Origin: an uncultured Sutterellaceae bacterium
Lineage (GTDB): Bacteria > Pseudomonadota > Gammaproteobacteria > Burkholderiales > Burkholderiaceae_F
Reading direction: 5' to 3'
Assembly: GCA_902797695.1 (NCBI GenBank)
Contig: CADBTW010000095.1
Location: 66-64,065, forward strand
DNA length: 64,000 nucleotides
The notes under the pieces were generated by a model. That model worked only from the letters and a program-made list of their open reading frames with translations, made no database searches and had not been told where the DNA came from. The translations under genes and the position numbers were made by a program. Below, piece after piece: positions 1-64,000 of the stretch; position 1 is the first letter of the stretch, and each line of letters starts with the position of its first letter.

Positions 1-262
1 AGCTCCGCCTCCTACTCGATTGAGGCGAATGTCAACAGAGGGACAGCCCCTTGCTGCCTTCTTACATCCAGTGCGGAAACTGCCGCCGCCGTGCGATCCG
101 CTTCAAGACAGAGCTTTTCCCTGTATGCTTTTTTCTAGGAAAAGTCCCATGACTCGTTTTTCAGCGCGCTTTTCCGGGCTATCATGTCTGACGATGCCGA
201 CTTCCCGCATCCTCCTCCGGTGCCGGTTGAAATTATTTTAAGAATTCTATGGAAGTCTCCTG

Positions 263-925
263 ATGGAATTTGACCTGTCCCTCATTTGGGATTCATTCCC
301 ACTATTGCTGCAGGGCGCTCTCGTAACGCTGAAAATTACAGCAATGTCTGTCGGCCTTGGCCTTGTCTTTGGCCTGCTTGCCGGCATCGCCTCGCTCACT
401 CCCTTCTGGTGGGTCCGGATTCCAGCTCGCTGCTACGTGGATTTCATCCGCGGCACGCCGCTCCTGATTCAGATCTTCCTCATTTACTTCGCGCTTCCCG
501 TTGTGCTGGATACGCGGGTGGATCCGTTCGTTGCAGCGGTCACGGCCTGCTCGATCAATTCTGGCGCGTATCTGGCGGAAATCTTCCGCGCAGGCATCCA
601 GTCAATCGACAAGGGGCAGACCGAAGCCGGTCGTTCCCTTGGTCTCTCCTGGTACCAGACGATGAAGGAGATCGTGATCCCCCAGGCCTTCAAGCGGATC
701 ATCCCGCCGCTTGGCAACGAATTCATCGCGATGCTGAAGGATTCTTCCCTCGTGTCGGTGATCGGCTTCGAGGAACTTACCCGTTCCGGGCAGCTGATCA
801 TTGCCCAGACTTACGGTTCGTTTGAAATCTGGACTTGCGTCGCGCTGATCTACCTCACGATGACCCTGACCATTTCCCAGCTGGTCGCTTTCCTTGAGCG
901 GAGGTTCAGGACAAATGAACGCTAG
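263..925 (+). CDS. polar amino-acid ABC transporter permease (HisM/GlnP family)
   Basis: 220-aa ORF with multiple hydrophobic spans and the conserved permease loop [41 protein letters not shown]. Its 3' end overlaps the start of the ATPase gene. Confidence 0.9.
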
Positions 926-1652
926 CCATCCGATGATTGAAATCCGCGACCTTTACAAGTCCTATGGGAAAACGGAGATCCTTCACGGAATCTCCCTCAA
1001 GGTCGCTCCCAAGGAAGTTGTTGTCGTGATCGGTCCCTCGGGGTCGGGCAAGTCCACGATGCTGCGCTGCATCAACTATTTGGAGACCCCGACTGCCGGC
1101 GAGATCCTGGTGGACGGGGTGAAGATCGAGCCGAAAACCAACCTGAACAGCATCCGTGCCGAGGTTGGCATGGTGTTCCAGCATTTCAACCTCTTTGAGA
1201 ACAAGACGGTCCTGCAGAACATTACCCTGGCTCCGATGCGGGTGAGGGGCCTGGGGAAAGAGGAGGCCGAGAAGCGGGCCCTCGAACTGCTCGCGCTCGT
1301 GGGCCTGAAGGACAAGGCGTCAGAATACCCCCGGATGCTGTCCGGCGGTCAGCAGCAGCGCGTCGCCATCGCCCGGTCGCTCGCGATGAATCCCAAGGTG
1401 ATGCTTTTCGACGAACCGACTTCGGCACTGGATCCCGAAATGGTGAAGGAGGTTCTCGACGTCATGAAGAGCCTTGCCGAAAAGGGCATGACGATGATCG
1501 TCGTCACCCACGAGATGGGATTCGCGAGGGAGGTCGGCGACCGGCTGATCTTCATGGCCGACGGAAAGATCGTGGAGGAGGGCGTGCCGACCGAGGTGTT
1601 TGCGCATCCGCAGCAGGAACGCACCAAGCAGTTCTTCTCGAAGATCCTCTAG
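915..1652 (+). CDS. polar amino-acid ABC transporter ATP-binding protein (GlnQ-like)
   Basis: Walker [13 protein letters not shown] signature [13 protein letters not shown], Walker [13 protein letters not shown]-loop VVTHEM. ATG 915 lies about 10 nt after GGAGG; ATG 933 is an alternative start. Confidence 0.95.
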
Positions 1653-1685
1653 CCGGACATCCTTCCGCTGGGGTTCGGGCCGGAC

Positions 1686-1723
1686 GAGCGGTCAAGGGAA
1701 ATTCCCCGGCCGCTCTTCTTTTT
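1686..1723 (+). terminator. intrinsic terminator after the ABC ATPase gene
   Basis: Hairpin GAGCGGTC...GGCCGCTC with an inner GGGAATTCCC palindrome, followed by TTCTTTTTATT. It abuts the lexA stop codon on the other strand. Confidence 0.5.
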
Positions 1724-2282
1724 ATTCCGGAGGCTTTTCCTGCACGGCTTCCCGGATGAGAAACGCCGCTTCTCCGACCAGGGAAGCGCCAGGCGGAAGT
1801 CCGCCGGTTCCATTTTCAGGGAAGCCGAGGAAACGCCTGCCTTCCATCTCAAGCAACAGGAGCTTCGGCTCGGCAGGGAGGGAAATCCTGTGCCGGATTC
1901 CAAGAAGGTCTCCCTTGTTTATGCCGTTCGGTGCAAGTGAGTTGTCCGGCACCCGGACAAATTCATCAGCTTCCACAAAGGAAGTCCTAAGACGGTCGCT
2001 CGAAAACTGGATCCTGACTCCCGGGCCAAGTGTGCGTGGGGTCTCGGCTCCTGCCTTAAGCTGTATTCCCCGGGCTTCTTTCGGATGCAGTGCGATGAGC
2101 CCTTTTCGCTCAAGCGCCCTCAGATGTCCTTCAGCGGCGTTCGGGGAGGAAAAGCCGAAGCGGTCAGCTATTTCCTTCCTTGTCGGGGGGAATCCTGTGG
2201 TGTCCACTCGCTCACGGATGAACTTGAAGACCGCGAATTGCCGAGGGGTAAGCCTCTTCTTGCTGGGGGTGGACGGGATCAT
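1722..2282 (-). CDS. lexA: LexA-family transcriptional repressor (C-terminal domain atypical)
   Basis: The N-terminal winged helix is nearly collinear with E. coli LexA (LTPRQFAVFKFIRERVDTTGFPPTRKEIADRFGFSSPNAAEGHLRALERKGLI). The C-terminal S24-like part is short and divergent (186 aa in total). Confidence 0.8.
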   Translation of the reverse strand: MIPSTPSKKRLTPRQFAVFKFIRERVDTTGFPPTRKEIADRFGFSSPNAAEGHLRALERKGLIALHPKEARGIQLKAGAETPRTLGPGVRIQFSSDRLRTSFVEADEFVRVPDNSLAPNGINKGDLLGIRHRISLPAEPKLLLLEMEGRRFLGFPENGTGGLPPGASLVGEAAFLIREAVQEKPPE

Positions 2283-2456
2283 TTCTCTTGGGACGGCGGG
2301 GGGTTCGAGCGGCGGTGTAACCCGCCCGGGGCTGAAAATCGGGACGTGCTAAACTCAGCCGGCGCACGCCGGCCGAAGGCCATTCTAGCCGAACGCGGAA
2401 TCGCGGCGGGCGGCCATTTCCCGTTTCCCACAAAATAGCGCAGGACCGCTGCACCC

Positions 2457-3050
2457 ATGCCATTGGACAATCCCCCCGTCATCCTTGAGGGGGCGCTTCT
2501 CACTGCCGGCCGGCCGCTCGCCGTCCGGGAGCTGAGGCTTCTTTTTTCCAATGCGTATTCAAAGAAGGAAGTCCTCGGCTGGCTCGCCGAGATCCAGCAG
2601 AAATGGTCTGGACGCGCCGTGCACCTCGTGGAGGTCGCGGGCGGCTGGCGTTTTGTGGGCGGAACGGAGCTCCAGCCTTATCTCGAAAGACTGTCATCCG
2701 CGAAGCCCCCCCGGTACTCGAGGAGTTTCCTTGAAACGCTCGCAATCATCGCCTATCGGCAGCCGGTGACCCGCGGCGACATCGAGGATATCCGGGGCGT
2801 TTCCGTCAATTCGAACATCATGCGCCAGCTTGAGGACAGGAACTGGATTGAGTGCGTTGGGAAAAGGGATACGCCAGGGCACCCAGCGCTGTGGGCCACC
2901 ACTTCGAAGTTCCTTGAGGATTTTTCGCTGAAGTCGCTGCAGTCGCTTCCCGGGCTTCCTGAAGGCGCTGCCGCTGAGCAGCAGGAGCTTCCGGGCTTCA
3001 GGAGCGATGCCGAACCGCGGGGCATTCCGGGAGGAAAGGAAGAAAAATGA
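2457..3050 (+). CDS. scpB: segregation and condensation protein B
   Basis: ScpB hallmarks [13 protein letters not shown] and [28 protein letters not shown] overlap with the downstream rluB. Confidence 0.9.
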
Positions 3051-4051
3051 CTGAGCAGACCGTTGAAAGTTCCGACGAGAGCGGCAAGGCTTCTTCTGAA
3101 AGCCTTGGCAACGAACTGCAGGACATGCAGGAAAAAGCGCTCGAAAAATCCGAGAAGCTCCAGAAGGTACTCGCCGAGTCGGGCCTTGGATCGCGGCGAG
3201 CCATGGAAGGGCTGATCGATGAGGGGCGGGTCACGGTGAACGGGGAGCCTGCCTACGTTGGCATCCGCGTCCTGCCTGATGACAGGATCGAAGTGGACGG
3301 GAAGCCCATCCGGCGCGAAGCCGCGATCGACCGTGTCCCGCGCGTCCTGCTTTACAACAAGCCGGAAGGCGAAATCGTTTCAAGGAAGGATCCTGAAGGC
3401 CGGCCGTCGGTTTTCGATCGCCTGCCTCCGGTCGAGTCCGGCCGCTGGATCGCGGTTGGCCGCCTTGACTTCAATACGTCGGGTCTCCTGATCTTCACGA
3501 CGAGCGGAAAGCTCGCGAATCTTCTCATGCATCCGCGCTACTCGATCGAGAGAGAGTATCTCGCCCGAGTTTCAGGCGAACTCTCCGACGAGCAGGGGAA
3601 CAGGCTCGTCCAGGGCGTTCGGCTCGAAGATGGCCCTGCCCGCTTCTCCCGCATTGTGGACGAGGGCGGCACGAAGGTGAACCACTGGTATCGGGTCGAG
3701 CTTTCCGAAGGACGGAACCGTGAAGTCCGGCGGATGTTCGAGGCAGTCGGGCTGACCGTCGGACGCCTGATGAGGGTGCGGTTCGGCGACATCGAGCTTC
3801 CGCGCGGGATGAGAAAGGGGGAGAAGTCGGAAATGAGCCGGGAGCATGTGAGGGACTGGCTCCTGAAGCTGGGGAAGGATCAGTCGGCGGAATTGCAGGA
3901 TTCCCCTGCACGGGTTTCCCGCAGGCCCCGGAAGGAAAGCTCCGGGAATCGCCATCCGGCTCCCAAAAGGGAAGGGCAGGAAGCGAGGCGGCGCGAAAGC
4001 GGGGCGGTTCGCCGGCACGGGGGGAGGCAGGGCAGCGGCACGCGGCTCTGA
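3047..4051 (+). CDS. rluB: 23S rRNA pseudouridine synthase RluB
   Basis: S4 domain ([30 protein letters not shown]), RsuA/RluB core ([14 protein letters not shown]) and an Arg-rich C-terminal tail. Confidence 0.9.
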
Positions 4052-4086
4052 AAAGCGGAAAAAATGCGGGAGGATGCTGAAGTTTC

Positions 4087-4116
4087 TCAACAAAAATCCT
4101 GTCGATAGGGTATAAT
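4087..4116 (+). promoter_or_regulatory. candidate sigma70 promoter of the rimP-nusA-infB operon
   Basis: Perfect -10 TATAAT at 4111-4116 in an intergenic region. The -35 is weak (TCAACA/CAACAA) 17-18 bp upstream. Confidence 0.45.
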
Positions 4117-4229
4117 GCAGGCCTCAAATCGCGAGGCAGAAGCTTTGCCCCGCGTCTCGATTTCATGGATCCGGCTTTCGAAGTACTTGGAAGCCGGAAT
4201 GCCTGCGGCGCCCCTGGCGTTGCAGGAGG

Positions 4230-4256
4230 AAATGGGCTCTGAGCCCATTTTTTTTT
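4230..4256 (+). terminator. leader terminator/attenuator upstream of rimP
   Basis: Perfect 9-bp stem AAATGGGCT/AGCCCATTT with loop CTG, running into a stretch of 9 T. It lies between the candidate promoter and the rimP start. Confidence 0.6.
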
Positions 4257-4309
4257 GGTTTTATTTGTTTCAACAGCTAGTCAACAGACAAAGAAGCTAT
4301 AGCGACTAC

Positions 4310-4897
4310 ATGACTGCCAAGACATTGGATTTGAACGAAATCGTATCCAGAACCGTTGAGGGCATGGGCTACGAGTTCGTGGAATTCGAGCGGTTGCCCG
4401 GAGCCCTTCTCCGCGTCACGATCGATTCGGAGCGCGAGGGCGGCATTTCCGTGAATGACTGCGAAGCCGTGAGCGACCAGCTCACCGCGCTCTTCACCGC
4501 CGAGGATGTGGACTACCAGAGGCTCGAGGTTACGAGCCCCGGGGTCGAGCGGGAACTGAAGCGGGCAAAGGACTGGAAGCGCTTTTCCGGGTCTCTGGCT
4601 CATGTTGAGCTTTATTCCCCCATGCATGCCGAAGGTTTCCCAGAGGCCGGCAGGAGGAAGCTTGACGGAAGGATCCTTTCGATTTCGGGCGAGCCGGGAA
4701 GCGAACGGATCGGATTCGAATTCACCGGCGAAAAGCCGTTCCGCACGCCCTCCCAGGCGGCTCGTGAACGGATCGCCACCCGCAAGGGCAGGCATGCCGC
4801 GGAGCCGGCTGTTTCGGTGAAGGTGGAATTCCCGCTTTCCGAAGTTGAACACGCGCACTTAATTGCAGAACTGGACTTTAAAGGTGGACGCAGATGA
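4310..4897 (+). CDS. rimP: ribosome maturation factor RimP
   Basis: RimP-like N-terminus MTAKTLDLNEIVSRTVEGMGYEFVEFE. The gene sits directly upstream of nusA with an ATGA overlap. Start moved from the ORF-track position 4115 to ATG 4310. Confidence 0.88.
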   Translation: MTAKTLDLNEIVSRTVEGMGYEFVEFERLPGALLRVTIDSEREGGISVNDCEAVSDQLTALFTAEDVDYQRLEVTSPGVERELKRAKDWKRFSGSLAHVELYSPMHAEGFPEAGRRKLDGRILSISGEPGSERIGFEFTGEKPFRTPSQAARERIATRKGRHAAEPAVSVKVEFPLSEVEHAHLIAELDFKGGRR

Positions 4898-6393
4898 ATA
4901 AAGAGATGAGCGGCAGGGATCTCCTCGACATGGTGGAAGTGCTCGCGCACGAGAAGAGCGTGGACATTGAGGTGGTGTTCGGCGTTGTCGAAACCGCGCT
5001 TGCCACGGCCATCAAGCGCTCGAGCTTCCCGGGCGAGGATGCGGACGTCGTTGTCCAGATCGACCGCGAAACCGGCGCCTACACGGCTGTGCGCCGCTGG
5101 GTGATCGTTCCTGACGAGCAGGGGCTCCAGGAGCCCGATCGCGAGGAAATGTACAGCGACATCCACGACGACTACCCTGATCTCAAGGTCGGGGACTACA
5201 TCACGCGTCCGGTGGAAAACGTGAATTCCGACGCCCGGCGCTTCGCCCAGGACGCGAAGCAGGTGATCCTGCAGCGCCTTCGCGACGCCGAGCGTGCCCA
5301 GATCGTCCAGGAATTCCTGGACCGGGGCGAGACTGTTGTCACGGGGCAGGTGAAGCGCATGGACAAGGGTGACGCGATCATTGAGATCGGCCGCCTTGAT
5401 GCAAGGCTTCCCCGCGACCAGATGATCCCTCGCGAAATCGTCCATCCGGGCGATCGCGTGAAGGCTTTCGTGCTGAAGGTCGAGGACGGCCAGCGCGGGC
5501 GTCAGGTAATCCTCTCCCGCACGAGCCCCGAGTTCCTGAAGGAGCTTTTCGAGCTCGAGGTCCCGGAAATCGAGGAAGGCCTCCTCGAAATCAAGAGCGT
5601 TGCCCGTGATCCGGGACTCCGCGCGAAGGTTGCGGTCTTCGCCCGCGACTCCCGCATCGATCCGATCGGAACCTGCGTCGGCATTCATGGCAGCCGCGTG
5701 AATGCTGTCACTGCCGAGCTTTCGAACGAGCACATCGACATCGTTCTCTGGAGCGATGATTCGGCCCAGTTCGTGCTTGAGGCGCTGAAGCCCGCGGAAG
5801 TGCAGTCGATCGTCCTGAACGAGGACGACAAGAGCGCCGATGTCGTCGTGCCCGAGGACAAGCTTGCCGTCGCGATCGGCAGCCGCGGCCAGAACGTGAG
5901 GCTCGCCTCCGAGCTCACCGGCTGGCAGATCAACATCATGACCGCCGATGAAGCCGACGAGAAGCATAAGAGCGAAACGGCCGAGAGCCGCCGCGAGTTC
6001 ATGGAGCAGCTCGACCTTGACGAGGAAGCGGCTGACGTGCTGATCGACGCGGGCCTCGCTTCGATCGAAGACGTTGCCTACATTCCCGAGAAGGAGTTGC
6101 TTGACATCGGGGCCTTCGACGAGGATACGGTGAAGGAGCTCCGCTCGCGCGCTCGCGATGTCCTGACTCGCCGCGCGATCAAGCGCGAGGAGAACCTGCG
6201 GCTTGCCGACAAGAGCCTGCTCGAGCTTCCGGGAATCGACGGCGAGAAGGTGAGCACGCTGGTGAGCGCCGGGGTGAGGAACGTGAATGACCTTGCGGAC
6301 CTCGCGACCGACGAGCTCGTTGAGAAGGCCGGCTTTGACGAAAAGACCGCCGCCGATCTGATTATCGCCGCCCGGGCTGTTGTTTATCCGTAG
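4894..6393 (+). CDS. nusA: transcription termination/antitermination factor NusA
   Basis: 499 aa with S1 and KH motifs ([46 protein letters not shown]) and C-terminal acidic repeats. Confidence 0.97.
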
Positions 6394-6427
6394 TCGGGTG
6401 AATGTCGAAAAGGGGAAGAGATCATCT

Positions 6428-9400
6428 ATGGCAAATAAGACAGTTTTCGAATTCGCCCAGGAACTGAAGGTCGCGGCAAAGACGCTCCTTACGCAGCTGA
6501 AGGCTGCCGGAGTGAGCAAGAATTCCGAGTCTGACGAGCTTTCCGAGGGCGACAAGACGAAGCTGCTCGAGTCCCTGAGGCTCGAGCGGGCGTCCGAAGG
6601 CGACGGCACGGCCCCGAAGCACCCCCGCCGGATCACCGTGACCCGCAAGGAAAAGTCCGTGATCAGGAAGGCTGATGCGACTGGCCGTACCCGCACGGTT
6701 CAGGTTGAAGTGCGCCGGCGCCGCGTGTTCGTGAAGAATCCTGCGATTGAGGCTGCCCAGAAGGCAGAGGTCCAGAAGGCGCTTGCCGAAAGGATCGCGG
6801 CCGAGAAGGCGAAGGAAGCCCAGGAGGCCGCCGAGCGCGCCCGCGTGGCTCAGGAAGCCGCCGCGAAGGCTGAAGCGGAAAAGGCCCGTCAGGCCGCCGA
6901 GGAAGCCGCAGCCCAGGCTGCCGCCGAACAGGCTGCGAAGGAAGAGGAGCGCCGGAAGGCGGAGGCCGAGGCCGAGGCCGAGAAGGCCGCTGCCGAGGTG
7001 AAGGCGAAGCAGGTCGCGGACAACGAGCGCGCCCAGAAGGAGCAGAAGCAGGCCGCGCGTGCCCGCCGCCAGGCTGAGGAACGCGCCCGCCTCGAGCGCG
7101 ATGCGGCTGCGATTCGCGCTTCCCGCGCGATGCAGGCGAAGGCTGCGGCCGCCCGTGTCGCTGCTGAGAAAGCCGCTGCGGCGCCTAAGATCGATCCCGC
7201 CGAGAAGGCGAGGCGCGAGGCCGCCCGTGCCAAGGCTGCTGCTGAGGCCGCTGCCCTGAACGCGGCCCGTGCCAAGGCGGCCGCCGAGGAAGCGAAGGCT
7301 CGTGCAGAGGCACGTGCCAAGGCTGAAGCCGAGGCTGCCGCCATCCGCGCGATGCTGAACCGCCCGAAGAACGCTCCGAAGAAGCCCGCGGTAGAGACGA
7401 AGGCTGCCGATGAGAAGGCCGCCGCCAAGACCGCGCAGAAGCCGGCCGAGGCCGCGAAGAAGGCCGAGACCAAGCGCCCGGCGCACTTCCGCCCGGCTGC
7501 GGCGCCGAAGAGTAGCGAGGAGAACGGCCGCGGCAAGAAGTGCCGCCGCGGCGATCGCCGCGACGAGGACGGGCATCATCATCAGATCAAGACCCGCGGC
7601 GTGGACGACGAGGGAGGCTGGCGCACCGCTCGCGGCCGCCGCTCCCAGGATCGCCGCCGCGGCAACGAGCCCCTCCAGCCGCAGGTGCAGGAACCCGTCG
7701 TGCGCGAGATCGAGGTTCCGGAGACCATTTCCGTCGCCGATCTCGCCCGCAAGATGGCCGTGAAGGCGACCGAAGTGATCAAGCAGCTGATGAAGGACGG
7801 CCAGATGGTCACCATCAACCAGATGCTTGATCAGGACACCGCGATGATCATCGTCGAGGAAATGGGCCACAAGGCGGTCCTCGCGAAGGCCGACGATCCC
7901 GAGGCTTTCCTCGGCGAAATCGGCGACAAGAACGAGTTCCCGGCCGTTCCGCGTCCCCCGGTCGTCACGATCATGGGCCACGTCGACCACGGCAAGACCT
8001 CGCTCCTCGACTACATCCGCCGCACCAAGGTCGCGGCGGGCGAAGCCGGCGGCATTACGCAGCATATCGGCGCTTACCACGTGAAGACGCCGCGCGGCAT
8101 CATCACGTTCCTCGACACCCCTGGGCACGAGGCCTTCACGGCCATGCGCGCCCGCGGAGCCCAGGTGACGGACATCGTCATTCTGGTTGTCGCGGCGGAC
8201 GACGGCGTGATGCCGCAGACGAAGGAAGCCATTGCGCACGCCCGTTCTGCCGGCGTCCCGATCGTTGTCGCGATCAACAAGTGCGACAAGCCCGGCGCGC
8301 ATCCCGAGGTTGTCAAGCAGGAACTCGTCCAGAACGAGGTGATCCCGGAAGAGTACGGCGGCGATTCGCCCTTCGTGAACGTTTCCGCTAAGACCGGCAT
8401 GGGCGTTGACGAACTTCTTGAGAACGTGCTGCTGCAGGCGGAGATGCTTGAGCTGAAGGCTCCGGCCGAAGGCCTCGCGAAGGGTGTCGTCCTTGAGTCC
8501 CGCCTCGACAAGGGGCGCGGCCCTGTCGCTTCCGTTCTCGTGCAGTCCGGCAGGCTGAACCGCGGCGACGTGGTTCTGGCCGGCGCCCAGTTTGGCCGCG
8601 TCCGCGCGATGGTCGGCGAGAACGGCCGCAACGTGAAGGAAGCCGGTCCTTCGATTCCGGTCGAGATCCAGGGCCTTTCCGGCATCCCCCAGGCGGGCGA
8701 CGAGTTCTTCGTGCTGCCTGACGAGAAGAAGGCGCGTGAAATCGCGCTCTTCCGTCAGGGCAAGTACCGCGACGTCAAGCTCGCCAAGGCGCAGGCCGCC
8801 AGTCTGCAGAACCTCTTCAAGGACAGCGACGGGAAGCAGAAGACCCTGCCCCTCATCGTCAAGGCTGACCTCCAGGGCTCCCAGGAAGCCTTGGTCCAGG
8901 CGTTCACGAAGCTTTCGACCGATGAAGTGCGCGTGCAGATCGTTCACTCCGCCGTGGGCGGCATCAGCGAGACCGACGTCAACCTCGCGATTGCGGCTGG
9001 CGCCGTGATTGTCGGCTTCAACGTCCGTGCCGACGGCGGCGCGAAGAAGCTCGCCGAGCACGAAGGCGTCGAGATCCACTACTACGACATCATTTACGAT
9101 GCCGTGAACGAGATCAAGGCGGCGATGAGCGGCATGCTCGCCCCGGTCCAGAAGGAAACGAACCTCGGTCTCGCCGAGATCCGTCAGGTGATCCACGTGC
9201 CGAAGGTCGGCAACATCGCCGGCTGCCGCGTGGTGGAAGGCCTCATCCGCCGGAACGCGAACATCCGTCTGCTGCGCGACAACGTGGTGATCTGGACGGG
9301 CGAGCTCGCCTCCCTCAAGCATTTCAAGGACGATGTCCGCGAAATGAACGCCGGCCAGGAATGTGGCGTCTCGCTGAAGGGCTACGAGGACATCAAGGTC

Positions 9401-9451
9401 GGGGACCAGCTCGAAGTGTTCGAGGTGACGGAAGTCGCCCGTACGCTCTAA
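6428..9451 (+). CDS. infB: translation initiation factor IF-2
   Basis: GTPase motifs [20 protein letters not shown] and NKCD. The N-terminal region is Ala/Glu/Lys-rich. ATG 6428 is preceded by a purine-rich SD. Confidence 0.97.
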
Positions 9452-9525
9452 GGGCAACGGGACGGAGGACTGCCCCTTCCGGGCAGCTCCTCCAGACCCT
9501 GACAAGGAATTGAGGACTAAGAAAC

Positions 9526-9885
9526 GTGAGAAAGGCTAAGCCCGGGCGCTCTACCCGGATAGCGGACCAGATCGCACGCGATGTCGCGGAGCTGATCCCG
9601 AAGGAAGTCCGCGACCCGCGGGTCGGCTTCGTAACGGTCACAGGCTGCGACATCACGCCTGACTATGCCCATGCGAACATCTACTTCACGGTGATCGGCG
9701 CTGATCCCGAGGAATGCCGCGAGGGGCTGAACGCTGCCGCGGGAATGCTCCGGAACCTCATCTTCAGGAAGCTTCGGATCCATACGGTTCCGACCCTGCA
9801 TTTCGTCCATGACGAAAGCGTCGACCGCGGCTTCGCGATGGACAAGCTCATCGCGGAAGCCCTGGACAAGAAGCCGGGGGAGTAG
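9526..9885 (+). CDS. rbfA: ribosome-binding factor A
   Basis: 119-aa ORF with a GTG start, RbfA-like sequence (RIADQIARDVAELI, IHTVPTLHFVHDES) and the conserved infB-rbfA-truB position. Confidence 0.92.
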   Translation: MRKAKPGRSTRIADQIARDVAELIPKEVRDPRVGFVTVTGCDITPDYAHANIYFTVIGADPEECREGLNAAAGMLRNLIFRKLRIHTVPTLHFVHDESVDRGFAMDKLIAEALDKKPGE

Positions 9886-9891
9886 GAAGTC

Positions 9892-10797
9892 GTGCCAAGA
9901 GGACGTCGCGGAAATCCGGTGGACGGAGTGCTGCTGCTCGACAAGCCCGAGGGGATGAGCTCGAACCATGCCCTTCAGGCCGCGAGGCGGCTGCTGAACG
10001 CCGCGAAGGCGGGTCACTGCGGAACGCTTGACCCGATGGCGACGGGGCTTCTTCCGCTTGCCTTCGGCGAGGCGACGAAGTTTTCCTCGGATCTGCTCGG
10101 AGCTGACAAGGCCTATGAGGCCGAGGCGGTCCTCGGGATCCGTACCGACACGGGAGATACGACCGGGGAAGTGCTCGAGCGGCATGAGCCGAACGTCACA
10201 GCCGGCGAGGTGAAGGCGGCCGCCGCAGGGCTCACCGGGACGATCCTGCAGGTCCCTCCCATGTATTCTGCCCTGAAGCGGAACGGCGTTCCTCTTTACA
10301 GGCTGGCGAGGAACGGGGAAACGGTTGAGCGCGAGCCCCGACAGGTTACAATTCATCAGTTTGACATCCTTTCCGTCAGCGGAGACCGGGTCAGGATGTC
10401 CTGCGTGGTGTCGAAGGGCACGTACATCAGGACGCTGATCGAAGACCTGGGAAAGGCCATTGGCTGCGGAGCGGCGATGTCGGCTCTCCGCAGGACGAGG
10501 GTCGGAAAGCTCGGAATCGGGGACGCCGTGACGCTTGGCGAGCTCGAGGCGGCAGATGGCGACGGGCGGCTCAGGCTGCTCGCCCCTCCTGACAGGCTCA
10601 TACAGGAGCTGCCTGCCGTGCTTTTAGGACCGGAAGAAGCCGCGCGTTTCAGGAACGGCCAAAGGCTTGCCCTCCGTCTCGCTTCGCCCGGGAGGGCAAG
10701 AGTCTACGGCCCGGAAAAGGAATTGCTGGGAACGGCGGTGGTCAGCGACCGCGGCGTGCTGTCCCCGGAAAGATTAACTGCTTACAGAGAAGCGTAA
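9892..10797 (+). CDS. truB: tRNA pseudouridine(55) synthase TruB
   Basis: Motifs [14 protein letters not shown] and the catalytic Asp motif [14 protein letters not shown]. Confidence 0.95.
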
Positions 10798-10807
10798 AGA
10801 GAAAAAT

Positions 10808-12673
10808 ATGACACGTGCCATTCGCAATATTGCGATCATTGCCCACGTCGACCACGGCAAGACGACGATGGTTGACGCTCTCCTGAAGTGCGCGGGCACC
10901 TTCCGCGCGAACCAGGAGGTCGAAACGCGCGTTATGGACAGCAACGCGATCGAAAAGGAACGCGGGATCACGATTCTCGCCAAGAACTGCGCCGTCGAGT
11001 GGAAGGGCGTCCACATCAACATCATCGACACTCCCGGGCACGCTGACTTCGGCGGCGAAGTGGAGCGCGTGCTCTCCATGGTCGACGGCGTGCTGCTGCT
11101 CGTCGACGCGGTCGACGGCCCGATGCCCCAGACCCGCTTCGTGACCCGCAAGGCACTCGCCCAGGGGTTGAAGCCGATCGTGGTCGTGAACAAGGTCGAC
11201 CGTCCGGGCGCCCGTCCTGACTGGGTCGTGAACCAGACCTTCGACCTGTTCGACAAGCTCGGCGCGACCGACGACCAGCTCGATTTCCCCGTGATCTACG
11301 CTTCCGCGCTGAACGGCTACGCCGGCTTCACCGAGGACGTCGAGGAGCTGAAGAAGATCGGAAACATGAACGCGATCCTCGACACGGTGCTCGAGAAGGT
11401 GCCGGTCCGCGACGACGATCCCGACGGCAACCTGATGCTCCAGATCTGCTCGCTCGACTACTCGAGCTATGTCGGCAAGATCGGCATCGGCCGCGTCCAC
11501 CGCGGCACGCTGAAGCCGGGCCAGGCGGTCTGCTTCATGGACGGTCCCGAGGACACGCCGAAGCACGGCAAGATCAACCAGATCCTCCAGTTCGAAGGCC
11601 TCCAGAGGAAGGAGACCCCGAGCGCCCAGGCCGGGGACATCGTTCTCGTCACCGGCATCGAGGACCTCAACATCGGCACCACGATCACGAGCGTCGAGCA
11701 GCCGGAAGCGCTTCCGATGCTCCACGTCGACGAGCCGACGCTGCGCATGGAGTTCATGGTGAACACCTCGCCCCTTGCCGGCAAGGAAGGCAAGTTTGTC
11801 ACGAGCCGCCAGATCCGCGAGCGCCTCGCCCGCGAGCTGAAGTCGAACGTCGCGATGCGGGTCGAGAACACGAAGGACGAGAAGGTGTTCCTCGTGTCCG
11901 GCCGCGGCGAGCTGCATCTTACGGTGCTCCTCGAGAACATGCGCCGTGAGGGCTTTGAAGTGGCCGTGTCCCGTCCGCGCGTCATCCTGAAGGAAGAGAA
12001 CGGCGTGAAGCTCGAGCCGTACGAAGCCCTGACGGTCGACGTCGAGGAAGAGAACCAGGGTGCCGTGATGGAAGAGCTCGGCCGCCGCAAGGGCGAGCTC
12101 ACTGACATGGAGCCTGACGGCAAGGGCCGCGTCCGCCTTGAGTACCGGATCCCGGCCCGCGGCCTGATCGGCTTCCAGAGCATGTTCCTCACGATGTGCC
12201 GCGGCACGGGCATCATGAGCCACGTGTTCGACGACTACGGCCCGATCAAGCAGGGCAGCGTCGGCGAGCGCCGCTCTGGCGCCATCATTTCCGGCGAAGA
12301 CGGCGGTGCCGTAGCCTACGCGCTCTGGTACATTCAGGACCGCGGCCGGCTCTTCGTGAATCCGGGCGATCCGGTTTACGAGGGGATGATCATCGGCGAG
12401 CACTCCCGCGAGAACGACATCGTCGTGAACCCGATCCGCACGAAGCACCTCACGAACGTCCGCGCCTCCGGCTCCGACGAGGCGATCCGCCTCGTGCCCC
12501 CGACGCAGCTCACGCTGGAAAGCGCCGTCGAGTTCATCAACGACGACGAACTGGTCGAGATCACCCCGAAGTCGATCCGCCTTCGCAAGCGCTATCTGAA
12601 GGACTTCGAGCGCAAGCGCGCCGCCCGCGCCGCCCAGGCCGAGTTCGGCGATCCGGACGTGTCCGAGGAGTAG
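10808..12673 (+). CDS. typA: translational GTPase TypA/BipA
   Basis: GTPase motifs [17 protein letters not shown] and NKVD, with a BipA-type C-terminal domain (621 aa). Confidence 0.97.
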
Positions 12674-12743
12674 CGCTAGGAATCCCGGGAGGGAGAAGCG
12701 GAGGGCCCCTGCCTTCCGCCCGGCCTCTCTCCCGGAAAAGGAT

Positions 12744-12781
12744 GCCGGCAGGAGGGGAATTCCCGTTCTGCCGGCTTTTTT
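12744..12781 (+). terminator. intrinsic terminator after typA
   Basis: Stem GCCGGCAG/CTGCCGGC with an inner GGGAATTCCC, followed by TTTTTT. Confidence 0.75.
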
Positions 12782-12809
12782 CACGCCCCGCCCGGGGCCA
12801 AACGCGTAA

Positions 12810-13814
12810 ATGCAGATGGAAAACAGAGAACCCCTCCTTGATCGCGGCTGGCGCTTCTGCGTCGCCCCGATGGTCGACTGGACTGACGAATGGTGCCGGC
12901 ACCTTCACCGGCTCCTCACGAAGCGCGCGAGGCTCTATACCGAGATGATCGCGACCCCCGCGCTCGTCCACGGCGACCGGCAGAGGATCCTCGGCTTCGA
13001 GCGGGGATCGGGCCCCGTGGCGCTGCAGCTCGGGGGATCGGATCCGGCGGAGCTCGCCAGATGCGCGAAATGGGGCGAGGAAGCGGGGTTCGACGAAGTG
13101 AACCTCAACTGCGGCTGTCCGTCTCCCCGCGTTCAGTCCGGCGCGTTCGGCGTTGTCCTCATGCTGAGGCCCGCCCTCGTGGCGGACTGCGTGAAGGCGA
13201 TGCAGGACGCGGTCTCCGTCCCCGTCACGGTGAAGCACCGGATCGGGGTCGACCGCGAGACTTCCTACGGCTTCGTGAGGGATTTCGTCGGCACCGTGCA
13301 CGACGCCGGCGTCCGGGTCTTCATCGTGCATGCCCGAGCGGCATGGCTTGCCGGGCTCTCGCCGAAGGAGAACCGCGACGTTCCGCCGCTTGACCGCAGC
13401 GTGGCGCTCAGGCTGAAGCGGGACTTTCCGGACAGCCTTTTCATCGTGAACGGAGGCATCCGCTCAATGGAGGAATGCGAGGAGGAGCTCGGGCGGTTCG
13501 ACGGCGTCATGGTAGGGCGCGAGGCCTACAACAACCCGTGGATGCTGACGGAGGTCGATGAGAAGCTCTATGGGGATCCTCCCTTCGGCAGGACGCGCGG
13601 GGACGTCGTTCGGGAGATGGCGGACTATCTCGCCACGGTACGCGTTCGGGCGCCCCTTGCCGTGCGGACCGCCGCGAACCACATGCTGGGAATCGCCCAG
13701 GGGCTTCCCGGGGCGCGTGGCTGGCGAAGGGAGCTCACTTCGCACGAATCCTGGGAAAAGCTTCCGGCCGAGGAGATCGTCCGCCGCGCGTGGAGAAACG
13801 TGCGGGAGAGCTGA
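12810..13814 (+). CDS. dusA: tRNA dihydrouridine synthase DusA
   Basis: Dus-family motifs (CVAPMVDWTD, EVNLNCGCPS, TVKHRIG); 334 aa. Confidence 0.92.
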   Translation: MQMENREPLLDRGWRFCVAPMVDWTDEWCRHLHRLLTKRARLYTEMIATPALVHGDRQRILGFERGSGPVALQLGGSDPAELARCAKWGEEAGFDEVNLNCGCPSPRVQSGAFGVVLMLRPALVADCVKAMQDAVSVPVTVKHRIGVDRETSYGFVRDFVGTVHDAGVRVFIVHARAAWLAGLSPKENRDVPPLDRSVALRLKRDFPDSLFIVNGGIRSMEECEEELGRFDGVMVGREAYNNPWMLTEVDEKLYGDPPFGRTRGDVVREMADYLATVRVRAPLAVRTAANHMLGIAQGLPGARGWRRELTSHESWEKLPAEEIVRRAWRNVRES

Positions 13815-13824
13815 AGGGGGCATG

Positions 13825-13860
13825 AAAAAAGGAGGAAGCCCCGTTACTGGCGCTTCCTCC
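13825..13860 (-). terminator. probable terminator of the lipoprotein gene
   Basis: Stem GGAGGAAGC/GCTTCCTCC. On the minus strand it is followed by TTTTTT. Confidence 0.5.
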
Positions 13861-13871
13861 CTGTCCGGTCG

Positions 13872-13896
13872 AAGGGAGCCGCATGTCTCCCTTTTT
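13872..13896 (+). terminator. possible terminator of dusA
   Basis: Short stem AAGGGAG/CTCCCTT followed by a T-run; weak. Confidence 0.4.
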
Positions 13897-13922
13897 CCTT
13901 TCCTGGCTTTTCCTCTGTGGTG

Positions 13923-15251
13923 CTACTTGGCGGCGGTCTCCGAGAGCGCCTGGCGCACGGCCTTTGCGGCCGTGGCGTTGAAGCGGTACTGGAAGTCCGT
14001 GATCGGCAGGTTCGCCTTCAGGTAGTAGCCGGGGACGACGCTCGTCGTCTTGCCGCGCTTCATTTCGACAAGCGCGATGGAGAGGGCGTTCCGCGAGAGT
14101 TCGAAGATGCCGGTGTCAGGCGCCTTGACATCGACCGGGAACTCGACCGCGAGGCCCTTCGTGCCGTCCACCGTGCGGATGGTGTAGTTGCCGTTCGCGA
14201 CCGGGGTCTTAGACGTGCTCTGGCAGAAGACGGTGCCGGTCTTCACGGGGAGGAGGCTCACCTTGCCGGTGTTCCCGGGGGCGGCGCTCGAGGCCGTGGT
14301 CGTCACCGGGACCTTGACCTTATAGGTCTGCTTCACCTTCTTGCCCTTCTTGTTCTTCACGTACCGCGTCTTCGTCACGTACTTGTACGTGGTCTTCGCA
14401 TTCGCTGCAGCGCCGGACTGGGCGCCATCGAACGTGATTCCGTAGGCCTTGAAGCCCTCGCGCGGGAGGTAGCTGAGGCAATAGGGAATGCTGCCGCTGA
14501 AGTTCCTCGCGAAGCCTTCCACGGAGCCCGCGCCCGTGAAGGCGTTCGGCTTCAGCACGACGTACTCGTCCTGCACGGCGGAGATCTGGGGCATGTAGGC
14601 GACGGATCCCTTCGGGAAGACCGCGTTCGTGGTTCCGGCGGTCTGGGTCGGATAGTTGTTCCGGGTGCGGAGGTAGTGGAAGACGTGCTGCCCCGAGACG
14701 TCGAAGGCATAGAGCTTAACGCGGAGGGTGACCGGGGTCGCGGAAGAGTCGGAGTAGAGCTTCACGGAGCCGTCAGCCTCGGTGGTAAGGGTGCGCGGGA
14801 AGTCGGCCGATACGGAAACGCCGTTCCTCACGATCGACTCGACGTTCGTGCCCCAGGCGAAGCCATGTGCCTTTTGCCCTTCAGGGTACGTTTCCTTCAC
14901 CGTGTAGGAGTTGTCGCCGGTCTTTTCGCCGATCCGGAAATTCGATTCCTCGCGGTCGTTGAAGTAGTAGACCCCCTCGCCCTTGAACGCGTCGAGCGTC
15001 GTCATGCTGATCGGCTTCGCCCCCTTCACCACGGGGACCTTCGAAAGCATGAAGCCATATGTGCCGTCGCCGAAGCGGTCGGCGGACGGAGCCTCGGCCT
15101 TGACGGATTCCGCGGAGGCCTGGGAAGCTGCGGCAGAGGCGTCGCTCGCCTTGGAGGGGCTGGTTTCACAGCCGGCGAGGGCGGCCGCGAGGAGAACGGC
15201 AACGGCGGCGGATGCCGTGCGCCGGAAAGAGGGGAAACGGGAAGTAGTCAT
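13923..15251 (-). CDS. hypothetical lipoprotein (no family recognised)
   Basis: Signal peptide plus lipobox MTTSRFPSFRRTASAAVAVLLAAALAGC, and a normal globular composition afterwards. The opposite-strand ORF 13917..15257 is Arg/Leu/Gly-rich junk. ATG 15266 is an alternative start. Confidence 0.75.
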   Translation of the reverse strand: MTTSRFPSFRRTASAAVAVLLAAALAGCETSPSKASDASAAASQASAESVKAEAPSADRFGDGTYGFMLSKVPVVKGAKPISMTTLDAFKGEGVYYFNDREESNFRIGEKTGDNSYTVKETYPEGQKAHGFAWGTNVESIVRNGVSVSADFPRTLTTEADGSVKLYSDSSATPVTLRVKLYAFDVSGQHVFHYLRTRNNYPTQTAGTTNAVFPKGSVAYMPQISAVQDEYVVLKPNAFTGAGSVEGFARNFSGSIPYCLSYLPREGFKAYGITFDGAQSGAAANAKTTYKYVTKTRYVKNKKGKKVKQTYKVKVPVTTTASSAAPGNTGKVSLLPVKTGTVFCQSTSKTPVANGNYTIRTVDGTKGLAVEFPVDVKAPDTGIFELSRNALSIALVEMKRGKTTSVVPGYYLKANLPITDFQYRFNATAAKAVRQALSETAAK

Positions 15252-15368
15252 TTTTGAACTGGACATCCAAGTCGTGCGCGGGCGGCAACGAATACACCTT
15301 TTGCCGACCACGGGAAAAGTGCCTGCAATGATAATCTCTTTCCGGGAAGCGGCCTGAGGGTTCGGAGC

Positions 15369-15415
15369 AAAAAAAATGCGCAACCCGTGCCGGAAGCGAG
15401 CCGGCGGGCAGCGCA
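15369..15415 (-). terminator. intrinsic terminator after adk
   Basis: Interrupted GC-rich hairpin (TGCGC..CCCG..CCGG / CCGG..CGGG..GCGCA), followed on the minus strand by 8 U. Confidence 0.65.
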
Positions 15416-15476
15416 TGCTTTTGGTGCCGTGGAGGCCGCCCTCTCCGGGAAGGAGAGAGGCGGACCAGTCGGCTCC

Positions 15477-16268
<792 letters not shown>

Positions 16269-17057
16269 CTAGAGGGGAAGGCCTCCCGCCCGGTACGCGG
16301 CACGGACGCGCTCAAGGTCGGCCGCCGTGTCGACGCCGGCGGGAAGGGCCTCGTTCAGGACGAGGACCGCGATCTGCTCCCCGTTCCAGAGCGCGCGAAG
16401 CTGCTCGAGGCTTTCCGTCTTTTCAATCGGAGCGGGCGGGAGATCGGGGAACACGCGCAGGAACCGGGCGCGATAGGCGTAGAGCCCGATGTGGTGCAGG
16501 GCCGAGAAATGCTCCGGTAGCTTCCTCGGGTCCTTCAGGAAGGCGTCGCGGGGCCAGGGAACCGGGGCACGGGTGAAGGTCATTGCCTCGCCGAGTGCGT
16601 TCAGTTCCACCTTCACGACGTTCGGATTGAGGAAGTCGTCGATTCCGGCGATCGGATGGGCGGCTGTCGCGATCGCGCACCCGGGCTTCTGCGCGAGGAG
16701 GCTCGCCACCCGGTCCACGACGCTCGGAGGAATGAGGGGCTCGTCGCCCTGGATGTTGACGACCACCTCGTCGCCCTCAAGGGAAAGCCGCTTCACGACT
16801 TCAGAAAGGCGGTCGGTTCCGGTCGGATGGGATTCGCTGGTCAGCATCGCCTCGACCCCGGAAGCCTCGCAGGCCTCGACGATGGCGGGGTGGTCGGTGG
16901 CGACGATGATCCGGGAAGCCTCGGTGAGGCGGGCGCGTTCCGCCACGCGCACGATCATCGGCTTTCCCTCGATGTCGGCGAGGGGCTTGCCGGGAAGGCG
17001 CGTGGAATGCATCCGGGCCGGGATAACAATGGTGTATGTCATTTTTTTCTTTTTCAT
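16269..17057 (-). CDS. kdsB: 3-deoxy-manno-octulosonate cytidylyltransferase
   Basis: Motifs IVIPARMHSTRLPGKPL and VNIQGDEPLI. ATG 17042 (MTYTIVIPAR) is an alternative start. Confidence 0.95.
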   Translation of the reverse strand: MKKKKMTYTIVIPARMHSTRLPGKPLADIEGKPMIVRVAERARLTEASRIIVATDHPAIVEACEASGVEAMLTSESHPTGTDRLSEVVKRLSLEGDEVVVNIQGDEPLIPPSVVDRVASLLAQKPGCAIATAAHPIAGIDDFLNPNVVKVELNALGEAMTFTRAPVPWPRDAFLKDPRKLPEHFSALHHIGLYAYRARFLRVFPDLPPAPIEKTESLEQLRALWNGEQIAVLVLNEALPAGVDTAADLERVRAAYRAGGLPL

Positions 17058-17078
17058 GCAAGGAATCTGGTTGCGCGA

Positions 17079-17306
17079 TCAGCCGCGGGCGGCGGAAGAC
17101 TCGGCAGCCTTCTGCTTCAGCCTGAGGCTTTCCAGCTCTTCCTCCGTCATCTTCCGGGCGTCGTGGACGATCATGTCCGGAATGCCCTTCGTTACGGAGA
17201 AGGCAAGCCCGCAGGACGGGCAGAGGAGTTCGGAAGCTTCCGCTCCCCAGGACAGACTGCCCTTGCACACCGGGCAGACCAGGTTCTTCGTCAGGTTGGA
17301 ATCCAT
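17079..17306 (-). CDS. Trm112/YcaR (UPF0434) family zinc-ribbon protein
   Basis: MDSNLTKNLVCPVCKGSLSW...LLCPSCGLAFSVTKGIPDMI. TGATG stop/start overlap with lpxK, in the conserved lpxK-ycaR-kdsB position. Confidence 0.85.
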   Translation of the reverse strand: MDSNLTKNLVCPVCKGSLSWGAEASELLCPSCGLAFSVTKGIPDMIVHDARKMTEEELESLRLKQKAAESSAARG

Positions 17307-18415
17307 CAGGGCTTTCCTTTTTCCATTCTGCTCTTCACGCGGCGGGCCTTCTGGTCCACGAGCTCCAGCAGATAGTCCTCGATCACGATGTCGTAGCCGG
17401 CCACCCATATTCTCGGGTCTGAGGCGATTTCCCGTATCTGGCGGCACTTCACTGCATCCTTTTCCGTAATGAGGATGCAGTCGGCGTCCAGGTCCTTGAA
17501 CGGGTTCGATTCGAAGCTGAAGTGATCGCCAAGCTCGAGGGTCTTTTCGCAGATGAATCCCCGCGCGCGCAGCATTGCGAAGAACCGGGTCGGAACTGCT
17601 ATGCCGGCCGCCGCAGCGAAAGTCTTTCCCTCAAGCTGGCCGCGGAGCGCTTCCAGTGTGAGCTCCTTGCCGGTCGAGAGCTGCGTGCAGCGCCCGAGAG
17701 TCGAGCTCGCGGCGAAGCGCGGAGTCCGTGTCTCGAGAATCGCGCTGGTCGCGTTCAGGACGATGGCGTCCACCGAGTCGAGCCTCGAAGGCGGTTCCCG
17801 GAGCGGGCCGGCGGGGAGCACCCAGCCGTTCCCGATCCCGTGCGCTCCGATCACGCAAAGCTCCACGTCCCTGCGGAGAGCGTAGTGCTGGAGCCCGTCG
17901 TCTGAAATGATGATGTCGATTTCAGGAGAAGACTTTAGGAGCAGCCGTCCCGCTTCGACACGGTCGCGGCCGACCGCGACCGGGAGCCCTGTCTTGCGGG
18001 CGATGAGGAGCGGTTCGTCGCCGCTCGATGAGGAGTCGGTGTTCGGGCCGACAAGCTTCACGCCGTCCGCCTTCCGCCCGTAGCCCCGGGAAATGACCCC
18101 GGGGTGCCAGCCCATTTTCCTCAGGCCCCGGGCGAGCGCAATCGTGACGGGAGTCTTTCCCGTTCCTCCGACATAGATGTTCCCTACGACGACAACCGGA
18201 ACGGGAAGCCGTTCAGGCTGTGCGTGCATCGCGCGATACCGCGACACGCAGAGGAACACGAATGAGAAGGGGGAGAGGAGCAGCGCGAAGAGTCCCTTTT
18301 TCGCCCACTGCCTGTGAAGCAGCATCTCAAGGCCTGCGCGAAACGTCGCGGGACGGTGCTGCGGTTGGGCCGGAGGAGTCCGGTCGGAGGTTGATCGAGG
18401 TCGGTCTGATTCCAT
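17306..18415 (-). CDS. lpxK: tetraacyldisaccharide 4'-kinase
   Basis: P-loop PVPVVVVGNIYVGGTGKTPV and VISRGYGRK. The start is uncertain: ATG 18415 was chosen, with 18325 and 18445 as alternatives. Confidence 0.9.
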   Translation of the reverse strand: MESDRPRSTSDRTPPAQPQHRPATFRAGLEMLLHRQWAKKGLFALLLSPFSFVFLCVSRYRAMHAQPERLPVPVVVVGNIYVGGTGKTPVTIALARGLRKMGWHPGVISRGYGRKADGVKLVGPNTDSSSSGDEPLLIARKTGLPVAVGRDRVEAGRLLLKSSPEIDIIISDDGLQHYALRRDVELCVIGAHGIGNGWVLPAGPLREPPSRLDSVDAIVLNATSAILETRTPRFAASSTLGRCTQLSTGKELTLEALRGQLEGKTFAAAAGIAVPTRFFAMLRARGFICEKTLELGDHFSFESNPFKDLDADCILITEKDAVKCRQIREIASDPRIWVAGYDIVIEDYLLELVDQKARRVKSRMEKGKP

Positions 18416-18592
18416 GTGAATGGGAAAATGCCCGGTGCCGGGCATGATGCCACTTGAAGTAGAGAGCCCTAATGATAATGGCAATGGAATCGCGCTGCTC
18501 ACCGGGAGCGGACTGCCTGCTGGGACAAGCCTCCTGTGGAAAAACGGTTTGCATTTGAAGCAATCGATTGATTTTGAATTATTTCTTGGATT

Positions 18593-18601
18593 TGTGGATA
18601 A
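18593..18601 (+). promoter_or_regulatory. perfect DnaA box TGTGGATAA
   Basis: Exact reverse complement of TTATCCACA. The position was verified against the reading frame of ORF 18420..18737. Confidence 0.5.
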
Positions 18602-19186
18602 TTTTTCGCCAGAAGAAAAGCCTTTCGATTTCATCAAGTTGCCGCTGATAACCGTCTTATGGGATGGGCATTCGGGATGGTGGGCCCGGGGCGGGGTTCC
18701 GGCCTGCGTCCCCGTTCTTTTCTGGCCAAGACTTTAGAACTGACCCAACATGATGATTTCCCGAATATTTCCGCAAATTTCCCTGAAGATCGGCGCGAAA
18801 GAGGCCTGTGGACAAAAAATTCCGCAATTTGTCAGATAATTAGCCGCTTTATCACGGAACAGGTGAATAGGGATGTTCACACACGCTGAGCAACTCGGTT
18901 ATTTTCTTGAAACACAAGGGAAAACTCACGTTGCCTAATTTTTAGGCAACAGAGTAATTTCCTTTTCATTCATTATGTTGCATCACTCGCGGAAACCGAT
19001 GCCCTGTTGATTTGCAGCCCGTTTTACGGCATCCGGGATATTCACAGAACCGAAGGGGAATCCCCTTTCGAATATAACTGCGGTGAATCGCCGTGTTTTT
19101 CCTTTTTGCTTATGGCATTACAGGGACAAAAAAGGAATGACGATCAACTGATGATCCTCGGCAGAGGAAGATCTGGGGAAAAATCC

Positions 19187-19217
19187 TGTGGATAACTGTG
19201 TGAACAAATGTGGAGAA
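19187..19217 (+). promoter_or_regulatory. triple DnaA-box cluster
   Basis: TGTGGATAA (19187-19195, perfect), TGTGAACAA (19199-19207) and TGTGGAGAA (19209-19217), head-to-tail within 31 bp. Confidence 0.5.
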
Positions 19218-19460
19218 AAGGGATAAGTCGCTGAAGAATAGAAACTTTTTGCCAGCGGCTTTTTTCCAGAGTTTTAAAATAAAAACAAATAAAATCAAAG
19301 AATTGCAAATAATTTATTGAACTTACGGAAGGTTTCTCCCTCGGAATTCCGGGTCTTTGCCTCTCCTGCGGCACTCCGGGGCTGCCGGTGGAAAAGTTTT
19401 CGCTTCAGGGCTTTCTTCCAAACGGTGCAGAATAGCAAAGTGGGCTCGAAAGGAGATCTC

Positions 19461-21146
19461 ATGCCTCGCGATTTCGACTTTGACTTCTTTGGCGGCAACG
19501 CTTCGGGCCGGACGGCGCCTCTCCGGCCCTCTAGGGCGCCGTCCCTCAGGAGCGCGTGGCCGGAACGGGATCGGCCGGAGGGCGGAGCCCGGGCTCCTGG
19601 CAGCGTGCCCGCGTCCGGGGGGGAAAGGATGCTTTCCGTGAGCGACGTCTGCCGCTCGATCAGCCTCTCGCTCAAAGGGCGGTTCCCGAGGATCTGGGTT
19701 GAAGGGGAGGTCGCCGGGGTCACCGTGCCGTCGAGCGGCCACTGCTACTTCGAACTGAAGGACGAAAGCGCCCAGATTTCCTGCGTGATGTTCCGTTCGG
19801 AACTCGCCCAGTACGGATTTCGCCCGGAGCCGGGCGACCGCGTCGAGGTGCTCGCCCAGCCAACGCTATATGAAAGAAAGGGGCGGCTGCAGCTCTCTGT
19901 CCACGAAATGCGGCGCGCCGGCCTCGGGAGGCTCTACGCCGAGTTCCTCCGCCTTCAGAGGAAGCTTTCCGACGAGGGGCTTTTCAGCGCCGAGCTGAAG
20001 CGGCCGCTTCCGGCGCTTCCCCGTACGGTGGGCGTGGTGACGAGCCTTCAGGCCGCGGGCCTCCGGGATGTTCTCCGGACGCTTGAGAAGAGGGCGCCGT
20101 ATGCGCGCGTCGTGATCTTCCCTGCTTCCGTTCAGGGCTCCCGGGCCCCGCAGGAGCTCGTCCAGGCCCTGAGGCGTGCGTCTTCATCCGGGGTGCCGGA
20201 CGTCGTCCTTCTCGTTCGCGGCGGCGGATCCTACGAGGACCTCGCCTGCTTCAACAGCGAAGCGCTCGCGCGGGAAATCCGGCGCTCCCAGGTCCCGGTT
20301 GTGACCGGAATCGGACACGAGTCCGACACGACGATCGCGGACCTCGCGGCTGACCTCCGGGCGGCGACCCCGACCGCGGCGGCCGAGCAGTGCGCGCCTG
20401 CCGCTACCGAGGTCACGGCGCGGATCGAGCGGCGGGAACTCGCGCTGAAAAGAGCGTACGAGAGGCTGCACGCGGAGCGGTCCCAGAGGCTGGACCTCGC
20501 GGAGAGCAGCCTCCGCTCGCCGCTTTCGCTCATCCGGGAGGGCCGGTCGCGTGCGTCAGATGCGACCGGACGCCTCGCGCGGATCGCAGACCGTGCGTTC
20601 CTTATTGAGTCAGGCCGTCTTCAGGGGCTCGAGTCGAGGACCCTGTCCTTCAGGAAGAGGATCACGGAGGGCGCGGGAGACTCGATCCGGGCGAAAGTCC
20701 TCGCGATGGGACGCGCCGCGAGGGACATTTCCGGAGCTGAACGGGGGAAGTTCGGCAGCCTTTCGATCAGGCTCCGGCACGAAGGGGAAGGGATACTGAG
20801 GGACCGGGGTTCGCGGCTCGCGCTTGAGGAGAAGGCGCTCGAAGGGGCGAAGCCCGCGGTCGGTGCCGGCCGGGCGGCGGTTCTCGCGGCCGAGCAGGAG
20901 CTCTCCAGGACTGCCCGGGCGGCGATCCTCCGGGAACGCTCCCGGATGGGGGAAGCGGAAGCGCGGCTTCGCTCGATGGAACTCGCCCGCGTGCTTCGCC
21001 GGGGATTCGCGCTCGTTCTCCGGGCAGGCGGAATCCCGGTTTCCCGGGCGGGGGAGCTCCACGCGGGTGACGACCTCAGCCTGATGCTTTCCGACGGCCG
21101 GGCCGAGGTTAGGGTGCTTTCAGTGGAGGCCGGGAAGGAGGCCTAG
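19461..21146 (+). CDS. xseA: exodeoxyribonuclease VII large subunit
   Basis: OB-fold N-terminus (RIWVEGEVAGVTVPSSGHCYFELKD) and core motifs VGVVTS, LVRGGGSYEDL, GIGHESD. ATG 19461 follows AAGGAG; ATG 19629 is an alternative start. Confidence 0.92.
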   Translation: MPRDFDFDFFGGNASGRTAPLRPSRAPSLRSAWPERDRPEGGARAPGSVPASGGERMLSVSDVCRSISLSLKGRFPRIWVEGEVAGVTVPSSGHCYFELKDESAQISCVMFRSELAQYGFRPEPGDRVEVLAQPTLYERKGRLQLSVHEMRRAGLGRLYAEFLRLQRKLSDEGLFSAELKRPLPALPRTVGVVTSLQAAGLRDVLRTLEKRAPYARVVIFPASVQGSRAPQELVQALRRASSSGVPDVVLLVRGGGSYEDLACFNSEALAREIRRSQVPVVTGIGHESDTTIADLAADLRAATPTAAAEQCAPAATEVTARIERRELALKRAYERLHAERSQRLDLAESSLRSPLSLIREGRSRASDATGRLARIADRAFLIESGRLQGLESRTLSFRKRITEGAGDSIRAKVLAMGRAARDISGAERGKFGSLSIRLRHEGEGILRDRGSRLALEEKALEGAKPAVGAGRAAVLAAEQELSRTARAAILRERSRMGEAEARLRSMELARVLRRGFALVLRAGGIPVSRAGELHAGDDLSLMLSDGRAEVRVLSVEAGKEA

Positions 21147-21577
21147 AAGCGCGCCTTGTCCCCGGGGCGGACGCCGTGCCTCGCGAACCAGCCCTTTCGC
21201 GCTTCAAGCGCGTAGGACACGGGCTCCCTCGCGCAGCGGGCGGAAAGGCTGAAGGGCTTCATTTCGTCAACTATCGAAGAGACCGTTCCGTCCTCAAGGA
21301 TGAACGCTACGGAGAGCGGGATCGAGGTTCCCTTCATCCACATGCACCAGCTGTCAGGCCGCGGCATGACGAAAAGCATCCCCCTGCCTTCGGGAAGCGA
21401 TTCCCGCCCCATCAGCCCGTGCTTCAGTTCCTCAGCCGTTTGCGCGACTTCCGCGGTGAGCGTCGCGTCCCGGAACCGGACTTCGAGCGTGGCCTCCGCG
21501 CCGAATGCGGCTGGAGGAAGTGCGAGGAGCGCTGGAAACGCGAGGCAGAGAAGGAGTTTCTTGGTCATGTCTTGCAC
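21143..21577 (-). CDS. DUF192 domain-containing periplasmic protein
   Basis: Signal peptide (LLLCLAFPALLALPPAAFGA) and DUF192-like core (GLMGRESLPEGRGMLFV, SIPLSVAFI). Confidence 0.8.
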   Translation of the reverse strand: MQDMTKKLLLCLAFPALLALPPAAFGAEATLEVRFRDATLTAEVAQTAEELKHGLMGRESLPEGRGMLFVMPRPDSWCMWMKGTSIPLSVAFILEDGTVSSIVDEMKPFSLSARCAREPVSYALEARKGWFARHGVRPGDKARF

Positions 21578-21639
21578 AAAGCGTCCTGTCAGGAATTCCC
21601 GGGGAAAAGCAGCGGTTCCGTTTCCCTCGCGCTGAAGAG

Positions 21640-21678
21640 AAAAACGGCAGCGGGAGTTTCCTCCGCTGCCGCTTTTTT
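21640..21678 (-). terminator. terminator after the cold-shock gene
   Basis: Stem CGGCAGCGGGAG/CTCCGCTGCCG flanked by an A-run and a T-run, so it could act bidirectionally. Confidence 0.6.
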
Positions 21679-21745
21679 CACAAAGGCAACAGAAAGCCCG
21701 CCGGCTTCCCTTCGCAGGGGAGGGCGGGTTTTCCTCGTGAAGCAG

Positions 21746-21952
21746 TTACTCTGCCGGAACGATGTTGGCAGCCTGCTTGCCCTTCGGGCCGTCGACGACG
21801 TCGAACGTCACGCGCTGGCCTTCCTTGAGGGACTTGAAGCCGTCCATCTTGATCGCAGAGAAGTGAGCGAAGAGGTCCTCACCCTTTTCATCGGGGGTAA
21901 TGAAGCCATAGCCCTTGGCGTCATTAAACCACTTCACGGTACCGGTAGCCAT
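21746..21952 (-). CDS. cold-shock domain protein (CspA family; cspD-like position)
   Basis: 68 aa with RNP motifs KGYGFI and DLFAHF. It lies divergently upstream of clpS-clpA, as cspD does in E. coli. The long N-terminal extension in the ORF track is rejected. Confidence 0.95.
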
Positions 21953-22373
21953 ATTGCAAATCTCCATCTTGATGCAAGCCCGCCAGATGCGCGCTGCTCT
22001 GCAGCATTGGATTTCTGGACGGGAAAAAACCACCCTGCGGAAAAGCCCGAAGGGATCAAGCAGCGAGCTGATACAGAACCCTGCCTGATCAAGCTTACCG
22101 CACTCCTGAGACAATACGCCGTCTGCGGAAAAGTTGCACGTGAGGGTAGGGAATGAGGCTAAGCGGCGCCGCTCAAGAGAGTCAGGTCCGGGATGTGCAT
22201 GCCGCCGCGGCCGTCCGGGTTTCCAAGACCGGCAGATGCCGGACCCTGGGGAAAAAGAGCGGAGTCTCTCATGAGGCATGGCAAATTTTTGCCCCGAGGA
22301 TCGGGAAAGCCTCACGGACTCTTCCTTTTTTCTGCAGAATTACCGGTAGACGATCCTATTGGCTGTGGGAACA

Positions 22374-22700
22374 ATGACGGAAAAGGAATGCGGGGGTGCG
22401 AAGGAATCCTGCCTCGCGCTGAAGGAGAAGAGGAAGGTCAGCCTTCCGCCGATGTGGCATGTCATCTTGCTTAACGATGACTACACGACGATGGATTTCG
22501 TTGTCATGCTGCTCAGGAGCCTTTTCGGAAAGACCGAAGAGGAGGCCGAGCGGCTCATGCTTGAAGTCCACCGCAACGGGCGGGGAGACGCTGGGGCATA
22601 CCCGCGGGAAATCGCGGAAAGCCTCGCCGCGCAGGCGATGCGCCTCGCGAAGGCGAACGGATTTCCGCTCCGATGCATTGCGGAAAGGGAGGCCTGCTGA
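22374..22700 (+). CDS. clpS: ATP-dependent Clp protease adaptor ClpS
   Basis: Core LPPMWHVILLNDDYTTMDFVVMLL. The stop overlaps the clpA ATG (TGATG). Confidence 0.93.
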   Translation: MTEKECGGAKESCLALKEKRKVSLPPMWHVILLNDDYTTMDFVVMLLRSLFGKTEEEAERLMLEVHRNGRGDAGAYPREIAESLAAQAMRLAKANGFPLRCIAEREAC

Positions 22701-24997
22701 TGATTGACAGGGATTTGGAAAGGAATTTCCAGGACGCGTTCGTCTCGGCGACCGCCGCCCGCAGCCGCCTGATCACGGTCGAGGCCCTGCTGCTCGAGCT
22801 GCTCAAGAATCCCCGCGTGGTGGCGGTCCTCAAGGCGCTCAACTGCGACCTCGACGTGCTCCGGGCGGATCTTGAGGATTTCATCGCCACCCAGGTTCCG
22901 AAGCTCGCCTCGAAGGACGAGGACCCGCAGCCCTCCGTCGGGTTCCAGCGCGTGATCGAGCGCGCCCTGGTCCATGTCCAGCAGTCCGAAAGGGAAGACC
23001 AGACGCTGCACGGCGAAGACATCCTCGTCGCGATTTTCGACGAGCCGGACAGCTGGGCTGTGTGCTTCCTGAAGGAGCTGGGAGCCGACAGGCTGCGCGT
23101 GACCGAGTACCTTTGCGCGAACGCGCCCGAGGGAAGCAGGCCCTGTCCCGGGGAATGCGGCGCGGACGGGCGCGCAGCGCCGGACGCGAAGAAAGAAGGG
23201 GACCCGCTCGAGGAATTCACCGAGAACCTGAACGAGAAGGCGAAGGTCGGGAAGCTCGACCCTTTGGTTGGGCGAGACCGCGAGATTCGCCGCGTGGTCC
23301 AGGTTCTCTGCCGGAGACGGAAGAACAACCCGCTCCTCGTCGGCGAGGCGGGGGTCGGGAAGACCGCGATCGCCGAGGGGCTCGCGGAGCGGGTCGTCGA
23401 GGGGCGCGTTCCCGACGCGCTCCGCAGGAAAGTGATCCGCTCGCTCTCGATCGGGCGGCTCGTTGCCGGGACCAAGTACCGGGGCGACTTCGAGGACCGC
23501 ATCAAGAAGCTAGTTGACGCGGTGAAGGAACGGCCCGAGGTCATTCTCTTCATTGACGAGATCCACACGGTAATCGGTGCCGGCGCGACGTCAGGCAGCC
23601 AGGCGCTTGACGCTGCGGACCTCCTGAAGCCCGCCCTTTCGAACGGCGAGATGTCCTGCATCGGCGCGACCACCTACGAGGAGTTCCGCAGAATTTTCGA
23701 AAAGGACCGGGCGCTTGCCCGCCGGTTCCAGAAAATCGACGTCCCGGCGCCGAGCGTCGCGGAGTCGGTAGAGATCCTGAAGGGACTTCGGAAGCGCTTC
23801 GAGGATCACCACGCTGTCCGCTATACGGACGAGGCGCTTGAGGCCGCGGTGAGCCTTTCCGAACGGTTCATCAGCGACAGGCGCCTTCCCGACAAGGCGA
23901 TCGACGTGATCGACGAGGCAGGCGCCGCGCAGCAGCTCCTGCCGCGGGAAAGCAGGAAGGCCGTGATCGGGCGCGAGGAAATCGAGAGGACCGTTTCCGA
24001 AATCGCGGGCGTTCCGGTCGCCACTCTTTCCGAGGGAGATTCGGGAAAGCTTCTCAGGCTGCCTGACGATCTCCGGGCCGTGATCTACGGCCAGGACGAC
24101 GCGGTGAACCGCGTCGTGTCCGCTATCCGCTTGTCGCGCGCGGGGCTCGGAAGCCCGGACCGTCCGGTCGGCAGCTTTCTCTTCACCGGCCCCACCGGGG
24201 TCGGGAAGACGGAGCTCGCGAAGCAGCTTGCGAAGAGCCTGGGGAACGAGTTCATCCGCTTCGACATGAGCGAATACTCGGAGAGCCACACGGTGAGCCG
24301 CCTCATCGGCGCGCCTCCGGGCTATGTCGGGTTCGACCAGGGCGGGCAGCTGACTGAAGCGGTCTCCAAGCACCCTTACGCGGTGGTGCTGCTTGACGAG
24401 ATCGAAAAGGCCCACCCGAGCATCTTCAGCGTCCTCCTCCAGGTGATGGACAGCGGGACGCTTACCGACAATACCGGACGCAAGGCCGATTTCAGGAACG
24501 TGATCCTCATCATGACGTCGAACGCCGGGGCGCAGGCGGCGGCCCGGAACGTGATCGGGTTCGGGGAGTCCCGTGCGGAAGGGGACGACCTTCCGGAAAT
24601 CAAGAGGATCTTCCCGCCCGAGTTCCGGAACCGGCTGGACGCGGTGGTGCGCTTCAAGCCGCTCGACAGGAGCCTCGCCGGGCAGGTCGCCGGGAAGTTC
24701 CTCCGCGAGATCTCCTCGCGGCTCGCCGAGAAGCGGGTCGTTCCGGTCTTCACTCCGTCCCTTCGGGCCTATCTCGCCGAGCACGGATACGATTCGAAGA
24801 TGGGGGCCCGTCCGATGGCCCGCCTGATCCGCGAGGAGGTCGAGAGGCCGCTCGCCGAGGCGATCCTCTTCGGGCCCCTGAAGAACGGCGGGACCGTCAC
24901 GGTGGGATGCTCCCGCGGGAAGGTGCAGCTCAGGTTCCCGGAGTCCTCCCCGGTCCGCGAGCCCGCCTCGGGCCGCAAGAGCGAGGTTCCGGCCTAA
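22700..24997 (+). CDS. clpA: ATP-dependent Clp protease ATP-binding subunit ClpA
   Basis: N-domain collinear with E. coli ClpA and two AAA+ Walker A motifs, [10 protein letters not shown] and [10 protein letters not shown]. Confidence 0.97.
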
Positions 24998-25443
24998 CGG
25001 GTTCCGGTCGAGCCGAACCCCGAGGTTCCGCGCGAGCTTTCCTCGAACGCGTCGACGACCTCGAACTCCGGCTGCACGACCGGGACGACAACCAGCTGCG
25101 CGAGCCGCTCGAAGGGCTCGAGCACGTAGGGTTCCGTGCCGCGGTTCCACGCGGACACCATGAGCTCGCCCTCATAGTCCGAGTCGATCAGGCCGACGAG
25201 GTTCCCGAGTACGATCCCGTGCTTGTGCCCGAGGCCTGAGCGCGGGAGGATGAGCGCCGCGTACCGGGGATCAGCGATGTGGATCGCGAGCCCCGTGTGG
25301 ACGAGCTTCACGTCGCCGGGCCGCAGTTCAAGCGGGTTGTCGAGAATGGCCCTCAGGTCGACCCCTGCAGACCCCGGGGTCGCGGTTCTGGGAATGAAGC
25401 GGGAAGCCCGCCCGTCCAGGACACGGAGCGCGATCTTGATCAT
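24994..25443 (-). CDS. dut: dUTP diphosphatase
   Basis: dUTPase motifs [26 protein letters not shown] and [10 protein letters not shown]; 149 aa. Confidence 0.97.
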
Positions 25444-25569
25444 TCGTTGAATCCTTGCAAAAGCCGTTGCCGGGCTGGTTTCGGAATGGCGCGGGGTGCT
25501 GCGGCTGCCGGAGAAAAACAGAACCGCGCAAGCATTGAAGCTCCAGGTTCTTCCCGAAAAGGCCGTTGT

Positions 25570-26022
25570 CTATTTTTTCCCCTTTCCCGCCGCCGCGCGG
25601 AGCCCGATGATCGAGAGGAAGATGCCCATGACAACCGCCCAGTCGCTCGAAACGACAATCCCGATCACGACGAGGGCGAGGCTTACAAAGGAGAGCAGCC
25701 CGCCGAACGCCTTCGCGGCGTTCCTCGCGTTCGCTTCCTTCGCGCGCCGCCTCATGCGGTCGGCCGGCGTTTCTCCCGCGGGGGCGGCAGGGCCTTCCCC
25801 GGACTGTCCGGGAATCGGGAGGGAAGCCCGGGCGAGGCTCTCGAGGAGCGTCTTTTCCTTCGACTTCGCTTCCCGCTGATTCTCGTAGGAAGGAGTGAGC
25901 CCGCCGGCCGAACTGTCCTGCACCTCGAAGGGCTCCAGGTTCCTTTCCCTTCCCGAGAGAAGGCGGTTGATGTAGGAAACGTAGTCGCCGTTCGGCGGCT
26001 CCATTCCAAATGCGTCTCTCAT
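25570..26022 (-). CDS. hypothetical membrane-anchored protein
   Basis: 150-aa ORF with a hydrophilic N-terminal half and C-terminal hydrophobic spans (FGGLLSFVSLALVVIGIVV, AVVMGIFLSIIGL). Codon third positions look GC-biased like neighbouring genes. No family recognised. Confidence 0.5.
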   Translation of the reverse strand: MRDAFGMEPPNGDYVSYINRLLSGRERNLEPFEVQDSSAGGLTPSYENQREAKSKEKTLLESLARASLPIPGQSGEGPAAPAGETPADRMRRRAKEANARNAAKAFGGLLSFVSLALVVIGIVVSSDWAVVMGIFLSIIGLRAAAGKGKK

Positions 26023-26082
26023 CGCTGTGGCTCCAAGTTCTCTGGAAGGAAGGAGGATCGGCTCCTTCCGGATTCCTTTCCC

Positions 26083-27276
26083 CTAGCTTAGCGCCTCGGC
26101 GACCTTCCTAAGGATCGCTTCCGAGGCTTCCTCCTTCGTGACTGGGCCGGTGCGGACGACTCCTTCCCGGGAGATGAGGGATAGGCTCGTGCTGCCGCTT
26201 CCGATCGCAGCCCGCGCGTCGTTCGCAGCGACGAGGTCGGCGCCCTTGCGAAGGAGCTTTTCCCTCCCGTACTCCTCGATCCTTTCGGTTTCCGCGGCGA
26301 ATCCCACGGTGTAGGGGCGGTCAGGGGCGGGGAGCCCGGCGACCTCGGCGAGGATGTCCGGGTTCTGCACGAACTCGATCCTCGGGCTTCCTTCCGTTTT
26401 CTTCATTTTCTGGACGGCTGGGGCGGATGGCTTCCAATCGCAGACCGCGGCGACCGAGATGAAGGCGTCGCAGGCCCTCGCGCGGCGCATCACCTCGCGT
26501 CGCATGTCTTCCGCGGTGATGACGTCCACCCGCTCGACTCCGAAGGGAACCGGGAGGGCTGTGGGCCCCGAGACGAGCGTCACCTCGGCCCCCTGCAGGG
26601 CCGCTTCCCCGGCGATCGCGTAGCCCTGGCGGCCGGAGGAGCGGTTCGTGATGCCGCGGACCGGGTCGAGCGGCTCGTAGGTCGGGCCCGCGGTGACGAG
26701 GACCCGCTTCCCGAGGAGCGGCTTCGCGTGAAGGAGGCTCCGGACCTGTACCGCGATTTCCTCTGGCTCGATCATCCGCCCTTCGCCCGAATCCCCGCAG
26801 GCAAGGCCGCCTGCAGCGGGTCCCCAGACCTCTGCGCCGTCAGACCTGAGGGTACGGACGTTCCGCTGCGTCGCCGGGTTCCTCCACATCCAGGTGTTCA
26901 TCGCCGGGACGACCGCGAAGGGCGTGCGGCGGGCGAGGATGAGCGAGGAAACCAGGTCGTCGCCGATTCCGTTTGCGGCCTTCGCGAGGATGTCCGCGGT
27001 GGCGGGGGCGACGAGAAGGAGGTCGCAGGCCTTCGCGAGAGTTATGTGGGGCATCGGGTCCGCTTCGGAACCCCATTCGGAAACGGCGGCGGGGTGCCCG
27101 GAAAGCGCCGTGAAGGTAAGCGGGGAGACGAACCGGGCGGCGGCCTCCGTCATCGCGACGCGCACGTCAGCCCCGTCCCTCGCGAGGAGCCGGACGAGCT
27201 CGCAGCTCTTATAGGCGGCGATCCCACCCGTCACGGCGAGGACGATCCTTTTTCCCTCTAGCTTTTTTCCTTGCAC
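26083..27276 (-). CDS. coaBC: bifunctional phosphopantothenoylcysteine decarboxylase/synthetase
   Basis: Flavoprotein N-domain (LAVTGGIAAYK) and CoaB domain (GITNRSSGRQG); 397 aa. Confidence 0.95.
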   Translation of the reverse strand: MQGKKLEGKRIVLAVTGGIAAYKSCELVRLLARDGADVRVAMTEAAARFVSPLTFTALSGHPAAVSEWGSEADPMPHITLAKACDLLLVAPATADILAKAANGIGDDLVSSLILARRTPFAVVPAMNTWMWRNPATQRNVRTLRSDGAEVWGPAAGGLACGDSGEGRMIEPEEIAVQVRSLLHAKPLLGKRVLVTAGPTYEPLDPVRGITNRSSGRQGYAIAGEAALQGAEVTLVSGPTALPVPFGVERVDVITAEDMRREVMRRARACDAFISVAAVCDWKPSAPAVQKMKKTEGSPRIEFVQNPDILAEVAGLPAPDRPYTVGFAAETERIEEYGREKLLRKGADLVAANDARAAIGSGSTSLSLISREGVVRTGPVTKEEASEAILRKVAEALS

Positions 27277-27302
27277 TTTTCCGACGCCTTTCCTTCGAAA
27301 AG

Positions 27303-27324
27303 AAAAGCCCTCCGTACGGAGGGC
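27303..27324 (-). terminator. terminator after ispB
   Basis: Stem GCCCTCC/GGAGGGC with loop GTAC. On the minus strand it is followed by TTTTCT. Confidence 0.55.
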
Positions 27325-27330
27325 TTCGGC

Positions 27331-28332
27331 TTACTTGTTCCGCTCCACCGTGTAGTCGATGATCAGCTCGAGCGCGCTGCGGTAGACGCTTTCGGGAATC
27401 ACGCCGAGAGCCTTCTTCCCGAGCTCGGCCTCGTGGCGCGCGGTTTCGAGCGACGCTTCGAGGGAGCCTGTTTCACGCACGATCTCGCTGATCCGCACGA
27501 AGTCCCCGTGGCCCCTTCGCACCGCTTCCTCGATCAGCGCCCGGTCTTCCGGCTTCGCGCGCTGCATCGCGTAGATGAGGGGGAGCGTCACCTTCCCCTC
27601 CTCGAGGTCCGCGCCGAGGTTCTTTCCGGTCTGCGCGGAATCCCCGGCGTAGTCAAGGACGTCGTCCGCGATCTGGAAGGCGTAGCCGAGCCTGAGGGCG
27701 TATTCGGTGAGCGCCTTCTCTTTTTCTTCCGACGGGTTCGCGATCGAGCAGGCGATCTGCGCCGCGCACTCGAAGAGGCAGGCGGTCTTCCGCTCAATTA
27801 CCTCGTAGTAGCGTTCCTTGCCGACCGAAGGATCGTGCGCGTTGTCCATCTGCAGCACTTCGCCTTCGGAGAGCCGGTTCGCGGCGGCGGCGATCTCCGC
27901 CATCGCCCGGAGGTTCTTTGTGCTCACCATCATCTGGAAGGCGCGGGTGTAGAGGAAGTCGCCAACGAGGACCGCGGTCGGGTTGTCCCAGCGCGCGTTC
28001 GCGGTCGGGCGGCCGCGGCGCATGTCCGACTCGTCCACGACGTCGTCATGCATCAGGGTCGCCGTGTGGAGGATCTCGATCACGGCGCCGAGGAACACGG
28101 CGTCATCCCCCTCGTGGCCGAGCGCTCTCGAGCAGAGGAGCACGAGCGCGGGCCGCATCCGCTTGCCGCCCGAGTTCGTGATGTAGTCGGCGACTTCTGC
28201 AACCCGCCGGATATCGCTTCCGAGCGTCTGGTGGATCATGGCGTCCACGCGCTTCATGTCTTCGGCGATGGGGTTCATTGCGGCCTTTATGCCGGCCTTG
28301 GCGATGAGGTTCTTCAGCATGATAAGGGCCAT
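27331..28332 (-). CDS. ispB: octaprenyl-diphosphate synthase
   Basis: Two DDxxD motifs (LMHDDVVDE, QIADDVLDY) in a trans-prenyltransferase fold. Confidence 0.92.
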   Translation of the reverse strand: MALIMLKNLIAKAGIKAAMNPIAEDMKRVDAMIHQTLGSDIRRVAEVADYITNSGGKRMRPALVLLCSRALGHEGDDAVFLGAVIEILHTATLMHDDVVDESDMRRGRPTANARWDNPTAVLVGDFLYTRAFQMMVSTKNLRAMAEIAAAANRLSEGEVLQMDNAHDPSVGKERYYEVIERKTACLFECAAQIACSIANPSEEKEKALTEYALRLGYAFQIADDVLDYAGDSAQTGKNLGADLEEGKVTLPLIYAMQRAKPEDRALIEEAVRRGHGDFVRISEIVRETGSLEASLETARHEAELGKKALGVIPESVYRSALELIIDYTVERNK

Positions 28333-28385
28333 TATACGGGCGGACGGGGCCGGGTTCGGAGGGGAAGGCCCGGGGCCGGGAAAAG

Positions 28386-28414
28386 GAAAAAGCCTGCTCC
28401 TCGCGGAGCAGGCT
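28386..28414 (-). terminator. terminator after lspA
   Basis: Perfect 10-bp stem AGCCTGCTCC/GGAGCAGGCT with loop TCGC, followed by a U-run on the minus strand. Confidence 0.65.
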
Positions 28415-28449
28415 TTCTTCCGTGCTAGGCAGATGAAGCCCGGGCTTCT

Positions 28450-28929
28450 CTAGTCCTTCTTCCTCAGCTCGAGGACGATGAAGAGGAAGACGCCGAGGCA
28501 GATCGCGGAGTCCGCGATGTTGAACGCCGGCCAGTGGAAGCCTCCGACATGCAGGTCGATGAAATCGGTGACCGCCCCGAGCGCGACGCGGTCCGCGAGG
28601 TTTCCCGCAGCGCCTCCCATCACAAGGGCCGCGGCCGCGGCCTGGAGCCTGTTGCCGGGCTCCTTCAGGATGATCACCGCCATCACGACGCACATCGCGA
28701 CCGCGAACGCGGCGAAGAGCGCCTGCTGCCAGCCGCCCGCGTCCGCGAGGAACGAAAAGGCGGATCCCGTGTTCCTGAGGAGCACGAGGTTGAAGAACCC
28801 GGTCACCTCGCGCCAGCCCGAGGCGAGGGCCGAATTCGCCCAGGCCTTCGAGCCCTGGTCGGCCGCGAAGGCGGCGAGCGCAAGGGCGAACCAGGGAAGG
28901 GCTTTCGCGAGGCGTTCAGGGTTCCTCAT
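28450..28929 (-). CDS. lspA: lipoprotein signal peptidase II
   Basis: 159 aa, multi-TM, with conserved NTGSAFSF and FNIADSAI. Confidence 0.93.
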   Translation of the reverse strand: MRNPERLAKALPWFALALAAFAADQGSKAWANSALASGWREVTGFFNLVLLRNTGSAFSFLADAGGWQQALFAAFAVAMCVVMAVIILKEPGNRLQAAAAALVMGGAAGNLADRVALGAVTDFIDLHVGGFHWPAFNIADSAICLGVFLFIVLELRKKD

Positions 28930-28950
28930 GGCGGTAGGCTGTCCTTTCCC

Positions 28951-31818
28951 TTAGGCCTTGAGACGGGTTTCGCCCGAACCGAAGAGGTTCGCGACGCAGC
29001 GCGGGCAGAGGTCCGGGTACTCGGGGTTCGATCCGACGTCAGCCTCGTAGTGCCAGCAGCGGACGCACTTCTTCGCGCCGGAAGCGGACGCGCGGCAGGT
29101 GGTCGCTTCGCCCTCCTTCCCGCGGACGAGCGTCGCCTTGCTCGTCACCATCACGAACTTCAGCTCGTCGCCGAGGGACGCGAGGGCGTCGTAGGCGTCG
29201 CTTGAAGCGGTCACTTCGACCTCGGCCTGGAGCGAGGAGCCGACAGAGCCCTGCGCGCGAAGGTCCTCGACCGCCTTTTGGACGACGGAGCGCGCTTCGC
29301 GGATGGCGTCCCAGCGCCTGAGGAGCGCCTCAGCGTCCGGCACCTCGGGAAGCTCGTGGAGCGTTTCCGTGAAGATCGTGCCGTCCTTATTCGGGCTGAA
29401 GACCGCGAACGCCTCCTCGGCCGTGAACGTGAGGACCGGCGCCATGAGCCGCAGGAATGTGGCCGTCACGTGCCAGAGTGCGGTCTGCGCGGAGCGGCGC
29501 GCCTCGCTCTCCGCCTTCATCGTGTAGAGGCGGTCCTTCAGGATGTCGAGATAGAAGCTGCCGAGGTCGTTCGAGGCGAAGGAGTGGAGCTCCGACACCA
29601 TCGAGTGGAAGTCGTAGTCGTTCATCTGCTTCACGACGCGGCGCTGGAGCTCGGCCGTGCGGGCGAGCGCCCAGCGGTCGATGTCAAGCATCCGGTCGAC
29701 GGGAACGGCGTCCTTCTCGATCGAGAAGTCGCTCGTGTTCGCGAGCAGGAACCGGAGCGTGTTGCGGATGCGGCGGTACATGTCGACCACGCCCTTCAGG
29801 ATCGTCTTGCCGAGCGCGAGCTCGCCCGTGTAGTCGGTCGAGGCGACCCAGAGCCTCAGGATCTCGGCGCCGAACTTGTCCGAGATTTCCTGCGGACGGA
29901 CGATGTTGCCCTTCGACTTGGACATCTTCTCGCCCTTCTCGTCCACGGTGAAGCCGTGGGTGAGGAGCGCGTCGTAGGGCGGGCGGCCGTCCAGCATCGA
30001 CGCGGTGAGCAGCGAGCTGTGGAACCAGCCGCGGTGCTGGTCGGAGCCTTCGAGGTAGAGGTCCGCGGGGAACCCGAGATCGTCCTTGTGGCTGCCGCGC
30101 ATCACGGTGTAGTGCGTGGTGCCCGAGTCGAACCAGACGTCAAGCGTGTTGTTCGTCTTCTCGTAGAGCTTTGCCTCTTCTGCCGGCATGAAGTCCTCGG
30201 CCTTCGCGGTGGTCCAGACTTCGATCCCGCCCTTCTCCACCTTCTTCGCAACCTCTTCCATGATCTCGAGCGTGCGCGGGTGAAGCTCCCCCGTGTCCTT
30301 CTTCAGGAAGAAGGGCATCGGGACGCCCCACGTCCTCTGGCGCGAGAGGCACCAGTCGGGACGGTTCGCGATCATCGCGTGGAGCCGGTTGTAGCCCCAG
30401 GGCGGATAGAACTTCGTCGCGTCGACGCCGCGGAGCGCGATCTCGCGCAGCGGCTCGGGCTCGGGGGCGCCTTCGGGCTGGAGGACGCCCTTCGTGTCCG
30501 CATTCGCCTTGTCCATGCGGACGAACCACTGGGTCGTCGCGCGGAAGATGAGCGGCGTCTTGTGGCGCCAGCAGTGCATGTAGCTGTGGACGATGGAGCT
30601 CTCGTCGAGGAGGTTCCCCGAGAGCCTGAGCGTGTCGAGGATCTTCGGATTCGCTTTCCAGATGTTCATGCCGCCGAAGAGCGGGAGGCTATCGGCGTAG
30701 GTGCCGTCGCCCTGCACGGGGTTCAGGATCTGGTCGTTCGTCATCCCGTACTTCTTGCAGATGTTGAAGTCGTCGACGCCGTAGGCGGGGGCGCAGTGGA
30801 CGATGCCGGTGCCCGCGGTCGCGTCGACGTAGTCGGCGAGGTACACCGGCGAGAAGCGGTCGTAGCCCTTGTCCATCAGGGCAAGCGGGTGCTTGAACCG
30901 AAGGCCTTCGAGCGCCGCGCCCTTCACCGTCGCGAGCACGGTGCCGGTCTTCTTGTAGCGCTTCAGCGCGGATTCGGCGAGCGACGCGGCGAGGATGAGC
31001 AGGCGGTCGCCGGTGTCAAGAAGCTGGTAGTCGAGCTCGGGGTGGACGTTCAGCGCCTGGTTCGCGGGAATGGTCCACGGGGTCGTGGTCCAGATCACGA
31101 TGGCGGCGGGCTTCCCGATCTTCACGCCGAAGGCCGCCTCGGCCTTTCCGTGGTCCTCGTCCGAGAGCGGGAAGGCGACGTCGAGGGTCGGGCTCTTCAC
31201 GTCCTTGTATTCGACCTCGGCCTCGGCAAGCGCGCTCTGGCAGTCGAAGCACCAGTTGACGGGCTTCAGGCCGCGGTAGACGTATCCCTTTCGCATGATC
31301 TCTGCTAGGGCGCGGATCTCCTTCGCCTCGGTTTCGTGGCGAAGCGTGAGGTAGGGGTGGTTCCAGTCCGCAAGAACGCCGAGCCGCTTGAAGTCCTTCA
31401 TCTGGCGGGCTACCTGCTCGTGGGCATAGGCGCGGCACTTCGCCTGGCGCTCCTCGGCCGGGATCTTCTTGCCGTACATCTTCTCGATCTGGATCTCGAT
31501 CGGCATGCCGTGGCAGTCCCAGCCCGGCACGTACGGGACGTCGTAGCCCTGGAGGAGCTTCGTCTTGTTGATGATGTCCTTCAGGATCTTGTTCACGGCG
31601 TGGCCAAGGTGAATGTCGCCGTTCGCATACGGGGGGCCGTCATGGAGGATGAACTTCTTCGCGCCCTGGCGGGCGCGGCGCACGACGTGGTAGAGGTCCT
31701 TGCGGTCCCACTCGTCAAGCCAGGCAGGCTCGCGCGCGGCAAGGTTCCCCCTCATCGGGAACGGCGTGTCAGGAAGGGTAAGCGGATACTTCTTGGTTTG
31801 GTCGTTGTTCTTGGCCAT
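28951..31818 (-). CDS. ileS: isoleucine--tRNA ligase
   Basis: Class I HIGH ([11 protein letters not shown]) and KMSKS motifs, CP1 editing region and C-terminal CxxC zinc knuckles; 955 aa. Confidence 0.98.
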
Positions 31819-31906
31819 GTCTTGTTTAATCTCCCGGCCCCCTCGGGCTCTTCGGTTGGATTAAGTGGATGAAACAATTTTGTTTTTCGTGATAAGGCAC
31901 GCGGAT

Positions 31907-32869
31907 TCACGGCTTCCCTGAAGGTGATTCCGGAAGGCCGAACAGGCGTCTCGCTGCCGCGGCGTCAGCCCGGATCGCACGCATCAGTTCGGGAAGTCCG
32001 CTGAACTTGCGGTTCCCCCGGAGCTTTTTCACGAAGCGAACCCTGATCATCCGCCCGTATGCGTTTCCTGTCCAGTCAAGAAGGTTCGTTTCGCACGTGT
32101 ACCGGAGGCCGCCCGCGATGGTGGGACGGTTCCCGATGCTCGCGACCCCCGGGATCTCCTTCCCCGGGACGAGCCCCGAGACCATGACGGCGAACACGCC
32201 TTCGAGCGCGGGCTTCGCGCCCGATCCGGGCGGAAGCGGCCTGAGGTTGAGAGTCGGGAATCCGATCGTGCGGCCGATCTCGGCCCCGTGGAGCACGCGG
32301 CCGCTCATGCAGTAGGGCCGCCCGAGGAGCCGTTCGGCTTCCTCCAGGTCGCCCCGCGAGAGCACTTCTCGCAGCCTCGTGGAGGAGACGCACGCGTCGT
32401 TCTCTTCGACAAGCTTCTCCGCGCAGATCCGGATCCCGTGCTTCGCGCCAAGCCGCACGAGCTCGGCCGAGTCCGCGGGGCCCGCGCCGAACGTGAAGTT
32501 CGTGCCGACCGCGACGAACGAGGCGCGGAGCCTCCCCTTCAGGATGTCCCGGACGAAGGACTCCGCCGGCATCCCGGCGAGATCCCGGTTGAAGGGCGCG
32601 ATGAAGAGCGCCTCGATGCCGCAGCTGGCGATGGCGGAAGCCTTGTCGCGGAGCGTGAGGATGCGGGCGGGCGCCGCCTCCGGCCTGAAGAACTCCTTCG
32701 GATGCGGTTCGAAGGTGAGCACGCAGGGCGTTTCCCCGGCTTCCCGCGCCCTTTCCGCGACGCTCCGCAGGAGCGCCTGGTGGCCGAGGTGGATGCCGTC
32801 GAAGTTTCCGATCGCAATCGCAGTGCGGACGGAGGATGGCAGTTGGGGAATGCCGCGGATGACCTTCAT
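31907..32869 (-). CDS. ribF: bifunctional riboflavin kinase/FAD synthetase
   Basis: [13 protein letters not shown] in the FMN adenylyltransferase part and GFPTLNL in the kinase part. Confidence 0.95.
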
Positions 32870-32968
32870 GTCGAGGAAAGGAGCGTTCTTTCAAGCCGGA
32901 CGAAAAAGAGCTCCATTATAGAAAGAGCGGGGGAACGGTGCTCCCCTCTCTCGGCTAGAATGGGCGCC

Positions 32969-34027
32969 ATGCTGATACTTGGTATTGAATCCTCCTGCGA
33001 CGAGACGGGAGCCGCGCTCATCGATTCCGATAAGGGGCTTCTCGCCCACCGGATCCACACGCAGATTGACATGCACCGCGCCTACGGGGGCGTGGTCCCG
33101 GAGCTCGCGAGCCGCGACCACATCCGGCGCGTCCTCGCCCTCACGGACGAAGTGCTTGAGGAAGCGGGGAAGACCCGCTCCGACCTTGGCGCGATCGCGG
33201 TGACCGAAGGGCCGGGGCTCGCCGGCGCGCTTCTTGTCGGAGTGTCCGTCGCGCACGCGATCGGCTATGCGCTCGGGATCCCCGTGATCGGCGTGCACCA
33301 CCTCGAGGGGCACCTGCTCGCCTCGCTGCTCGCCGACCCCGCGCCGAAGTTCCCCTTTGTCGCGCTCCTCGTTTCCGGAGGCCACACCCAGTTCATGAAG
33401 GTGAAGCGCTTCGGGAGCTACGAGCTCCTCGGCGAGACGCTTGACGACGCGGCGGGCGAAGCCTTCGACAAGACGGCGCAGCTTCTCGGCATGTGCTACC
33501 CGGGCGGCCCCGGCGTTTCCGCGCTCGCGGAGAAGGGAACCCCTGGCGCGATCGAGCTTCCCCGTCCGATGATGCATTCCCCGGACCTCAACATGAGCTT
33601 CTCGGGGCTCAAGACCGCCGTGCTCAACGCCGTGATGAAGGCCGAGAACCCTGAGGATCCCGTTTTCCGGGCGAACCTCGCGCGGGCCTTCGTCGATGCG
33701 GTGACAGATGTCCTCGCCGCGAAGGCCGTGCGGGCCCTGAAGAAGACCCGCATGCATTCCCTCGTCGTCGCGGGCGGCGTGAGCGCGAACAAGCAGCTCC
33801 GGGCCCGGCTCACGCTTGAAGTGGAGAAGCGGCACGGGAAGATCTTCTTCCCCCCGATTTCGCTCTGCACCGACAACGGCGCCATGATCGCGATCGCGGG
33901 CCTGAAGCGGCTGCAGTCGATGACGCCTGAGCAGCTCGAGAGTTGCCGCCACCGCTGGTCCTTCACGGCGAAGCCCCGCTGGACCCTCGAGCAGGCGGCG
34001 AACCCCGACGGGCTTCCCCGGGCCTGA
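32969..34027 (+). CDS. tsaD: tRNA N6-adenosine threonylcarbamoyltransferase TsaD
   Basis: [28 protein letters not shown]. The ORF-track extension from 32288 is antisense to ribF and is rejected. ATG 32960 is an alternative start. Confidence 0.95.
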
Positions 34028-34062
34028 AGGTTCCGCCCGGTCCTCATCGGAAAAATGAACTA

Positions 34063-34102
34063 ACCCGTGCGGCCGGTCTTCCGGCGCACGGGTTTTCTTT
34101 TT
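34063..34102 (+). terminator. intrinsic terminator after tsaD
   Basis: Long stem ACCCGTGCGGCCGG/CCGGCGCACGGGT followed by TTTCTTTTT. Confidence 0.65.
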
Positions 34103-34602
34103 CAGTACCACCAGCGGGCCGGGGGCGAGGATTCGAGCGCCCGGAGCTTCCGGAACGCTTCTCCGAGGAGCGGGTCCCCGGGCGTGAAGAGGATCCGGTG
34201 CAGCGGGATGAGGGGGAAGAGCGGAACCCGAAGGGCAATGTTCCCGGCTTCCGCTTCGTCCTGAGAAACCCCGGGAAGGCTGCGAAGGGGAACCCCGCTT
34301 CCGCAGGAGATCGAGCACGCGGCGCGGCAAAGGGCCTCGGAATCCTCTGGGAGTCCAAACCGGCCGAGGAGGGGAAGCCAGGCCCGCGGATCGAGCTCGT
34401 ACGGGTCGTCAAGGTAGGCGCGGAGCGCGGCGAGCGCCCGGGACGCTTCGGACTCCGGGGGCGGAAGGACACCGGGGGATCTGGTTTCCTCCGCCCTTTC
34501 CACGCGCATCCCCTTCAGCTCTCCCGAACGAGCGAACCGGACGACGAACCGGAGCCCGTCCCACGAGGCTGCCGCCTCGGGTTCGGGGTCCCTCTCAGCC
34601 AT
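34102..34602 (-). CDS. hypothetical protein, alkyltransferase (MGMT/ATL)-like by eye
   Basis: 166-aa ORF overlapping the ispH stop by 8 nt. The C-terminal stretch [39 protein letters not shown] resembles the NP..iPCHRV..G...K..LL.E motif, with Leu in place of Cys. Confidence 0.5.
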
Positions 34603-35551
34603 TCCCTTCTTCCGCCGCCTCGACGTCCTTCTTCCAGAGCCCCTTCGGGAGAGGAAATGCCATGCGTTCCTCGACGCCTTCGAGCGGAATGACTTCGGAG
34701 GGCTCCCTCTTCTTTAGCCAGCCGACCAGTTCCTCGACAAGGGGCTCGGGAGCGGACGCACCAGCGGTGATGCCGACCCGCTCCTTCCCGTCGAGCCAGG
34801 CCGGGTCGACGTCCTCCGCCCGGTCCACGAGATAAGCCGGAACGTGGTAGCGCTCCGCCACTTCGCGAAGCCGGTTCGAGTTCGAGCTCGTCGCGGAGCC
34901 GATCACGAAGACCATGTCCACCATCTGGGCGAGCTTCTTCACGGCGTCCTGCCGGTTCTGCGTCGCGTAGCAGATGTCCGCCTTCTTCGGTTCCGCGATG
35001 AGCGGGAAGCGCTTCCGGAGGGCGTCCGCCACCTTCTGCGAGTCGTCGAAGGAGAGCGTGGTCTGAGTGACGTAGGCGACCTTCGACGCGTCGGGCACGG
35101 AGAGCGAGCCGACGTCCGACTCCCGCTCAACGAGCCGCATCCCGTCCGCGACCTGCCCCATGGTGCCCTCGACCTCCGGGTGCCCGCGGTGCCCGATCAT
35201 CACTACCGTGTAGCCGTCATCCCGCATCCGCGCAACCTCGCGGTGCACTTTAGTGACGAGGGGGCACGTCGCGTCGAAGATCCTGAAGCCCCGGCTGCGG
35301 GCCTCTTCCTCGACCGCCTTCGGGACGCCGTGCGCCGAGAAGACGAGCGTTGCCCCGTCGGGCACCTCCGAAAGGCTGTCGATGAAGACCGCCCCCCTCT
35401 TTTTCAGGCTCTCCACGACGGTGTGGTTGTGCACGATCTCGTGCCGCACGTAAATCGGCCGGCCGTAGATCCGGAGCGCCCGGTCGACGATCGCGATCGC
35501 GCGGTCCACTCCCGCGCAGAAGCCGCGCGGCTGGGCAAGGTAGATTTTCAC
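34595..35551 (-). CDS. ispH: 4-hydroxy-3-methylbut-2-enyl diphosphate reductase
   Basis: LytB motifs [23 protein letters not shown] and SSNSNRL. Confidence 0.97.
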
Positions 35552-35619
35552 GGTCTGGAAGCTCCCTGGAATCTGTCTGCATGCAGGTTTTCCCGGTCAT
35601 TCTAGCGGGTGGCGTGTTC

Positions 35620-35653
35620 TTGCTGATGCATAAATTTCCCGCTCGGGTATAAT
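35620..35653 (+). promoter_or_regulatory. candidate promoter upstream of rpmB-rpmG
   Basis: Perfect -10 TATAAT at 35648-35653 within GGGTATAATGC. The -35 is poor: TTGCTG lies 22 bp upstream. A second TATAAT sits at 35740-35745. Confidence 0.35.
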
Positions 35654-35831
35654 GCCCCGCTGCGTTTGGAATTTCGGAATCCGGGCCTTCCTGTGTCCGG
35701 GGTTTTTCTCGCTGAGTGGCGGAAAAAGAAATTTGGACGTATAATTAATGTTTTCCTAACGCCCGTACGTGTGAGATGCCCTTTTTACGTCAGCACCCGG
35801 CGTTTTCTGATAATTTTTACTGGAGATAGCG

Positions 35832-36068
35832 ATGGCACGAGTGTGTCAAGTCACCGGCAAGGCGCCGATGGTCGGCCATACCGTCTCGCACGCGAATAAC
35901 AAGACCAACCGCCGTTTTATGCCTAACCTGCAGTATCGCCGCTTTTGGGTTGAGAGCGAAAACCGTTGGGTTCGGCTGCGTTTGACGACGGCGGGACTGC
36001 GTACGGTGGACAAGGTTGGTATTGATGCGGTTCTGGCGGATCTTCGCGCCCGCGGTGAGAAGATTTAA
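35832..36068 (+). CDS. rpmB: 50S ribosomal protein L28
   Basis: 78 aa, [29 protein letters not shown]. Confidence 0.97.
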
Positions 36069-36082
36069 CAAGGAGTATCACC

Positions 36083-36250
36083 ATGGCAAAGGGAGCACGC
36101 GAAAAGATCAAGCTCGAGTCGACCGCCGGCACGGGCCACTTCTACACGACCACGAAGAACAAGCGCACCACGACTGGGAAGCTGCAGTTCAGCAAGTATG
36201 ACCCGGTGGCCCGCAAGCACGTGATCTACAAGGAAACGAAGCTCAAGTAA
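36083..36250 (+). CDS. rpmG: 50S ribosomal protein L33
   Basis: 55-aa ORF below the ORF-track length cutoff: [61 protein letters not shown] lies upstream. Confidence 0.95.
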
Positions 36251-36276
36251 CAGGGGCATCCTCCTTGAAGGAAAAA

Positions 36277-36308
36277 AGGCTGAACCAGAAATGGTCCAGC
36301 CTTTTTTT
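36277..36308. terminator. bidirectional terminator (rpmG / rsmB-like gene)
   Basis: Stem GGCTGAACC/GGTCCAGCC flanked by an A-run on the left and a run of 7 T on the right. Confidence 0.75.
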
Positions 36309-36364
36309 CGTCCGCCGGAGGCGGCGACCGGGAGGTTTTCCGGACCGCTCCGCCTTCGATTCGA

Positions 36365-37849
36365 TCAGCCTTCAGGCTCCGCCTTTTCCGGCGCTTCCTT
36401 CTTCCCGCTTCTGGACGGGGTCCCGCTCCTCTCGAGCACGGCCCCGAAGAACCCGTCGGTCCCGGTCACCTGGGGGAGCATGACGAACCAGGGCGAGAAG
36501 CGCTTCTTCGCCTCCTCCGGAATGCGCGCGCCCTGGGCTTCCAGCACTTCGTACGCGCTGAGGAGCCTGAACTCGGGATGCTCGGCGAGGAACGACTCGA
36601 TGATCGCCTGGTTCTCCTGGCGAAGCACCGAGCACGTGGCGTAGACAAGCCTCCCGCCGTTCTTCACGAGCCTCGAGGCCGACCGGATGATGGAGGCCTG
36701 GAGGGTGTTGATCCGCTCGAGCTCCCGCTCCGTGATCCTCCATCTGAGGTCGGGGTTGCGGCGCAGGGTGCCGGTGCCTGAGCACGGCGCGTCGACCAGC
36801 ACGCGGTCGAACTTGCCCGCGAGCCTTCCGATCCTCTTGTCGTGCTCGTCGCGGATCGCGATCGGGTGCACGTTCGCGAGCCCCGAACGCCGCAGCCTCG
36901 GAACCATGCCCTGGAGGCGCTTCGCGTTGACGTCGAACGCGTATAGGCTTCCCGTCGAGCGCATGAGGGCCCCGAGCGCGAGGGTCTTGCCGCCCGCGCC
37001 CGCGCAGAAGTCGCAGACCATCTCGCGTCGCTTCGGGGCGAGGAGGCGCGCGATCAGCTGGCTGCCCTCGTCCTGCACGTCGATCACGCCGTCGCGGTAA
37101 AGGGGCCAGCGGGTGATGCCGGGCTTCCCCGCGAAGCGGATGCCGTCCGGGGACCAGGGGGTCGGGGCCGCCTTCTCGCCTTCCCGCTCGATTTCCCCGA
37201 GCACGTCCGCCCGGTTTCCCTTCATGAGGTTCACGCGGACGTCGAGGGGGGCGCCCTTCGCGATCTCCTCGAAGAACCGGTCGTGGTCGGGGTACTGGTC
37301 GCGGAGGAGCTCGTAGAGCCACTCGGGAAGCTCCGCCCGTGCCGCCGGGTCGGCGTTCGCGGCGGGCTTCGCGAGGATCGCGTCAAGCGCCTCGGCGTCA
37401 GGGCCGACGTCGGACGCCGCGAGGGCGTTCCTGCCGTAGATCTGCGCGAGCGAGACGAGCGCCGCGAGCCTCGGGGAGCGCTCGGGGGCGGCGGGAGCCA
37501 TCCTCCAGCGGAGCGTTCCGAGGTGCCGGAGCGTGGAGTAGACAGCCTCGGCGACGAACCCCCTGTCCCGGGACCCGAGCTCGTGGTTCCTCTTGAAGTA
37601 AACCGAGAGCAGGACATCAGCCGGCCCGTCAAGCCTCAGGACGATCTGCAGCGCCTCGGCCAGCCGCGTGACGAGGTAGGAAGGGATGGTTCCCGGCGTA
37701 CGGTCTGTGCGCCGCCCTGGCGCCCCAGTCCTCGCGCCGCGCGGATTACCGCGCCCTTCCCTCGGATTCCTCGCCGAGCTCCTGCCGCTCGTGCGGCGGC
37801 CTGCGCCCGGCCTTTCCCCGGCCGGGCCTGACCTTTTCTGATAAGGCAT
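36365..37849 (-). CDS. rsmB: RsmB/NOP2 (Sun) family rRNA m5C methyltransferase
   Basis: NusB-like N-domain, SAM motif CAGAGGKT and catalytic DAPCSGTGTLRRNPD. Arg/Gly-rich N-terminal extension of about 55 aa. Confidence 0.88.
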   Translation of the reverse strand: MPYQKRSGPAGERPGAGRRTSGRSSARNPREGRGNPRGARTGAPGRRTDRTPGTIPSYLVTRLAEALQIVLRLDGPADVLLSVYFKRNHELGSRDRGFVAEAVYSTLRHLGTLRWRMAPAAPERSPRLAALVSLAQIYGRNALAASDVGPDAEALDAILAKPAANADPAARAELPEWLYELLRDQYPDHDRFFEEIAKGAPLDVRVNLMKGNRADVLGEIEREGEKAAPTPWSPDGIRFAGKPGITRWPLYRDGVIDVQDEGSQLIARLLAPKRREMVCDFCAGAGGKTLALGALMRSTGSLYAFDVNAKRLQGMVPRLRRSGLANVHPIAIRDEHDKRIGRLAGKFDRVLVDAPCSGTGTLRRNPDLRWRITERELERINTLQASIIRSASRLVKNGGRLVYATCSVLRQENQAIIESFLAEHPEFRLLSAYEVLEAQGARIPEEAKKRFSPWFVMLPQVTGTDGFFGAVLERSGTPSRSGKKEAPEKAEPEG

Positions 37850-37887
37850 TCCTGTTTTCCCCTGGAAAATCCCGGACGAAGCCGGAA

Positions 37888-38544
37888 TCAGGCAGCGTCG
37901 GAGAAGACGGCGAGGGACCTCGCGGTCTCGTCATCCATCATGGCGCGCCCGTCCTTCAGCGTGACCCGTCCTTCGAGCACCGCGCGGCAGACCTTCGGGT
38001 AGAGCACATGCTCAAGCTTCAGGCCCCGGGCCGCGAGCGAGTCCGCGGTGTCGGACGGGAGGACCGGCACGACGGCCTGGCCGATGATCGCCCCGCCGTC
38101 GAGCGCGGCGGACACGAAGTGCACCGTGGAGCCGTGCACGCGGACCCCGGCGTCGATCGCCCTCTGGTGCGTGTCGAGTCCCTTGAAGAGCGGGAGGAGG
38201 GCGGGGTGGATGTTGAGGATGCGGCCTTCGCGCGGGGAGACGAACTTCTCGGTGAGGATCCGCATGAACCCGGCGAGCACGATGAGGTCTGGCTTGTACC
38301 GGTCCACGGTCCGCGCGAGCTCTTCCTCGAACGCTTCGCGCGTCGGGTAGAGCTTGTGGTCGACCGCTACTGTCTCGATTCCCTCGCGGCGCGCGGTTTC
38401 AAGGCCTCGTGCGAGGGGTCGGTTCGAAATGACGGCGGCGATCCTCGCGGGGATCGCCGTTTCCCAGTGTTCGCGGCGGCTTGCCTCGAGGATCGCCTCG
38501 AAGTTGGAGCCGCGGCCGGAGATGAGGATGACGATGTTTTTCAT
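37888..38544 (-). CDS. purN: phosphoribosylglycinamide formyltransferase
   Basis: ILISGRGSNF, NIHPALLP and the formyltransferase core; 218 aa. Confidence 0.95.
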   Translation of the reverse strand: MKNIVILISGRGSNFEAILEASRREHWETAIPARIAAVISNRPLARGLETARREGIETVAVDHKLYPTREAFEEELARTVDRYKPDLIVLAGFMRILTEKFVSPREGRILNIHPALLPLFKGLDTHQRAIDAGVRVHGSTVHFVSAALDGGAIIGQAVVPVLPSDTADSLAARGLKLEHVLYPKVCRAVLEGRVTLKDGRAMMDDETARSLAVFSDAA

Positions 38545-38773
38545 GATCCCGCTATTTTAGCGGAGAGGGCCGCCGGGCTGGCCCGGGGGAAGGTGAGCCC
38601 GCTGCCGGAAAACGGCGCGGGGGGAAGGCGTCGCCAAGGGCGTCTGTACAAACAGGTTTTCTTATGAGATAATATCCAGCTCGCCGTCCTGAAGAAGGAA
38701 ACTTCTCCGCGGCGTTTTGAAAAACGGGAAAACACACTTCCCTTCCATAATTCAAGCAAAGGTTTTTTACTCA

Positions 38774-38986
38774 ATGCCTACTATTCGCGTTAAAGAAAAC
38801 GAACCGTTCGAAGTCGCACTGCGCCGCTTCAAGCGCACCATCGAGAAGTCCGGCCTCCTCACCGAGCTCCGCGCCCGTGAGTTCTACGAGAAGCCGACCG
38901 CTGAGCGCAAGCGCAAGAAGGCTGCCGCCATCAAGCGCCACTACAAGCGCCTCCGCAGCATGATGCTGCCGAAGAAGCTCTACTAA
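38774..38986 (+). CDS. rpsU: 30S ribosomal protein S21
   Basis: [29 protein letters not shown]. Start trimmed to ATG 38774. Confidence 0.97.
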
Positions 38987-39056
38987 TTTCCTATGTGGAT
39001 GAAGGCGCCGCGGTAAACAGGCCGTGCGCCGGCTGTTGTTTCAGGCAGGGTTGACA

Positions 39057-39506
39057 ATGACTCTCAGGGAAAAGATTCAGTCCGACATGAAGGACGCTCT
39101 CCGCGCCCACGACGCGGCGAAGCTGAGCGCGATCCGCATGCTCTGGTCGGCGGTGAAGCAGAAGGAAGTCGACGAGCGCATCACGGCTGACGACAAGGTG
39201 ATCGTCGCGATCATTGCGAAGGCAGTGAAGGAGCGCGAGGATTCCGTCGAGCAGTACCGCAAGGGCGGACGCGAGGATCTTGCCTCGAAGGAGCTTCATG
39301 AGAAGGAAATCTTCGAAGCCTACCTTCCGAAGCAGCTTTCCGAGGAGGAAGTGGCCAAGGTGATCGACGAGGCAATCGCCGCGACCGGAGCCGCCGGAAT
39401 GGCGGGGATGGGCAAGGTGATGGGCTACGTGAAGCCGAAGCTGATGGGCCGCGCCGACATGGGCAGGGTTTCCGCCGCTGTCCGCGCGAAGCTCCTCCAG
39501 AAGTAA
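39057..39506 (+). CDS. GatB/YqeY domain-containing protein
   Basis: MTLREKIQSDMKDALRAHDAAKLSAIRMLWSAVKQKEVD, in the conserved position between rpsU and dnaG. Confidence 0.9.
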   Translation: MTLREKIQSDMKDALRAHDAAKLSAIRMLWSAVKQKEVDERITADDKVIVAIIAKAVKEREDSVEQYRKGGREDLASKELHEKEIFEAYLPKQLSEEEVAKVIDEAIAATGAAGMAGMGKVMGYVKPKLMGRADMGRVSAAVRAKLLQK

Positions 39507-39791
39507 GAGCCGCCTGCGGCGAAGCAAGGTCCGGGCCCCCAGGAAAGAGGCGCCCGATCATCTGTCCAACGCATTGAGTTGTCCCCGGGTAAAGGAGGTG
39601 TTTCCACCCGGGAGGCCAAAAGGAAGACGTCCGGTTCCAGCAAGCCGGACGTTTTTTTTAGAATTTTTAGAATTGGAAGCCCGCCGCCCGGATGCTGCCA
39701 CCGGCCGGCGCCGCTGCCCCTTTTTTCCCTTTTCCCCTTTCCGGGTCCCGCTCTCCAGGGGGCCTGGACGGCGCGTGAGGCGTAGCTGCAA

Positions 39792-41636
39792 ATGATTCCA
39801 GAGTCATTCATCCGGGACCTCCTCGACCGGGTGGACATCGTCGATGTCATCTCCCCGTACGTGACGCTGAAGAAGAAGGGGATCAACTGGTTCGGACTCT
39901 GCCCGTTCCACCACGAGAAGACCGGCTCGTTCTCGGTGAACCAGAACAAGCAGTTCTACAAGTGTTTCGGATGCGGAGCGCACGGGAACGCGATCGGGTT
40001 CCTCATGCAGTACAAGGGGATCTCCTACCCCGAGGCGATCCGGGAGCTCGCGGCGACCTGCGGGCTCCAGGTGCCCGAGGAGAGGGGCGCGAGGGAGCGG
40101 CGCGAGAAGGCTGACTCCCTCTCCGACCTCATGCTCCGCGCCCAGCGGTTCTACGAGAAGGAGTTCGCGGGTTCGGTTCTCGCGCAGCGCTACCTCGCCT
40201 CGCGCCAGATCACGGAGGAGACGCGCTCGAAGTTCGGGCTCGGCTATTCGCCCGAAAGCTGGCAGGCGCTCGAGGCGGTCTTCGGGAAGGACTACACCTC
40301 GAAGAGGCTCGAGGACTGCGGCCTCGTGATCAGCCGCGAGGGCAAGCGCTACGACCGGTTCCGCGGCCGCCTCATGTTCCCGATCCGCAACCCGAGGGGA
40401 CAGGTGATCGGCTTTGGCGCCCGCATCATGGGGGAGGGCGAGCCGAAGTACCTGAACAGCCCGGAAACCGAGATCTTCAAGAAGGGGCACGAGGTCTACG
40501 GGCTCTGGGAAGGTCGCGACGCAGTCCGGAAGGCGGGCCGCGCGATCGTCTGCGAGGGATACATGGACGTGATCCAGCTCTCGCAGGCCGGGTTCCGCGA
40601 GGCCGTGGCGGCGCTCGGCACCGCGATCGGGGAAGCGCACATCCGGAAGCTCTTCAAGATCGTTCCTCTGCTCTACTTCTCGTTCGACGGCGACGCCGCG
40701 GGGCGGCATGCCGCGCGGCGGGCGCTCGAGCAGGCCCTTCCCGTCATCACGGACACCCAGGAGGCGAGGTTCATACTGCTGCCGCCCGAGCACGACCCCG
40801 ACAGCCTCATCAAGGCAGAGGGCCCTGAGGCCTACGAGCGCGAAATCGGGAAGGCGCTCCCCCTCTCCAGGTTCTTCGTCGAGTCCCTCGGGGAAGGAAA
40901 GGACCTCGGGACCCCGGAGGGCCGTTCGAAGTTCATCGCCGAGGCGAAGCCGCTGCTCCTCTCGATGAAGCAGGCCCCCGTGCTGAGGCAGCAGCTCGTG
41001 AACAGCGTTTCGCTCGTCGCCCGGATGGAGCCGCTCGAGCTCTCCTCCCTCATCGGGCTCCCCGTTCCCGCCGCCCCCCGGGCGAAGCCCCTGCAGCCGT
41101 TCTCGCGGCGGGGCCGCGGGGACAGCCCGGCGCCGGGCCGCGGTCCCCGCGGCGGCGCCGTTCCCGTCACCGGCATCCGCGGGAGGATGCTCCGGGCGTT
41201 CCTCGCCTGGCCGTCGCTCCTCGTGGAGTTCGAGCCGGACATCGAGGAGTGCTTTGCCGGGAGCGACGATCCGGCGGAGCGCCGGATCCTTGAAGTGTGG
41301 CGGAAGTGCTCGCCCCTCGCCCACGGCGGGGAGCTTCGCTCCGGGGTTGCCCTCGGGCTCCTCGAGGAGAGCTCGGACATCGGCCTTTACAAAAAGCTGA
41401 TCGACGAGGAAATGTCCGTCCCGACCCCGAAGGACCAGGCACGGGAGGAGATCCGGACCGGGTTCCTGAAGATTGCCCTCGACTCGGTCCAGGCGAGGAT
41501 GCAGCAGGCCGCAGCCGCCGATCCCTTCGACGCGGACTACTACGAGGGACTTGCGAAGAGGCAGTCCCAGCTTCGTGCGGAGCTCGACCGCATGAATGCG
41601 AGGCCGCTTCCCCGCTATTTGGGTGAAGTGCGCTAA
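39792..41636 (+). CDS. dnaG: DNA primase
   Basis: Zinc ribbon CPFHHEKTGSFSVNQNKQFYKCFGCGAHGN and TOPRIM motifs (VCEGYMDV, SFDGDAAG). Confidence 0.97.
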   Translation: MIPESFIRDLLDRVDIVDVISPYVTLKKKGINWFGLCPFHHEKTGSFSVNQNKQFYKCFGCGAHGNAIGFLMQYKGISYPEAIRELAATCGLQVPEERGARERREKADSLSDLMLRAQRFYEKEFAGSVLAQRYLASRQITEETRSKFGLGYSPESWQALEAVFGKDYTSKRLEDCGLVISREGKRYDRFRGRLMFPIRNPRGQVIGFGARIMGEGEPKYLNSPETEIFKKGHEVYGLWEGRDAVRKAGRAIVCEGYMDVIQLSQAGFREAVAALGTAIGEAHIRKLFKIVPLLYFSFDGDAAGRHAARRALEQALPVITDTQEARFILLPPEHDPDSLIKAEGPEAYEREIGKALPLSRFFVESLGEGKDLGTPEGRSKFIAEAKPLLLSMKQAPVLRQQLVNSVSLVARMEPLELSSLIGLPVPAAPRAKPLQPFSRRGRGDSPAPGRGPRGGAVPVTGIRGRMLRAFLAWPSLLVEFEPDIEECFAGSDDPAERRILEVWRKCSPLAHGGELRSGVALGLLEESSDIGLYKKLIDEEMSVPTPKDQAREEIRTGFLKIALDSVQARMQQAAAADPFDADYYEGLAKRQSQLRAELDRMNARPLPRYLGEVR

Positions 41637-42005
41637 TACTCGTGAATATGGGAATTGTCAAGGGTCTTGTGCTATCATTTTGACCGATTGAGCCTGCAGG
41701 AAGCCTAGTTCAGCTTCCGCGCAGGGACGGCCAGGAGACGCCTTTATGTCGGAGCCGTCGGTTGATACCTTGACTTACCAGGCTGTACCTGGTGCGGTGC
41801 GCAGATCCCTCGGAGAGCGTAAGGGCTCCCGGAAGCGAAAGATCGCCGTCATATGCGGCAGCGCCGCCGGATGCCTGGATGCAGGGGCGTCTGCGAGCCG
41901 GACAAGGCTGTCCGGTCCGCATCTCGTGCCAGGGCACCTCCCCCGGGTTTCAGCCCGCGTGCGGAGGGCCGTCCCTTTGCGCCCTCGGAAAGAATTGGAA
42001 TTGAA

Positions 42006-44213
<2,208 letters not shown>

Positions 44214-44461
44214 GGTTCCTCGGTTTGTCAATCAGGGTTAGGAGGGTGAGGGTTGTGCCCACAGCCTTCCGTGCTTAGATTAAGCTCTCCTAGCCTGACC
44301 GCTGGAGTCTCTTCTCGGAAGGGATCCGAATTTTCTAGTTCCTCGCGGCAGCTGCTCCGCCGGGCCGTCTTCCCTCTTGTGGGATGAGGCCCCGGACCGC
44401 AAAGCGCGCGCCGCCCGGAATCCCCGGGCTTCCAGTAAAGGCCGGGGAACGTAAATGCTGG

Positions 44462-46702
44462 ATGTTTCAATTGGCTAAGCGACAAGAAAACACTGAAGAA
44501 TTGACTGCTGCCGAAGGGCCTGCCGCCGGAAAGACCGCCGCCAAGGCGGCCCCGGCGAAGAAAGCCCCGGCCCGCCGCAAGGCCGCGCCGAAGAAGGCCT
44601 CAGAAGCCCCGGCCCGCAGCAAGCCTGCCGCGAAGAAGGCCGCGGCGAAGCCGAAGGCCGCACCGAAGCCAAAGGCGGCATCGAAGACAAAGGCCGCGCC
44701 GAAGCCCAAGGCTGCTGCGAAGCCGAAGAAGGCGGCCGCAGGGGCTTCTTCCGAAGCCGAGGAGTTCGATGACGGCTCCGTACTTGATGCCGACAGCCTG
44801 ATCGCCGAGTCTGATCAGGACCTTGAGGACGACGAGGAGAACGAGTTTGAGGAAGCCGAGAAGAGCGCTTCCCAGGCCAGTTCCGGCCTTGCCTCGTCCG
44901 AGGAGTTCACGCAGTGCTACAAGGCCCTCGTCAAGCTCGGCCGCCAGCGCGGCTGGATTTCGGTCGAGGACATCAATGACCTGCTGCCTGAGAGCGCGGA
45001 CTCGAACGAGGAGCTGGTTTCCGACATTTCCGAGCAGATCGCGATCCTTGGCATCCAGGTGTTCGACCAGGCGCCGGACAGCGACGACATCATCCTCGCC
45101 TCCGTCACGAACGACAGCCGCGACGACATCGACGAGGACGACGCGGCAGAGATGCTCTCCCCGGAGGAGAGCGCCGGCCTTTCCCGCGATCCCCTCCGGG
45201 CGTACCTGCGCGGGGTCGGAACCCACAAGCTCCTCACGCGCGAGGAGGAGATCGAAGTCGCGAAGCAGATCGAGTCCTACACCCAGAAGCTCGTCTCGGT
45301 GCTCGCCGGCTTCCCCTTCGTGATGGACAAGCTCCTCGAGGTCCGCAGGCAGCTCGAGGAAGGCGAGGTGACGATTGACAACGTCGCCGACGGCTTCAAC
45401 GAGGCCGAGGGCGAAGCGGTGTCCGTCGAAGAGGGCCAGGGCGGGGGCGACATCGGCGCCGCCGGCATGAGCACGGACCAGCTCGAGGCGATGAAGAGCC
45501 GCGTGATCTCGATCATCAGCGAGTGCGAGGGGCACTACGCCCTCGTGAAGCAGTATTTCCCCGATCCGGAGCAGCACACGGCATACAACCGCGAAAGGCG
45601 CTCCGTCGTGAAGAAGCTCTCCGTGATCCGCTTCTCCGGCAAGATCGTCTCCATGCTTTCCGACCTCGTCACCGAGCACATGTCCCAGGTGAACAAGCAG
45701 CTGTCGCGCATGCGCCGCACGGCCGTGGACGACTGCGGGATTCCGGTCGAGAAGTTCCTGAAGGAGTTCGAGCAGCGGGCGACCGATCCCGAGTGGTTCC
45801 CGTCGATCGCCGCGGAAGGCGCCGCGTACTCCGCGCGCGTCCAGCGCCAGATCCCGGTCCTGCAGTCGATGCAGGAGGAGCTACGGGCCGAGGAGCGCGA
45901 GTCGAGCATCACGATCGCCGAGCAGCGCGAGCTCGCGAAGTCCGTGAAGATCGCGCAGAACAACCTTTCCGCCGCGAAGAGCAAGATGATCGAGGCGAAC
46001 CTGCGGCTCGTGATCTCGATCGCGAAGTCCTACGTGAACCGCGGCCTCGCGATGACCGACCTCATCCAGGAAGGAAACCTCGGCCTCATGAAGGCGGTCG
46101 ACAAGTTCGAATACCGCCGCGGCTACAAGTTCTCTACCTACGCGACCTGGTGGGTGAAGCAGTCGGTCACCCGGGCGGTGGCGGACTACGGCGCGACGAT
46201 TCGCGTCCCGGTCCACATGACCGAGTCCTACAACAAGCTTCGCCGCATCAAGCAGCGCTACCTCCAGACGCACGACGGGAAGGCGCCGACCGACTCCGAG
46301 CTCGCGAAGCTTGGCGACATGCCGCTCTCGAAGGTGCACCTCCTCATGAACGCGATGCGCGGCGTCGAGTCGATCGACGCCCCGATCGGGGACGACGACG
46401 ACGCGACGAAGCTCGACTTCGTGAGGGGGAGCGATGACGCGGACCCGCAGCGCCGCTACATGGAGACCGCGATGAGCGACGAGATCATCCGCTCGCTCGA
46501 CGACCTCACGGCGCGCGAGGCCTCCGTGATCCGCCTTCGCTACGGGATCGGCTCGAACCGCGACCACACGCTCGAGGAGGTCGGCAAGGCGCTCGGCCTC
46601 ACCCGCGAACGTGTCCGCCAGATCGAGTCCGCCGCGCTCCGCAAGCTCCGCAGCAACGCCGCCAAGGCAAGGCTGAAGGACTACAAGGATTTCGACGAGT
46701 AG
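44462..46702 (+). CDS. second full-length RpoD-like (group 1/2) sigma factor with Lys/Ala/Pro-rich N-terminal tail
   Basis: Region 1.1 (YKALVKLGRQRGWISVEDINDLLPE), region 1.2, a long non-conserved region, region 2 (YATWWVKQSVTRAVADYGATIRVPVHM) and region 4.2 (TLEEVGKALGLTRERVRQIESAALRKLR). About 80 aa of AKKA/KPKAA repeats lie in frame at the N-terminus. ATG 44384 is an alternative start. Confidence 0.9.
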   Translation: MFQLAKRQENTEELTAAEGPAAGKTAAKAAPAKKAPARRKAAPKKASEAPARSKPAAKKAAAKPKAAPKPKAASKTKAAPKPKAAAKPKKAAAGASSEAEEFDDGSVLDADSLIAESDQDLEDDEENEFEEAEKSASQASSGLASSEEFTQCYKALVKLGRQRGWISVEDINDLLPESADSNEELVSDISEQIAILGIQVFDQAPDSDDIILASVTNDSRDDIDEDDAAEMLSPEESAGLSRDPLRAYLRGVGTHKLLTREEEIEVAKQIESYTQKLVSVLAGFPFVMDKLLEVRRQLEEGEVTIDNVADGFNEAEGEAVSVEEGQGGGDIGAAGMSTDQLEAMKSRVISIISECEGHYALVKQYFPDPEQHTAYNRERRSVVKKLSVIRFSGKIVSMLSDLVTEHMSQVNKQLSRMRRTAVDDCGIPVEKFLKEFEQRATDPEWFPSIAAEGAAYSARVQRQIPVLQSMQEELRAEERESSITIAEQRELAKSVKIAQNNLSAAKSKMIEANLRLVISIAKSYVNRGLAMTDLIQEGNLGLMKAVDKFEYRRGYKFSTYATWWVKQSVTRAVADYGATIRVPVHMTESYNKLRRIKQRYLQTHDGKAPTDSELAKLGDMPLSKVHLLMNAMRGVESIDAPIGDDDDATKLDFVRGSDDADPQRRYMETAMSDEIIRSLDDLTAREASVIRLRYGIGSNRDHTLEEVGKALGLTRERVRQIESAALRKLRSNAAKARLKDYKDFDE

Positions 46703-46787
46703 GAAGCGCGCCGGAATCGAATTCCGTTACAATACATCCTTCCGCCGTCCGCCCGGAGTGCCAAAACCGCTCCGGGCGGCTGGCAAA

Positions 46788-46864
<77 letters not shown>

Positions 46865-46992
46865 CTGCAGCCGCGGGAACGGGGCGAGTCCCTCCCGCGG
46901 GCTCTTTCCGCCGTTGGCGCCCGAGATGCCTCAGGAGGGGCCCGGGCGCGATCCGGCCCCACGCTTACGGGCTGTACAGAATTTAATCGGCT

Positions 46993-48423
46993 ATGACAGA
47001 ACCCCAGGACTTTTCCTCCTTCAATCTTGATCCCCGCATCCAGGAAGCCATCAGGGCAATGGGCTATGTGACGCCCACCCCGATCCAGCAGAAGGCGATT
47101 CCCCTCGTCCTTGCCGGGCTCGACGTGATGGGCGCGGCCCAGACGGGAACCGGGAAGACGGCGGGATACGGTCTTCCGCTCCTGCAGCGGATCCTGCCGA
47201 AGGCGAACACGAGCGCGTCCCCCGCCCGGCATCCGGTCAGGGCGCTGATCCTCGCTCCGACCCGCGAGCTCGCGGACCAGGTGAACGAGAACCTCACCGA
47301 GTACGCTTCCCGCACGCCGCTTCACGTGGGGGTCGTCTTTGGCGGCGTGGACATCAAGCCGCAGACCGCGATGCTCCGCCGGGGCGTCGAGGTGCTGACC
47401 GCGACCCCGGGGCGCCTTCTCGACCACATCGAGCAGCGCGCGGTCTCGCTCTCCCAGGTCGAGGTCGTCGTGCTCGACGAGGCCGACCGGATGCTCGACA
47501 TGGGGTTCCTTCCGGACATCTCCCGGATCCTCAACCTCATTCCGAAGAACGTCCAGAGCCTGATGTTCTCCGCGACGTTCTCCCCTGAGATCAAGAAGCT
47601 CGCGAAGCAGTTCCTCAAGGACCCGAAGCTCGTCGAGGTGGCGCGCCAGAACGCTACGGCGGACACGATCACCCAGGAGCTCTACGAAGTCGGCGGCGGC
47701 AGCAAGGTTCCGGCGCTGATCGAGGTTCTCCGCAACCACGGGGAGGACGGAGGGCCGATGCGCCAGGTGCTTGTTTTCGTGAACGCGAAGATGACCTGCC
47801 GCCGACTCACCCGGATGCTTGAGCACGCCGGGATCGCGGCGGACTCGATCCACGGCGACAAGACCCAGGACGAGCGCCTGAAGGCGCTTGAAGGGTTCAA
47901 GGCGGGGACTTCCAGCGTTCTCGTCGCGACTGACGTCGCGGCCCGCGGCCTCGACATCGCGGAGCTTCCCTACGTGATCAACTTCGACGTGCCGTTCGCG
48001 GCCGAGGACTACGTGCACCGCATTGGCCGTACGGGCCGCGCGGGCTCGAAGGGCCTCGCCATGACGCTCGCGACGAAGGACGACGACCGGCTGGTCGACG
48101 CGGTGGAGAAGCTGACGAAGCAGAAGTTCGAGCGCAGGACGCTCGAAGTGCGGCCCTCGGACCGCCCGGTGTCCCGCGGTGGCCGCAGGTATGGCCGCGA
48201 CCGGGGCGAGACGAAGGCCTATACCTACACGCCGCCGAAGCGCCAGGCCGAGGACCCGCTCTTCGACCACCCGTACGTCGAAAGCGGCAGCGCCTCCTGG
48301 GCGGGCTCTTCGCCCAAGAAGGCCGAGGCGCCTCGGAGCAGCCTTTCCGGGTTCTCCTCGCGCCGGGGCGAGTCCGGGAAGCACGTCTGCTCGCTGCTCG
48401 GAGGCGGGTTCCGCCGCGGCTAG
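46993..48423 (+). CDS. rhlE: DEAD-box ATP-dependent RNA helicase (RhlE-like)
   Basis: Q-motif region, AQTGTGKT, DEAD, SAT and HRIGRTGRAG, with a basic C-terminal tail. Confidence 0.93.
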   Translation: MTEPQDFSSFNLDPRIQEAIRAMGYVTPTPIQQKAIPLVLAGLDVMGAAQTGTGKTAGYGLPLLQRILPKANTSASPARHPVRALILAPTRELADQVNENLTEYASRTPLHVGVVFGGVDIKPQTAMLRRGVEVLTATPGRLLDHIEQRAVSLSQVEVVVLDEADRMLDMGFLPDISRILNLIPKNVQSLMFSATFSPEIKKLAKQFLKDPKLVEVARQNATADTITQELYEVGGGSKVPALIEVLRNHGEDGGPMRQVLVFVNAKMTCRRLTRMLEHAGIAADSIHGDKTQDERLKALEGFKAGTSSVLVATDVAARGLDIAELPYVINFDVPFAAEDYVHRIGRTGRAGSKGLAMTLATKDDDRLVDAVEKLTKQKFERRTLEVRPSDRPVSRGGRRYGRDRGETKAYTYTPPKRQAEDPLFDHPYVESGSASWAGSSPKKAEAPRSSLSGFSSRRGESGKHVCSLLGGGFRRG

Positions 48424-48497
48424 GGCGCCCCGGGTTCTCCGGCGCGCCCTTCTCCGGCCTTGCCGGGGCCCTTAAAATAAACAAATTCCTGCATTCC

Positions 48498-48536
48498 GTG
48501 CCGGCTGGGACCGACGAAGCCCATTCCGGCACTTTT
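48498..48536 (+). terminator. probable terminator after the helicase gene
   Basis: Stem GTGCCGG...CCGGCAC with inner TGGG/CCCA, followed by TTTTATT. Confidence 0.55.
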
Positions 48537-48546
48537 ATTGGACAGC

Positions 48547-49962
48547 ATGAAAGACATGACAGAAGTTCGCACTCGCATTGCTCCCAGCCCGACCGGCATG
48601 ATGCACCTCGGGACCGCCCGCACGGCGATCTACTGCTGGGCGGTGGCCCGACATTTCGGCGGCAAGTTCCTGCTACGCATCGAGGACACGGACCGGGAGC
48701 GCTCGACCGACGAAGCGACCCAGGTGATCCTCGACTCCATGAAGTGGCTGAACCTCGACTACGACAACCAGGGCGAGGTCGTCTACCAGATGAAGCGCCT
48801 GCCGAGGTACAAGGAAGTTGCGGACGAGCTTCTCGCGAAGGGCCTCGCCTACTGGGACTACTGCACGAAGGAAGAGCTCGACGCGATGCGCGAGGAGCAG
48901 CGCGCGAGGGGGGAGAAGCCCCGCTACGACGGACGCTGGAGGCCGGACCGCGCTGCGGCCCTTGGCCTCGTGAAGCCCGAGGGCGTGAAGCCGGTGCTTC
49001 GGTTCCGCAACCCTGACGACGGCGAAGTGACCTGGAACGACGCGGTCTACGGCACGATCACCGTCGCGAACAAGGAGCTCGACGACCTGATCATCATGCG
49101 CGCGGACGGCATCCCGACCTACAACTTCGCGGTCGTTGTCGACGACGCCGACATGAAGATCACGCACGTGATCCGCGGTGCCGACCACATCAACAACACG
49201 CCCCGCCAGATCAACCTCTACCGAGCCCTCGGCCTTGAGCCCCCGGTCTTCGGGCACCTCCCCCTCATCAACGGGCCGGACGGCAAGAAGCTCTCCAAGC
49301 GCCACGGCTCCGTCGCGGTCACCGAGTACCAGAAGGCCGGGTACCTGCCCGAGGCGATCTTCAACTACCTCGCCCGGCTCGGCTGGGGCCACGGGAACAT
49401 GGAGAAGTTCTCTCGCGACGAGCTCGCGCGCGTGTTCGACCTCTCGGACTGCTCGAGGGCCGCTGCCCGCATGGACTTCAAGAAGCTCGCCTGGCTGAAC
49501 GGCCAGTACATGAAGGAGGCTGACGACTCGAGGCTCGCTTCCCTCGTGAAGGACCGGATCGAGGCCCGCAGGGGCGATCTCGCGAAGGCGCCGCTCGACA
49601 AGGTCTGCGGCCTGCTGAAGAGCCGCGCCCAGACGCTTGAGGAGCTAGCTGACTCCGCGATGGTCTTCTACGGGCCGTACCAGCCCGTTGCCGAGGACAT
49701 CGCGAAGTCGCTCGAGAACGGCGGCCGCGAGGCGCTCGCGCTCGCTGTCTCGAAGCTCGAGGCGCTTTCCGACTGGAAGGCCCCGGAAATCTACGCGGCC
49801 CTCAAGGCGGTCTGCGAAGAGCAGGGCGTGAAGTTCGGCGTCGTCGCATCCCCTGTTCGCGTGATCGGCGTCGCGGCGAAGAAAGTGCCGCAGATCGATC
49901 AAACCCTTGAAATCATTGGCCGTGAAACGGTTCTTGAACGACTGAAGGCCGCTCTCGCCTGA
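48547..49962 (+). CDS. gltX: glutamate--tRNA ligase
   Basis: RIAPSPTGMMHLG (HIGH-type) and KLSKRHG (KMSKS-type). Starts at 48538 (TTG) and 48556 (ATG) are also possible. Confidence 0.96.
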   Translation: MKDMTEVRTRIAPSPTGMMHLGTARTAIYCWAVARHFGGKFLLRIEDTDRERSTDEATQVILDSMKWLNLDYDNQGEVVYQMKRLPRYKEVADELLAKGLAYWDYCTKEELDAMREEQRARGEKPRYDGRWRPDRAAALGLVKPEGVKPVLRFRNPDDGEVTWNDAVYGTITVANKELDDLIIMRADGIPTYNFAVVVDDADMKITHVIRGADHINNTPRQINLYRALGLEPPVFGHLPLINGPDGKKLSKRHGSVAVTEYQKAGYLPEAIFNYLARLGWGHGNMEKFSRDELARVFDLSDCSRAAARMDFKKLAWLNGQYMKEADDSRLASLVKDRIEARRGDLAKAPLDKVCGLLKSRAQTLEELADSAMVFYGPYQPVAEDIAKSLENGGREALALAVSKLEALSDWKAPEIYAALKAVCEEQGVKFGVVASPVRVIGVAAKKVPQIDQTLEIIGRETVLERLKAALA

Positions 49963-50067
49963 TGGAGGGGGAAAAGGCTGGGAGACGGGACTTGCATTTT
50001 TCCAAGGAATGATGGATAATACTGTCTCTCAGCTGATGGATGCTTTGAAGTCCATCGGGAGTGTTAA

Positions 50068-50143
50068 GTCCCTATCGTCTAGAGGCCTAGGACATGACCC
50101 TCTCACGGTTAGAACTTGGGTTCGAATCCCAATGGGGACGCCA
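50068..50143 (+). tRNA. tRNA-Glu (anticodon CUC)
   Basis: Nearly collinear with E. coli tRNA-Glu (GTCCC.TCGTCTAGAGGCC.AGGAC...GGTTCGAATCCC...GGGGACGCCA). Anticodon stem TGACC/GGTTA with loop CTCTCAC. Confidence 0.93.
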
Positions 50144-50176
50144 TCCTTTCCAAGGATGAGTCAGTGAGAAAAGAGA

Positions 50177-50201
50177 AGCTCGCGCAATGCGGGCTTTTTT
50201 T
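50177..50201 (+). terminator. intrinsic terminator after tRNA-Glu
   Basis: 7-bp stem AGCTCGC/GCGGGCT with one G-U pair and loop GCAAT, followed by 7 T. Confidence 0.7.
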
Positions 50202-50273
50202 GTGCCTGGACGAAACCCGCCGCGCCTGAACAGCAAGGAAGGCCTGCCGACTTGGTCTGTTTTTCCTGACAAG

Positions 50274-50303
50274 AAAAAAGCCGCCCCTGCGGGCGGCTTT
50301 TTT
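50274..50303. terminator. bidirectional intrinsic terminator
   Basis: AAAAAA-GCCGCCC-CTGC-GGGCGGC-TTTTTT. It can serve the gltX/tRNA unit on the plus strand and the Ala/Lys-rich protein gene on the minus strand. Confidence 0.8.
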
Positions 50304-50388
50304 CTTATGGGACCGCGGCGGTTCCGGATGAAAGGGGCGAGGTACTGTTTCCCTGCCCTTCCCTTTGGCGCGGTCCGGAAGGCCGGAA

Positions 50389-50709
50389 TTAGTTGGCCTT
50401 CTTCTCGACGGCGGCGGCAGCGTCAGCAGCCTTCGTCTCAGCCTTCGCTTCGGCCTTCTGCGCGGCCTTCTTCGGGGCGGCCTTCGCAGCCTTCTTCGCG
50501 GAAGCCTTCTTCGCGGCGGCCTTCTTGGCGGCCTTCTTCGGGGCAGCCTTCACGGCCTTCTTGGCGGCGGCCGGAGCGGCAGCGGCGGTGGAAGCGGCGG
50601 CGGCAGCGTCAGCGGCGGCGGCGGCAGGAGCGTCGGCAGCGATCGCGGAAGCGGAGAAAGCGCCTGCGGCGATCATGGAAGCAACGAGGGCGATGTTCTT
50701 GATAGACAT
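50389..50709 (-). CDS. small secreted Ala/Lys-rich (histone H1-like composition) protein
   Basis: MSIKNIALVASMIAAGAFSASAIA signal-peptide-like N-terminus followed by about 80 aa of A/K repeats (AAKKAVKAAPKKAAKKAAAKKASAKKAAKAAPKKAA). Start trimmed to ATG 50709. Confidence 0.75.
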   Translation of the reverse strand: MSIKNIALVASMIAAGAFSASAIAADAPAAAAADAAAAASTAAAAPAAAKKAVKAAPKKAAKKAAAKKASAKKAAKAAPKKAAQKAEAKAETKAADAAAAVEKKAN

Positions 50710-51020
50710 TTGAATAAGTCCTAATAGAAATTTATAGCGAAAAATCGCGGAATTCGTTTGATTTTTACATCGAATTCGCTTCTCGCAGAACTGAATTCTA
50801 GGCGCGCCGCCAGGGAAGGAACTAGGGACAAGTACCACCGGGGGATCGGGCAAACACGTGATACCTAAATTTGCCTTAACCGCCCAATTTGCAAGAGAAA
50901 ATTTTCATTACTTCCGTTTTTTTCAGGAATTCCCTTCGGAATCAATGCATCAGGCTGGCGCTGTCGGACGCGATCTCCCGCCCGTTCGCCCAAGTGGGCC
51001 TGAATTGTTATAAAACTTTG

Positions 51021-51058
51021 CAAAAAAATATCCCGGGCGGCTTGCGGCTCGCCCGGGA
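51021..51058 (-). terminator. terminator after the ABC transporter operon
   Basis: 9-bp stem TCCCGGGCG/CGCCCGGGA. On the minus strand it is followed by TATTTTTTT. Confidence 0.7.
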
Positions 51059-51079
51059 CGGCTGCGGCAAGCGGCGGCC

Positions 51080-51877
51080 TCAGCCGAGCACCATGGAGTC
51101 AGGAATATCGGCTTCTCCCCCGGAGGCCTTCTCGAAGAGCCCGAGCAGGTCGGAGACCGTGAGCTTCTTCTTCTCGTCCCCTGCGATGTCGACGATCACC
51201 CGGCCCTCATGCATCATGATGAGCCGGTTCCCGAACCGGAGCGCGTCGCGCATGTTGTGGGTGATCATGAGCGTCGTGAGGTGTCCCTCGCGCACGAACC
51301 GGTCGGTGATCGCGAGGACCTTCTCGGCGGTCTTCGGGTCGAGCGCCGCAGTGTGCTCGTCGAGAAGGAGCAGCTCCGGGCGCTTGATCGTCGCCATGAG
51401 GAGGGTGACCGCCTGGCGCTGGCCGCCCGAGAGCAGGCCGACCTTCGAGGTGAGGCGGTTCTCGAGCCCAAGGTCGAGCTCCGCGAGCATGTCGCGGAAA
51501 TGGTCGTAGAGCTTCCGGTTCTCGCTCCAGCGTAGCGTCAGCCGGTCGCCGCGGCGCATCGCCATTGCGAGGTTCTCGGCGATCTGCATCCCGGCCGCGG
51601 TACCCTTCATCGGGTCCTGGAAGACCCGGCCGATGAAGCGGGCACGCTTGTGCTCGGGCATCTTCGTCACGTCCGTGTTCCTGATCACGATCCGCCCGGA
51701 ATCAACCGGGAAGCCCCCGGCGATCGAGTTGAGCAGCGTCGACTTGCCGGCCCCGTTGCTCCCGATCACGGTCGCGAAGTCCCCGTCCTCGAGCTTGAGG
51801 CTCACGCCCCGGAGCGCCTTCTTCTCTGTCGGCGTTCCCGGGAAGAAGGTCTTGTGGATGTTTTCGACGAGAAGCAT
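51080..51877 (-). CDS. ABC transporter ATP-binding protein (COG1101-type, partner of the COG2984 binding protein)
   Basis: GSNGAGKST, LSGGQRQAVTLL, LLLDEHTAALD. Confidence 0.93.
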   Translation of the reverse strand: MLLVENIHKTFFPGTPTEKKALRGVSLKLEDGDFATVIGSNGAGKSTLLNSIAGGFPVDSGRIVIRNTDVTKMPEHKRARFIGRVFQDPMKGTAAGMQIAENLAMAMRRGDRLTLRWSENRKLYDHFRDMLAELDLGLENRLTSKVGLLSGGQRQAVTLLMATIKRPELLLLDEHTAALDPKTAEKVLAITDRFVREGHLTTLMITHNMRDALRFGNRLIMMHEGRVIVDIAGDEKKKLTVSDLLGLFEKASGGEADIPDSMVLG

Positions 51878-52773
51878 CAGGCGGCCCTCCTGTGGCTGAG
51901 TTCCTTGTATTTCTTCTGGATCAGGGGCAGCGAAAGAGCGAGCGCGACGAGGATCGCCGTGAAGAGCTTGAGGTCGTTCGGCGGCATCCCCATTTCAAGG
52001 ACGATCGCGATCACGAGCCTGTAGACGATGGAGCCGAGGATCACGGAAACGAGGCAGTTCTTGAAGCTGCGGGTGCCGAAGAGGACTTCTCCGATGATGA
52101 CGGAAGCGAGTCCGATCACGATCGTCCCGATTCCCATGCCGGCGTCCGCAAAGCCGCCGCTCTGCGCGATGAGGGCGCCCGAGAGCGCGACGAGGCCGTT
52201 CGAGACGAGGAGGCCGAGGATCACCATCGTGTCGGTGTTCACGCCCTGCGCCCGGCTCATCTGCGGATTGAACCCTGTCGCCCGGAGCGCAAGGCCGATC
52301 TCAGTTCCGAAGAACCAGTAGACCGCCCCGACCACGACCGCGGCGGCCGCTAGCCCGACGGCGAGCGTCGCCTGCACCTCGGTGAGGCCGGCCCCGGTGC
52401 CCCAGGAATAAACCGTGTCGTAGCCGAGGAGAGAAATGTTCGCCCGGCCCATCACCCGGAGGTTCACGGAGTAGAGCCCGATCATCGTGAGGATCCCGGC
52501 GAGGAGCGCGGGGATCCGGAGCTTCGTCGTGAGGAGCCCGGTCACGGCGCCTGCCGCGCATCCTGCGGCGATCGCAAGCGCGAAGGCGACCCAAAGCGGG
52601 TGCCCGGCCGTGATGCAGGTCGCGGCGACCGCGGCCCCGAGCGGGAAGGTGCCTTCAACGGAAAGGTCGGCGATGTCAAGGACCCGGAAGGTGATGTAGA
52701 CGCCGAGGGCGAGCAGGGACCACAGGAGTCCCTGGGCGATGGTGGGAAGCAGAACGTTGAGCATCAGGTTCAC
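51877..52773 (-). CDS. ABC transporter permease (COG4120-type)
   Basis: 298 aa and highly hydrophobic with multiple TM spans. 1-nt overlap with the ATPase gene. Confidence 0.9.
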   Translation of the reverse strand: MNLMLNVLLPTIAQGLLWSLLALGVYITFRVLDIADLSVEGTFPLGAAVAATCITAGHPLWVAFALAIAAGCAAGAVTGLLTTKLRIPALLAGILTMIGLYSVNLRVMGRANISLLGYDTVYSWGTGAGLTEVQATLAVGLAAAAVVVGAVYWFFGTEIGLALRATGFNPQMSRAQGVNTDTMVILGLLVSNGLVALSGALIAQSGGFADAGMGIGTIVIGLASVIIGEVLFGTRSFKNCLVSVILGSIVYRLVIAIVLEMGMPPNDLKLFTAILVALALSLPLIQKKYKELSHRRAA

Positions 52774-52866
52774 CTCTGGCCGCAGGTTGAGCGAACAGGG
52801 CAGGGGAAAGAAAATGCCTTCCCGCAGGAGCCCCGGGGGAAGGCGCTTGGAATGTTCAGAAGACGG

Positions 52867-53898
52867 CTAGTTCAGGATTTCGGCCTTCGACTTGACCGAT
52901 TCGGGGATCGCGATGCCGAGCTCCTTCGCTGCCTTGCCGTTCACGATCGCCTTGTACTGCTTCTGGTAGCGGATCGGCATCTCGGCAGGCTTCGACTTCC
53001 CGTCGAGGATGTCGGCGCCCATGTCGCCCGCGACCTTCCCGAGCTCGTAGTAGTCAATGCCGATCGTTGCGAGGCCGCCCGCCTTCACCATGTTCGACTC
53101 GCCGCAGATTACGGGGAGCTTCGCCGGGTTCGTCACCTTGAGGAGCGTCGGGATGGCGCTCGCGATCACGTTGTCAGTCGGCACGTACACCGCCTCGACC
53201 TTCCCCACGAGGCTGTGGGCGGCCTGCTGGATGTCGTTCACGTTCGAAACCGTGGCGATCTTCAGCGCAAACCCCTGCTTCTTCGCCTCGCCCTTGAGGA
53301 TGTCGACCTGGATCTCGGAGTTCACTTCGCTCGAGTTGTAGAGGACGCCCACGGTTTTCACGTTCGGTACGAACTCCTTCAGGAGCTGGGCCTGCTCGGC
53401 GATCGGATTCATGTCGGAGGAGCCGGTGACATTGGTGCCGGGCTTCTCGTTCGACTGCACGAGGCGGGCGCTCTTGTAGTCGGTGATCGCGGTGCCGACG
53501 ATCGGGATCGTCTTCGTCGTGTTGGCGACGGTCTGGGCGGCCGGCGTCGCGATCGCGAAGATGATCGCGGAATTCGCCGACACGAACCGCTGGGCGATGT
53601 TCTTCATGTTCGACTGGTCGGCCTGGGCGTTCTGGCGGTCGATCTTGATCTTCTCGCCGTCCTTGTAGCCCCGTGCGGCAAGCTGGTCCACGATGCCCTT
53701 GTTCGCGGCGTCGAGAGCCTGATGCTCGACCATCTGGATGATGCCGACGTTGAGCTGCCCGGCGTTCGCGGCAGCGGCGCTTGAGGCGGGGGCGGAAGCG
53801 GAGGCCGCGGCGCTGCTTGCACCCTTGTTGCCGCAGGCAGCGAGAAGAACGGCGGACGCGACGCACGCGAGCGCAATGCCGATTGTCTTGGGACTCAT
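52867..53898 (-). CDS. ABC transporter substrate-binding lipoprotein (COG2984/PF04392-like)
   Basis: Lipobox VLLAACG followed by NVGIIQMVEHQALDAANKGIVDQL and IPIVGTAITDY, typical of this uncharacterised binding-protein family. Confidence 0.88.
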   Translation of the reverse strand: MSPKTIGIALACVASAVLLAACGNKGASSAAASASAPASSAAAANAGQLNVGIIQMVEHQALDAANKGIVDQLAARGYKDGEKIKIDRQNAQADQSNMKNIAQRFVSANSAIIFAIATPAAQTVANTTKTIPIVGTAITDYKSARLVQSNEKPGTNVTGSSDMNPIAEQAQLLKEFVPNVKTVGVLYNSSEVNSEIQVDILKGEAKKQGFALKIATVSNVNDIQQAAHSLVGKVEAVYVPTDNVIASAIPTLLKVTNPAKLPVICGESNMVKAGGLATIGIDYYELGKVAGDMGADILDGKSKPAEMPIRYQKQYKAIVNGKAAKELGIAIPESVKSKAEILN

Positions 53899-54027
53899 GG
53901 AGATTTCTCCTTCTATCGTGTTTTCCAGGCTATTCGCGGGAAGTGCCTTCCCGAGGGCGAATGCATTTCTCCATTATGCAACAGGAAGGAGCGCGGCAGG
54001 CATTGCGGGGCGGGCGGGATGGCGATG

Positions 54028-54065
54028 AAAAACGCCCCGGCAGAGGCGTTTCCTCTGCCGGGGCG
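54028..54065 (-). terminator. intrinsic terminator after cysK
   Basis: Perfect 14-bp stem CGCCCCGGCAGAGG/CCTCTGCCGGGGCG. On the minus strand it is followed by TTTTT. Confidence 0.8.
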
Positions 54066-54094
54066 AAGCTGCTTTTTCGAGTGCCGGAGGCTGC

Positions 54095-55027
54095 TTACTC
54101 GGCCGCGAAGAGCGGCGTGGAGAAGTAGCGGTCGCCGTTATCCGGGAGAATCACGACGATAGTCTTCCCTTCAGCCTCGGGGCGTTTCGCGATTTCGATC
54201 GCGGCCCAAAGAGCGGCGCCAGCCGAAATCCCGGAAAGGATCGCCTCGGTTTGGGCGAGCTCGCGGCCGGTCGCGAAGGCGGCGTCGTTCTCGACCGGGA
54301 TAACCTCGTCATAGATCTTGGTGTCAAGGGTGTCCGGGACGAACCCGGCGCCGATGCCCTGGATCTTGTGGGGGCCGGCCTTGCCCTGGGAGAGGACCGG
54401 GGAGCTCGCCGGTTCGACCGCAACGACGTGGACCGCCGGGTTCTGCTCCTTCAGGTAGCGGCCAGTGCCGGTCAGCGTGCCGCCGGTGCCGACGCCCGCG
54501 AGGAAGTAGTCGACCTTCCCCTCGGCATCGCGCCAGATCTCGGGGCCGGTCGTCCTGTAGTGGGCCTTCGGGTTCGCGGGGTTCGTGAACTGTCCGGCAA
54601 CGATCGAGCCCGGGTCCTTCTCGTGGAGCTCGTTCGCCTTGGCGATCGCGCCCTTCATGCCGTCCTTGCCGGGAGTGAGGACGATCTCGGCGCCGTAGGC
54701 GCGGATCATGTTCCGGCGTTCAACCGACATCGTGTCCGGCATCGTGATCACAACCTTGTAGCCGCGGGCCTTGCCGACCATGGCGATGCCGATGCCGGTG
54801 TTGCCGGAGGTCGGTTCGTAGATCGTCGCGCCGGGCTTCAGGCGGCCGGTCTCCTCGGCGTCCTCGACGATTGCCTTCGCGATCCTGTCCTTCACGGAGC
54901 CGGCAGGATTGAACGCCTCGAGCTTCGCGAGGATCCTGGCCTTCAGGCCGAGCTTCTTCTCAAGCTTTTCGAGCTCGACGAGGGGGGTGTTGCCGATGAG
55001 GTCGGAAACCGACTTGTAGATAGTCAC
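54095..55027 (-). CDS. cysK: cysteine synthase A (O-acetylserine sulfhydrylase)
   Basis: PLP-Lys motif [19 protein letters not shown] loop, TSGNTGIG. Confidence 0.96.
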
Positions 55028-55306
55028 TTAAAATCTCCTGAAGCGAGGCGCTTGTGCACGCGCCCGCCGAAAGTACCTTGGATGCGGATGATCGGGCTCA
55101 CCCGCAGTTTAAGTTTTAGTTTGTGCCGGACTTAAATCCGAGTGAATCTGTCGGGTACTTTATCAGCTCTTTTTCGAAAAAGCAAAAATTTTCGGCTTTC
55201 CGGGTTCCCGGGCTGTCTGCCCGCAGCCGGGCGGGAGCATCCTTTGAGCCCGGTTAGCCCCTACCTGCGGAAGTGCACGCCGCACAATCCTCAAGGCATC
55301 CCTGAG

Positions 55307-56689
55307 ATGGAGAAAAAGGTTTCTGGCGGTTCCCCCGGCCTTGCGCGGCTCGAAATCGAAGAGGCGGCGAAGAGCGGTGCCGGAGTCGCGTGGGTTCGTT
55401 CCGAGGGCGGCCTCCGCCGGGTTTTTGTGGAGGGCGCCCTGCCCGGGGACCTCGTGGAAGCACGGGTCGCATCCCCTCGGAAGGGGGCTCATTCCCTTGA
55501 GGGGAAGCTTGTGCGCGTTCTTTCGCCCGCGGCCGGCCGGAGGAATCCCCCGTGCCCAGCCGCCCGAGCGTGCGGCGGATGTCCCCTCGGAGGTCTCACG
55601 CCCCCCGCCCAACGGGCGGCAAGGAAGCGTCTTCTCGGGAAACTCTTCCGCGAGGGGGGATTTCCGGACGCTGTGATTGGGGACGTCCTCGGAATGGCGG
55701 GGGACCGGGAGGAGGGCTTCAGGAACAAGTCGATCCTTTACTTCTCGGGCGCGGGCGGTGCGCTTCGGCTCGGAATGTACCGGGCAGGAACCCACGAAGT
55801 GGCGGAGGGAACCCTCCGCTGCCCGCAGTGCCCGGAGTGGATGGGGGGCGCGGCCGAGTCGGTCCTCGCCTGGGCGCGCCGGTCGGGTCTTTCCGCTTCG
55901 CCCTCCGGGCCTCTCTTCTCGCTTCTCATGCGGGCCGGGACCCGGGGAAGGCTCGCAGCCCTCACGGTGACCTCGGCCCTCGGGGAGGCGGTCGAGGAGG
56001 GGCTCGCCTCTTCGCTCAGGAACGCCGGCCTCACCGGAGCCGTCGTCTCGCTGAAAAGCCGCGGCGGGAACTTCGCGCTCGGCGAGGAAAGCCGCGTGCT
56101 GTTCGGCTGCGGGAGCGTCGAAGCGGAAATCGAGGGCGCCTCGTTCGAAGTGCGGCCGGAAACGTTTCTCCAGGTGAACACTCCGATGACCCCGGTGCTC
56201 TACAGGATCGCGATCGGGGTAGCCCGTGCGGCGAAGGGCAGCCTCGTGCTCGATCTCTACTGTGGCGTCGGGACGATTTCGCTCCTCCTCGCGCGTGAAG
56301 CGGCCCGGGTGGTCGGGGTCGAGGTGGTGCCTTCGTCAGTCGAGGAAGCGCGAAGGAACGCGGAGAGGAACGGGGCAGCGAACGCGGAATTCGTCTGCGG
56401 CCCGGCGGAGGTGGTGCTGCCAGAGCTCTCCCGGGCAGGGCTCCGCCCGGCTTCGGTTTTCGTCGATCCTCCGCGGAAAGGGCTCGCTCCCGGGGTTCCT
56501 GCGGTGATCGCGGGGATGGCGCCGGAAGAAGTGGTCTACATCGCGTGCGGGCCCGAAGCGCTTGTCCGCGACGCTGCCGCCTTCAGGGAGCTCGGCTACG
56601 GGCTCGGGGAAGTGGTGCCGGTAGATCTCTTCCCGGGGACGCTACACGTGGAGACGGTCGCGCGGTTCGCGCGGAAGCCCGGGAGCTGA
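55307..56689 (+). CDS. rlmD: 23S rRNA (uracil-C5)-methyltransferase, RlmD/RumA family
   Basis: TRAM-like N-terminus, Cys cluster CPAARACGGCP, SAM motif DLYCGVGT and C-terminal DLFPGTLHVE. Start trimmed to ATG 55307. Confidence 0.85.
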   Translation: MEKKVSGGSPGLARLEIEEAAKSGAGVAWVRSEGGLRRVFVEGALPGDLVEARVASPRKGAHSLEGKLVRVLSPAAGRRNPPCPAARACGGCPLGGLTPPAQRAARKRLLGKLFREGGFPDAVIGDVLGMAGDREEGFRNKSILYFSGAGGALRLGMYRAGTHEVAEGTLRCPQCPEWMGGAAESVLAWARRSGLSASPSGPLFSLLMRAGTRGRLAALTVTSALGEAVEEGLASSLRNAGLTGAVVSLKSRGGNFALGEESRVLFGCGSVEAEIEGASFEVRPETFLQVNTPMTPVLYRIAIGVARAAKGSLVLDLYCGVGTISLLLAREAARVVGVEVVPSSVEEARRNAERNGAANAEFVCGPAEVVLPELSRAGLRPASVFVDPPRKGLAPGVPAVIAGMAPEEVVYIACGPEALVRDAAAFRELGYGLGEVVPVDLFPGTLHVETVARFARKPGS

Positions 56690-56710
56690 CCGCCACAGCC
56701 TGAAAACGCG

Positions 56711-56736
56711 AAAGGGCAGCCGCAGGGCTGCCCTTT
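56711..56736. terminator. possible bidirectional terminator (rlmD / cytochrome gene)
   Basis: AAA-GGGCAGCC-GCAG-GGCTGCCC-TTT; the U-runs are short. Confidence 0.5.
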
Positions 56737-56790
56737 GCTCTTCGTCGAACCGGGCCCGCACCGGGGCCCGGAACGGAAGCTGCCAGCAAG

Positions 56791-57126
56791 CTACTTCGCG
56801 GCTTCCTTGGTGCGAATCGTGAACTTGTGGCACTGGTTGCACGTAAGCTCAGGCTTCGCCTTGTCCGCCTTGTGGCACTCCTGGCAGTCGACGTCGCCAA
56901 GGTGGCTCTTATGCGGGTTCGGGTCGAGGTTCTTCGTCTTCTCGGCGAGCTTCGCGTAGTCGCCGTGGCAGGCCTTGCACTGGTCCTTCACGACATAGCC
57001 GTTGGCGCTCTTCGGCCAAGCGTTGCCGTGGCGCTCGGCGAGCGTCTTCTCGGCAGCGACCGAGGAGAGGGAAAGGCTGAGGCCGACAGCGACGGCAGCG
57101 AGGACAGCTAAAGCTTTTTTCATCAT
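56791..57126 (-). CDS. small periplasmic multihaem cytochrome c (three CxxCH)
   Basis: Sec signal MMKKALAVLAAVAVGLSLSLSSVAA and haem motifs CKACH, CQECH and CNQCH. It lies 42 bp downstream of the flavoprotein gene. Confidence 0.85.
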   Translation of the reverse strand: MMKKALAVLAAVAVGLSLSLSSVAAEKTLAERHGNAWPKSANGYVVKDQCKACHGDYAKLAEKTKNLDPNPHKSHLGDVDCQECHKADKAKPELTCNQCHKFTIRTKEAAK

Positions 57127-57168
57127 GTATCTCCTGAAATCCTTCTTGTCTTCACGTTCGTGCGCGGA

Positions 57169-58671
57169 TTACTTCGCAGCCTTCGCGCGGGCGGCCATTT
57201 CGCGTCCGGCGATGCGGCCGAAGACCGTGGCGCCGCCAAGCTGGGCGCCGCCGATGTAGTCGCGGAAGAACAGGCCGCCAGCGGCGTTGCCGGCCGCGTA
57301 GAGGCCAGGGATGCTCTTTCCCTCGAGGCTCTGGACCTCGGCCTTCGGATTGATCAGCGGGCCGCCGAAGGTCGCGGTCATGCCACCCTCGTACGGAATC
57401 GCGAAGAACGGGGCCTTCGCGATCGGGAAGGGCTTCGGGTAGGAGCAGGGCGGATTCATCTGCTTCAGCGTGCCGTTCTTCACGGCGTTGTTGTAGTCGT
57501 CGACGTCCTTCTGGAGGACCGCCGGGGCGATGTTGATCTGCTTCGCGAGCTCTTCGATCGTGTTCGCCGTGTAGTACTTCGTGTTGAGGCGCTGGAAGCG
57601 CTTCGTCATCTTGTCGATCACCTTGCAGTCGGAGTCGACGATCGCCCAGGCCTTGTTCTCGATCGTGAGCTGCGCGGCGGCCTTCGCCTTGATCACGTAG
57701 GTGTTCTTCTCGTCGACGAAGCGCTTGCCGCGGGCGTCAACGATGATGCCGTAGCCGGAGTTGAGGACTTCGTTCGGGTTCACGTGGGTCTCGGCGATGA
57801 TCGGGCCGGCGTGGAACTGGTCCATGTTCACCATCTTCGCGTTGAGCGGGAGGGTGAGGGCGATGTTCGCGCCCGTGGTCGAGCGGGAGCCGCGGATCGC
57901 GAGGCGGGAGGCCCAGCCGCCGATGTACTTGTCGGTCATCTCGGGGTTCGCGGAGAAGCCGCCGGTCGCGATCGTGACGCCGCCCTTCGTGAAGTAAGCC
58001 TTGCGGCCTTCAGGGGTCATCACGGCAACGCCGATCACGCCGCCCTTGTTGTCGGTGAGGAGGCGGGTCGCACGGTTCTCCCAGAGGAACTTGACGCCGC
58101 GCTTCTTCGCGAGCGCGAGCAGCTTCTGGACAAGCTGGGCGCCGCCCGTGATCCCCTCGCCGTTGATCTTGTTCACGCGGAATTCGCGCGGGTAGGGAGC
58201 GCGCTTCACCTTGCCGAACTTGACGCCGACCACTTCCTGCAGCCAGTCGAGGCCGGCCGGGATGTCGTTCGTGTACTGGCGGGTGAGAGCGGGGTCGGCA
58301 CGGCCGTTGGAGACATGCATCATCGCCTTGTAGAAGTCCTCGGCGGTGTCCTTGATGCCTTCGGAGATCTGGCGCTTGGAGCCCCAGCCGCAGACAGAAC
58401 CGAGCGCGTAGATCGCGTTGCCGTCCGGACGGTCCTTCTGCTCGAGCAGCGCAACGTTCTTCGCGCCGTTGTCAATCGCGCTGATCGCGGCGGTGAGGCC
58501 GGCGGCGCCGGCACCGATCACGATGGCGTCGTAGAGGCGGCCTTCCTTCGCTGCCTTCTCAAGCGCGGCCTGACCGTCCTTCGCGCGAGCGAAGGCGATT
58601 CCCGGTAAAGTCGAAGCGGCGAGGCCGGCAACACCGGCCTTCAGAATCGTCCGACGGGAAAGCTGAGTCAT
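57169..58671 (-). CDS. Tat-exported FAD-dependent reductase, flavocytochrome c / fumarate-urocanate reductase family
   Basis: Twin-arginine signal MTQLSRRTILKAGVAGLAASTLPGIAFA, FAD fold DAIVIGAGAAGLTAA and GGFSAN. GAGGAGA SD lies before ATG 58671. Confidence 0.9.
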   Translation of the reverse strand: MTQLSRRTILKAGVAGLAASTLPGIAFARAKDGQAALEKAAKEGRLYDAIVIGAGAAGLTAAISAIDNGAKNVALLEQKDRPDGNAIYALGSVCGWGSKRQISEGIKDTAEDFYKAMMHVSNGRADPALTRQYTNDIPAGLDWLQEVVGVKFGKVKRAPYPREFRVNKINGEGITGGAQLVQKLLALAKKRGVKFLWENRATRLLTDNKGGVIGVAVMTPEGRKAYFTKGGVTIATGGFSANPEMTDKYIGGWASRLAIRGSRSTTGANIALTLPLNAKMVNMDQFHAGPIIAETHVNPNEVLNSGYGIIVDARGKRFVDEKNTYVIKAKAAAQLTIENKAWAIVDSDCKVIDKMTKRFQRLNTKYYTANTIEELAKQINIAPAVLQKDVDDYNNAVKNGTLKQMNPPCSYPKPFPIAKAPFFAIPYEGGMTATFGGPLINPKAEVQSLEGKSIPGLYAAGNAAGGLFFRDYIGGAQLGGATVFGRIAGREMAARAKAAK

Positions 58672-58747
58672 GTTCTTTCTCCTCTTTTCCTGCATCCGTG
58701 CGGGATGCATGCAGTTTTTCACTTTTGCCAGTGATTATCCCTGTGGG

Positions 58748-58761
58748 ACTACGTACGTAGT
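58748..58761. promoter_or_regulatory. 14-bp perfect palindrome, candidate operator
   Basis: ACTACGTACGTAGT lies about 80 bp upstream of the flavoprotein start codon and downstream of the abrB-like gene. Confidence 0.3.
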
Positions 58762-58841
58762 TTGACCCGAATCACTCGTATCTTAAGCGAAACTGAAGAA
58801 GAAGAGTTTCTTAGACCTAGACCAAAGGAACTAGATGGCTC

Positions 58842-59060
58842 CTATATGCAGACTCCGGAGAGAAGGCTCACGATGTCGGCTCCCGGGCGCCTTCCGGAGT
58901 CTTCCCTCCCGCGCTTCCCCGCGTCCGCCTTCCGGATGCAGACCCGCCCGTCCTCCTCGATTTCGAATTCAATCGCGGAGCCGCCGCTCTTCAGGTGGAG
59001 GAAGTCCCGGATTTCCTTCGGAACCGTGACCTGGCCCTTGATCGTAAGACGGTTAGCCAT
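58842..59060 (-). CDS. AbrB/MazE/SpoVT-family DNA-binding protein (antitoxin-like)
   Basis: MANRLTIKGQVTVPKEIRDFLHLKSGGSAIEFEIEEDGRVCIRKA matches the SpoVT-AbrB swapped-hairpin motif; 72 aa. Confidence 0.8.
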   Translation of the reverse strand: MANRLTIKGQVTVPKEIRDFLHLKSGGSAIEFEIEEDGRVCIRKADAGKRGREDSGRRPGADIVSLLSGVCI

Positions 59061-59440
59061 TGCTGCTTCTCCTTTTTAGCCGTTTTCGGCGAGATGCCGG
59101 GGCTCGGCAATACGGAACAAATCCAGCCCTGCCGCAGGGAGCGCGTCCTTCTCCTTTTCAGGACCGGCCTTGCGGCGAAACAAGAATTCCGAGCATAAGA
59201 AAAGCTCCCGGGCGACAGGCGCTTGCGGGAGCTTCATATCTGGGCGAATCGCTTCGCCCGCCCGTACTTTTGCCCCGGTGGCCCGGAGCCGCATCCTGTA
59301 CTGCCCAACTTCTCCACCTTGCCCGGGTAGGCAGGTTGGCATGCCGGCGGAAAACCCGCTGCAACTCGTTATGCTCTACCCATATTGTATAACAAACAGC
59401 TGGAATTTCAAGGGCTTTGAAGCTATCACGCAATGGTAAA

Positions 59441-59468
59441 TTGTTTTTTTCCTCCAATAGGTTACAAT
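59441..59468 (+). promoter_or_regulatory. candidate promoter of the riboswitch-GDT1 unit
   Basis: TTGTTT, a 16-bp spacer, then TACAAT. It ends about 10 nt before the riboswitch P1 stem. Confidence 0.45.
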
Positions 59469-59477
59469 GCCCCCTTC

Positions 59478-59629
59478 CTCTTTGGGGAGTAGCTGCGCGG
59501 CAGGAGAAAAGGAGAAGCCCGGGAAAAAGGGCGCCCTGCCGCGGCCTGCGTCAACACACTTGGCCGGAAAAGGGCCGTGGCGCAGGACTTCGCGCTTCTT
59601 CGCGCGAACCCGGCAAGACCAAAGGGCCC
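59478..59629 (+). promoter_or_regulatory. yybP-ykoY (Mn2+) riboswitch aptamer
   Basis: Conserved elements CUUUGGGGAGUAGC (59480-59493), GUCAACACAC (59550-59559) and GGCAAGACCAAAGGG (59615-59629). P1 pairs 59478-59485 with 59622-59629. It lies upstream of a GDT1-family exporter gene. Confidence 0.8.
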
Positions 59630-59683
59630 TGCAGGAAGCGGCGACAACTACGCCGGCCCCAAGTCCTTCCAGCGGGCCTTTTT
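59627..59683 (+). terminator. riboswitch expression-platform terminator
   Basis: Long imperfect hairpin GGGCCCTGCAGGAAG...CTTCCAGCGGGCC followed by TTTTT. Its 5' arm overlaps the 3' strand of P1. Confidence 0.6.
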
Positions 59684-59716
59684 GTCTGTCCCGGGACCGG
59701 CGCCAGAGACCCCTTC

Positions 59717-60319
59717 ATGCTTGAAACCATTCTCCTCAGCACGGGAGCGATCGCGCTCTCCGAAATCGGGGACAAGACCCAGCTGCTCGCGCTCGCGCTC
59801 GCGGCGCGCTACAGGAAGCCCGTCCCGATCGTCCTCGGAATCATCGCGGCGACGCTCTTCAACCACTTCATCGCGGCGGCCCTCGGCTACTGGATCAACT
59901 CCTGGCTCACTCCGGCAGTCCTCCGCTGGGTGCTCGTCGTCTCCTTCATCGGCATGGGACTCTGGATGCTTATTCCCGACAAGGATGATGACGACGACTC
60001 GAGGAACAAGTGGGGGAAGTACGGCGTGTTCGCGGCGACCCTCGTCCTTTTCTTCCTCGCCGAAATGGGGGACAAGACCCAGCTCGCCACGATCGCGATC
60101 GCGGCGAAGGTGGGGGCGGTCGTTCCGGTCGTGATGGGAACGACGGTCGGCATGCTGCTCGCCGACGCCCCGGTCGTTTTCCTCGGGGACAGGTTCTCGC
60201 GGAAGATCCCGATGAAACCCGTGCACGTGATCGCTGCGCTGGTCTTCATCGGGTTCGGCACCGCGGCGCTCTTCTCAGACCCCGCAGCGGTAGCGGGCCT
60301 TTCCGCTCCGGCTTCCTGA
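59717..60319 (+). CDS. TMEM165/GDT1 (UPF0016) family cation (Mn2+/Ca2+) transporter
   Basis: Two E-x-G-D-K-T motifs (SEIGDKTQLLAL and AEMGDKTQLATI) in a 6-TM, 200-aa protein. The ORF-track extension from 59417 runs through the riboswitch and is rejected. Confidence 0.9.
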   Translation: MLETILLSTGAIALSEIGDKTQLLALALAARYRKPVPIVLGIIAATLFNHFIAAALGYWINSWLTPAVLRWVLVVSFIGMGLWMLIPDKDDDDDSRNKWGKYGVFAATLVLFFLAEMGDKTQLATIAIAAKVGAVVPVVMGTTVGMLLADAPVVFLGDRFSRKIPMKPVHVIAALVFIGFGTAALFSDPAAVAGLSAPAS

Positions 60320-60342
60320 CCGGGCAGCGGGTCGGACCGCCT

Positions 60343-60981
60343 TCAGGCCTCGGCTTTCGGGAAGCTGAGCGCGATAAGGCGGTTCCGTTCCAATGCCTGC
60401 GCGGCGCGCTCTTCAGGGGCCTGCCGCGCGATCCGTTCGTCCAGCCCCTTCATCGAGAATTCGCACCCGCAGTACAGCTGGTTATAGAACCGGCACTCGC
60501 GGATGATTTCCCCGCGCCGCGCCTGCAGTCCCCCCTTCCTCCAGTTCCGGTCCCAGAACTCGACCCCGGGGTACCGGGCTGCGGCCCAGGCTCCGGCCTC
60601 CGCCACCTGGTCCAGCCGCTTCCAGCGGCTTGAGGCGAGGGTGGTCGCGAAGCGCCGGATGCCGAGCGCTGACGCGGTGCGGGCCGCTTCGAGCAGCCGC
60701 ACTTTGAAGCACTGCAGGCATCTCGCCCCGCGTTCGGGCTCCTCTTCGAGCCCCTTCACGGCTTCCCGCCAGGCGTCGTGGTTCCAGTCCCCGTCGATCA
60801 CCCGGATGCCGAGGCGCCCGGCGTACTCGTTGATTTCGTTCTTCCGCGCGAGGTACTCCTCTTCCGGGAAGATGTTCGGGTTGTAGTAGAAGAGGACGGG
60901 TTCGATCCCGTTCGAGCGCATCCACTCGAGGATCGCGCCCGAGCAGGGAGCGCAGCAGCTGTGAAGAAGTACGGTTTCCAT
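60343..60981 (-). CDS. queH: epoxyqueuosine reductase QueH (DUF208)
   Basis: Cys motifs LLHSCCAPCS, CLQCF and YCGCEFS; 212 aa. Confidence 0.9.
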   Translation of the reverse strand: METVLLHSCCAPCSGAILEWMRSNGIEPVLFYYNPNIFPEEEYLARKNEINEYAGRLGIRVIDGDWNHDAWREAVKGLEEEPERGARCLQCFKVRLLEAARTASALGIRRFATTLASSRWKRLDQVAEAGAWAAARYPGVEFWDRNWRKGGLQARRGEIIRECRFYNQLYCGCEFSMKGLDERIARQAPEERAAQALERNRLIALSFPKAEA

Positions 60982-61100
60982 GATGGAACCGGATTGTAGA
61001 CGAGGTGCGAGAAAAGGCCCCGGGCGAGGATGCCCGGAGCCCTTTGGAATTCGCTGCGAGAGCGTGGGGAGGGGTTCCCCACGCCCGGGTGCCCTCTTTC

Positions 61101-62480
61101 CTAGAACCGGTAGACGATCCCGGCGCCCACCATGTAGCAGTTCAGCTTCTTGTAGCGGCCGATCTTCTCGGAATCAGGAGAGGCGTAGAGGTCCCGGTTG
61201 CCGATCCCGTGGATGTGGGTCGCCGCGAGGTCGAACTGCCAGTGCTCGTCGAAGCGGTAGGTCGCACCAAGCGTCGCCCAGACACGGTTCGCGTCAGGGA
61301 TCAGCGCCGTGCGGTAACGCGAGTTCCCGATAGGCGAGCGGTCGTAGGCGACGCCGCCGCGGATCGTCCACTTCGGCGTGATGTCGAGGTCGTAGCCGAG
61401 CGAGAAGAACCACGAGTCGCGCCACTTCATCGGCACGTCGGTTTCGCTGTGCGGGAGGGAACCCGCGTTGATGATCAGCTTGTCGAAGCTGCTCCAGTCG
61501 GTCCAGCGGACAGAGCCGGAGAGCCGGAGCTTCGGAGAATACTTCCAGACCCAGGAGACGTGCGCGGAAGCGGGCGAATCCATCTGGGCGCCACCGTCCA
61601 GGGTGATGCTCCCTCCCTGCGCGAGCGACATCATGTCTGCGGCGGAGACCCCGAGCTGCTGCATCGCGGCAACCATCCTTGCCGCCATCTGCGGGTTAGA
61701 GCGCGCTGCGGCGGCCGCGGCGGCCGCGGTCTTGCTGCCCTTTTCGTCAGTCGAGAACTTCACATTCCCGTGCGCCTTGTGGGTGAAGGAGCCGCGATAG
61801 CCGAAGCCGAGCCGGAAGGAGTCGGTGGGAGACCACATGGCGCCAACATTCCAGCCGTAGCCCCAGTCGGTCGCGTCGTTGAGTCTCGTGTAGACGTTCT
61901 GCCCGAGCATCGAGCGCTTCATCGAAACCGTTGCGTCGATGTATTGCGCCGTGAACCCCGCGCCGAGCGAAACCTTTTCGTTCAGCTTCCAGCCGATCGA
62001 GGGGTTGATCGCGATCGTCATGAGGCGGGCGTCATAGCCGCGCGCCGCGCCTTCCCAGTCCTTGTCGTAAGAGTCGGAAAGCCCGAAGGGCATGATGACG
62101 GCGAGCCCGCCCCAGATATTGTCCGAGAACTGGTGGGTGATGTACTCGTGAAGGATCGGGGATGTGCGCTTGCGGCCGTTCTCGGTCGCGCCGCTCTTCC
62201 CCTCGTAGTCGATGTCGAGGTTGTTCGTGTAGCCCCCGAGCTGAATTTGCGTCCCGGGAAGCAGCGTGAGGCCGGCGGGGTTGTACCAGGCGGCCGACAG
62301 GTCGTCGCCCATGATGCCCTGGCCCGCATAGGCGCGGCCGAGGCCCGTGACAGACTGCTCGTTCAGCTGGAAGCCGCCCGCGAGCGCTTCCCCGGAGAGC
62401 GAGAGAATGGAGGCTGCGACGGCAGCCGCTGCAACTTTTTTCCTGATCGTCATTTTCGCTTGGATTGCTTTCCGGCTCAC
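61101..62480 (-). CDS. fadL: FadL/TodX family outer-membrane hydrophobic-compound transporter
   Basis: Signal peptide then AGGFQLNEQSVTGLGRAYAGQG, beta-barrel composition and a C-terminal ...GAGIVYRF. ATG 62453 is an alternative start. Confidence 0.9.
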   Translation of the reverse strand: MSRKAIQAKMTIRKKVAAAAVAASILSLSGEALAGGFQLNEQSVTGLGRAYAGQGIMGDDLSAAWYNPAGLTLLPGTQIQLGGYTNNLDIDYEGKSGATENGRKRTSPILHEYITHQFSDNIWGGLAVIMPFGLSDSYDKDWEGAARGYDARLMTIAINPSIGWKLNEKVSLGAGFTAQYIDATVSMKRSMLGQNVYTRLNDATDWGYGWNVGAMWSPTDSFRLGFGYRGSFTHKAHGNVKFSTDEKGSKTAAAAAAAARSNPQMAARMVAAMQQLGVSAADMMSLAQGGSITLDGGAQMDSPASAHVSWVWKYSPKLRLSGSVRWTDWSSFDKLIINAGSLPHSETDVPMKWRDSWFFSLGYDLDITPKWTIRGGVAYDRSPIGNSRYRTALIPDANRVWATLGATYRFDEHWQFDLAATHIHGIGNRDLYASPDSEKIGRYKKLNCYMVGAGIVYRF

Positions 62481-62858
62481 CCTGGCTTGCGGCTGGCGAA
62501 CCTTTGCTTGTTCTGTTTGAGAGGAATGTGCTTTTTTGGGAAAGCCGGGCCAGTGCGTGCTTTTTTTGGCTTTTCGGCTTTCCCTACCGAAAACCGGGGC
62601 TATTCTATGGAGCGTCGCGCGAGTCGGTCCATGCGGGTTTTTTAAGGGTAAACCCTTTAGTTAAGAAAAAAACAAGGACCGATTTTGCGAAGATTAATCG
62701 TAACAATTTGATTTAAAAAGAATTTAATTTCTATTTTTCTAGACTTTGCTGACCGGCGAAATGAGCGACTTGCGGGCATCCGCTCCATAGCCTATCCGGG
62801 CTAATCCGCGGAGTGACGCAAAGCTTCCCGCCCGGAAAGCAGGAAGAAGAAGGGACAA

Positions 62859-63581
62859 ATGTCGGTTTTGAAACCAGGAATTGAGGGGCGGGTGAAAGGC
62901 GTGGAGGACCGCGTCGTCGAGGCCTGCGCTTCCTGCGGAAGAGACCGGGGGGAAGTCACGCTGCTCGCCGTAAGCAAGACGTTCCCCGCGGACGCCGTGC
63001 TGAAGGCGGTCGGAACCGGGCTTTCCGCATTCGGGGAAAACTACGCGCAGGAAGGCTGCGACAAGGTGGACTGGTTCCGGGAGAACCACCCGGAGCTCAG
63101 GCTCACGTGGCACTTCATCGGCCCCCTGCAGTCGAACAAGACCCGGCCCGTCGCCGAGCGCTTCGACTGGGTGCAGAGCGTGAACCGGCTGAAGATCGCG
63201 GAACGCCTTTCCTCGCAGCGCCCAGAAGGAATGCCGCCTCTCAACGTGCTCGTCGAGGTGAACGTGGATGGCGAAGAGTCGAAGAGCGGCGTGACGCCAG
63301 CAGAGGCCGTCGCCTTCGCGCGCGAAGTGGCGGCGCTTCCGCGGCTGAGGCTCCGGGGCTTCATGACGATCCCGGCGCCCTGCACGGATCCCGAGGCGCA
63401 GCAGGCTCCCTTCCGCACGATGAAGCGGCTTTTCGACGAGGCAAACGCCGAGGGGCTCGCGCTTGACACGCTTTCAATGGGAATGAGCGGCGACTTCGAA
63501 GCCGCGATCCGCTGCGGGAGCACGATGGTCCGCGTCGGGAGCGCGATCTTCGGGCCGCGCGACTACGGGCACGGCCATTGA
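62859..63581 (+). CDS. yggS: YggS-family pyridoxal-phosphate homeostasis protein
   Basis: LLAVSKTFP (PLP Lys), HFIGPLQSNK, SMGMSGDF. Confidence 0.93.
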   Translation: MSVLKPGIEGRVKGVEDRVVEACASCGRDRGEVTLLAVSKTFPADAVLKAVGTGLSAFGENYAQEGCDKVDWFRENHPELRLTWHFIGPLQSNKTRPVAERFDWVQSVNRLKIAERLSSQRPEGMPPLNVLVEVNVDGEESKSGVTPAEAVAFAREVAALPRLRLRGFMTIPAPCTDPEAQQAPFRTMKRLFDEANAEGLALDTLSMGMSGDFEAAIRCGSTMVRVGSAIFGPRDYGHGH

Positions 63582-63614
63582 TTTCCTTCGCGGCACTCCC
63601 GGGCGCTTCCGGCC

Positions 63615-64000
63615 CTAGGCGCCGAGGAACCCCTCGCGCCCCGAGAACCAGCGCCCGGCGTGCTTCAGGGCCGAGCCGGGGTCGCGCCGCAGCCACTCGT
63701 CAGCCGCGTTCCGGGCTTCCTCGAGGAGCTTCCCGTCCTCTTCGAGGCTCGCGAACCGCAGCATCGGAACGCCCGACTGCCTCGCCCCGAGGAATTCCCC
63801 CGGGCCCCGGATCTCGAGGTCTCGCCTCGCGATTTCGAACCCGTCCGTGCTGTTCCGGATCACGTTCAGCCGTTCTCGGCTGTTCTCCGAAAGCGGCTCG
63901 CCGTGGAGCAGCATGCACCAGCTCTTCTGGTCGCCTCGGCCGATTCGGCCGCGTAGCTGGTGGAGCTGCGCGAGCCCGAACCGTTCTGCGTGCTCGATCA
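63615..64000 (-). CDS. recG: ATP-dependent DNA helicase RecG (C-terminal part; gene continues beyond the window)
   Basis: Helicase motif VI ERFGLAQLHQLRGRIGRG and C-terminal RDLEIRGPGEFLGARQSG. The frame stays open to the window edge. Confidence 0.9.
   Translation of the reverse strand, partial: IEHAERFGLAQLHQLRGRIGRGDQKSWCMLLHGEPLSENSRERLNVIRNSTDGFEIARRDLEIRGPGEFLGARQSGVPMLRFASLEEDGKLLEEARNAADEWLRRDPGSALKHAGRWFSGREGFLGA

Follow-up and report, generated by a model that had tools for sequence, protein, structure and literature searches.

A DnaA-box array between lpxK and xseA as a candidate non-origin DnaA control locus in an uncultured Sutterellaceae bacterium

In a metagenome-assembled genome (MAG) of a gut Sutterellaceae bacterium, the divergently transcribed genes lpxK and xseA flank a gene-free, AT-rich spacer that carries a one-directional array of DnaA boxes. 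Judging from comparison with related genomes, we consider it an even proposition that this spacer is a control locus that binds DnaA outside the origin, and that it derives, in the Sutterellaceae line, from a DARS2-like module that Burkholderiales have upstream of xseA. A first-pass annotation of the window (the whole 64-kb stretch of DNA analysed here) had likened the array to an oriC, with the caveat that it might be a datA/DARS-type locus or serve DnaA control of xseA or lpxK. It is the caveat that the evidence supports, in that the xseA-proximal boxes are, by alignment, the ortholog of a DARS-core-like module of other Burkholderiales.

The cycling of DnaA between its ATP and ADP forms is set by non-coding loci, DARS (DnaA-reactivating sequences) and datA (for DnaA-ATP hydrolysis and titration), which to our knowledge have been characterised so far in E. 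coli only. Their sequences have been reported to be conserved only among close relatives of E. coli. The natural variants of the module described below make the rules of head-to-head versus head-to-tail DnaA assembly directly testable, and they would also mark replication control in gut Sutterellaceae that have not been cultured. There is also a practical implication, which is that origin finders based on box density may take such arrays for oriC.

The spacer and its DnaA boxes

A gene-free, AT-rich spacer of ~1 kb is retained in all six lineages compared (Table 1); in the five related Sutterellaceae-type lineages it measures 0.82–1.15 kb and has 39–49% GC. In L007, the nearest genome of the species collection, the spacer is short and devoid of boxes, which indicates that the element can be lost. 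As the first-pass annotation had stated, the gap of ~1 kb contains no credible ORF, and none is kept in any single frame. A hidden gene was considered and rejected: no conserved peptide is frame-consistent across the lineages compared, and the cross-lineage peptide matches hit several frames over the same DNA, so that the conservation of the spacer is at the nucleotide level. No exbB/exbD remnant was found in the spacer, and an Rfam search of it returned no family at the gathering threshold and, when the E-value threshold was used, a single match at noise level, to NsiR4 (E = 0.69). TRF detected no tandem repeats in the window's spacer save short A-tract repeats.

Table 1. Features of the lpxK–xseA spacer and its flanking genes
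Feature	Position	Strand	Remarks
lpxK	17306–18415	−	identified by Pfam LpxK in L001, whose gene is identical; heads the leftward lpxK-ycaR-kdsB-adk cluster
Gene-free AT-rich spacer	18416–19460	.	1045 bp; 46% GC versus ~65% for the whole 64-kb window
Box a, TGTGGAAAA	18535–18543	+	lpxK-proximal; fits TGTGNAWAA; kept in five of six lineages; column identity 0.87, top 1% of spacer 9-mers
IHF-consensus match AATCAATCGATTG (putative)	18561–18573	−	between boxes a and b; moderate conservation (0.58)
Box b, perfect TGTGGATAA	18593–18601	+	58 bp from box a; this 58-bp pair recurs in Dakarella (L120); box b not clade-wide (identity 0.52)
Box c, TGTGGACAA	18807–18815	+	lineage-specific; column identity 0.52
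Palindrome TTGCCTAATTTTTAGGCAA	18931–18949	.	second most conserved spacer block (0.83–0.91)
Weak direct box TGGGGAAAA	19174–19182	+	4 bp upstream of box II, in the place of the relatives' inverted box I; not conserved (identity 0.43)
Box II, perfect TGTGGATAA	19187–19195	+	identity 0.93
Box III, TGTGAACAA	19199–19207	+	3 bp (ctg) past box II; identity 0.85, top 1%
Box III′, TGTGGAGAA	19209–19217	+	1 bp past box III; identity 0.69; found in the window, L120 and L122
Conserved block ATAAGTCGCTGAAG	19223–19236	+	0.76; corresponds to cAAAGTGCTTGATTc in other Burkholderiales
Very AT-rich tract	19255–19325	.	23% GC; A-tracts with 10-bp phasing
IHF-consensus match AATCAAAGAATTG (putative)	19293–19305	+	+106 from box II; column identity 0.76; orthologous to conserved ttTAAAATCAAgcACTTA, at +125 in other Burkholderiales
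Box-like site GGTGGAAAA	19387–19395	+	same direction, 81 bp past the IHF-like site; counterparts TGTGCAGAA (L120, L122) and TGTGAAAAA (L125), at −115 to −126 from xseA
xseA (exonuclease VII large subunit)	19461–21146	+	start 19461; with the NCBI start (19629) the gap would grow to ~1.2 kb

All six boxes noted in the first pass have the coordinates and sequences reported for them; they share the + strand, and the final three are packed into 31 bp. Three had been described as varying at the degenerate position of the box, and for these the coordinates stand but not the varying base, which is position 7 of TGTGGATAA, the W of TTWTNCACA and not the N. The relaxed consensus fits only one of these W-position variants, TGTGGAAAA, with TGTGGACAA and TGTGGAGAA being one-mismatch boxes.

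A chance origin of the array is excluded. Five boxes with at most one mismatch to TGTGGATAA are present in the spacer, all on the + strand, compared with an expectation of 0.18 in dinucleotide shuffles of the gap, none of which reached five (0/2000). Under the relaxed consensus TGTGNAWAA, there are 8 sites on the + strand and 2 on the − strand, where ~1 would be expected per strand, and none of 1000 shuffles matched this. The whole 64 kb has seven boxes with at most one mismatch, and five of them fall in the gap.

The alignment of the spacer across related genomes that had been suggested in the first pass was carried out on six lineages, in which XseA is only 41–46% identical to that of the window, and it shows that box II, box a and box III are conserved. 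Box II is the top-conserved 9-mer of the whole spacer and is likely to be the nucleating high-affinity DnaA site. Together, boxes II and III form a double DnaA box at 19187, the sole one in the 64-kb window, located 274 bp upstream of the xseA start.

Beyond the boxes, the gap contains two matches to the IHF consensus, against 0.06 expected; the IHF and Fis sites discussed here were called from E. coli consensus sequences only and are putative. The AT-rich tract is as extreme as had been claimed, and its conservation resides mainly in the IHF-like motif. In the palindrome at 18931–18949, substitutions preserve the symmetry (GCCTAA, GCTTAA, GATTAA), and all six versions fit a loose Fis 15-mer consensus that is itself expected about once per kb by chance. 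The palindrome is unlikely to be an intrinsic terminator, as the stem in L120 is almost all A-T and the T-run lies 5–9 nt past the stem.

A module upstream of xseA in Burkholderiales

In 41 of 79 Burkholderiales loci, the spacer upstream of xseA contains three boxes: an inverted one, then, after 5 bp, a perfect one and, after a further 3 bp, the third. A detector built on this pattern (box I – 5 bp – box II – 3 bp – box III) returns exactly the DARS1 and DARS2 cores when run on E. coli. Across the 79 loci it found 145 units, which are confined to the same 41 loci, are on one strand throughout and lie without exception within the xseA-upstream spacer, while 894 kb of shuffled sequence gave zero units. 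The module spans dozens of Burkholderiales genera, Rhodocyclales-type genera included, and takes the form of a single copy, of 5–8 copies in series or of a remodelled version without the inverted box. The serial form is that of the Oxalobacteraceae, where the cores are 83% identical as opposed to 52% for the spacers between units; TRF detected no repeat in the Janthinobacterium array. With 5–8 units in series, control of a promoter alone is hard to invoke. A metagenome scan with XseA, used as a negative control, yielded distant homologs only, with no adjoining lpxK and no box pairs.

In the window, ~150 bp of sequence, with box II at one end and the IHF-like site at the other, can be aligned to the module that other Burkholderiales have upstream of xseA. 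The window's clade has kept the perfect box and the third box (19187–19207) as well as the IHF-consensus site at 19293–19305, has added the box at 19209–19217 and has lost the inverted box. Where box I would be expected, 5 bp before box II, the window has CTGGGGAAA (19173–19181), and the detector accordingly finds 0 units in the window. An inverted box is missing from this position in each of the six lineages (window, L120, L122–L125).

It is conceivable, if rather unlikely, that the module is a genuine Burkholderiales DARS, with 5–8 active cores in Oxalobacteraceae and an all-direct, datA-like array in gut Sutterellaceae. If so, it would be the first DARS found beyond the close relatives of E. 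coli, and one chromosomal site would have switched in evolution between reactivating and restraining the initiator.

Possible roles of the spacer

The most likely role for the spacer is that of a DnaA control site that assembles DnaA head-to-tail, as would datA or a titration site; a role as DnaA operator of xseA comes close behind. In the first scenario, DnaA would dock at the perfect box II and spread head-to-tail to boxes III and III′, and perhaps to the weak box at 19174. An IHF-type bend at 19293–19305 would then recruit the downstream box at 19387. Box a, beside lpxK and 650 bp away, would be a second conserved DnaA site. Because the clade has lost inverted box I, which in E. coli provides the head-to-head contact for ADP release, the locus is predicted to keep DnaA as a head-to-tail oligomer and, in the manner of datA, to sequester or inactivate DnaA instead of reactivating it. 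What the sequences show is the boxes, their common orientation, their conservation, their orthology with the module and the lack of origin signatures; binding of DnaA and IHF, and any effect on the nucleotide state of DnaA, are inferred. Weighing against a control locus are the failure of the window to show box I of a DARS, a succession from double box through IHF site to single box that, along the box direction, runs opposite to that of datA, the lack of conservation of boxes b and c, the double boxes that DnaA-regulated promoters of E. coli also have upstream of a repair gene, and the absence of boxes in L007.

Alternatively, and more tentatively, the spacer could be a plain operator region. 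DnaA at the double or triple box (19187–19217) would activate or repress xseA, and box a would do likewise for the lpxK operon, with DnaA activity itself unaffected. Such a system would make both envelope synthesis and a nuclease of DNA repair responsive to the state of replication. According to the literature, nearly all DnaA sites of E. coli in vivo are head-to-tail double boxes with boxes 2–3 bp apart, and most are promoter sites of genes concerned with replication, repair or nucleotides; the double box at 19187/19199 is of this type and lies upstream of xseA. The spacing of boxes II and III is that of the polA, purH and nrdA double boxes, and the polA site, read on the opposite strand, is TGTGGATAA-ctt-TGTGCATAA, nearly identical to that of the spacer. 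It is also consistent with an operator that the window retains head-to-tail boxes only, that each of the divergent genes has one conserved box site nearby, that the association with xseA spans dozens of genera and that E. coli DARS1 too is situated in the upstream region of uvrB. However, 150–300 bp would suffice for an operator, and the retention of a 1-kb AT-rich spacer is left unexplained, as are the precision with which most relatives reproduce the DARS geometry, inverted box I included, and the 5–8 serial units of Oxalobacteraceae. Nor is a promoter convincingly placed beside the boxes: a consensus promoter scan of the spacer gave two weak matches, which lie apart from the conserved blocks, and in relatives no xseA promoter could be placed convincingly.

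It is improbable that the spacer is a still-working DARS that functions without the inverted box. In such a mechanism, an IHF U-turn would fold same-direction boxes into head-to-head contact; the boxes brought together could be a and b, around the IHF site between them, or the triple box and the 19387 box, around theirs. Descent from a DARS-type module fits this scenario, as do the location of IHF-consensus sites exactly between same-direction boxes and the fact that IHF is essential for E. coli DARS2. Set against these points, boxes I and II must be opposed and 5 bp apart in E. coli, no known DARS acts via such a loop, and the 18561 site and box b are poorly conserved.

Finally, there is very little chance that the spacer is the chromosomal oriC, with the box array recruiting DnaA and the 19255–19325 tract serving as unwinding element. 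The case for an origin consists of a gap without genes that combines several same-direction boxes, an adjacent tract of 23% GC and an IHF-like site, of immediate neighbours that are transcribed divergently, and of literature according to which Burkholderiales origins need not adjoin dnaA. Against it, the published Burkholderiales origins are near dnaA or parAB, there is no GC-skew switch at the gap in the 64-kb window (+0.047 to the left, +0.027 to the right), the cumulative skew climbs across the entire 64 kb with no minimum, and the skew is likewise positive on both flanks in the five related lineages (L120–L125). The first-pass annotation had itself cautioned about head-on transcription, rightly, since the heavily expressed operons on the left (rimP-nusA-infB-rbfA-truB-typA) point into the site and would oppose forks leaving it. 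It had also drawn attention to three GATC sites and a DnaA-trio-like run. The GATC sites are real (19142, 19153, 19170), but GATC is neither enriched (5 versus 3.95 expected) nor conserved, and control through Dam or SeqA was rejected on these grounds. The run GAAGAATAGAAA is likewise present, but it is not conserved beyond CTGAAG (0.62) and, on our own inspection, does not keep to any one trio frame; a DnaA-trio was rejected for want of conservation. Conserved 13-mer repeats or a conserved DnaA-trio are absent next to the boxes. As had been noted, dnaA is not found among the ORFs and peptides checked in the window, and the window contains no origin-linked genes. In closed genomes of relatives, the orthologous spacer is found at 1.6 Mb in a genome of 7.3 Mb, at 2.3 Mb in one of 7.4 Mb and at 1.9 Mb in one of 4.4 Mb, and these varied coordinates are suggestive evidence against an origin. 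Moreover, the orthologous site of relatives is made of DARS-type units with inverted box pairs, and the element is wholly missing from L007. Counts of the KOPS motif GGGNAGGG (2 on the + strand and 3 on the − strand to the left, 11 and 6 to the right) are too few to judge polarity.

Comparison with known systems

Like bacterial oriC regions, the spacer has DnaA boxes pointing one way, an AT-rich tract beside them and an IHF-like site. It differs in having no skew switch, no conserved trio or 13-mers and no origin genes, and in having flanking operons that are head-on. Clusters of boxes outside oriC occur in Bacillus subtilis and Streptomyces as well, where they are thought to restrain initiation; these clusters differ from the spacer in belonging to other phyla, in having no IHF involved and in sharing no defined box geometry with it.

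The polA, purH, nrdA and dnaA operators of E. coli resemble the spacer in having two head-to-tail boxes 3 bp apart, one of which matches the consensus fully, and in preceding a gene for replication or repair. What sets the spacer apart from them is that it is a conserved 1-kb region with more conserved boxes, and that it descends from a three-box module that has been multiplied in relatives.

There are also parallels to datA, which is likewise non-coding and ~1 kb long, and whose essential boxes are unidirectional. Minimal datA is 183 bp and consists of a double box whose members share one direction, one IHF site and one additional single box. The same set of components, a strong and weak double box, a single IHF site (putative here) and a further box, spans ~209 bp in the spacer, where the predominance of one direction (8 + versus 2 −) includes the strong and weak boxes of 19187–19217. 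In the spacer, 75 bp separate the triple box from the IHF-like site and 81 bp separate that site from the box at 19387, as compared with arms of 56 and 84 bp in datA, and the order of elements along the box direction is the reverse of that of datA. There is no homology of sequence or context; datA follows glyVXY.

In the published DARS, boxes I and II are opposed across a 5-bp gap and are essential, and box II has the full consensus. In the window, TGTGGATAA at 19187–19195 represents box II, and a same-direction box III follows after 3 bp, the spacing seen in both DARS1 and DARS2 of MG1655; a degenerate box III′ is also present, as in E. coli DARS1. The putative IHF site is ~100 bp from the core, as in DARS2, its position at +106 from box II comparing with ~+105 for IBS1-2 of E. 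coli DARS2, an estimate based on the PciI site (ACATGT) in the MG1655 sequence that is published as overlapping IBS1-2. The Fis-like palindrome, a match to a loose consensus expected about once per kb by chance, is 250 bp from the core and on the opposite side relative to that of DARS2, whose Fis site lies past its IHF site. Differences from DARS are the loss of inverted box I, essential in E. coli, from the window and its clade, the absence of homology beyond the boxes, a different genomic context, and the serial arrangement of 5–8 cores in Oxalobacteraceae, which has no counterpart known in E. coli. The loci are alike in being non-coding, remote from oriC and upstream of a DNA-repair gene (uvrB for DARS1, mutH for DARS2 and xseA here), and the 41 loci of the window's relatives have all three boxes in the DARS arrangement (5 bp between boxes I and II, 3 bp between boxes II and III), which the window itself does not.

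DnaA boxes and conservation of the lpxK-xseA spacer

The starts of lpxK (18415, - strand) and xseA (19461, + strand) are separated by a spacer of 1045 bp, which has 46% GC compared with ~65% for the window. As the first-pass annotation had proposed for this AT-rich gap, there is no credible ORF, in that no reading frame is conserved, and neither an Rfam family nor a tandem repeat was found in the spacer. The xseA start differs between this collection (561 aa from 19461) and NCBI (505 aa from 19629), and the first 56 residues of the longer call (19461-19628) are low-complexity, being rich in Pro, Arg, Ala and Gly. If xseA starts at 19629, the spacer may be ~1.2 kb. XseA proteins of relatives are also unusually long (538-611 aa).

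All of the DnaA boxes listed in the annotation are present on the + strand at the positions given there (see table); their variable base, which had been called the degenerate (N) position, is actually the W position of TTWTNCACA. Five boxes in the spacer are within one mismatch of TGTGGATAA, compared with 0.18 expected, and five or more occurred in 0 of 2000 dinucleotide-preserving shuffles of the spacer itself. The relaxed consensus TGTGNAWAA matches at eight + strand sites and two - strand sites, with ~1 expected on either strand (none of 1000 shuffles matched this); the + strand is thus strongly enriched and the - strand is at chance. The head-to-tail double DnaA box at 19187 is the only one in the whole 64 kb. 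Two other proposed signals did not hold up: GATC is not enriched in the spacer (5 observed, 3.95 expected), and relatives do not conserve the DnaA-trio-like run GAAGAATAGAAA.

An XseA identical to that of the window was found on gut metagenome contigs labeled Sutterellaceae bacterium at NCBI, and XseA homologs at 41-46% identity added five more lineages, Dakarella massiliensis among them. All share the gene order adk-kdsB-ycaR-lpxK, spacer, xseA-DUF192-csp-clpS-clpA-dut, with a gene-free spacer of 0.82-1.15 kb (39-49% GC, compared with 55-66% for the locus). Alignment of the six spacers, a check that the annotation had called for, gave 54% mean column identity. Box II tops the conserved 9-mers (0.93 across the six lineages), box a is among the most conserved (0.87) and box III scores 0.85, while boxes b and c are not conserved (0.52). 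Four of the six lineages have an extra box in the same direction, 74-126 bp upstream of xseA. Next after box II in conservation (0.83-0.91) comes a palindrome whose substitutions preserve its symmetry across the lineages. It matches a loose Fis 15-mer consensus, which is that of E. coli; it is equally possible that it is an operator for a dimeric protein or a weak hairpin. In the nearest genome of the species collection, a MAG of Burkholderiaceae from cattle cecum whose LpxK is 61% identical, lpxK and xseA are ~270 bp apart with zero DnaA boxes between them, and the element has therefore been lost in at least one neighboring lineage.

Elsewhere in the window, two adjoining full-length sigma-70 (RpoD-type) genes lie directly after dnaG; because both carry regions 1.1 to 4 plus the non-essential region, they represent an rpoD duplication. 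No Pfam family matches the 442-aa ORF that lies between dus and adk; its position and size (423-442 aa) are nevertheless kept in all related lineages. Two more long ORFs match no Pfam family at E <= 1e-5, and may be spurious, opposite real genes, or encode uncharacterized proteins.

Coordinates of features in the window and in compared loci (L-numbers)
Feature	Location	Strand	Remarks
Box a	18535-18543	+	
Box b	18593-18601	+	
Box c	18807-18815	+	
Palindrome TTGCCTAATTTTTAGGCAA	18931-18949		
Box II	19187-19195	+	
Box III	19199-19207	+	
Box III'	19209-19217	+	
IHF-consensus match AATCAAAGAATTG	19293-19305		+106 from box II; predicted from E. coli consensus
442-aa ORF	13923-15251	-	
479-aa ORF	32891-34330	-	
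Sigma-70 genes	41853-44213, 44384-46702		
546-aa ORF	61005-62645	+	
Short lpxK-xseA gap	L007 3380-3760		
Serial complete DARS-type units, xseA-exbB (Oxalobacteraceae)	L020 3600-4750; also L009, L010, L012, L014, L022, L024, L027, L030, L031, L038, L042, L044, L048		same direction throughout
12-nt inverted repeat, arms AAGTGCTTGATT / AATCAAGCACTT, ~65 nt apart	L008, L039, L028, L061, others		+45 to +140 from box II

A three-box module upstream of xseA in Burkholderiales

A genome scan with LpxK gave 80 loci, mainly from Burkholderiales, in most of which xseA is divergent and upstream of exbB-exbD-lpxK. Perfect TGTGGATAA boxes are concentrated in the xseA-exbB spacer, in one constant orientation relative to the genes, within a unit of an inverted box I, box II and box III (consensus of 144 units: TTctgCACA, 5 nt, TGTGGAtAA, 3 nt, TGTGnGcAA). 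A detector made of this one fixed-spacing pattern located 145 units, distributed among 41 of the 79 loci, every one on the same strand and inside the spacer upstream of xseA, and 0 units in five shuffles of 894 kb. It also recovers precisely the two E. coli (MG1655) cores of the DnaA-reactivating sequences, DARS1 (TTATCCACT-attcc-TGTGGATAA-cca-TGTGTATTA) and DARS2 (TTATTCACC-ttttc-TGTGGATAG-agt-TGTGAAGAA), whose layout is identical to that of the module. In published DARS, boxes I and II are opposed across a 5-bp gap and are both essential, and box II of DARS1 is a full consensus.

Downstream of its core, the module has cAAAGTGCTTGATTc and, ~65 nt on, the inverted copy ttTAAAATCAAgcACTTA, which fits the IHF consensus WATCAANNNNTTR (that of E. 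coli) at ~+125 from box II. The IHF sites of DARS2 are at ~+105 from its box II, as estimated from the PciI site (ACATGT) that overlaps them in the MG1655 sequence. The arms of a 12-nt inverted repeat in the module could be two putative opposed IHF-type sites or the stem of a structured leader. In Oxalobacteraceae (Janthinobacterium, Massilia, Pseudoduganella, Rugamonas, Undibacterium), five to eight units occur 120-200 bp apart, with cores 83% identical compared with 52% for the DNA between; box-density origin finders could misread such arrays as oriC.

Window positions 19187-19305 align with this module: box II, ctg and box III follow one another, ATAAGTCGCTGAAG stands where the module has AAAGTGCTTGATT, and AATCAAAGAATTG takes the position of the IHF-consensus site. 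The Sutterellaceae clade differs in three respects: the inverted box I is missing (0 of 6 lineages have one at its position, and 19173-19181 in the window is CTGGGGAAA); an additional direct box, III', follows 1 bp after box III; and exbB-exbD are replaced by AT-rich DNA with box a and the palindrome. The window element descends from a DARS-type site and, because the inverted box I is gone, fails a defining DARS feature.

Possible roles of the spacer

Judged by its sequence, the spacer has about an even chance of being a DnaA control locus that is not an origin. DnaA would nucleate on box II and oligomerize head-to-tail, aided by an IHF-type bend, so as to be held or inactivated at the locus; a second conserved site, box a, adjoins lpxK. 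The main rival, somewhat less likely, is that the locus simply serves as a DnaA operator controlling xseA, and maybe lpxK too: in E. coli, nearly all in vivo DnaA sites are double boxes, many at repair or replication promoters, and the one at polA has almost the same sequence as the window's double box. The control locus is favored over a mere operator because the 1-kb spacer is conserved, relatives show the DARS geometry, and units are multiplied in Oxalobacteraceae. The two readings are compatible, since E. coli DARS1 sits upstream of uvrB.

That the spacer is the chromosomal origin oriC, as the first-pass annotation had read its layout, is very improbable, because there is no skew switch (GC skew is +0.047 on the left flank and +0.027 on the right, with a cumulative rise and no minimum over the whole window), the left-hand genes are head-on and no dnaA was found. 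Skew is likewise positive on both flanks (0.04-0.11) in the five related lineages that share this gene order. As the annotation had cautioned of the left-hand operons, rimP-nusA-infB-rbfA-truB-typA-dus would oppose forks from the spacer, because these genes are on the + strand and point into it, and dnaA was found in the window neither among the large ORFs nor by match to approximate DnaA peptides. In three closed genomes, the ortholog of this spacer maps to 1.6 Mb (of 7.3 Mb), 2.3 Mb (of 7.4 Mb) and 1.9 Mb (of 4.4 Mb); Burkholderiales origins in print are near dnaA or parAB, or ~90 kb from dnaA.

Comparison with datA and DARS

The boxes left in the window are all head-to-tail, in the order weak box, II, III and III', followed after 75 bp by a predicted IHF site and after a further 81 bp by one more box. 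The 183-bp minimal form of datA, the E. coli DnaA-ATP hydrolysis and titration locus, has the same components, but there they run in the opposite order along the box direction. A full-text literature search found no DARS- or datA-like loci described in Burkholderiales and no account of the xseA spacer; the DARS papers report core conservation only for gammaproteobacteria related to E. coli, and one review mentions "beta- or gamma-" with no detail. The window element appears to be a variant of known DnaA-regulatory loci, itself new, and the family-wide module upstream of xseA probably belongs to the DARS kind, as a new case.
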